Shown here: positions 1 through 34,487 of the stretch, in pieces
Layout: each line of letters starts with the position of its first letter
Position numbering within the stretch: position 1 is the first letter of the stretch
NCBI GenBank assembly: GCA_029941235.1
Contig: JAPYQM010000009.1
Span: 23,910-58,396 of the forward strand
Source of the DNA: Myxococcota bacterium
GTDB lineage: Bacteria; Myxococcota_A; UBA9160; UBA4427
Direction of reading: 5' to 3'
Length of the DNA stretch: 34,487 nt
Program-made: the position numbers and the translations under genes
The notes under the pieces: model-generated
What the model was told of the DNA's origin: nothing
Database searches by the model: none
Seen by the model: the letters and a program-made list of their open reading frames with translations, nothing else

Positions 1-2
1 AG

Positions 3-233
3 GAGTCGACGACCCAGAGCAAGGCGCTGGCGGTGGGGGCGAGTTGTTTCTATTTGCCCGCGAAGGCCTTCTACGCCTTCTTCGGTGCGGCGACCGCGGG
101 CCTCGCATACGGATTTACCTTCGGAGACGACGAGTTGGCCAACCAGATTTGGCAATCCTCGGTCGAGGGCAGCTATGTCGTGACCCCGGCGATGATCGAT
201 GGTAAGGAGCCCGTCCGCTTCAAAGGCCCGTAG
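3..233 (+). CDS. Small hypothetical (probably membrane-associated) protein, 5'-truncated by the window edge
   Basis: The frame is open from position 3 (ESTTQSKALAVGASCFYLPAKAFYAFFGAATAGLAYGFTFGDD...VRFKGP*). It has a hydrophobic Gly/Ala-rich segment and GC3-rich codons. Confidence 0.6.
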   Translation, partial: ESTTQSKALAVGASCFYLPAKAFYAFFGAATAGLAYGFTFGDDELANQIWQSSVEGSYVVTPAMIDGKEPVRFKGP

Positions 234-449
234 GCTCGCCTGTTTTTTGGGATCGATTTCTGATTAGGATCGATCATCTCCGGGTTCGACCTTCGCGTTG
301 GACACCCAGCGCGTGCCCTTTGGCTTTCACGGGAGTTGGGCGGCGGATCCTGCCTGAGCCCGCACCGATGCTCGGTCCGGATAGTAGAGCGAAGAACGTC
401 GTTTCGGAATGGCACTCTAAGGCGTTGCTGGGTATGAGGAGAGAGCGCG

Positions 450-1232
450 ATGGGGCGAGTCGAGGGTAAGGTGGCCATAGTGACGGGCGCGGCTTCTGGC
501 CTGGGTGCTGCCGACGCCCGGCTGCTGGCGGCCGAGGGCGCATCGGTGGTGATGACCGATATCAATGTCGAGGCCGGCGAGGCCATCGCTCGGGAAATCG
601 GCGCCGAGTTCTTCGAGCACGATGTTTCCCATGAGCCCAGTTGGCGCCAACTGATCGCGGAAACCGTCGAGCGTTTGGGCGGTCTGGATATTCTGGTCAA
701 CAACGCGGGAATCGCGATCATTGCCGACATCGAGAATACAACTTCCGAGATCTGGCGGCGGACGTTGGCCGTGCATCTCGACGGGACTTTCTTCGGCTGT
801 CACCATGCTCTGCCCGCCATGGCGGCGTCCGGGGGCGGTTCGTTGATCAATATGTCATCGACCGCGGCGCTGGTGGGGATCGCGCCCTATCTCGCCTATT
901 CGGCGGCGAAGGGGGGAATTCGTTCGATGACAAAGGCCATCGCGGCCCATTGCCGATCGCGAAGAAACAACGTTCGCTGCAACTCGGTTCATCCCGGCAG
1001 TATCGATACCCCCATGGTGCATGCTGCCCTCGATGGGCTGGGTGGGCCGAAGTCCAACGGGGAGCACTTCCCCGAAGATGTTCGCAGGCGGTTGGGATTG
1101 GGCGAGGCCGTAGATGTTGCGCAACTCGTACTTTTCCTCGGGTCCGATGAGTCGAAGCACATCTCGGGCGCCGAGATGGTGATCGATAACGGGGATACAG
1201 TGGTGCAGCTATCCGGGCCGGGAGGAAATTGA
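450..1232 (+). CDS. SDR family NAD(P)-dependent oxidoreductase
   Basis: TGAASGLG Rossmann motif, NNAG, catalytic YSAAK (YxxxK), NSVHPG; GAGGAG RBS upstream. Confidence 0.95.
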   Translation: MGRVEGKVAIVTGAASGLGAADARLLAAEGASVVMTDINVEAGEAIAREIGAEFFEHDVSHEPSWRQLIAETVERLGGLDILVNNAGIAIIADIENTTSEIWRRTLAVHLDGTFFGCHHALPAMAASGGGSLINMSSTAALVGIAPYLAYSAAKGGIRSMTKAIAAHCRSRRNNVRCNSVHPGSIDTPMVHAALDGLGGPKSNGEHFPEDVRRRLGLGEAVDVAQLVLFLGSDESKHISGAEMVIDNGDTVVQLSGPGGN

Positions 1233-1236
1233 CACC

Positions 1237-1692
1237 ATGGCGATCGTCGGTCTTGTCCACGTCAACGTGAACTGCAGCAACTTCGAACGTTCCCGCGCCT
1301 TTTACGAAATGCTCGGCTTCGAACTCCTGATGGACGTTCCCGAACGCAATACCGATGAAGTGGCCGCCGCAGTTGGGCTCGAGCCCTACCGTTTGCGCGG
1401 CGGTTTGATGCGCCTCGCCGATGCGCGATTTCCTTTCGTGATCGACCTGATCGAATGGAAGGAGCCATCGGACCCGTCCCCCCCTTACGCCCGGCTGAAT
1501 CACCTTGGTATCGCGCGAATCGCCATGGCGTCTTCGGATCTCGATGCTGACATGCAGCGTCTGAAGGCGGAAGGCGTAGAGTTCATCAGCGAGCCCGCCA
1601 CGGTGGTCTGGGAGGACCATCCCGATTCGCGGTTCGTCTGCTTCAAGGATCCCGACGGAACCGTGCTGGAGTTGGTTGAACTCCTGACTTGA
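1237..1692 (+). CDS. VOC / glyoxalase family protein
   Basis: N-terminal HVNVNCSNFERSRAFY and C-terminal FKDPDGTVLELVE signatures; 4 nt after the SDR stop, with a GGAGG RBS. Confidence 0.9.
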   Translation: MAIVGLVHVNVNCSNFERSRAFYEMLGFELLMDVPERNTDEVAAAVGLEPYRLRGGLMRLADARFPFVIDLIEWKEPSDPSPPYARLNHLGIARIAMASSDLDADMQRLKAEGVEFISEPATVVWEDHPDSRFVCFKDPDGTVLELVELLT

Positions 1693-1716
1693 AGATAGAC
1701 CCGCGCGCCGTGAAAC

Positions 1717-3132
1717 TCAGACGCGCAGAACCTGAATCATGTCGGTACCGCCGGTCTTCTGGGATCGCCCCGCCGTGGCGACGATCAAATCCCCGCGTTG
1801 CAGGTGCCCGATTTTCAGGGCGTGTTGGACCGCGAAACTCACCCGGGTATCGTCGTCCCCTTCGCCCCGGTAGTGGATGGGCATGACGCCCCAGTTCAAA
1901 GCCAGCCGCCGCCGCACGGCCTGGGACCGGGTCACCGCCAGAATCGGGCTACGGGGTCGAAACTTGGAAATGGTTCGCGCGGTAAAGCCCGTATCGGTGA
2001 GGGCGACGATGGCGGCCGCTTCGAGATGATTGGCCATGGTGATGGCCGCCTGGGCGACGGCTTCTACCACCGCGTCCGAAGCGCTCGGGAGAACGTGTTG
2101 AAGGGTCCCGAATTCCTCCAGGGAATTTTCCGCCTCCATGGCGAGATCGGCCATGGTCTGCACCGCCGCGACCGGGTGGAGGCCCGCAGCGGTCTCGCCC
2201 GAGAGCATCACCGCGCTGCTGCCGTCGAGGATCGCGTTGGCGACATCGCTGACCTCGGCCCGGGTGGGTCTCGGATTGCGCTCCATGGAGTCGAGCATCT
2301 GAGTCGCGGTGATCACGGGCTTGCCGCTGCTGACTGTGGCACGGATGATGCGCTTCTGGACATGGGGGACTTCGGCGAAGGGCAATTCCACGCCCAGGTC
2401 GCCCCGGGCGACCATCGCACCATTGGCCGTGGCGATGATTTCGTCGAGGTTGTCCACCCCAAGGCGATTCTCGATCTTTGCGATGATCGGGATGTCGGCG
2501 CGTTCGGCTTCGAGAAAGCGCCGGATATCCAAGACGTCGCGCGCGGTCTGGACGAACGAGGCGGCCAGATATTCGGCCCCACAACTCGCCGCGAAGCCCA
2601 GGTCGGCCTGGGTGCTGGGATCCATGACTTCGCGGGAAAGGTCTGTATCGGGCAGGTTCACGCCCTTGCGGTCGCGCAGGGTGCCCCCGCATTCGATTTG
2701 GCAGGCGACGATTCCCTTGCGGACGCTCACGACGCTGAGTTCGATTTTGCCGTCGTCGATCAGCACCCGATCGCCCGGTGACACCGCTTTCGCAAGGCTC
2801 TCGAAGCTGACGGAAACCCCGCTTTCGTCGCCGAGCCCCGATTGGGTGTGCAGGGTGAAGTTCGACCCGGCTTGGAGGAGCGCGACGCCCCCCTTGAGCT
2901 CGCCGGTGCGGATTTCATTGCCCCGGGTATCGATCAGGGTGGCCACGTTGGCGCCGACCCGATGCACCACCTCGCGCACGCTGTCGACCATTCGAGCATG
3001 GCCGTCGAGGTCGCCGTGGGAGAGATTGAAGCGGGCAACATCCATTCCCGCCCGGATCATGCCTTCGAGCAGGGCCGGGTCCGCGCAGGCGGGACCGATG
3101 GTGGCGATCAGCTTGGTCTTGCGGAGTCTCAT
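1717..3132 (-). CDS. pyk: Pyruvate kinase
   Basis: TKLIATIGPA, RFNLSHG, IIAKIE, MVARGDLGVE, TATQMLDSM, PTRAEVSDV, MLSGETA. Confidence 0.97.
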   Translation of the reverse strand: MRLRKTKLIATIGPACADPALLEGMIRAGMDVARFNLSHGDLDGHARMVDSVREVVHRVGANVATLIDTRGNEIRTGELKGGVALLQAGSNFTLHTQSGLGDESGVSVSFESLAKAVSPGDRVLIDDGKIELSVVSVRKGIVACQIECGGTLRDRKGVNLPDTDLSREVMDPSTQADLGFAASCGAEYLAASFVQTARDVLDIRRFLEAERADIPIIAKIENRLGVDNLDEIIATANGAMVARGDLGVELPFAEVPHVQKRIIRATVSSGKPVITATQMLDSMERNPRPTRAEVSDVANAILDGSSAVMLSGETAAGLHPVAAVQTMADLAMEAENSLEEFGTLQHVLPSASDAVVEAVAQAAITMANHLEAAAIVALTDTGFTARTISKFRPRSPILAVTRSQAVRRRLALNWGVMPIHYRGEGDDDTRVSFAVQHALKIGHLQRGDLIVATAGRSQKTGGTDMIQVLRV

Positions 3133-3189
3133 GGCGGGGAGTCTCGCACGAAAGTCTGCGCGGTCCAGCGTTTTTTCGCGGATTCGGGT

Positions 3190-3795
3190 TCAGTAACCGG
3201 TTACGTACCCAAGGCTCTTCGCCGTTTCCTCGATGGCGTCGCCGGCATCGAGAAGCAACGAAGTGGCGTCCCACTGGCCTTCGAGGAGCCGATTCCGGGT
3301 GCCTTCGGGGATCGCACCCTGCATGACTCCGCCCCGGGCGGTGACGGTCTGGGTGGCAACGTCGATGGAGACCTTCTGTTCGGGGTCGAGTTCGACGCTC
3401 TCGCGCAGGGATTCGGCATCGTCTTCGCCGAGGGTGATGCAGACCAGGCCCAGGCTGCAGCAGTTGCCGGCGAAGATGTCGGCGAAGGATTCCCCAATGA
3501 AGGCGCGAAAGCCGAAGCGCATCAGCGATTGGGGAGCATGCTCCCGGGACGATCCGCAGCCAAAATTTTTGCCCACCACCAGGATCTCGGAGCCGAAGAA
3601 ACGCTCATCATCCAGGGGATGGTTGCCCTTGGCGGCTTTGCGGGCGTCTTCGAAGAGGTGGTGTCCCATGGCGTCGAAGGTGATGTCCTTCATGAAACGG
3701 GCCGGAATGATGCGATCGGTGTCGATGTCATCGCCGCGCACCACGCAGCAGGTGCCGCTGATCTTGTCGATGGTCGTCGGCTGACTCGGGCTCAT
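3190..3795 (-). CDS. leuD: 3-isopropylmalate dehydratase small subunit
   Basis: DIDTDRIIPARF, NFGCGSSREHAP, SFADIFAGN. Start placed at the ATG at 3795, just after the leuC stop. Confidence 0.95.
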   Translation of the reverse strand: MSPSQPTTIDKISGTCCVVRGDDIDTDRIIPARFMKDITFDAMGHHLFEDARKAAKGNHPLDDERFFGSEILVVGKNFGCGSSREHAPQSLMRFGFRAFIGESFADIFAGNCCSLGLVCITLGEDDAESLRESVELDPEQKVSIDVATQTVTARGGVMQGAIPEGTRNRLLEGQWDATSLLLDAGDAIEETAKSLGYVTGY

Positions 3796-3796
3796 T

Positions 3797-5206
3797 TCAG
3801 AGAACCTCCCGGACATCCACGATCCGCCCGGCCAGGGCGGCCGCGGCCACCATGGCGGGGGACATGAGAAGGGTGCGGCCTGAGGGCGAACCCTGACGCC
3901 CCTTGAAATTCCGATTGCTCGACGAGGCGCAAATTTCTCGGCCGATCAATTTGTCGGGGTTCATCGCCAGGCACATGGAGCAGCCGGGCTCGCGCCAGTC
4001 GAAACCCGCCTGGCGGAAGATATCGTCCAGGCCTTCGGCGATCGCCTGCCGGGCCACCTCTTGGGAGCCCGGAACCACCAGGGCGCGAACGCCCTCTTGG
4101 ACGTGACCGGTCTTTGCCACCCGGGCGGCTTCTCGAAGGTCCGATATCCGTCCGTTGGTGCACGAGCCGATAAAGGCCACGTCCACGGGAGTGCCCGCGA
4201 TCGGGCTGCCGGGATCAAGGTCCATATATTCGAGGGCTTCTTCGACGCCGGCCCGGTCCTCATCGCCAGCGTGGGCGGCGGTCGGAATTCGCTCTCCGAC
4301 CCCGATGTTGTGCCCGGGATGGATTCCCCAGGTCACCGAGGGTTCGATCTGTGAGCCGTCGAGGCGGACCCCATCGTCGTACTCGGCCCCTGGGTCGCTG
4401 GCGGCCGCCAGCCACTGGGCGGCGGCCCGATCGAAGGCCTCGCCCTTGGGTGAAAACTCCCGGCCGCGCAGATACTCGACGGTGGTCGCATCGGGGTTCA
4501 CATAGCCGCAGCGCGCCCCTCCTTCGATGGACATATTGCAGAGGGTCATCCGCTGCTCCATGTCCATGGCTTCGATGGCTTCTCCCGCGTACTCGTAGGC
4601 GAAGCCGACTCCGCCGTTCACCCCGAGTTTACGAATGATCGCCAAAATCACGTCTTTGGCATAGACACCCGGGCCCAACGCCCCGGTGATCTCGATCCGT
4701 CGCACCTTGAGGCTCGCCATGGCAAGGGTTTGGGTGGCCAGCACGTCGCGTACCTGGCTGGTTCCGATCCCCAGGGCGATGGTCCCGAAAGCGCCGTGGG
4801 TGGAAGTATGACTGTCGCCGCACGCGATGGTGGAGCCCGGCACGGTCAGCCCAAGCTCAGGACCGATGACGTGCACGATGCCCTGATGGCCGCTTTCGGC
4901 CCCGAAAAAAGTGACACCGAACTCCTGGCAGTTGCGCTCGAGTTCGGAAAGCATGGTTTCCGCCAGGGGGTCGGCCAAGGGCCGGGCCTGGGAATCCGTG
5001 GGCATGATGTGGTCGGCGGTGGCGAAGGTGCGCTCCGGGAAGCGAACCCGAAGGTCCAACTCGCGTAGCATCGCGAAAGCCTGGGGGCTGGTGACTTCGT
5101 GAACCAGATGGGTCCCGATGAAGAGTTGGGTTTGGCCTCCGGGCAGTTCGCAAACTTGGTGGGCTCGCCAGGTTTTTCCGAAGAGATGGGTCGGTTGTTC
5201 GCTCAT
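3797..5206 (-). CDS. leuC: 3-isopropylmalate dehydratase large subunit
   Basis: [61 protein letters not shown]. Start chosen at [11 protein letters not shown]. Confidence 0.96.
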
Positions 5207-5382
5207 TGAGTCATTCCACGCACGGGTGCGAATTGGGGCGAGATGCCTAAGGGACAGGGGAATAGCACGGTGCCGGGGCTTCGGCCCCTCGCCCATGGCC
5301 ACTGCAGAGGCGCTTGGCCTCGGGGGCTGGGTCGGATCGGTCGAGGGGATCCGAGCGTCTGCTGCCTGCGAGCGGGGAGGCG

Positions 5383-5391
5383 TGGTAGCCT
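5383..5391 (+). promoter_or_regulatory. Putative extended -10 promoter element of the tRNA
   Basis: TG-g-TAGCCT ends 10 nt upstream of the mature tRNA 5' end. Confidence 0.4.
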
Positions 5392-5401
5392 CCTCATCGG
5401 C

Positions 5402-5476
5402 CGGGGTGTAGCTCAGTGGTAGAGCCTGAACTTTGGGGGTTCAGTGTCGTGGGTTCGATCCCCACCACCCCGACCA
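5402..5476 (+). tRNA. tRNA-Pro (anticodon UGG)
   Basis: Cloverleaf: acceptor CGGGGTG/CACCCCG, D stem GCTC/GAGC, anticodon stem TGAAC/GTTCA with loop TT-TGG-GG, T stem GTGGG/CCCAC with TTCGATC loop. C1-G72, A73 and an encoded CCA are present. Confidence 0.95.
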
Positions 5477-5531
5477 CTTCATAGAAATTCGCCCTCGGCA
5501 TCCGTCGGGGTCGAAAATAACGGGAGCCAGT

Positions 5532-6371
5532 ATGGTGCTTCTCGGAGTCATCCTTGCCAGCGTTGCCCTTGTCGTCTTGGGGGTCTGGCGCAGGGTGCAA
5601 CGCATGGACAGCCAGCAGAAGACCGCGATCAAGGACGCGATGAACGGGATCTTCGAGTCCGCCGAGGCGCGTGGCGCTTTTCCCCGGCAACCCGCCTTCG
5701 AGTCCGATTATCTCGGCACCTACCCGCAATTTCGTCTCATCGAGGACAACTACGCCACGATTCGGACCGAATGCGAAGCGCTCATGAAGGACCGTTCGCG
5801 CCTGGTGCGAATGGACGAATTGGGGGGAAGCTACACGGCAGGCGATACTCACGTGGCCGATTGGACGACCCTGATGTTCAAATCCGGGTCCTTCATCGAG
5901 GAGAATTGCCGGCTCGCGCCGCGCACCGCCGACCTGATTCGGCGGCTTCCCGGAGTCTATACCGCGTTTTTTTCGGTGCTCGAGCCGCACCAGAAGCTGC
6001 CCCCGCATTTCGGCTACTACAAGGGTTTTCTCCGATACCACATGGGCGTGATGGTTCCCAACAACAACGCCGATGGCAGTTGCTGGGTGCGGATCAACGC
6101 CGACCCCGCCGACAACGCGCGGCGGGACAGGGATCTGATCGAAAAGGGCGAGCGTTATTTCTGGAAGAACGGCCAGGGGGTCGTCTTCGACGATACATTT
6201 CTCCACGAAGCCGCCAACGAGTCCGACCAGGTGCGCGTGGTGCTCTGGTTCGATTTTCGTCGCAAGATGCCGTGGTATCTCGACGCCTTCAATCGCTTTT
6301 GTCTCTTCGTTGTGCACCGCGAGAGCTCGGTGAAGCGGATTCGCAAGACTGCCATTGTCGAGCCCGGTTGA
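5532..6371 (+). CDS. Aspartyl/asparaginyl beta-hydroxylase family (LpxO-like) Fe(II)/2-oxoglutarate dioxygenase with N-terminal membrane anchor
   Basis: FSVLEP...LPPHFGYYKGFLRYHMG and FDDTFLHEAANESDQVRVVLWFD motifs; hydrophobic N-terminus; GGGAG RBS before the ATG at 5532. Confidence 0.85.
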   Translation: MVLLGVILASVALVVLGVWRRVQRMDSQQKTAIKDAMNGIFESAEARGAFPRQPAFESDYLGTYPQFRLIEDNYATIRTECEALMKDRSRLVRMDELGGSYTAGDTHVADWTTLMFKSGSFIEENCRLAPRTADLIRRLPGVYTAFFSVLEPHQKLPPHFGYYKGFLRYHMGVMVPNNNADGSCWVRINADPADNARRDRDLIEKGERYFWKNGQGVVFDDTFLHEAANESDQVRVVLWFDFRRKMPWYLDAFNRFCLFVVHRESSVKRIRKTAIVEPG

Positions 6372-6566
6372 GGGCCGCGCGGGAGGCGTCCCGGGAGCCC
6401 GATTCTGAGGGCTGTGGCTGGCGGTCATGCGGGCATCGGTTGTAAGGTCTGCACCTTGTCGCCGGGTCCTTGAGCCCGGCCGCTTTGCGCCGTTCCGACC
6501 CGGTCCACACTTTCATCCCCTCAACTCCGTCGCGCCTTTGACCCCTCCGGGAGGTGGGGAGATTTT

Positions 6567-8615
6567 ATGCCCGGTGAAATCACCCCCCAGTTGCGGGAAA
6601 CCATCGAGAACACCCTTCGCTTCCTGGCCGTGGACGCCGTCAATGCGGCGAACAGCGGCCACCCCGGTGCCCCCATGGGCCTGGCCGCCGCCGCTTTCGA
6701 ACTCTTCGACAATCATCTGCGCTTCGATCCCAGCGACCCGGACTGGCCCCTGCGCGACCGCTTTGTGCTCTCGGGTGGGCACGCATCCATGCTCCTCTAC
6801 GGGATGCTGCATCTCTACGGCTATTCGCTCTCCCTCGATGAAATTCGCGCCTTTCGCCAGTGGGGTGCGCTGACGCCCGGTCATCCCGAATACGGATTGA
6901 CACCCGGGGTAGAGACCACGACCGGCCCTCTTGGCCAAGGTTTTGCCCACGCGGTGGGAATGGCGTTGGCGGCCCGAATGACGCTCAGCCGCTTCGGGGG
7001 TCCAGCGAACCCCGAACACGCGTCTCCCGGCGAACATTTCGTCTACGGCATGATGGGCGACGGCGACATGATGGAAGGGATCACCAGCGAGGCGGCTTCC
7101 CTGGCGGGGCACCTGGGACTGGGGAACCTGATCTTCATCTACGATGACAACCAGATCACCATCGATGGGGGCACCGAAATCTCTTTCGGCGAGGACATTC
7201 CCGGCCGTTTTTCCGCCCAAGGCTGGCACGTTCAGGGCGCCATTGACGGTCAAGCGGTTCCGGAACTGGCCGAGGCCCTGGTCGCCGCACGCGGCGAGAG
7301 CGATCGCCCGAGCCTGATCGTCTTGCGGACGGTGATCGGTCGCGGAAGTCCCGGGGTTGCGGGCAAGAACAAGGCACACGGCTCGCCCCTGGGCGCCGAA
7401 GAGGCCGCCCGGACGAAACAGGCCCTGGGCTGGCCCGAAGAACCGACCTTTCGGGTTCCCGACGAGGTTCGCGCGTACTTCGACGGGCGCATTGGGGCGA
7501 AGAAGGCGGCCCGCGCGGCCACCGAGGCCCGGCATCAGGGCTGGCGCGAAGCGAACCCCGAGTGCGCCGAGGGCTGGGATTCGGCGCGGGACCGGAAGTT
7601 GCCCGCGAACCTCGCCGAGAGGCTTGTCGAGGGGCTTGCGGGGGTTGACGATGCCACGCGCAAGCACTCCGCTGCGGTGTTGGCGCGTCTGCACGAAGTC
7701 GTGCCCTATATGGTCGGGGGCTCGGCGGATCTCGCGGGGTCCGCCGCACCGCCGATCATCAAGGAGCACGGAATCGTGGGTCCCGGCGCTGGCGCCGGCG
7801 CCGATCCCTTTGCGGGGCGAAATATTCATTTCGGGGTCCGCGAGCACGCCATGGGGGCGGTCACCAACGGCATCGCCCTCGACGGGACTTTCGTTCCGTA
7901 TTGCGGAACGTTCCTGATCTTCAGCGATTATATGCGGCCCTCGATTCGCCTGGCGGCGCTGATGAAATTGCGATCGCTCTTCGTTTTTACCCACGATTCC
8001 TTTTATGTGGGCGAGGACGGTCCCACCCATCAACCCATCGAGCAACTCGATAGCCTGCGTGTGGTGCCGGGCCTCACACTTTTTCGCCCGGCCGATGGTG
8101 TGGAGACCGCGATGGCGTATGCCTGGGCCCTCCAGCACGCCGATGGGCCGGTGCTCTTCGCGCTGACTCGCCAGGGCCTCAAGGGGCTGACCCGGCCGGC
8201 GGATTTCGAGTTGGAGGACGTTTGGAAGGGGGCCTACCGGGTGCGCGAGCCCGAGAGGTCGGCCGACGTGGTGCTGGTGGCCAGTGGGTCCGAAGTCAGT
8301 CTGGCGTGCGAGGCCGCCGCGGTATTGGCGGTGCAGGGCGTCGAGGCCCGGATCGTCTCCATGCCCTGTCTTGAACTCTTCAACGCCCAACCCGAAGCCG
8401 ATCAATTGGCTCTGGTGCCCGACGACGGAACCCCGGTGGTGGCGATCGAGGCGGGACGCGGCGAGAGCTACCGTGGCCTGGTGGGTCGTAGGGGGCTGGT
8501 GATCGGGATGTCGGGGTTTGGCGAAAGCGCGCCAGCGGGTCGGCTTGCCGAAGAGTTTGGTTTTACGCCGAACGGTGTGGCGACCCGGGTCGCGGAGTAC
8601 CTGACGGGGCTTTGA
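6567..8615 (+). CDS. tkt: Transketolase
   Basis: SGHPGAPMG, DRFVLSGGH, TPGHPE, TTGPLGQG, GDGDMMEG ThDP motif, FGVREHAM, GEDGPTHQP. Confidence 0.97.
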   Translation: MPGEITPQLRETIENTLRFLAVDAVNAANSGHPGAPMGLAAAAFELFDNHLRFDPSDPDWPLRDRFVLSGGHASMLLYGMLHLYGYSLSLDEIRAFRQWGALTPGHPEYGLTPGVETTTGPLGQGFAHAVGMALAARMTLSRFGGPANPEHASPGEHFVYGMMGDGDMMEGITSEAASLAGHLGLGNLIFIYDDNQITIDGGTEISFGEDIPGRFSAQGWHVQGAIDGQAVPELAEALVAARGESDRPSLIVLRTVIGRGSPGVAGKNKAHGSPLGAEEAARTKQALGWPEEPTFRVPDEVRAYFDGRIGAKKAARAATEARHQGWREANPECAEGWDSARDRKLPANLAERLVEGLAGVDDATRKHSAAVLARLHEVVPYMVGGSADLAGSAAPPIIKEHGIVGPGAGAGADPFAGRNIHFGVREHAMGAVTNGIALDGTFVPYCGTFLIFSDYMRPSIRLAALMKLRSLFVFTHDSFYVGEDGPTHQPIEQLDSLRVVPGLTLFRPADGVETAMAYAWALQHADGPVLFALTRQGLKGLTRPADFELEDVWKGAYRVREPERSADVVLVASGSEVSLACEAAAVLAVQGVEARIVSMPCLELFNAQPEADQLALVPDDGTPVVAIEAGRGESYRGLVGRRGLVIGMSGFGESAPAGRLAEEFGFTPNGVATRVAEYLTGL

Positions 8616-8620
8616 TTCAC

Positions 8621-8720
8621 CCCCGATCGATTGCGGCCTGTCTGCATCCCGTCATCCCGTCATCCCGTCTCCTGCCTGCCCGTCTCCATCCTGCCCGTCT
8701 CCTGCCTGTCTCGATCGGGG
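8621..8720. repeat. Short tandem-repeat tract enclosed by a 10-bp inverted repeat
   Basis: CCCCGATCGA (8621-8630) and TCGATCGGGG (8711-8720) flank (CATCCCGT)x3 at 8645-8668, followed by CTCCTGCCTGCCCGT / CTCCATCCTGCCCGT / CTCCTGCCTGTC at 8669-8710. Confidence 0.8.
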
Positions 8721-8793
8721 TTCGATCGGCCCGTGACTCGAGTCCCGCCTTGGGATGCGGGCAATGCGGCGGTGGCGGCTGGCGCTCGCTCGT

Positions 8794-11700
8794 TTAGCGA
8801 TAGTCGTGACCCGCCGGGAGCGGTTGCCCGCCGCCCGACTCTTCGGGTTCCGCTTCGGTTTCTTTGGGCGCCGTTGTCTGCAGGTTGAGGGGCGCGAGAT
8901 GGCGGAGCTTGACGTGGATCACCCCATCGACGCTTTGTAGAGGACCCCGGATCTCCACCAGGCTCGCGGCATTCAGGGGAACCCGGAAGCGCTCGGCCTG
9001 GTCGGGGGTCACGATGGCGTTGGAGAGGCCTGTTTCATCCTCGAGGGTGAGAAAAAGAAACCCCTTTGCCGAGCCCGGCCTCTGGCGCACGATGATGTGC
9101 CCCGCTGTATGGACCGGAGTGCCGTGGGGGGTGCGCGCCAATTCGGCGGCGGTGAGCACGCCGCGGGCCCGTAGCGCTGGCCGCAGGTGCGCCATGATCT
9201 GGGGCCCCGGGGTGAGTCCCGAAAGCCTGTAGTCGGCCAGGGTTTCCTCCAGGGCCGAGAGCCCGGCGAGGCCGGGTTCGGCGGGGTCCCGGGACCCCTG
9301 ACCGGCGAAGAGCGATGTGCCATCGCGTTCGATGCCGGCGACTTGCCAAAGGGCGGCCCGGCGCTCTTTCGGTGTGGCCTCGAGTTCGGCTAGGGCGCCG
9401 AGTTCCGCCAGGGCATCGAGTTCGGCAGCACTCAGGGGCACGCGCTTCACGAGGTCGGCCAGATTGCCAAAGGGCGCCTCGTCGCGTTCGGCCTCGAGCC
9501 AGTTGCCCGTGGCCTCTCGAAGCCCCTTGGTGAAACGAAGCCCCAGGCGAACCGCGGGGGGGCTGTCCGGGCTTGCCCCGGGCTGGAGCGTGCAGCGCCA
9601 GCGCGATGCGGTGACATCGATGGCGCGCACCTCCACTCCGTGGCGTTGGGCGTCCTTGATCAGGGTGGCGGGACTGTAGAACCCCATGGGCCAGGCATTC
9701 AGCAGCCCGGTGAGAAAGGCTGCGGGGTGGTGGCATTTCAGGTAGGCCGACGCGTAGGCGATAAGCGCGAAGGAGGCCGAGTGCGATTCGGGAAATCCGT
9801 AGAGCGCAAAGGCGGTGACCTGCTGGACGATTTCCTCCTGGGCCGCGGGGGAGATTCCCTTGCGCGTCATGCCGGCCCGGAGCCGCTGATCGATGGTGTG
9901 CATGCGCGCAGTCGAGCGCTTGAACCCCATGGCGCGCCGTAATTCTTCGGCCTCGCCGCCGCTAAACCCCGCCGCCGTCATGGCCACCCGAAGCAATTGT
10001 TCCTGGAAGATCGGGATGCCCAGGGTTCGCTTCAGAATGGGTTCGAGGCAGGGATGGGGGTAGCGCACGGGTTCTCGTCCGGCGCGTCGGTTCAGGTAGG
10101 GATGGACCATCTGGCCCACGATGGGTCCGGGGCGGATGATGGCGATCTCCACGACCAGGTCGTAGAAGCAGCGGGGCTTCATGCGGGGCAGGGTGGCCAT
10201 CTGGGCCCGGCTTTCGATCTGGAAGACCCCCACCGTATCGGCGCGGCAGAGCATTGCGTAGGTTTCGGGGTCGTCCGGGGGCAGGTGGGCGAGGTCGATT
10301 TTGCGGCCCTCATGGCGTGCGATGAGGGGAAGGGTTTCCTCGAGGGCGGCCAACATGCCGAGCCCCAGGAGATCGATCTTGATGATGCCGAGATCCGTGC
10401 AGTCCTCTTTGTCCCATTGGACGATACGGCGGCCCGCCATCCGGGCGGGTTCGATGGGGACGACTTCGTCCAGGCGCCCGGCGGCGATCACGATGCCGCC
10501 GCTGTGTTGACCCAGGTGCCGGGGCAAACCCTGGATGTCGGAGACGAGTTCGATCAAGCGGGCGATTCGGGGGGCGGTGGGGTCGACGCCCGCCTCCCTC
10601 ATGCGTTCCGCAAGGGCGCCCGGGTCCTGTTGGGCGCCGGGCTGGAGATCGAACCGGGAGAGTCGGCGGGCCAGGGTGTCGACGGTTTCCGGTGCCAGGC
10701 CCACCACCTTGCCCATTTCACGCACCGCCATGCGGGTGCGGTAGGTGATGACGTTGGCCGTCATGGCCGCGCCCTCTTGGCCGTATTTCGCAAAGACGTA
10801 TTGGATCACGCGCTCGCGTTGATCCCCGGATGGCAGGTCGAGGTCGATATCCGGCCATTCGCCGCGCTCTTCGGAGAGAAATCGCTCGAAGAGCAGTTCC
10901 ATTCCCACCGGATCCACCGCCGTGATGCCCAGGGCATAACAGACCGCGCTATTGGCCGCGGAGCCGCGTCCCTGGCAGAGGATGCCCTCGCGCCGGGCAA
11001 AGTCGGCGATGTCGTGGACGATGAGGAAATAACCGTCGAGATCGAGTTTCTCGATGAGGGCGAGTTCGTGTTCGATTTGGGCGCGAACCCGGGGCGGCAG
11101 GGGCGCGCCATAGCGTTGGCGCGCACCGCGGTGGGTGAGGGCGTGCAGATGTCGGGGCTGGCTTTCGCCCGGGGGCAGGGGGTACTCGGGAAAGCGGTAG
11201 TCGAGGTCGCCCAGGTCGAAGCGGCAACGCTCGGCGATGGTTCGGGTGGCGGCCAGCCATTGGGGACGATCGGCGAAGCGGCGTGCCATTTCTTCGGGAG
11301 CGTGAAGAGTGCGCTCCCCGTTGGCGAGCAGCTTACGGCCCGCCTGATCAAGAGTCGTCTTCCAGCGCAGGCAGGTCAGGGCGTCGAGCAGTACACGTCC
11401 GCGAGGTTCGGCACACCGCACATCCCCGCTGGCCACCACCGGCACCCCGGCGGACTCGGCCAGAGCCACGGCCCGACGCGCCATGGCCTCGTGGTTTCGA
11501 TCGAGGTGCCGGGACACGTCCACCCAGAGTCGCTCCGGCTCCCGGCCGAAGATCCCTTGGGCTCGGTCGAGGGTTGCCGGGGTGAGGCGCTCGTCTCCGC
11601 GCAGCAACAGGGTCAGCCCCCGGGCATTTTCCTCGAGCTGATTCCAGTCGACCCGACATTCGCGCTTGTCGCGTCCCCGATGGCCCAGGGTGAGTAGCCG

Positions 11701-12003
11701 AGAGAGCCGTCGCCAACCCTCGGGCGATTCGACGAGAAGCAAAAGAGGAGTGGACGGGTCCCCGCGCTCTTCTTCGGGCTCGAGCTCGATTTCGGCTCCG
11801 AGAATCGCCCGCACCCCGGCGCGCCGGGCGGCCTGGTGAAAGCGCGGGATGCCGTACACCCCACCCCGGTCGGCCAGCGCAAGGGCGGGATAGTCCAGGG
11901 CGCTGGCGCGTTCGACGAGATCTTCGGGCTGAGAGGCGCCTTCGAGAAACGAGAACGCGCTGCGCGCGCGCAATTCGATGTACGCAGGGGGTTTGGGGGG
12001 CAT
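8794..12003 (-). CDS. dnaE2: Error-prone DNA polymerase DnaE2 (ImuC)
   Basis: SAFSFLEGASQPE PHP start, QGRGSAANSAVCY, PDIDLD catalytic motif, PRHLGQHSGG, FQIESRAQM, YGFPESH, RQRPGSAKG OB fold, C-terminal GHDYR (SRDFH-like). Confidence 0.96.
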   Translation of the reverse strand: MPPKPPAYIELRARSAFSFLEGASQPEDLVERASALDYPALALADRGGVYGIPRFHQAARRAGVRAILGAEIELEPEEERGDPSTPLLLLVESPEGWRRLSRLLTLGHRGRDKRECRVDWNQLEENARGLTLLLRGDERLTPATLDRAQGIFGREPERLWVDVSRHLDRNHEAMARRAVALAESAGVPVVASGDVRCAEPRGRVLLDALTCLRWKTTLDQAGRKLLANGERTLHAPEEMARRFADRPQWLAATRTIAERCRFDLGDLDYRFPEYPLPPGESQPRHLHALTHRGARQRYGAPLPPRVRAQIEHELALIEKLDLDGYFLIVHDIADFARREGILCQGRGSAANSAVCYALGITAVDPVGMELLFERFLSEERGEWPDIDLDLPSGDQRERVIQYVFAKYGQEGAAMTANVITYRTRMAVREMGKVVGLAPETVDTLARRLSRFDLQPGAQQDPGALAERMREAGVDPTAPRIARLIELVSDIQGLPRHLGQHSGGIVIAAGRLDEVVPIEPARMAGRRIVQWDKEDCTDLGIIKIDLLGLGMLAALEETLPLIARHEGRKIDLAHLPPDDPETYAMLCRADTVGVFQIESRAQMATLPRMKPRCFYDLVVEIAIIRPGPIVGQMVHPYLNRRAGREPVRYPHPCLEPILKRTLGIPIFQEQLLRVAMTAAGFSGGEAEELRRAMGFKRSTARMHTIDQRLRAGMTRKGISPAAQEEIVQQVTAFALYGFPESHSASFALIAYASAYLKCHHPAAFLTGLLNAWPMGFYSPATLIKDAQRHGVEVRAIDVTASRWRCTLQPGASPDSPPAVRLGLRFTKGLREATGNWLEAERDEAPFGNLADLVKRVPLSAAELDALAELGALAELEATPKERRAALWQVAGIERDGTSLFAGQGSRDPAEPGLAGLSALEETLADYRLSGLTPGPQIMAHLRPALRARGVLTAAELARTPHGTPVHTAGHIIVRQRPGSAKGFLFLTLEDETGLSNAIVTPDQAERFRVPLNAASLVEIRGPLQSVDGVIHVKLRHLAPLNLQTTAPKETEAEPEESGGGQPLPAGHDYR

Positions 12004-12038
12004 GTTTCGAGTTTCGCCTTTTGTTCGCCTTTTGTCAT
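12004..12038 (-). promoter_or_regulatory. Putative dnaE2 promoter with direct-repeat operator
   Basis: Coding strand reads ATGACA-aaaggcgaacaaaaggc(17 nt)-GAAACT-cgaaac-ATG; perfect 11-bp tandem (CAAAAGGCGAA)x2. Confidence 0.7.
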
Positions 12039-12141
12039 GGGCTAGGCAGGCGATCGGTACGAATTCGCGAAAGGTTTCGGAGGCTGCCTGTAGGGAATTT
12101 CCCTTGAGGGTAAGGATTCATCGGGTATGCTCGCTGCCGCT

Positions 12142-12525
12142 ATGGGCCTGACAGTTTTCTTGGTGGATGACGAGGGCCAGATTTTGCGCCTATTGACTCG
12201 GGTTTTAACCCGGGCCGGCCACACGGTGATCACCGCAGAGGACGGCGACGAGGCCTTGAATGTTTGGGCCCAACACGCCGATGCCATCGATGTGATGCTG
12301 CTCGACGTGGTGATCCCTCCGCACGGGGGGGTGGAGGTGCTGGACGAAGTGTTGGAACGCCGTCCGGATCTTCCCTTTATGCTGATCAGCGGCGAGCAAA
12401 TCGATGAGAGTTTGCGAGCTCGAGTCGAAGCCGCGCAGGGAAGCTTTCTCCGCAAGCCCTTCCATCCGGACACGGTCCTCGAGGCCATCGCTCAGGCCAC
12501 TTCGAACGACTCGGCCTCGGCTTGA
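12142..12525 (+). CDS. Single-domain response regulator (receiver only)
   Basis: VFLVDDE acidic pocket, LLDVVIP phospho-Asp, ISG, LRKPF; no output domain. Alternative start at 12127. Confidence 0.9.
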   Translation: MGLTVFLVDDEGQILRLLTRVLTRAGHTVITAEDGDEALNVWAQHADAIDVMLLDVVIPPHGGVEVLDEVLERRPDLPFMLISGEQIDESLRARVEAAQGSFLRKPFHPDTVLEAIAQATSNDSASA

Positions 12526-12604
12526 GTCGTCTTCGAAGCCTTTAAAGCTTCCAGCTCGGCGTGGGCGACCGGGTTTCGGCGCTTTGGGGCGTTAGAATTG
12601 TGGT

Positions 12605-13894
12605 TTGACTCCGCCCGCACATCGTACTCGGCCCAGCCCGGCTCGCTGTATTTTGCACGCGGACATGGATGCCTTTTACGCCTCGGTGGAGCAGCGCGAT
12701 GATCCCAAGCTTCGGGGGCGACCCGTGGCGGTGGGCGGGGACGGGCCGCGAGGGGTGGTGGCGGCGGCGAGCTACGAGGCGCGGCGCTTTGGCGTGCGCT
12801 CGGCCATGCCGAGTTTCGAAGCGCGGCGGCTCTGCCCCGATCTCGTGTTCCTGCGCGGTGATCCCCGGAAATATTCCCGGGAATCCCGGCGCATTTTCGA
12901 GATCTTTGCCGAGTTCTCGCCTTCGGTGGAGGGCCTCTCCCTCGACGAGGCCTTCATCGACCTGACGGGAAGTCGGCGGCTCCTGGGCGCTCCGGCCGAC
13001 GTAGGGGCTCGGTTGCGGGTCCGGGTACGTGAGGAGACCGGTTTGCCGGTCTCGGTGGGGATCGCCCCGGTCAAGATGGTCGCGAAGATTGCGAGTGCGG
13101 CCGCCAAGCCCGATGGCCTGTTGGAGGTGGAGCCCGAGGGCGTGCGCGAATTTCTCGCCCCCCTTCCCGTCCGTCGAATCTGGGGGGTGGGGCCGGTGGC
13201 CGAACGGCGACTGGTGGAACACGGGTTTCGGACTCTGGACGATCTGGCCCGCGCCGATCCGCAGACGATCGAGCAACTCTTCGGCGCTTGGGGGAGGGCG
13301 TTGGCCGAGTTGGCTCGGGGCGATGATTTGCGCGAAGTGGAGGCCCGAGGCGCTGCGCTTTCCTATAGCGAAGAGAATACGTTTCGGGACGATGTGGAGG
13401 ATCGCGCGCTGCTCGATGCGACGATTCTGACTCACGCCGAATCGGTGGCTCGGCGGCTTCGCAACGATGGCGTGCGCGGGCGCACGGTGGTGCTGAAATG
13501 GCGCGAGTCTCGGCGCCGGAGCGCCGGTCCCCGGGGCTACCCCTTGCATACCCGACAGCTCACGTTGTTTGAAGCCACCGACGACGGTGCGGAGATCGCC
13601 CGGGAGGCGCGGCGCTTGTTGGCCGAGTCCGGCCCCGGAGAGCCGGTGCGCCTGTTGGGAGTGGGGGTGTCGGGGATCGAGGAATCGGGTTTCGCGCAGC
13701 TCTCGCTCTTTGCCGATGGGGAGACGAAAGACGCCAACCCCCAGGAGCGGGCCGCGCTCAATCGTGCGCTCGATGAACTCGAGGCGCGTTTTGGCGCCGG
13801 GACGGTGGTGCGCGCCAGTCAGGGGCGGGCCGACAAGGCGGGGCTCTCGCTCCAGATCAAACGCGGCGAAGATCCCGGGTCGGCGGATCGCTGA
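12605..13894 (+). CDS. dinB: DNA polymerase IV (Y family)
   Basis: ILHADMDAFYASVEQ, ASYEAR, SLDEAFID catalytic motifs, AKIAS..KPDG, and a QLSLF clamp-binding motif. The TTG start is uncertain. Confidence 0.94.
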   Translation: MTPPAHRTRPSPARCILHADMDAFYASVEQRDDPKLRGRPVAVGGDGPRGVVAAASYEARRFGVRSAMPSFEARRLCPDLVFLRGDPRKYSRESRRIFEIFAEFSPSVEGLSLDEAFIDLTGSRRLLGAPADVGARLRVRVREETGLPVSVGIAPVKMVAKIASAAAKPDGLLEVEPEGVREFLAPLPVRRIWGVGPVAERRLVEHGFRTLDDLARADPQTIEQLFGAWGRALAELARGDDLREVEARGAALSYSEENTFRDDVEDRALLDATILTHAESVARRLRNDGVRGRTVVLKWRESRRRSAGPRGYPLHTRQLTLFEATDDGAEIAREARRLLAESGPGEPVRLLGVGVSGIEESGFAQLSLFADGETKDANPQERAALNRALDELEARFGAGTVVRASQGRADKAGLSLQIKRGEDPGSADR

Positions 13895-13895
13895 T

Positions 13896-15431
13896 TCAGT
13901 CGTAGATCCCATCGATCTGCCAGGCGCGTTTGATCCAGTCGTAACAGAGCCGAACCACGCTGCCGTCGCTGATCTGGATGTCGAAGTGATCGAGGGCAAA
14001 GCGTTCGTTTTCGGACCACCAATAGCCCGTTGTTCGCCAGGGGCCGGCCACTCTCACGACATCGCCCCGGGCCGCCGCGCTGCGAACGAAAGAGGGTTTG
14101 CCTCCAATCACCCGGACTTCGGCGCTCAGGGGCGGGCGCAACGCCCGCAGGGCGGGCAGGGCGGGGCGGGGTGGGGACGCAGGAAGCCGAGGCTTTTCGG
14201 GCTTGGGGGCTGCCGTTGGGGCGAAGGGTCCCATCCCAAAACCGCGGGGATTGGGGTGGTCGAGGACCTCGGGGGCCCCTACTCGCCCCTCGCCGCAGAG
14301 GACCTCGAGTTCGCTCAGGGTTCGCCCGAGGGCCGCGGGGTCGGGGCCGCGAGGAAGGAAGAGGTCGAGTTGGTCGCTGGGTACGGGCACGCCTTCGCTC
14401 GCGATGGCGATGCGCACGATGGGCGCATGGGGGGGATGCTCGCCCAGGGTAAGGGTGGTGACGCGGAGCAAGACCCGTAGATCGAGGGTGGGGGCGGCGA
14501 GCCCGATGCGTCGAGCATCCTGACCTCCGCCCTCGAGGCCCAGATGCAGATCCAGGGCTTCGCACGCCATCCCGCGCAGAGCCAGACGTTCGGAGAGCCG
14601 GGAGATCAGCCCGCGCAAGACAAAGCCCAGAGGCTCGAGGTGATCGATGGGCGCTTCGAGATCCATGGCTTCTTCGAGGTGCCGGGCGGGGGGTTGGGCC
14701 AAGGGGGGGCTGGGGTCCACCCCCTGGGCCCGGGCGACCAAGGCCAATGCACCCGGGCCGAGCCTGTGGGCGAGGCCGCGCCGGGGCAACCGAAGAAGAT
14801 CGCGCACGGTGTGGATGCCCAGCCGGGTGAGGGCTTGGGCGAGCCGGTCGTCGGGATCGAAAAGGTCGAGGGAAAGGGGGGCGAGGAAGTGGCTCTCCGC
14901 TTCGGGAGTCAGGCAATGCAGCGGGGGGCCACCGCTCATCCGGTGACGGGCGGCCAAGAGCGCGGTGGATCGGGAAGACGCGATCCCCACCACGCCCGGC
15001 AGTCCCTGGCGTTCCGCCCGAGCCAACAAGGCCGAAGCGAAAGCGGGCTCGGAGGAGAATAAATTCGCGATCCCCGATGCATCGAGAAAGACATGGCCCT
15101 CGGCAAAGAAGAGCCCGGATGTGCGGGGTGCGCTTTCGGCTCGGGGCGAAAGGGAAAGAGCAATGTCGAGCAGGGTCGCCCGGGCGGCGCGATCCAGGGC
15201 CGGGGAGGCGATGCGTACCCGGACCTCCGGGCAGGCGGCCCGCGCCTGGGCGACGGAGTGGGCGATCCGGACTCCCATGGCCTGGGCGGAGGGGGAAGCG
15301 GCGATCACATCGGCCCGGGCTCCGGTTCCCGAGGCCACCACCAGGGGCGCATCGGCAAGTTCGGGGTGGGCGCGGAGTTCGGCGCGAAGGGGCAGGTCGG
15401 GGATCAGGAGGCAGGCGATTCGGGGGGGCAT
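13896..15431 (-). CDS. imuB: ImuB, catalytically inactive Y-family polymerase scaffold
   Basis: RIACLLIPDLPL N-terminus lacking the catalytic Asp motif, VFLDASG, QLDLF clamp motif, C-terminal GPWRTTGYWW...W.IDGIYD. Start chosen at MPPRIACL. Confidence 0.9.
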   Translation of the reverse strand: MPPRIACLLIPDLPLRAELRAHPELADAPLVVASGTGARADVIAASPSAQAMGVRIAHSVAQARAACPEVRVRIASPALDRAARATLLDIALSLSPRAESAPRTSGLFFAEGHVFLDASGIANLFSSEPAFASALLARAERQGLPGVVGIASSRSTALLAARHRMSGGPPLHCLTPEAESHFLAPLSLDLFDPDDRLAQALTRLGIHTVRDLLRLPRRGLAHRLGPGALALVARAQGVDPSPPLAQPPARHLEEAMDLEAPIDHLEPLGFVLRGLISRLSERLALRGMACEALDLHLGLEGGGQDARRIGLAAPTLDLRVLLRVTTLTLGEHPPHAPIVRIAIASEGVPVPSDQLDLFLPRGPDPAALGRTLSELEVLCGEGRVGAPEVLDHPNPRGFGMGPFAPTAAPKPEKPRLPASPPRPALPALRALRPPLSAEVRVIGGKPSFVRSAAARGDVVRVAGPWRTTGYWWSENERFALDHFDIQISDGSVVRLCYDWIKRAWQIDGIYD

Positions 15432-15450
15432 TTTGCTTGGGGTTGCCCGT

Positions 15451-16284
15451 TTAGCCGGAGGCGTTTTTGACTCGGAAGGCACCGCCGAGTCGGACAAGGG
15501 CAGACCGGCCGTGGCCTCCACTCGGATGACGAACCAGCACCGCCCGGGTTTCGATTTCTTCGAGCAGGGGCGGGGATCCGCTGAAGCGAGCCCGGGCGGG
15601 CTGCAATTCCAAGACGATTCGGGCCTCGGTCCCCGCTTGGCGCTGGTGGCTGAGCACGATCAGAGCGGTTCGTGTGGCCGCCGCTTGCCGGGCCAGGCGG
15701 GTCCAGATGGAGGCGGGGATTTCGGACCGGGCCCGCGCCGAGGATGGGGAATTCGGTGCGATATCGAGGATGACCAAGGGCAACCCCTCGGTTTCCAGCA
15801 ATCGCTCGGTACACCGCAGGGCATCGCGCCCGGGTCCGACTCGGGCCCAGAGCACCCGGCGCAAATCGACTCCCGCAGTCTGGGCGGAGGATGGATCGAA
15901 AGCATCGGGGGTGTCGATCACGGCCACCCGCTCGCCCCGGTTTTCAACCCCGCCCGTCGTGGTGGTCGCGAGCAAGGCAAAGAGGAGGGATGTTCGCCCG
16001 GAGGAAGCGGGTCCGGTGATTTCGCCCAGATCTCCGCGTGCAAAGCCGCCTCCGAGGAGTTCGTCGATGGCGTCGAGCCCGCTCGCGTGGCGGTGTGGAT
16101 CGCCTTCGCGTTTCTGGGCGCTCTGGAGGGCATGGCCGGGTTGCAGTCGACCGCCGAGATCCCTCAGCAATGCGTCGATGCGTTCGCGGGGCGGTCCTGC
16201 TGCCGTCTGCAACCCCCGGGATTCGGTGGATGCGGCCAGAACTTTCGGGGAGGGATTGCGAGCGGGCAGGGGACCAGCGGGCAT
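15451..16284 (-). CDS. imuA: ImuA, RecA-like mutagenesis protein
   Basis: SGLDAIDELLGGGFARGDLGEITGPASSGRTSL (degenerate Walker A), IDTPDAFDP..A..AGVDLRRVLW, W.RLARQA; directly upstream of imuB. Confidence 0.85.
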   Translation of the reverse strand: MPAGPLPARNPSPKVLAASTESRGLQTAAGPPRERIDALLRDLGGRLQPGHALQSAQKREGDPHRHASGLDAIDELLGGGFARGDLGEITGPASSGRTSLLFALLATTTTGGVENRGERVAVIDTPDAFDPSSAQTAGVDLRRVLWARVGPGRDALRCTERLLETEGLPLVILDIAPNSPSSARARSEIPASIWTRLARQAAATRTALIVLSHQRQAGTEARIVLELQPARARFSGSPPLLEEIETRAVLVRHPSGGHGRSALVRLGGAFRVKNASG

Positions 16285-16319
16285 CCCTTTACTTTCGCTT
16301 TTTATTCGCCTTCGTTCAA
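16285..16319 (-). promoter_or_regulatory. Putative imuAB promoter with direct-repeat operator
   Basis: Coding strand reads TTGAAC-gaaggcgaataaaaagc(17 nt)-GAAAGT-aaaggg-ATG; the 20-mer is 18/20 identical to the element upstream of dnaE2. Confidence 0.7.
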
Positions 16320-16363
16320 GGCCCTTGGGTGGCCGGGGCCATGAAAAATCCCCGAACCGGCCG

Positions 16364-17011
16364 TCAATTCGGCTCGGGGGGGTCCACCAGCCGGGTGCAG
16401 CCGTCCTTGATCTCGACGCGCCCCTCGGCGATCAGCCGAATTGCCTGGGGGACCAGCCGTCGCTCGATGGCGGTGACCCGAGCCGCGAGGGTGTTCGGGG
16501 TATCGCCGGGTTCCACGGGGACCGACTCCTGCAGCAGGATGGGGCCGTGATCGTATTCGTCGTCGGTGAAATGCACCGTGGCCCCGGTCAGCTTGACCCC
16601 GGCGGCGAGCACCGCTTCGTAGACCCGCTGGCCGTAGAAGCCGGTGCCCGAAAAGGCAGGGATCAGCGCGGGGTGAACGTTGAGCGCGCGACCTTCGTAG
16701 CGGCCGCGCAGTTGGAAGAGGGAGAGGAAACCGAGCAGCGCCACGAGTTCGACCTCGTAGGGAGCCAGGGCCGCGTGCAGGGCATCGTTGAAGGCGTCCG
16801 GGTCCGCGTGTTCCTTGCGCGGGATCGCGATGGCCGGAATGCCGCGCCGCCGCGCCCGTTCGAGCCCGTAGGCGTTGGCCTTACTCGAGATCACCACCAC
16901 GACTTCACCCGGGACATCGCCGGATTCGATGTGCTCGAGCAGGTTTTCTAGGCTCGTCCCATTGCCCGAGAGCAGAACCGCGATGCGCAGCCGGGCCGGG
17001 GCCGCGCTCAT
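16364..17011 (-). CDS. purN: Phosphoribosylglycinamide formyltransferase
   Basis: AVLLSGNGTSL, NVHPALIPAF, TGATVHF..DEYDHGPI; 4-nt ATGA overlap with metF. Confidence 0.95.
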   Translation of the reverse strand: MSAAPARLRIAVLLSGNGTSLENLLEHIESGDVPGEVVVVISSKANAYGLERARRRGIPAIAIPRKEHADPDAFNDALHAALAPYEVELVALLGFLSLFQLRGRYEGRALNVHPALIPAFSGTGFYGQRVYEAVLAAGVKLTGATVHFTDDEYDHGPILLQESVPVEPGDTPNTLAARVTAIERRLVPQAIRLIAEGRVEIKDGCTRLVDPPEPN

Positions 17012-17886
17012 TGGACGAGTCCCGCCTCTCGGAGCGCGCGATGGATTCGCCGAGTCGCCGACGATCGGTTCAGCGTATAGAAATGAATGCCCGGCACCCC
17101 GGCCTCGATAAGTTCACGGCATTGCAAACTGGCCCACTCGATCCCGATTTCGAGCACAGCCGCGTCGTCTTCGTCGTTGCGGGAGAGTTCGCTGTCGAGT
17201 TCGCTGGGAATGGTTCCCCCGCCCAGAGCGCTCATGCGGCGAATGCCGCTGGCGCTGGTGATCGGCATGATGCCTGGCACGATGGGGATCTGGATCCCTT
17301 CGGCCCGGGCCCGGTCCACGAAGGCGAAAAATTTCGTATTGTCGAAAAAAAGCTGGCTGATCAGGAATTGAGCGCCCGCATCGACTTTTTTCTTCAGGTT
17401 CATCAGGTCGGCCTCGGCACTGGTGGCCTCGGGGTGGGTCTCGGGGTGACAGCCCCCGCCGATGCTGAAGCCCCCGCGCTCGGCGATGAACGCGGTGAGT
17501 TCGCTCGCGTAGTCGAAGCCGTCATCCGGGTGGCGAAAATCCGTTGTGTCCCGAGGCGGGTCGCCGCGCAGAGCGAGGACGTTCTGAATGCCCGCGACAG
17601 CGAGGTCGTCGAGAACCTGGGCGATTTCCGCGCGTTCCGAGCCCAGGCAGGGGAGGTGAGCCATGGCGGTGAGGCCGAGTTCCCGCTCGATGCGGATCAC
17701 CAAATCGACGGTTTGGCTTCGGGTGGACCCCCCGGCCCCCATGGTCATCGAGACGAATCCGGGGGTGAGCTCTTTCAGGTCGCCGATGGTCTCGAAAAGA
17801 GCGTGGTAGCCACGGTCGGTCTTTGGCGGGAAAAACTCAAAGGAGATCACTGGGTCGCCATGGCGATAGAGATCGACGATATTCAT
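17008..17886 (-). CDS. metF: 5,10-methylenetetrahydrofolate reductase
   Basis: SFEFFPPK, GAGGST, LALRGDPP, HPETHPE, KKKVDAGA..LISQLFFD, GIHFYTLN. Confidence 0.96.
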   Translation of the reverse strand: MNIVDLYRHGDPVISFEFFPPKTDRGYHALFETIGDLKELTPGFVSMTMGAGGSTRSQTVDLVIRIERELGLTAMAHLPCLGSERAEIAQVLDDLAVAGIQNVLALRGDPPRDTTDFRHPDDGFDYASELTAFIAERGGFSIGGGCHPETHPEATSAEADLMNLKKKVDAGAQFLISQLFFDNTKFFAFVDRARAEGIQIPIVPGIMPITSASGIRRMSALGGGTIPSELDSELSRNDEDDAAVLEIGIEWASLQCRELIEAGVPGIHFYTLNRSSATRRIHRALREAGLVQ

Positions 17887-17986
17887 GGGTCCATTCTAGC
17901 CGTCCGCCCCGGACGGCGCCCGATTCACAGCCGAGTGCTTCGGGGTGGACCGGGAACATTGCTATCACGAGGAGTCAATCATATCT

Positions 17987-18952
17987 ATGTCGGTTCTGGT
18001 TACAGGCTCGGTCGCCATCGACCACATCATGGTCTTTGAAGACCTGTTCAAGAAACACATTCTGCCGGATCAGATCCACCGTTTGAATGTGGCCTTCCTC
18101 GTTCCAAGCCTTGAAAAACGGTGGGGAGGCACCGGCGCCAATATCGCATTCAACCTCCGGCTGCTGGGAGACGATCCTCTGCTTCTGGCCACAGTGGGAA
18201 GTGATCTGGGCGCGTATGCGGAATGGCTCGATGATCACGGGGTGCGGCGGGATTATCTTCGCGTTCTGGAGGATGCTTTTACCGCCCAGTGCTTCATCAC
18301 CACCGACACCGACAGCAACCAACTGATCGTCTTTCATCCCGGTGCCATGGAACGCGCCCACGAGGCCCGACTGGACGACGTTCGCGAGGAAATCAGCATC
18401 GGGATCGTGTCGCCCAACGGCAAGCAGGCGATGATCGAGTATGCGACCGAACTCAAAGCTCGGCAGATTCCCTGTGTGGTCGATCCTGGTCAGCAATTGC
18501 CGACCTTTGAGGGCGACGAACTGCTTGCGCTCATCGAGGGGGCTTCGATTCTGGTCGTCAACGACTACGAGTGGCTGCTCACCCAGGAGAAGACGGGGAT
18601 GGACGAAGGGGCTATTGCCGACCGGGTTGGCGCCTTGGTGGTGACCCAAGGCGCCAAGGGTTCCATAGTGCGGCGCGGAGCCCGTGCGGTCGGTTTTGAA
18701 ATCGAATCCGATCGGAGTGAGATTGCCTGCGTGAAGGCCGAACGGGTGACGGACCCGACCGGCTGCGGAGACGCCTATCGATCGGGACTCCTCTATGCGC
18801 TTTCCCATGGACTTTCCCTGGAGACCGGGACTCGGCTGGGCAGTCTGATGGGCGCGCTCAAGGTGGCCGGCGCGGGGCCTCAATCCATCGCTCTTGACCG
18901 CGATGGCATCGCGGCGCGCTATGAATCCGAATTCGGCGAAAAACTCGCATGA
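17987..18952 (+). CDS. PfkB family carbohydrate/nucleoside kinase (adenosine kinase-like)
   Basis: GSVAIDHIM, WGGTGANIA, DPGQQ, NDYE, DPTGCGDAYRSG PfkB signature; GAGGAG upstream. Confidence 0.9.
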   Translation: MSVLVTGSVAIDHIMVFEDLFKKHILPDQIHRLNVAFLVPSLEKRWGGTGANIAFNLRLLGDDPLLLATVGSDLGAYAEWLDDHGVRRDYLRVLEDAFTAQCFITTDTDSNQLIVFHPGAMERAHEARLDDVREEISIGIVSPNGKQAMIEYATELKARQIPCVVDPGQQLPTFEGDELLALIEGASILVVNDYEWLLTQEKTGMDEGAIADRVGALVVTQGAKGSIVRRGARAVGFEIESDRSEIACVKAERVTDPTGCGDAYRSGLLYALSHGLSLETGTRLGSLMGALKVAGAGPQSIALDRDGIAARYESEFGEKLA

Positions 18953-20211
18953 AGCAAGACCATCGTCACCATCTCCCGCGCCGTGACCTTCTCTGGTTCG
19001 GGTTTGCGTTGGCGCTTCCGGTTCCTTGGGCGATGGCGGAAGCCTGGGGTGGGCTGGGCATTGCGGCAGAGTGGGTGGCCGCCATGGCCGGGCTCTCGAT
19101 TCTGGGCGCTGCCTTCATGTTGTCCTGGGCGTGCGAGTTGGCGGAACGAGAAATCCCTCAAGCCATGGCCCTGCTCTTGTTGGCCCTGATGGGCGTTTTG
19201 CCCGAGTACGCGGTGGATCTTCACTTCGCCTGGGTGGCCGGGAAGGATCCGACCTACGCGGGCTACGCGGTGGCCAATATGACGGGCGCCAACCGGCTCT
19301 TGATCGGCTTGGGCTGGGCGATGGTGGTGTTGGTGGGCTGCAAGCGTTCGGGAACCGACGCCTTGACGGTGAGTGCGCCCCAGCAACTCGAGATCCGATA
19401 TCTCATCTGGGCGACCCTCTACTCGTTCTTGATTCCCTTGTCGGGCACAATCAACCTGTTCGACAGTTTTGTTTTGCTGGCGCTCTTCGTCAGTTGGGTT
19501 CGTGAGGCGCTGCAGGGCGACGAGGCGGAAACCGAACTCGAAGGACCGGCGTTGCTGATCGATGAGGAATTCAAGCGGACGGGTCGGCGGATCTGGTCGG
19601 TGCTGCTTTTTGTGTTCGCGGGCTTCGCGATCTTCGTTTCCGCCGAACCTTTCGCCGAGAGTCTGGTTTCGGTGGGCCGGTCTCGGGCTATCGATGAGTT
19701 CCTGTTGGTGCAGTGGGTGGCCCCTCTGGCCTCCGAGGCGCCCGAGTTCATCATCGCCCTGATCTTTGCCTGGAAACTCCGCGGGAGCGTCGGGCTCGGT
19801 GCTCTGATTTCGTCGAAGGTCAACCAGTGGACCCTCTTGGTGGGAGCAATCCCCATTGTGTACGGGCTGTCTCTGGGAGGTTTTTCGGGATTGCCCCTGG
19901 ATGCGCGACAATCCCAAGAGCTGCTGCTGACCTCGGCGCAGTCGCTCTTCGCGGTCATTCTGGTGACCGACTTCCGATTCGGGCGGCGTGAGGCCATGTT
20001 GCTCGCAATCCTCTTCGGGGTTCAGCTCTACTTCCCGAACCCGACGGTTCGCTGGACCTTTACCGGGATCTACCTGGCATTGTCGGTCTACGTGTTGGCG
20101 ATGGGATCGCCCCAGACCCGAAAGAATTTCTTTTTGCTTCTGCGCGGTAAAACAATCGAGAGCGTCGGCCGCGAACGATCGGGGGCGCGAGTCGACGCGC
20201 CGGCCCCCTAG
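18949..20211 (+). CDS. Ca2+/cation antiporter (CaCA family)
   Basis: Multi-pass hydrophobic protein with two alpha-repeats (VLPEYAVD...ANMTGAN and PLASEAPE...SSKVNQWTL); ATGA overlap with the kinase. Confidence 0.85.
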   Translation: MKQDHRHHLPRRDLLWFGFALALPVPWAMAEAWGGLGIAAEWVAAMAGLSILGAAFMLSWACELAEREIPQAMALLLLALMGVLPEYAVDLHFAWVAGKDPTYAGYAVANMTGANRLLIGLGWAMVVLVGCKRSGTDALTVSAPQQLEIRYLIWATLYSFLIPLSGTINLFDSFVLLALFVSWVREALQGDEAETELEGPALLIDEEFKRTGRRIWSVLLFVFAGFAIFVSAEPFAESLVSVGRSRAIDEFLLVQWVAPLASEAPEFIIALIFAWKLRGSVGLGALISSKVNQWTLLVGAIPIVYGLSLGGFSGLPLDARQSQELLLTSAQSLFAVILVTDFRFGRREAMLLAILFGVQLYFPNPTVRWTFTGIYLALSVYVLAMGSPQTRKNFFLLLRGKTIESVGRERSGARVDAPAP

Positions 20212-20213
20212 CC

Positions 20214-21362
20214 ATGAAGGACCTCCAGGGCGTCGACGTGCTGGTGGTGGGGGCTGGGGTGGTGGGCTTGGCGTCGGCATCGGCGCTGGCCCGGAGTGGC
20301 CGGTCGGTGCTTGTCGTGGAGCGCCACGCTGGAATCGCGCGGGAAGTGACCAGCCGCAACAGCCAGGTCATTCACGCCGGGATCTACGCTCCGCCCGAAA
20401 GCCTGAAGGCGAGCCTTTGCGTCCGTGGCCGGGAACTGCTCTACGACTGGCTTTCCGAGCGGCGCGTGGCGTGTCGAAAACTCGGCAAGCTCGTGGTTGC
20501 CGTCGAGGAAGCCGAGATGGCCGGACTCGAGACACTTCTCGCCCAGGGCAGGGCCAGCGGAGTTCCGGGCTTGGAAATACTCGACGCCCGGGCGGCGAAG
20601 CGCCGGGAACCCCGGGTCGCCGGGATCGGGGCGCTCTACTCCCCGGAGACCGGCATTCTGGATGCCTCGGGCTTTGCGCTCTCCTTGCTCGCCGACGCCC
20701 AGACCCACGGCGCGGATCTGCTGCTTCGTCACGAGGTGGTGTCGATGGGACTCCACCCGTCGGGCTGGCGCGTCGGAGTTCGGAGCCCGGGGGCCGACTC
20801 GGTGCAAACCGTTGACTGCGAGGTGGTCGTCAATGCCGCGGGCTTGGCGAGCGATGGGGTGGCGGAAATGGCCGGGCTCGATCTCGACGCTCGCTGTTAT
20901 CGCCAGCAGCCCTGTAAGGGCAGCTATTTCGCGCTGCGGCGGCCCGAGGATCTCGATCTTCAACATCTCGTCTACCCCGCCCCCCCCGCTTCTTCGGGTC
21001 TCGGGGGTGGAGGGCTGGGGATTCACGTAACGCGCGATTGGCTTGGTGAAGTCCGGCTCGGTCCCGACGCCGAGTACGTCGGCGAACACGATTTTCGGGT
21101 AGAGGCAACGAAAGCGGGTCAGTTCGCCGAGGCAGCCCGCCGCTACCTGCCGGGAATCCGTGCGGACTGGCTCGTTCCCGATTTCGCGGGTATTCGACCG
21201 AAACTCGCGGGCGCCGGGGAAGGTTTCCGGGATTTCGTGATTCGGGAGGAGTCTGAGAGCGGGCACCCCGGTCTCATCAACTGCATAGGTGTCGAGTCGC
21301 CGGGGCTCACGGCCGCGCTGGCGATCGGCGAGCGGGTGGCGTCCCAGGCGCAGGGAAATTAG
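20214..21362 (+). CDS. FAD-dependent oxidoreductase, L-2-hydroxyglutarate oxidase (LhgO)-like
   Basis: VVGAGVVG FAD motif, TSRNSQVIHAGIY, GKLVVA, NAAGL, KGSYF, LGIH, GIRPKL, GVESPGLTAA. Confidence 0.88.
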   Translation: MKDLQGVDVLVVGAGVVGLASASALARSGRSVLVVERHAGIAREVTSRNSQVIHAGIYAPPESLKASLCVRGRELLYDWLSERRVACRKLGKLVVAVEEAEMAGLETLLAQGRASGVPGLEILDARAAKRREPRVAGIGALYSPETGILDASGFALSLLADAQTHGADLLLRHEVVSMGLHPSGWRVGVRSPGADSVQTVDCEVVVNAAGLASDGVAEMAGLDLDARCYRQQPCKGSYFALRRPEDLDLQHLVYPAPPASSGLGGGGLGIHVTRDWLGEVRLGPDAEYVGEHDFRVEATKAGQFAEAARRYLPGIRADWLVPDFAGIRPKLAGAGEGFRDFVIREESESGHPGLINCIGVESPGLTAALAIGERVASQAQGN

Positions 21363-22216
21363 TCGCCGGCCACGCCTTCTCCGCGCAGGTCGAGTACCGC
21401 GCAGCCGATATTGTCTCCAGCCCGATTGGAGACATGGGCGGCCATCGCGGTTCTGCTGAGGGTTTTGGTCAAGGCCAGGGCGCGGGTTTCGGGTTCGCGG
21501 GTTTCGCTCGCCACCAGGGCGTCGGCAACTGCCTGGCTCGGGCAGGCGACTCCGATATTGGTTTCCGATAAACCATCGGTAGCGAGCAAGAGCGCACGGG
21601 TTTCACCGAGTTCGCGATAGCCCGCGACGGAGCGGTCCCGCATCCCCTTTCGACTGGCGGCTGCGTAGCCCACGAAATACCGATCCTCGCGTTCAAGGCA
21701 GGCCCAACCCAAGTCCTCGATCCCCTGGGCGGTGGCGCAAAAGATGTGGCTGTCCCCCATGGAGATCCACCCCAGAGCGGATTCTCCGGGTCGGGCCAGG
21801 GCCAGGGAGAGAGTCGTCGGTGCGGGCGCGACTCCGGTTTCGGCCGCGCGTCTTAGCACCGCTCTTCCGCAATCGTGAAGGACATCGAGGCTGCATTCCT
21901 GCCAAGTTCGAGAGTCGAACCCCAGCGCCGCGTCGCCCGTCCAATCTGCAGCAAGCGACGACGCGATGTGATCAATCACGGCTTCCGACCCGCTCGATCC
22001 GTGGTGGCCGTCGGCCACCGCGAGGAGCCAGCCGCCCTTTCCGCGTGCAAAATAGACCGCATCTTCGTTGGGCTCGGTGTGTCCGTAAGTCTTGGCCGCT
22101 CCTCCGCGCGAGAGGCTGATCGCGGCTGGCCCTTCGCCGGAGGCGGCGAGTCCCCCGATCTCGTGGTGGTGGCGACCGAGTAGCGTGGCGGAAGCCAGGG
22201 GCGTCGACGGGCTCAT
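21359..22216 (-). CDS. PP2C / PPM-family protein phosphatase domain protein
   Basis: PNED, VADGHHG, MGDS, ATDGL and GDN metal-binding motifs in the expected order. Confidence 0.8.
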
Positions 22217-22608
22217 TTGGCCGGAGGCCTAGATCGGTCCGAAGGTGTGGGGGCGGAAAGGGGGTTGGTGGCAATCAGCAGGTCGTGGACAATTTTTCCG
22301 CCGATCAGGTGGGTCTGAATGATCCGTTCGAGATTCTCCGGGCTGCATTGCCGGTACCAGGTTCCCTCTGGATAGACGACCGCCACCGGTCCGTCGACGC
22401 AGACCCGCAAGCACTCGGCCTTTGAGCGGAAAATTCCACCGTCGACGTCAACGAGTTCAAGGGCCTTGAGGCGCTGCTTGAGGAATTCCCAGTTCTCTTG
22501 CTGAACCGACTCGGGAGCACATTTTCCACCAACGCACAGGAAAATGTGCCGTGAAATGCTCGATAGGTGGAGCTTGTCCGCGATTTTCTGGAGTCGTGCG
22601 TTTGCCAT
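22213..22608 (-). CDS. Thioredoxin-like [2Fe-2S] ferredoxin
   Basis: [10 protein letters not shown]...[20 protein letters not shown]...IIQTHLIGG pattern; ATGA overlap with the PP2C gene. Confidence 0.9.
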
Positions 22609-22657
22609 GAGGAGCGCTTAGTATACAGAGCATCGAAATGAGGCGAGGAGTCCCCCA

Positions 22658-23356
22658 TTGACATCGTTTGTCGGCACCCCGAAGCGGGCTCAAAATCCCG
22701 GCCGGAATATCACGATCGCCGAAGAAGACGCCGAACTCGTTTTTTCGCTGTGCCACGAGTTGGGCAACATGATGGGTGCGCTTCGGCTGCATGCCCACCT
22801 GCTCGACGACGAAATGGGACCCAGGGGTATCGCGAGGACATCCGTCGATCTGGACGATCTCTCGGCTCGCTCGGCGGCACTTTTGAGCTTGGTACGGCCG
22901 CTGCTGACTCCGGATCCGCGCTCTGCCGAGATCATGCCCGTGGCCGGGCTTGTGGGAAATCTTGAGGGGCTCATGGCGGGGCACGGCGCCCGGGGCACGG
23001 CGCTTACTTTCGAGGTCGAGGAGGATATTCCGTCGATTCGGGTGGATGTGGGGATGATTCAGCGACTGATCCAGAGTTTCCTCTATTTGGCGCTGGAGTC
23101 GGCATCTCGCACGGGTTCGATCTTGCTGCGAGCCGAATCCAGAGGCGACGAGGTCGCGATCTTGATCGAGGATGACGGTCCCGAAGGCGAAGATCCGGCG
23201 GGTTTTCGCGACCAAATGCGGCGGGGACGCCCGCTGCTCTGTGCGGTGGCCGACAGCATCATGAAGAAGCAGGGGGGGCGGTTTTCCGCCGAGCGCGATG
23301 GAGCCCGAACCCGTATCAGCATCATCTTACCAGCGATTCGACTCCCAGCGCGCTAG
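22658..23356 (+). CDS. Histidine kinase-like protein (HisKA plus degenerate HATPase_c), no sensor domain
   Basis: H-box LCHELGN and G1-like IEDDGPEG are present, as is C-terminal GG...GART.I.I.LP. N box and G2 box are degenerate. The TTG start is uncertain. Confidence 0.7.
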   Translation: MTSFVGTPKRAQNPGRNITIAEEDAELVFSLCHELGNMMGALRLHAHLLDDEMGPRGIARTSVDLDDLSARSAALLSLVRPLLTPDPRSAEIMPVAGLVGNLEGLMAGHGARGTALTFEVEEDIPSIRVDVGMIQRLIQSFLYLALESASRTGSILLRAESRGDEVAILIEDDGPEGEDPAGFRDQMRRGRPLLCAVADSIMKKQGGRFSAERDGARTRISIILPAIRLPAR

Positions 23357-23384
23357 CCTGCGCGCGCCCACGGGCCCAATCCCT

Positions 23385-25193
23385 ATGTCGAATCCCAAAC
23401 CTCGAACAGATTTGCGCAATCTCGCCATCGTGGCGCATGTCGACCATGGCAAAACCACTTTGGTCGACGGTCTCTTGAAGGTGTGCGGGGCGTTCGCGGC
23501 GCACCAAGTCGTCGAGGATCGCGTGATGGATTCGGGTGATCTCGAGCGGGAGCGCGGAATCACGATTCAGTCGAAAACTACCGCGGTCGACTACAAGGGG
23601 GTTCGGATTCAGTTGGTCGACACCCCGGGGCACGCCGATTTCGGGGGTGAGGTGGAGCGCGTGCTCGGCATGGTAGATGCGGTTTTGCTTCTGGTGGATG
23701 CTGTGGAAGGCGTGATGCCGCAGACGCGTTTCGTATTGCGCAAGGCTCTGCAGCACCGGCTTCGCCCGATCCTGGTGGTCAACAAAATCGATCGTCCTGA
23801 GCAGCGCAGCGAAGAGGTTCTCGATCAGGTTTTCGATCTGCTCGTCGAACTCGAGGCCACCGATCAACAGCTCGATTTTCCGGTCGTTTACGCCTCAGCG
23901 AAGCAGGGGCATTCGACTCGGGAGTTATCCGAGCCCATGCAAGATCTGACGCCGATACTCGACACGATCCTTGAATTCGCCCCTGCTCCCAGAGTGGACG
24001 TTGGAGCGCCCCTGCAATTTCAGGCGGTCACCCTGGGCTACGACCCCTTTGTGGGTCGATTGGTGATTGGTCAGGTCAATCAGGGGAAAATGGTTCGAGG
24101 GGATCAGGTCGTACGGATTCCCGCCGAGGGCAAGCCCGAGAGTTTTCGCGTCACGAAGCTCTTCGGTACACGCGGAATCGAGCGTGTTGATCTCGAGAGC
24201 GTAGAGGCAGGAGATATCGCCATCTTGGCCGGAGTGGACTCGATCGAGGTGGGGGATACAGTTTGCCGCCCCGATGCCCTTCTCCCCCTTCCCCGAATCG
24301 CAATAGATCCTCCGACAATCAAGGTTAACTTTCTGGTGAACACCTCCCCCTTCGCGGGTCGGGAGGGGCGCTATGTGACGAGTCGGCAGATACGTGACCG
24401 TCTGGGCCGTGAAGCGCTGAGCAATATTTCTATTCTTATCGAAGATACCGAACGCCAAGATTCCTTCGAAATTTCCGGGCGAGGCGAACTGCAGATCGCG
24501 GTCTTGATAGAAACAATGCGCCGAGAGGGTTACGAGTTCGCGGTTTCGCGTCCAGAAATTATTCTTCGAAACGTCGACGGCCGGCAATGTGAACCCGTTG
24601 AAGACGTGGTGATCGATGTGCCCGAAGGGTCGGCGGGGTCGGTCATGAAAAAGTTGGCCGAACGCAAGGGGCGTATGGAATCGATGGAGCATCAGGGCGA
24701 CAGAATCCATCTCCAGTTCACGGTTCCGAGTCGCTGCCTCTTCGGATATCGCAACGAATTTCTGACTGACACGCGAGGAGAGGGGGTCCTTTACCGCGCC
24801 GTTCGCGGGTACGAACCCCATGCTGGTGATCTCGAAGGTCGAAGCGTCGGCGGCATTGTGGCGACGGCGATGGGTCAGACAACCCCGCACGCGATCTTCA
24901 AGATACAGGAACGCGCGACTCTTTTCGTTCCTCCAGGTGAGGCAGTCTACGAAGGCCAGGTCGTAGGCGAAGCGCGCCGCCCGGGAGATCTCAATGTCAA
25001 CGTCTGTCGCGCAAAAAAGCTGGACAACATGCGGGCCTCGGGGAAGGACGACAGCGTCATCATCACCCCCTACCGGAAGCTGACCATCGAGACCTCGATG
25101 GAATGGATCGAGTCGGATGAGCTCTTCGAGGTGACGCCGAAGAGCCTTCGACTCCGGAAACGCATTCTCGCTGGGAATCTGCGGAAACGCTGA
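23385..25193 (+). CDS. typA: Translational GTPase TypA/BipA
   Basis: [70 protein letters not shown]. Confidence 0.97.
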
Positions 25194-25220
25194 GCCCTTG
25201 AGTCGGTGCGAACGTTGGCT

Positions 25221-25832
25221 TCAAATGTCGCGTAGCGAAGCCCGGGCGAATTCGGCCTGCAGCGCCTCGTAGTCGTTGGCCACAGGGAACTGCGGAAATT
25301 CGTCGATGACATTCTGGGGCGGGCAGAAGAGAATTCCGGATTCGGCCTGATCGAGCATGGACGTGTCGTTGTAGGAGTCCCCGGTGGCGATGCAGCGGTA
25401 TTTCAATTGTTGGAACGCGCGCACCGATTGACGCTTGGGGTCGGCTTGGCGAAGTGCATAATCAGCAACCCTTCCTCGTTGGTCGATGACCAGCTTGTGG
25501 CAGAGCAATGTCGGCCAACCGAGTTGTCGCATGAAGGGCTCGGCGAATTCATAAAAGGTATCGGAGAGGATGACCACCTGGAAGCGCTCGCGTAGCCAGG
25601 AAAGGCAGGCCGTGGCGCCGTCCAAAGGCTTCATGGTCGCGATGACCTCTTGTATGTCGCGAATGCCAAGATTGTGTTCGTCTAGAATGGCCAGTCTTTG
25701 GCGCATGAGTTGGTCGTAATCAGGAATGTCGCGGGTGGTCGCCCGCAATGCCTCGATTCCGGTTCGCTCGGCCACATTGATCCAGACCTCGGGAATCAGA
25801 ACACCCTCAAGATCGAGGCAGGCAATCTCCAC
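25221..25832 (-). CDS. thrH: Bifunctional phosphoserine phosphatase / homoserine phosphotransferase (HAD)
   Basis: ACLDLEGVLIPEVW, TTRDIPDYDQLM, ILSDTFYEF, GDSYNDTSM; GTG start with GGAGG RBS. Confidence 0.93.
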   Translation of the reverse strand: MEIACLDLEGVLIPEVWINVAERTGIEALRATTRDIPDYDQLMRQRLAILDEHNLGIRDIQEVIATMKPLDGATACLSWLRERFQVVILSDTFYEFAEPFMRQLGWPTLLCHKLVIDQRGRVADYALRQADPKRQSVRAFQQLKYRCIATGDSYNDTSMLDQAESGILFCPPQNVIDEFPQFPVANDYEALQAEFARASLRDI

Positions 25833-26065
25833 GTGAACTTCCTCCAGTCTTTTTAATTTTCGCAGCATTCGCCGCGAAGCGCCTTCTGGTTCCGGCCCAC
25901 TCCGGCCCGGGCCGACGGGAACTGAATCTACCGTTCCCGGGTCCCTTTCGATAGCATGGATGCCGTGATTCGGGCCTCTTCCTCTTTGACAGCGAGATCG
26001 AGCGATTTGCGCGGACGCTCTGCAATCGGGCCCATGCCCGGGCGATCGTGGGCGAGACCGAGCGA

Positions 26066-26875
26066 ATGAGCGCTCTCGAGGCCTTCTGCCTGGGCATTGT
26101 CCAGGGATTGACCGAGTTCTTTCCCGTTTCGAGTTCCGGGCATCTGGTGATCTTTCGCTCGCTCTTTGGAATTCAAGATGAAGGCGGGCTTCTCTTCGAG
26201 ATCGTCGTGCATGTGGCGACCCTTTTGGCGATCGTAATCTATTACCGAAAACGCATCATGGACCTTGTGGGTGGCGTTTTCTCCCGACGCGCCGATGCCC
26301 TGCACTACGCGGGAATGCTCATGATCGGAACATGTCCCGCCGTGCTGGTAGGGCTGTCCGCTCGAGGTTTCATCGAACGGCAATTCCAGAACCCCGTTGC
26401 CACGGGCGCCGCGCTGCTCGTTACAGGAGCAATTCTCTGGACGACTCGGAGCGCAGTGCCCAGTCGTGGAGGAGCGGCCCGGGATCGCCCGTCAACGGCG
26501 CTGAGTTGGCGGCTGGCTCTCCTGGTGGGCTGTGGCCAGGCTTTGGCGATTTTTCCGGGAATTTCCCGCAGCGGTACCACGGTGGCGGTTGCCCTGGCGC
26601 TGGGGCTTGCACCGGCGGCGGCCGCGGAATTTTCGTTCTTGCTCGGCATCATCGCCATCGCGGGGGCAGCGGTGCTGATGCTGCCGGACCTGGCTGCAGC
26701 GAGTCCCGAAGTCCTGGCAAACCTTGTCTACGGCAGCGCCGCCGCCTTGGCCGCGGGCCTGGCGGCTATCTGGGCTTTCGTACGGATGCTCGAGGGCGGA
26801 CGTTTCTACTTTTTCGCAGCATACGTCTGGGCGGTCGGGGGCCTATTCCTGCTCTGGACTTTGGCCGGGAGCTAG
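26066..26875 (+). CDS. uppP: Undecaprenyl-diphosphate phosphatase (BacA)
   Basis: GIVQGLTEFFPVSSSGHL and PGISRSGTT motifs, AAEFSFLL; multi-pass hydrophobic. Confidence 0.95.
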   Translation: MSALEAFCLGIVQGLTEFFPVSSSGHLVIFRSLFGIQDEGGLLFEIVVHVATLLAIVIYYRKRIMDLVGGVFSRRADALHYAGMLMIGTCPAVLVGLSARGFIERQFQNPVATGAALLVTGAILWTTRSAVPSRGGAARDRPSTALSWRLALLVGCGQALAIFPGISRSGTTVAVALALGLAPAAAAEFSFLLGIIAIAGAAVLMLPDLAAASPEVLANLVYGSAAALAAGLAAIWAFVRMLEGGRFYFFAAYVWAVGGLFLLWTLAGS

Positions 26876-28083
26876 CTCCAAACGAGCGGTAGGAACTGGA
26901 TATCCCGGATGCCTGGGCTGTAGACGGGGACCTCTGCGTCGCGAATCCTGTAGTTGGGAATCCTGCGGTGCCATTCCTCCAACCCCACCCGCAATTCCAT
27001 TCTAGCCAGATGGGAACCGAGGCATCGGTGAGCCCCAGCGCCAAAGGCGATGTGGCGGTTGCGCGAGCGATCGAAACGGACTTCATCGGCCCCCTCGAAC
27101 TCGGCAGGATCTATATTCGCAGCGCCGAGCAGAAGCATCACCATCTCGTCCTTCTTGATCGGGATGTCGGCGATCTCGATATCCTGTTTGACCAAACGGG
27201 GGATGACGGCGACAGGTGTCTCCCAGCGGAGTAACTCCTCGATGGCTGCCTCCAGGGTTTCCGGGCTCTGGGCGATTTTCTCGCGGTGGTTTGAATTGGC
27301 GGCGAGATAGGCGATACAGCAACTGATAGTCGCGGTGACCGTATCTAGACCCGCCAGAATGAAGAGAAAAGAAATGTCGAGTATCTCGTTGTGGCTGAGC
27401 TTCTCGCCATCCAATTCGACATTGAGCAAGTAACCCATGAGATCGTCCCGGGAAGATTTTTTACTGTCCTTGATGAGATCCTCGAAATACGCGTAGATTC
27501 GCTTTCCGGTGGATGCTCTGATCGCCCCGACCTCCGTTTCGTCGAGGGGGTTCTTGGCTTGGACCTGAGGCCGAATGATCCCGTCTTTGAGTTCAATGAG
27601 TAGGGAGAGATCGCTGACGGGCAGTCCGAACAAGTGTAGAAAGGCCTGGCACGGCAGCGGAACCGCGTACTGCTGGCTGAAATCGCAACCGTTGTCCCCA
27701 GAAAACGAGTCGAGAAGCTGATTCGCCGAGGCGCGAAGCGCAGGCTCAAACTCGATCATTCGCTTCCGCGAGAAGCGTGGGTCGAGAATTTTCCGGTAGC
27801 GAGTTTGGGCTGGGGGGTCGATCTGCTGCGGAATCATGGGGCGGTCGGTCCCCAAGGACATCTGCTCGGCCATATCGGATGAAAAAATGGCGGGATTGCG
27901 CAGGCAGAACATCACATCCTCGTAGCGAGAGATGACCGGGACGTTGGTGCCGGACATCCGGAGCACGGGTATCTCGTCGATCATGCGGCGATAGGTGGCG
28001 TGAGGGCAGCCAGCAACTTCCGGAGAGAAAAAGTTGGGGATCTCATCTTGCGGTGAATCGGAGCAGGAATCGTCAGATACCAT
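26872..28083 (-). CDS. Cytochrome P450
   Basis: I-helix AGLDT, ExxR (ELLR), heme motif FGAGAHRCLG, DPP..TRYR. Start placed using the GGGGAG RBS (alternative 28092). Confidence 0.95.
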   Translation of the reverse strand: MVSDDSCSDSPQDEIPNFFSPEVAGCPHATYRRMIDEIPVLRMSGTNVPVISRYEDVMFCLRNPAIFSSDMAEQMSLGTDRPMIPQQIDPPAQTRYRKILDPRFSRKRMIEFEPALRASANQLLDSFSGDNGCDFSQQYAVPLPCQAFLHLFGLPVSDLSLLIELKDGIIRPQVQAKNPLDETEVGAIRASTGKRIYAYFEDLIKDSKKSSRDDLMGYLLNVELDGEKLSHNEILDISFLFILAGLDTVTATISCCIAYLAANSNHREKIAQSPETLEAAIEELLRWETPVAVIPRLVKQDIEIADIPIKKDEMVMLLLGAANIDPAEFEGADEVRFDRSRNRHIAFGAGAHRCLGSHLARMELRVGLEEWHRRIPNYRIRDAEVPVYSPGIRDIQFLPLVWS

Positions 28084-28180
28084 GGCTTTCATCTCCCCAC
28101 GGGCATAGCGAATCGATCGACCTGTGATGTTGTCCGCCCCGGAGTCTAGAGCGCAGTTCGATGGTGCGAAAGCCCGCGAT

Positions 28181-28852
28181 TCATCGGGCCTTGCTGCGTA
28201 GCCCCCCAAGCGAGAGAAGCCCCAACCCGACCAGCAGTGCGGTGGACGGTTCCGGGACCAATACCCAACCCGCGGTGACGGGATCGAAGGGCGTGTAGCC
28301 ACCGTCCGCCCAAGCGCCCGTGAAGTTCGTATTCAGGTCGTATTTGACATTGGAACCCAAGGATATCATCGACTCGGTCGAAGAAAAATCAGTTCCTCGG
28401 ACGTCGATGATGCCGGTTGAGGAAAAGTTCGCGCCAAGTAAATTCGCGCCCGCGAAGTTTGCATCCGAGATCTTCGCGTTGTCAATCTGTGCGCCAACCA
28501 GTATGGCCTCTCCAAAATCAGAAGATCTCAGATTTGCGCCACTAAAGCCTGCGCCAAGCAAATTCGAGTCTCGGAAGCTCGCGCGGATCAAGTGGGAATT
28601 GTCGAAAATGGCGCCCCTCAGGTCGGCGCCGGATAGGTCTGCATCGACCAGTTCGGCTTCGGACAGATCTCTGCCCACGGCGTAGACGCCGCTATAGAGG
28701 TCGCCCTGATAGGTATGAACGAGGCCGCCAACTGTTCGGACCGGGTTCACCTGGGTTCCATTGGTCAGTTTATAGGACAGAGCTTGTGCAGTTCCGCTCG
28801 TTAAAGTGACCAAGACGATCAACATCCAAAACGTTTGAATCCAATATCGCAT
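28181..28852 (-). CDS. Exported pentapeptide-repeat protein with PEP-CTERM sorting signal
   Basis: Signal peptide (..GTAQA), A(D/N)LxG-type pentapeptide repeats, C-terminal VPEPSTALLVGLGLLSLGGLRSKAR. Confidence 0.9.
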   Translation of the reverse strand: MRYWIQTFWMLIVLVTLTSGTAQALSYKLTNGTQVNPVRTVGGLVHTYQGDLYSGVYAVGRDLSEAELVDADLSGADLRGAIFDNSHLIRASFRDSNLLGAGFSGANLRSSDFGEAILVGAQIDNAKISDANFAGANLLGANFSSTGIIDVRGTDFSSTESMISLGSNVKYDLNTNFTGAWADGGYTPFDPVTAGWVLVPEPSTALLVGLGLLSLGGLRSKAR

Positions 28853-29046
28853 GACTCTCCCTTCCCATTGAGGAGTTCCGACTAGGTAAGGGCCATTTGG
28901 GAAGGGAAGGTGACGGAAAATCTTTTTAAGTTGTTGTTTCTTTTCGTCTTTTTAGCGTCATGGGAATTTTTCCAGGGGGATTGGATGAATTCCCACTCCA
29001 TTGAAATTCTATTCCGTCTGGACTGTACGAGTTGTCTTCGAAATGG

Positions 29047-29088
29047 AACGGGCTCGGAAAGCCACCGCTTTCCGAGCCCGTTATTTTT
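29047..29088. terminator. Strong hairpin, probable intrinsic terminator (orientation ambiguous)
   Basis: AACGGGCTCGGAAAGC-cacc-GCTTTCCGAGCCCGTT (16-bp stem), followed by ATTTTT on + and CCATTT on -; about 110 nt downstream of the sigma gene stop. Confidence 0.75.
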
Positions 29089-29194
29089 CTGCTTCTGGCT
29101 TTCGGTTCTGGTTTGATGAAGGAATTCCCTCGACCCGTTTTGCCGAGAAGGCTGTTTCAGCTAAGCGGCGCCCCGGGTGGCGCTGGCTGGGGCT

Positions 29195-30598
29195 TCAGGG
29201 CTCGAGGATCGGGTGCAGGCGCTGGGCCGGCTGGGTTTCCCGAAGTTTCTTGAGGGCCCGAGCCTCGAGTTGGCGAACGCGCTCCCTGGAAAGTCCCAAG
29301 GATTGCCCGATCTGCTCCAAAGTATGTTCCTCTTCTCCAGCGAGCCCGTAGCGAAGGCGCAGAATCAGTTGCTCGCGAGGAGTCAGCGCTCCAATGAGCG
29401 TGCCTACACCTGTTCGCATACGGTCGTCATCGATGCCGCCATCGGGGAGCGATGCCCCCTGATCGGGTACGAAGTCCTCAAGCCGCTTTTCGGTCCCGGC
29501 CACGTTCGACTCAAGGGAAATGGCTTCCCGCGAGAGTCGGTCCAAGGCCTCAAGCGAATCTGTGTCGGACCCAAGGGCCGGCGCCAATTCTGCGGGTGTC
29601 GGATCCCGCCCGAGTTTTCCTGTCAGTTCCGCACGAACACGCTGGCTGCGCTGGAGTCGATCGTGAACATGAGAAGGCAGGCGAATCGTTCGGGAATGAT
29701 TTTGGATAGCTCGAACGAGTGCCTGACGGATCCACCAGACAGCGTACGTGGAGAACTTGAAGCCTCGGCGATGATCGAACTTCTCCACCGCCCGGATCAG
29801 CCCCAAGTTGCCTTCTTGGATCAGATCGGGGAAGGACAGGCCCAGGTTCCGGTAGTCCTTCGCGATAGCGACAACCAACTTCAAGTTGTGCTCGATGAAG
29901 CGGTTTTTCACCGTGGTCATTTGGTCGTGAGCGTCCTCGACGGCGTTGGACAGGTCAAGCATGCGTTTTCGGGGAACCCCAACCTCTCGCTCAAGTTCGG
30001 CAAGTCGCTTGGTTCGCTTGCGGGTGCGCCGCATTTCCCTGGACTGGACGAGCACGGCATCTCGCAACTCGACAAGAATGGCCAGGGAGAGCTGCGCGCT
30101 GTGCATCTCCTTTGAAATCTTTGCGTCGAGCTTCTCAAGTGCAGGGGTGTAGCTGTCTCCCGACTTTTCGAATTTCTTCGCCCGGTCTTCGAGCAGCGTC
30201 CGAAGCCGCTTGACCGCACCCTCGACGCGTGCGGCGATCTCGCCGGTCTCTTCGTCCCCCGACGATTCGGAAAGCTTGGCTCCTGTATGCGAGAGTGCCC
30301 TCAGGGCATCCCAGCGTTCCACTACGTGGCGTGACGAGCACGGAATAGCGTAAAGCGATTCGCGTAGATCGGCTGTTGCCGCCTCGAGGTCCTTGGCGAG
30401 GTAAACCTCTTCTTCGCGCTTCAGAGTGCGCGTCCCGCCAATTTCCTGAAAATAAGATTCAAGAGGGCGTCGCTCTCGACCGGGGTCGAGTTCGTCCGCC
30501 GCAACGACAGGTGTCGCGCCCATGACTGCCGCAGTCGGTGTGGCTTCCGCAGGAGTAGATTTGGTCTGGTTCTCAGCCGTCACTTTCTTACCTTTCAA
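29195..30598 (-). CDS. RNA polymerase sigma-70 factor, RpoD-like but lacking region 1.1 (group 2-type)
   Basis: Region 1.2 [15 protein letters not shown], region 2 [43 protein letters not shown], region 4 [16 protein letters not shown]. The start codon is uncertain. Confidence 0.92.
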
Positions 30599-31443
30599 TA
30601 CGCTGGTGCAATTCCAATCCGATCGGATACCGCCCAGGGTGGAATGGTTTCAAGCAATCCCTTGCATTCACGTGTTCCTTCGAGGCTATTCGACTTCCCA
30701 TAAATCCAGCCCGATCAACAGGACGTTCCAGAATCACCCTGTCCCAGCGAACACTCATCCGGGATGAGCCGCTCTCCGTCGGTCCAGCGGCAAACTCAAT
30801 TGGATCGATTCCAAGTCGATTTGCGTCGTGCCCTTGCCGCATGGTTGCCTAACCAATTGGCTCTCCACCGTGGCCACCCCTTCATTTCGGGATGGTTTGA
30901 TCGGCCGTGCTCATTTTCTGCTGTCGCTTTGCCCGCTTCTGCTTCATCGCCCGATTTTCGTCGCTCGCTGTCTGCTCAACGCTGCTTTTCTCGGCGCTCC
31001 GTAGAGACCCAGACAGGCCGACCGTGTACAACCGCACCCCTACGGGGAGTCAGGTTTTAGCGCAATTGGTGGGGGGTCGCTTGATAGTTAAGATATTGAT
31101 CTTTCCGGAGCCTCTTGGCCAGTTATTTCTGCTTCAAGAGCGATTTTTGAGCTCAATGGGGACAGATGCGGGGCTTTCTTCGAGCCATTGAGTTGTTTCG
31201 GGCCTGATTGGCGCTCCTCCTCATTTTTTTGACCTTTGGCTTCGTCCCGTGGGAATCCGCTTCCGGACCTTCGGGGAAGAGCACATCCTAGACCCGCCCA
31301 CGGGCGGGCGTTGCAATGACCTCTATACATGTCGGTTCGCTACACCAAGATCTCAATCGATATGTGTTGAAAAGGCAACACTTCTCATGGCTTCGCGAAT
31401 CCGGAGGTGTCTTGTCGGGGTTGGCCTCTTCCCGGCGGGACCG

Positions 31444-33219
31444 CTAGAAGCTCCAGATTCGGGGGATGGTGTAGAGGGCGACGCCCGCGCAGATGAGGTT
31501 GAGGGGTAGCCCCACCCGGACGAAATCTTTGAATCGGTAGTTGCCGGCGCCGTAGACGATCAGATGAGTCTGATAGGCGAAGGGCGAGGCAAAGCAGCAG
31601 GTCGAGCCGATCGCGATGGCGATCACGAAGGGTCGGGGGTCGGCGCCCACCTGGCCCGCGAGCGCCACCGCGATGGGAAACATGATCGCGACCGCCGCCG
31701 TGTGGTGGAGAAGTTCAGCCATCAGCATGCACAGGCAATAGATGATGATGAGCGCCCCCAGGGGCCCAAGCCCGTGCGCGACCCCAAGAACTGACTGGGC
31801 AATCCATTCCGCGGCGCCGGTTTTCGCCATCGCTTGGGCGATCCCCAGGCCTGCGGCGATGACGACGAGGATCGACCAGGGAACACTCTCTCTAGCTTTT
31901 TTGGGGCTGACGCAGCGCGTGGCCAGCATGATCCCAACGGCGACGAAGCCCGCGAGGGTGATAGGGAGAATCCCGGTGCTCACAGCGAGCACCATGGCGA
32001 CCACTACCGTCAGAGCCACTCCCGCCCGGTTGAATCGTGGTTTTTCGCTTCCAGAAAGTTCGCTCGCCAAATAGAAATCCGGGCTATTGCGATTGTGTTG
32101 CATGAAATCCGGCGACGATTGCATGAGGAGGGTGTCGCCGGGTTGCAGGACGATTTCACCGATTTTGCCCGGGACTCTTTCAGCGTTGCGATGCACCGCG
32201 ATCACCGCGGCGTCGTACGCCGATCGGAAGTTGGACTCCCGAATGCTGCGGCCGATCAGCGGCGAAGAGGAGGAAACCACCGCTTCTACGAGTCCGTGGG
32301 TGCGTGTGGGCGCATCCTGCTCCTCCAACTCTTCTTCCGAGAGCGGCACCAGGCCACGGATTTTCTGGAGGTCAACGATGGTGGCTACGACTCCGGCAAA
32401 GACCAGGCGATCTTCGGCTTCGATGACGACTTCCGGCCGAACCGGGGTGATGACGCGCCGATTGCGTTCTATTTCCACCAGAAAGAGTCCGGGTAGATGA
32501 CGAAGCCCCGCTTCCTCCACCGAGGACCCCACCAGCGCACAGCCGGTCTTGGCCACCATGGTGGTGACATATTCCCGTCGCCGTTCCCCAAGCGTGTCCG
32601 TAGGAAGGGGGCGGTTGGGAAGCAGGTGCGGCGCGATGAAAATCAAGTAGACGCTGCCCACGGCGACGATGGGAAGCCCAACGGGGAAAAGCTCAAAGAA
32701 GCCCAGAGGCACCATGCCGCTATCGCGCACCAGGCCGTCGACGACCAGATTCGTGCTGGTACCGATGAGGGTCAGGGTGCTGCCCAAAATCGACGCATAG
32801 GAGAGGGGAATCAGGAAATGGCTGGCCGAGAGGCGGCTGCGTCGCGCCCAGTCGATCACCGAAGGCGTCATCATGGCGACGATGGGCGAGTTGTTGAGAA
32901 AACCCGAGAGCGCCGCCACCGGTAGGACAATTCGGCCGATTCCCTGCCGGACGCTCCGCGCCGAGGCCAGCAGTCGCCCGACCGTGAGGTCCAGCGCGCC
33001 GGTCTCCCGGACCGCCGCCGAGAGCATGAAGAGCACCCCCACCATGGCAACCGCCGGGTTCGAGAAGCCCGAGAAGGTTTCCCGAGGTGTCAGGATTCCG
33101 GTGATCCCCAGGCTGATGAGGGCGGCCATCAGGACCAAATCCGGGGACGCGACCTCCCAGACCAGTAGGCCCAGGGCGATCACCACGACGGCGAGGGTAA
33201 ACCCGATCTGCCAATCCAT
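31444..33219 (-). CDS. SLC13/CitT-type permease with TrkA-C domains
   Basis: SGFSN, SGFLNNSPIV, LTLIGTSTNL, two soluble RCK-C-like repeats, SPFAYQTHLIVYGAGNYRFKDF. Confidence 0.9.
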   Translation of the reverse strand: MDWQIGFTLAVVVIALGLLVWEVASPDLVLMAALISLGITGILTPRETFSGFSNPAVAMVGVLFMLSAAVRETGALDLTVGRLLASARSVRQGIGRIVLPVAALSGFLNNSPIVAMMTPSVIDWARRSRLSASHFLIPLSYASILGSTLTLIGTSTNLVVDGLVRDSGMVPLGFFELFPVGLPIVAVGSVYLIFIAPHLLPNRPLPTDTLGERRREYVTTMVAKTGCALVGSSVEEAGLRHLPGLFLVEIERNRRVITPVRPEVVIEAEDRLVFAGVVATIVDLQKIRGLVPLSEEELEEQDAPTRTHGLVEAVVSSSSPLIGRSIRESNFRSAYDAAVIAVHRNAERVPGKIGEIVLQPGDTLLMQSSPDFMQHNRNSPDFYLASELSGSEKPRFNRAGVALTVVVAMVLAVSTGILPITLAGFVAVGIMLATRCVSPKKARESVPWSILVVIAAGLGIAQAMAKTGAAEWIAQSVLGVAHGLGPLGALIIIYCLCMLMAELLHHTAAVAIMFPIAVALAGQVGADPRPFVIAIAIGSTCCFASPFAYQTHLIVYGAGNYRFKDFVRVGLPLNLICAGVALYTIPRIWSF

Positions 33220-33308
33220 CTGGGGCGCACGATACCCGCTTGTACGCGTTCGCGGCAAGGGTGGAGGTCAGCCCGGGCATTGGGGTGGGGATGCGCCACA
33301 CTGGGCCC

Positions 33309-34409
33309 ATGGTCGAAAAGGGTTGGACATTCAGCGAGCGGGAGTTCTATCTGTCCGAGTTTCGGGGCCGGACCCTGGGAATCGCGTTGGCAGAGTTCCC
33401 ATCGGGTTCGTTCGATGGACTGGATTCGGTGATCGCCGAACTTGCGAAGAACGGCACGCGCTGCGTCGTCGTGTCGCCGATTCGTGAACTCTTGGAGGCT
33501 GTGGTCTCCACGGTGATTGTGCCCGAGAGAGAAACCGGCTGGGTCGGAGGGCTCTGGCGAAATCTTCGCGACGAGATGTCAGTGGGTTTGTGGGTGGTCC
33601 CCGAGACCTCTGAAAGCGGTGGCGCACCCAAAACGTTTGCGGCGAGCTGCGGGGCGATTGTCTCGGAGTTGAGGCTGGCTAAGTTGGTCTGGATCGATGG
33701 CCGCGGTTCACTGAGGGATGCCTCGGGTCAGCGGATTTCACTTCTGGACCACTCCGACTTGTCGGGTTCTGGGGAGACATCCAGGGCGATGGCGCTGGAC
33801 TCCCCGGCCGACAAAGAACTGGTGGGGGAAATTCGGGACCTGTTGGAGGGCGGAATCGCGTCGGTGAATATCTGCTCGCTGGCGGGCCTGGCCGACGAGC
33901 TCTTCACGTATGCCGGCTCGGGAACGCTGCTGACTCGGAATCGCTATTTGGAGGTTCGCCGGCTGGGCGTCGATGACTTCGATGCCGCGACGGATCTGAT
34001 CGCCCGGGGTGTCGAAGAGGGGTTCCTGACGCCTCGAAGCGAGGCCCAGATCGAACGGACGCTGGGAAACGCGTTTGGCGTCTTCGTCGAGGGGCGATTT
34101 CTGGCCGGCGTCGGCGCGCTGATGGACTATGCCGCCAATGGCGCGGCCGAGATCGTCAGTCTCTATACCGTGACCCGCTTCGCCGGCGAAGGCGTCGGGG
34201 GGCATCTGGTTGGCTTCGCGGTGGAACGCGCGCAGGCGGCGGGATACGCCCAAATCTTTGCCTGCACGACATCCTCTCGCGTCGAGAAATTTTTTGTCCG
34301 CGAAGGTTTCGCCCTCGTCGGGGGGGACAGCATCCCCGACGAAAAGTGGATGAACTATCCCCCCGACCGCCGCGAGCGGGTTCGCTGTCTCTCTCGGGCA
34401 CTCGACTAG
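33309..34409 (+). CDS. Amino-acid N-acetyltransferase (ArgA-like): divergent AAK-like domain plus GNAT domain
   Basis: YL..FRGRT..I N-terminus, linker ELFTYAGSGTL (ArgA ELFTxxGxGT), GEGVGG acetyl-CoA motif, IFACTT..FF...GF. Confidence 0.75.
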   Translation: MVEKGWTFSEREFYLSEFRGRTLGIALAEFPSGSFDGLDSVIAELAKNGTRCVVVSPIRELLEAVVSTVIVPERETGWVGGLWRNLRDEMSVGLWVVPETSESGGAPKTFAASCGAIVSELRLAKLVWIDGRGSLRDASGQRISLLDHSDLSGSGETSRAMALDSPADKELVGEIRDLLEGGIASVNICSLAGLADELFTYAGSGTLLTRNRYLEVRRLGVDDFDAATDLIARGVEEGFLTPRSEAQIERTLGNAFGVFVEGRFLAGVGALMDYAANGAAEIVSLYTVTRFAGEGVGGHLVGFAVERAQAAGYAQIFACTTSSRVEKFFVREGFALVGGDSIPDEKWMNYPPDRRERVRCLSRALD

Positions 34410-34487
34410 CTGGGTCGAGCATTTTCTAGGATTGCCGGTCGGAGCATCCGGGGCGTGGCCGAAGCTTCTTCCCTTGGATGGCGACTC

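Follow-up and report, generated by a model that had tools for sequence, protein, structure and literature searches.

LexA boxes built as direct repeats with an 11-bp period are established for the Alphaproteobacteria. A LexA box of Acidobacterium capsulatum has also been published (Mazon et al. 2006, Microbiology 152:1109), and the title of that paper ties the acidobacterial LexA to a box of the alphaproteobacterial type. For the Balneolaeota, one report describes a LexA that recognises a direct repeat and has a small regulon centred on translesion polymerases (Kilic et al. 2020, PMC7739468). A search of a limited literature collection returned no paper on the LexA box of uncultured Myxococcota or on a GCGAA-N6-GCGAA consensus. 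Here, we analysed a stretch of 34,487 nucleotides (the window) from a member of an uncultured class of marine Myxococcota, in which two copies of such a repeat precede dnaE2 and imuA. These are most likely LexA sites, of a direct-repeat form known in other bacteria and so far without a published example from this uncultured group of marine myxobacteria. Judged from sequence, the two boxes very probably serve as operators for the single LexA repressor of the organism.

The window encodes ImuA, ImuB (with its IMS domain) and DnaE2 together, in the following arrangement:

8794..12003, minus strand: dnaE2 (imuC), error-prone DNA polymerase of 1069 aa, with Pfam domains PHP, DNA_pol3_alpha, finger and HHH_6
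12127..12525, plus strand: receiver-only response regulator, divergent from dnaE2, with high GC3 (Pfam Response_reg, 6.9e-19)
12605..13894, plus strand: dinB, DNA polymerase IV, convergent with imuB (Pfam IMS, IMS_HHH and IMS_C)
13896..15521, minus strand: imuB, Y-family (Pfam IMS, 2.2e-16), which may in fact start several codons downstream of 15521
15451..16284, minus strand: imuA, RecA-like protein of 277 aa (Pfam RecA, 1.8e-12)

DnaE2 matched the NCBIfam family NF004225 (error-prone DNA polymerase) with 1264 bits (cut-off 939), and DinB matched NF002882 with 392 bits (cut-off 389). The matches of ImuB to the DNA polymerase IV families were weak and far under the cut-off; ImuA matched ImuA_translesion weakly, with 45 bits against a cut-off of 150, and its tblastn search against plasmids returned RecA-level matches only. 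The imuA-imuB pair and dnaE2 do not form one operon under one operator. Because the opposite-strand receiver gene and dinB separate the two, dnaE2 needs a box of its own, and it has one, apart from that of imuA; the gap between imuB and dnaE2 is at least 1.5 kb in the relatives compared.

The two boxes are located as follows:

12012..12031, minus strand: box of the dnaE2 promoter, AAGGCGAACAAAAGGCGAAA (read 12031..12012), with the core GCGAA-N6-GCGAA at 12013-12028
16293..16312, minus strand: box of the imuA promoter, AAGGCGAATAAAAAGCGAAA (read 16312..16293), with the core at 16294-16309

An earlier sequence-only reading had described them as identical at 18 of 20 nucleotides, each standing 8 nt before its ATG (12003..12001 for dnaE2, 16284..16282 for imuA), and both are present as claimed. 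Each is a direct repeat with a period of 11 bp, and after GAA the two boxes read GAAC/GAAA and GAAT/GAAA. The likeness could in principle be due to chance, or the boxes could be functionless remnants of a local duplication, and the bare core is indeed common in this GC-rich genome: it occurs 37 times with the N6 spacing, compared with 65, 41, 57 and 55 times with N4, N5, N7 and N8, so that there is no enrichment over other spacings. In the window, the bare core was matched four times (0.33 expected), and two of these matches lie within coding sequence and have GC-rich spacers. The extended 20-mer consensus behaves differently from chance, since at up to two mismatches it was found in the window at the dnaE2 and imuA sites only, while 0.00 matches were expected from 100 shuffles. 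Given the lack of enrichment in the core count, that count was replaced as a test by a weight matrix that includes the flanks and the spacer.

The matrix was built from 145 sites in the lexA and imuA promoters of relatives and run over the whole 3.9-Mb genome. The four best matches genome-wide were lexA site 1 (29.2), imuA (27.9), dnaE2 (26.6) and lexA site 2 (24.8), and the fifth scored 21.2. The next-best matches, C49:21099 and C51:22362, were rejected, as both lie within coding sequence. High scores at lexA and imuA are expected in part by construction, because the matrix was trained on their orthologous promoters; the dnaE2 promoters were outside the training set. Three simulated Markov genomes contained 0-4 matches scoring at least 22, against 4 observed, so the matrix score is not decisive alone, and the argument rests on where the matches lie. 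The sequence-only reading had proposed such a scan as a check for enrichment at repair promoters. The top four matches lie at lexA (two sites), imuA and dnaE2, and recA, a usual SOS gene, has no conserved box: in the cinA-recA upstream regions, taken as a control, a site scoring at least 12 was present in 2 of 30. The genome itself has a site ahead of cinA-recA (20.6); as it is not conserved, it was left out of the regulon. A box was also present in the lhr promoters of 14 of 29 loci. We infer a small regulon consisting of lexA, imuAB and dnaE2, plus lhr in part of the family, with recA outside it.

Conservation in orthologous promoters, which the earlier reading had named as a check, proved extensive. 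ImuA was matched in 61 of 61 relatives, in some at the RecA level only, and the best 30 of these loci (own locus included) were examined. All 30 imuA promoters have the box, in the form cTTGAC-N4-AGGCGAA-N6-(G/A)CGAAA(A/G)T-N6-ATG/GTG. The same arrangement was found in 30 of 30 dnaE2 promoters (own included; scores 19.3-33.1), where the relatives share GAAA(A/G)T-N6-ATG/GTG as -10 consensus and start. At both genes, the flanking sequence diverges while the box stays. Upstream of lexA, the strict core with at most one mismatch occurred in all 27 loci of the class (own genome, 9/9 in the family, 13/13 in the order and 4/4 in the class), and one locus within the order scored below 14 by the matrix. 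In other Myxococcota classes, the strict core was found at 4 of 49 lexA loci, where it looks like GC-rich chance matches, and a matrix site scoring at least 12 in 0 of 49; the two alphaproteobacterial lexA upstream regions had none, with scores below 0. This conservation, together with the absence of the box from control promoters (cinA-recA and the lexA of other classes), refutes chance or a remnant as an explanation, the probability of which we regard as practically negligible.

The following elements surround the two boxes:

12033..12038, minus strand: -35-like hexamer ATGACA of dnaE2; beyond the genus, most relatives have cTTGAC in this position
12010..12015, minus strand: -10-like hexamer GAAACT of dnaE2, overlapping the second half-site and ending 6 nt before the ATG
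16314..16319, minus strand: -35-like hexamer TTGAAC of imuA; in relatives, TTGA(A/C)C is kept, 4 nt ahead of the box
16291..16296, minus strand: -10-like hexamer GAAAGT of imuA, with 6 nt between its end and the ATG
16352..16372, minus strand: terminator-like hairpin 3' of the upstream formyltransferase gene, which sets that gene apart from the imuA promoter

The hexamers named in the earlier reading are thus present at both genes, with spacers of 17 nt, and the box occupies the spacer and overlaps the -10. Both -10 hexamers match TATAAT at three of six positions, and a simple sigma-70 scan at its threshold called a promoter at neither the dnaE2 nor the imuA site; the promoters of imuA and dnaE2 are putative. 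With 6 nt between the end of the -10 and the start codon, the mRNA is predicted to be leaderless, and the box is probably a repressor operator on an apparently leaderless promoter.

The lexA promoter differs in layout. The GC3-based ORF caller overextends some ORFs upstream, lexA among them, and this region was inspected by hand. In the genome, lexA is preceded by two boxes at a distance of 100-150 nt. Site 1, TTCGC-N6-TTCGC, directly follows a TTGACT, and site 2, in the opposite orientation, starts 35 nt beyond site 1, downstream of the putative lexA promoter. At lexA and lhr, the box adjoins the -35. Relative to transcription, the box is forward at imuA and dnaE2 and reverse at lexA site 1 and lhr, and its occurrence in both orientations fits a repressor site rather than a promoter element. 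The repeat might otherwise be read as a part of the promoter, such as a sequence recognised by an alternative sigma factor or by an activator, since its spacing to both the -35 and the start codon is constant in 60 of 60 imuA and dnaE2 promoters and it supplies the -10-like GAAA(A/G)T. Its inversion at lexA site 1 and lhr is, however, unlike an orientation-dependent promoter element, lexA site 2 lies beyond the putative promoter, and a TTGAC -35 at 17 nt is an ordinary housekeeping arrangement. We therefore consider a promoter part very improbable and retain the repressor operator.

The candidate repressor is the 200-aa product of lexA, the sole match to TIGR00498 in the genome (204 bits, cut-off 111). 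This predicted cognate LexA retains the motifs for self-cleavage, namely the A-G cleavage site (VAAGYP) and a Ser/Lys dyad formed by the serine of GDSM and the lysine of TLKRF. It is 57-93% identical to the LexA proteins of the class, 50-53% to those of Acidobacteriota and 33-43% to those of other Myxococcota (one, 52%). Among the named entries of the plasmid collection, a Firmicute LexA matched best, with 43% identity. The recognition helix has the sequence S-V-A-T-V-H-K-H here, against S-L-A-T-V-H-K-H in Acidobacteriota, and differs from those of alphaproteobacteria, Firmicutes and other Myxococcota. The box was present in all 25 acidobacterial lexA upstream regions with enough sequence, and just upstream of imuA in 4 of 4 loci. 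In a wider acidobacterial sample, from which two unpublished genomes were left out, a matrix site scoring at least 14 was found at 9 of 11 loci with the same recognition helix, versus 4 of 17 others; the remaining 2 of the 11 had no such site. Across these genomes of two phyla, the presence of the box follows the sequence type of LexA.

In a maximum-likelihood tree, the LexA proteins of the class, together with one other row, are sister to those of Acidobacteriota (SH-aLRT 95), and the alphaproteobacterial LexA is separate from this clade, with limited outgroups. A single clade of all Myxococcota LexA was rejected (p-AU 0.00065), the trees being quick searches with few named outgroups and the clade for this test having been named after the first tree. 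One tentative scenario, possible and somewhat short of even in our estimate, is that Acidobacteriota and the ancestor of this uncultured marine Myxococcota class exchanged a whole module, comprising LexA with its own promoter and operator and the ImuA-ImuB-DnaE2 set with the same operator, which would have taken the place of the LexA and motif usual in myxobacteria. The SOS regulon left would then consist of lexA, three loci for translesion polymerases and the helicase Lhr, without recA and with leaderless promoters, and this LexA clade would in truth be specific for TTCGC-N6-TTCGC, in a register unlike that of GTTC-N7-GTTC, the form under which direct-repeat LexA boxes are catalogued.

The same data bear on whether a repressor other than LexA, one that also controls lexA, might be the ligand of the box, for example a further regulator of the damage response that would occur together with this clade of LexA. 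A recA gene outside the inferred regulon does leave room for a second, LexA-independent damage response. A box in the lexA promoter is a classic sign of autoregulation, though, and speaks against such a regulator, as do the correspondence between box and LexA type across the two phyla and the link that the title of the Acidobacterium capsulatum paper draws to an alphaproteobacterial kind of box. Moreover, the sole regulator-like neighbour of the cassette, the receiver-only protein at 12127..12525, has no DNA-binding domain. We hold a non-LexA repressor to be unlikely. Of the earlier proposal, a damage operator bound by a divergent LexA or another regulator, the part with LexA is very probably right, with boxes at lexA, imuA and dnaE2 that follow the type of LexA.

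The mechanism that we infer from the sequences comprises LexA binding, repression with induction by damage, and the start of transcription. A LexA dimer would bind the two tandem GCGAA half-sites, set 11 bp apart on the same face of the DNA helix. The promoters of imuA and dnaE2 would be weak and of the sigma-70 type; as the box fills the spacer and overlaps the -10, bound LexA would block RNA polymerase. Upon DNA damage, LexA would cleave itself under stimulation by RecA and so release the promoters of imuA and dnaE2 and the two-box promoter of lexA, and the mRNA made after LexA release would be leaderless.

For an uncultured class of marine Myxococcota that lacks an experimental system, these results supply a LexA box that can be tested, together with a minimal SOS regulon. 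Turnover of LexA motifs is a known pattern, and a box and recognition helix common to Acidobacteriota and not to other Myxococcota would add a further case, possibly with lateral transfer of lexA. The GCGAA-N6-GCGAA consensus would improve regulon prediction in Acidobacteriota and these Myxococcota, and an operator inside leaderless imuA and dnaE2 promoters would be a compact, conserved design. The understanding of how the SOS response works is unchanged by these findings.

Among known systems, the alphaproteobacterial box GTTC-N7-GTTC (GAAC-N7-GAAC on the other strand) is, like the box here, a direct repeat with an 11-bp period and a TTC/GAA core, and it is also used, as a LexA operator like the one predicted here, at lexA and at cassettes of the imuA-imuB-dnaE2 type. 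The two differ in register: the conserved bases here are shifted by 1-2 positions, TTCGC being invariant and the preceding base mostly T. The earlier statement that the box does not exactly match GAAC-N7-GAAC is correct, as the outer G/C of that half-site is not conserved here and GCGAA is followed mostly by A, with C in the minority. The two alphaproteobacterial lexA promoters compared have GTTC/GAAC repeats without the GC, and the two corresponding LexA proteins are about 38% identical to the LexA here, with a different recognition helix. The Gram-positive box GAAC-N4-GTTC has a GAAC/CGAA-like half-site in common with the box here, but is a palindrome with 4-nt spacing rather than a tandem repeat. 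The Balneolaeota motif (PMC7739468) is AT-rich and unrelated in sequence, and belongs to another LexA lineage with a regulon that includes recA. In the Acidobacteriota, lexA and imuA are preceded by the GCGAA-N6-GCGAA consensus found here, and their promoters are laid out in the same way; among the acidobacterial sites that we examined, the GC prefix never varies, unlike the base that would correspond to the C of GAAC. The box of Acidobacterium capsulatum, a host from another phylum than the Myxococcota class here, has reportedly been described as the alphaproteobacterial repeat. The box is thus neither uncharacterised nor lineage-specific in kind, as the sequence-only reading had supposed, given this shared consensus and the published 11-bp direct-repeat boxes. 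From the comparison, GCGAA-N6-GCGAA would seem a better notation than GAAC-N7-GAAC for the direct-repeat box of this clade of LexA. Most likely, the predicted box belongs to the known direct-repeat class of LexA operators, and what is new is its lineage and the refined consensus.

The box, a 20-nt direct-repeat element with the core GCGAA-N6-GCGAA (TTCGC-N6-TTCGC on the other strand), is real and very probably serves as a LexA operator of translesion polymerase genes, as predicted from sequence comparison. Both copies were found exactly where the sequence-only reading had placed them, with 8 nt between each box and an ATG.

12031 to 12012, minus strand: box of dnaE2, followed by 8 nt and ATG
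16312 to 16293, minus strand: box of imuA, followed by 8 nt and ATG
8794-12003, minus strand: dnaE2, 1069 aa, pol III alpha domains (NCBIfam "error-prone DNA polymerase", 1264 bits, cut-off 939)
12127-12525, plus strand: receiver-only response regulator, between imuB and dnaE2
12605-13894, plus strand: dinB, DNA polymerase IV (392 bits, cut-off 389), between imuB and dnaE2
13896-15521, minus strand: imuB, after imuA, IMS domain
15451-16284, minus strand: imuA, RecA-like

With up to two mismatches allowed, the extended 20-mer occurred in the window only at these two sites (expectation 0.00 from 100 shuffles). The bare core is far less specific, matching four times in the window (twice within coding sequence) and 37 times genome-wide at N6, no excess over spacings of 4, 5, 7 and 8 (65, 41, 57 and 55). 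The two extra exact matches, at 14310-14325 (minus strand) and 25235-25250 (plus strand), have GC-rich spacers and were taken as chance, scoring below 14.8, the lowest score listed in the matrix scan. Third-position GC content marks the plus strand as coding between imuB and dnaE2. Because the plus-strand receiver and dinB genes intervene, dnaE2 cannot be co-transcribed with imuA-imuB, which explains why it carries a separate box. Among 30 loci of relatives, 24 have a receiver gene, dinB or both lying divergently no more than 1.5 kb from dnaE2. Given the opposite-strand pair (12127-13894), three translesion polymerase loci are clustered in the window.

The SOS-type role proposed earlier was supported by a whole-genome matrix scan at lexA, imuA and dnaE2, but not at recA. 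The organism's own genome (G000; 3.9 Mb, 255 contigs, 61% GC) was scanned with a matrix trained on 145 distinct sites upstream of relatives' lexA and imuA, its own sites being excluded. The best four matches were lexA site 1 (29.2), imuA (27.9), dnaE2 (26.6) and lexA site 2 (24.8), after which the score dropped to 21.2; the two next-best matches were rejected, both lying inside coding sequence. Since three simulated genomes yielded 0 to 4 matches scoring at least 22, against 4 observed, the case rests on the location of the matches and not on score alone. The single lexA encodes a protein that retains the cleavage site and catalytic residues. Upstream of it, TTGACT directly abuts TTCGC-N6-TTCGC, and a second box, in forward orientation, begins 35 nt further on. 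The 365-nt stretch separating lexA from a divergent gene also holds a perfect 9-bp inverted repeat (TTGGCAGTC ... GACTGCCAA; contig C2, 18693-18719).

At imuA and dnaE2 the box, as had been noted from the sequence, fills the 17-nt spacer of the predicted promoter; it provides most of the -10 hexamer, GAAA(A/G)T. This design is conserved at orthologous promoters. An ImuA query matched 61/61 relatives searched, some at RecA level only, and all of the 30 best loci, those examined, shared the order cTTGAC, 4 nt, AGGCGAA, 6 A-rich nt, (G/A)CGAAA(A/G)T, 6 nt, and ATG or GTG. The same arrangement was present at dnaE2 in 30/30 loci covering the genus and family as well as other families of the order, and these sites, which lie outside the training set, scored 19.3 to 33.1. 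Because the -10 hexamer ends 6 nt ahead of the start codon and no Shine-Dalgarno sequence is present at either gene, both transcripts likely begin at the A of the ATG or right beside it and would be leaderless. A sigma-70 scan called no promoter at imuA or dnaE2, consistent with their weak -10 hexamers, and a terminator-like hairpin behind the gene upstream of imuA supports a separate imuA promoter. Both genes start with ATG-CCC-CC (Met-Pro-Pro; imuA 16284-16268 and dnaE2 12001-11985, minus strand), and this C-rich start, kept in most orthologues (loci L005-L034 and L257-L286), may be relevant to the translation of leaderless mRNA.

The predicted regulon comprises lexA, imuA-imuB and dnaE2, plus lhr in part of the relatives. 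The lhr box (contig C63, 1728-1743) is arranged much as at lexA (TTGAAG, T, TTCGC-N6-TTCGC). It precedes by 54 nt a gene for an Lhr-like helicase of 1484 aa (1801-6252) and is retained in 14/29 loci, including 7/7 of the genus. At lexA site 1 and lhr the box has the reverse orientation, which argues for a repressor site rather than a promoter element. No conserved recA member was predicted: cinA and recA look like one operon, and a box-like site (score 20.6; contig C6, 5109-5124) lies between a ruvX-like gene and cinA-recA, just upstream of a TTGACG -35, yet it was rejected as only 2/30 loci have a site scoring at least 12. Near-identical stretches at C186:164-179 and C30:35795-35810, each with a one-mismatch box, precede two membrane-protein gene copies on different contigs; they probably represent a duplication or an assembly variant instead of operators.

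The presence of the box follows LexA type. With at most one mismatch, the strict core stood upstream of lexA in the organism's own genome and in those of the family (9/9), order (13/13) and class (4/4); by matrix, 26/27 in-class loci scored at least 14. In other Myxococcota classes, 4/49 loci had the strict core, in what look like GC-rich chance matches, and 0/49 reached 12, as did 0/2 alphaproteobacterial loci.

LexA recognition helices and identities to the window organism's LexA
Window organism: SVATVHKH
In-class: 57-93%
Acidobacteriota: SLATVHKH; 50-53%
Other Myxococcota: STNGVNDH; 33-43% (one at 52%)
Alphaproteobacteria: SKSGVHRL; 38% (two)
Firmicutes: SSSTVHGH

A quick maximum-likelihood tree of 110 LexA placed the 27 in-class proteins and the 52% one as sister to 27 acidobacterial LexA (SH-aLRT 95), separate from 47/49 other myxobacterial LexA. 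A single grouping of all Myxococcota LexA was rejected in a 59-LexA subsample without two very long branches (p-AU 0.00065, for a group chosen after the first tree was known). Locus L168, one of three lexA copies in a genome of another Myxococcota class (G099), encodes a LexA 52% identical to the window organism's, with the helix SLATVHRH, that branches beside the in-class clade; its 400-nt upstream region contains no box.

The earlier suggestion of an uncharacterised, lineage-specific element did not hold, as this kind of box is already known and is carried by Acidobacteriota. Of the acidobacterial lexA loci whose upstream sequence is long enough, all 25 have TTCGC-N6-TTCGC directly behind TTGAC and ahead of a TA-rich -10. 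At 4/4 acidobacterial imuA loci, the sole site scoring at least 14 in about 3.5 kb is just upstream, on the imuA strand, one of these sites being almost the same as the box at imuA in the window. Across a broader acidobacterial sample of 28 loci, from which two unpublished genomes were dropped, a site scoring at least 14 was present in 9/11 loci with the ATVHKH helix versus 4/17 with other helices. ImuA had 40-45% identical proteins in 3/5 acidobacterial genomes and only RecA-level matches in 5/5 complete genomes of other Myxococcota classes, and DnaE2 was 53-54% identical to acidobacterial versus 44-48% to other myxobacterial DnaE2, these being identities on small samples, not trees. A common origin of the LexA/ImuA/DnaE2 module with the acidobacterial one is possible.

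The box of Acidobacterium capsulatum LexA, in work by Mazon and colleagues from 2006, reportedly equals the alphaproteobacterial LexA repeat, for which GTTC-N7-GTTC is published. The window's box has the geometry of that alphaproteobacterial repeat and its TTC, with a shift in which bases are conserved: as the sequence-only reading held, GAAC-N7-GAAC is not matched exactly, TTCGC being invariant and the preceding base mostly T. In the two alphaproteobacterial lexA promoters compared, the repeats are GTTC or GAAC and lack the GC. Because the GC is invariant and the would-be C of GAAC variable in the acidobacterial sites examined, the consensus for the LexA clade of the window organism and Acidobacteriota would be better written GCGAA-N6-GCGAA. 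Another direct-repeat LexA motif is described in Balneolaeota (Kilic et al. 2020, PMC7739468). The box is thus known in kind; its novelty lies in the lineage that carries it, in a refined consensus and in a conserved promoter design predicted to be leaderless.
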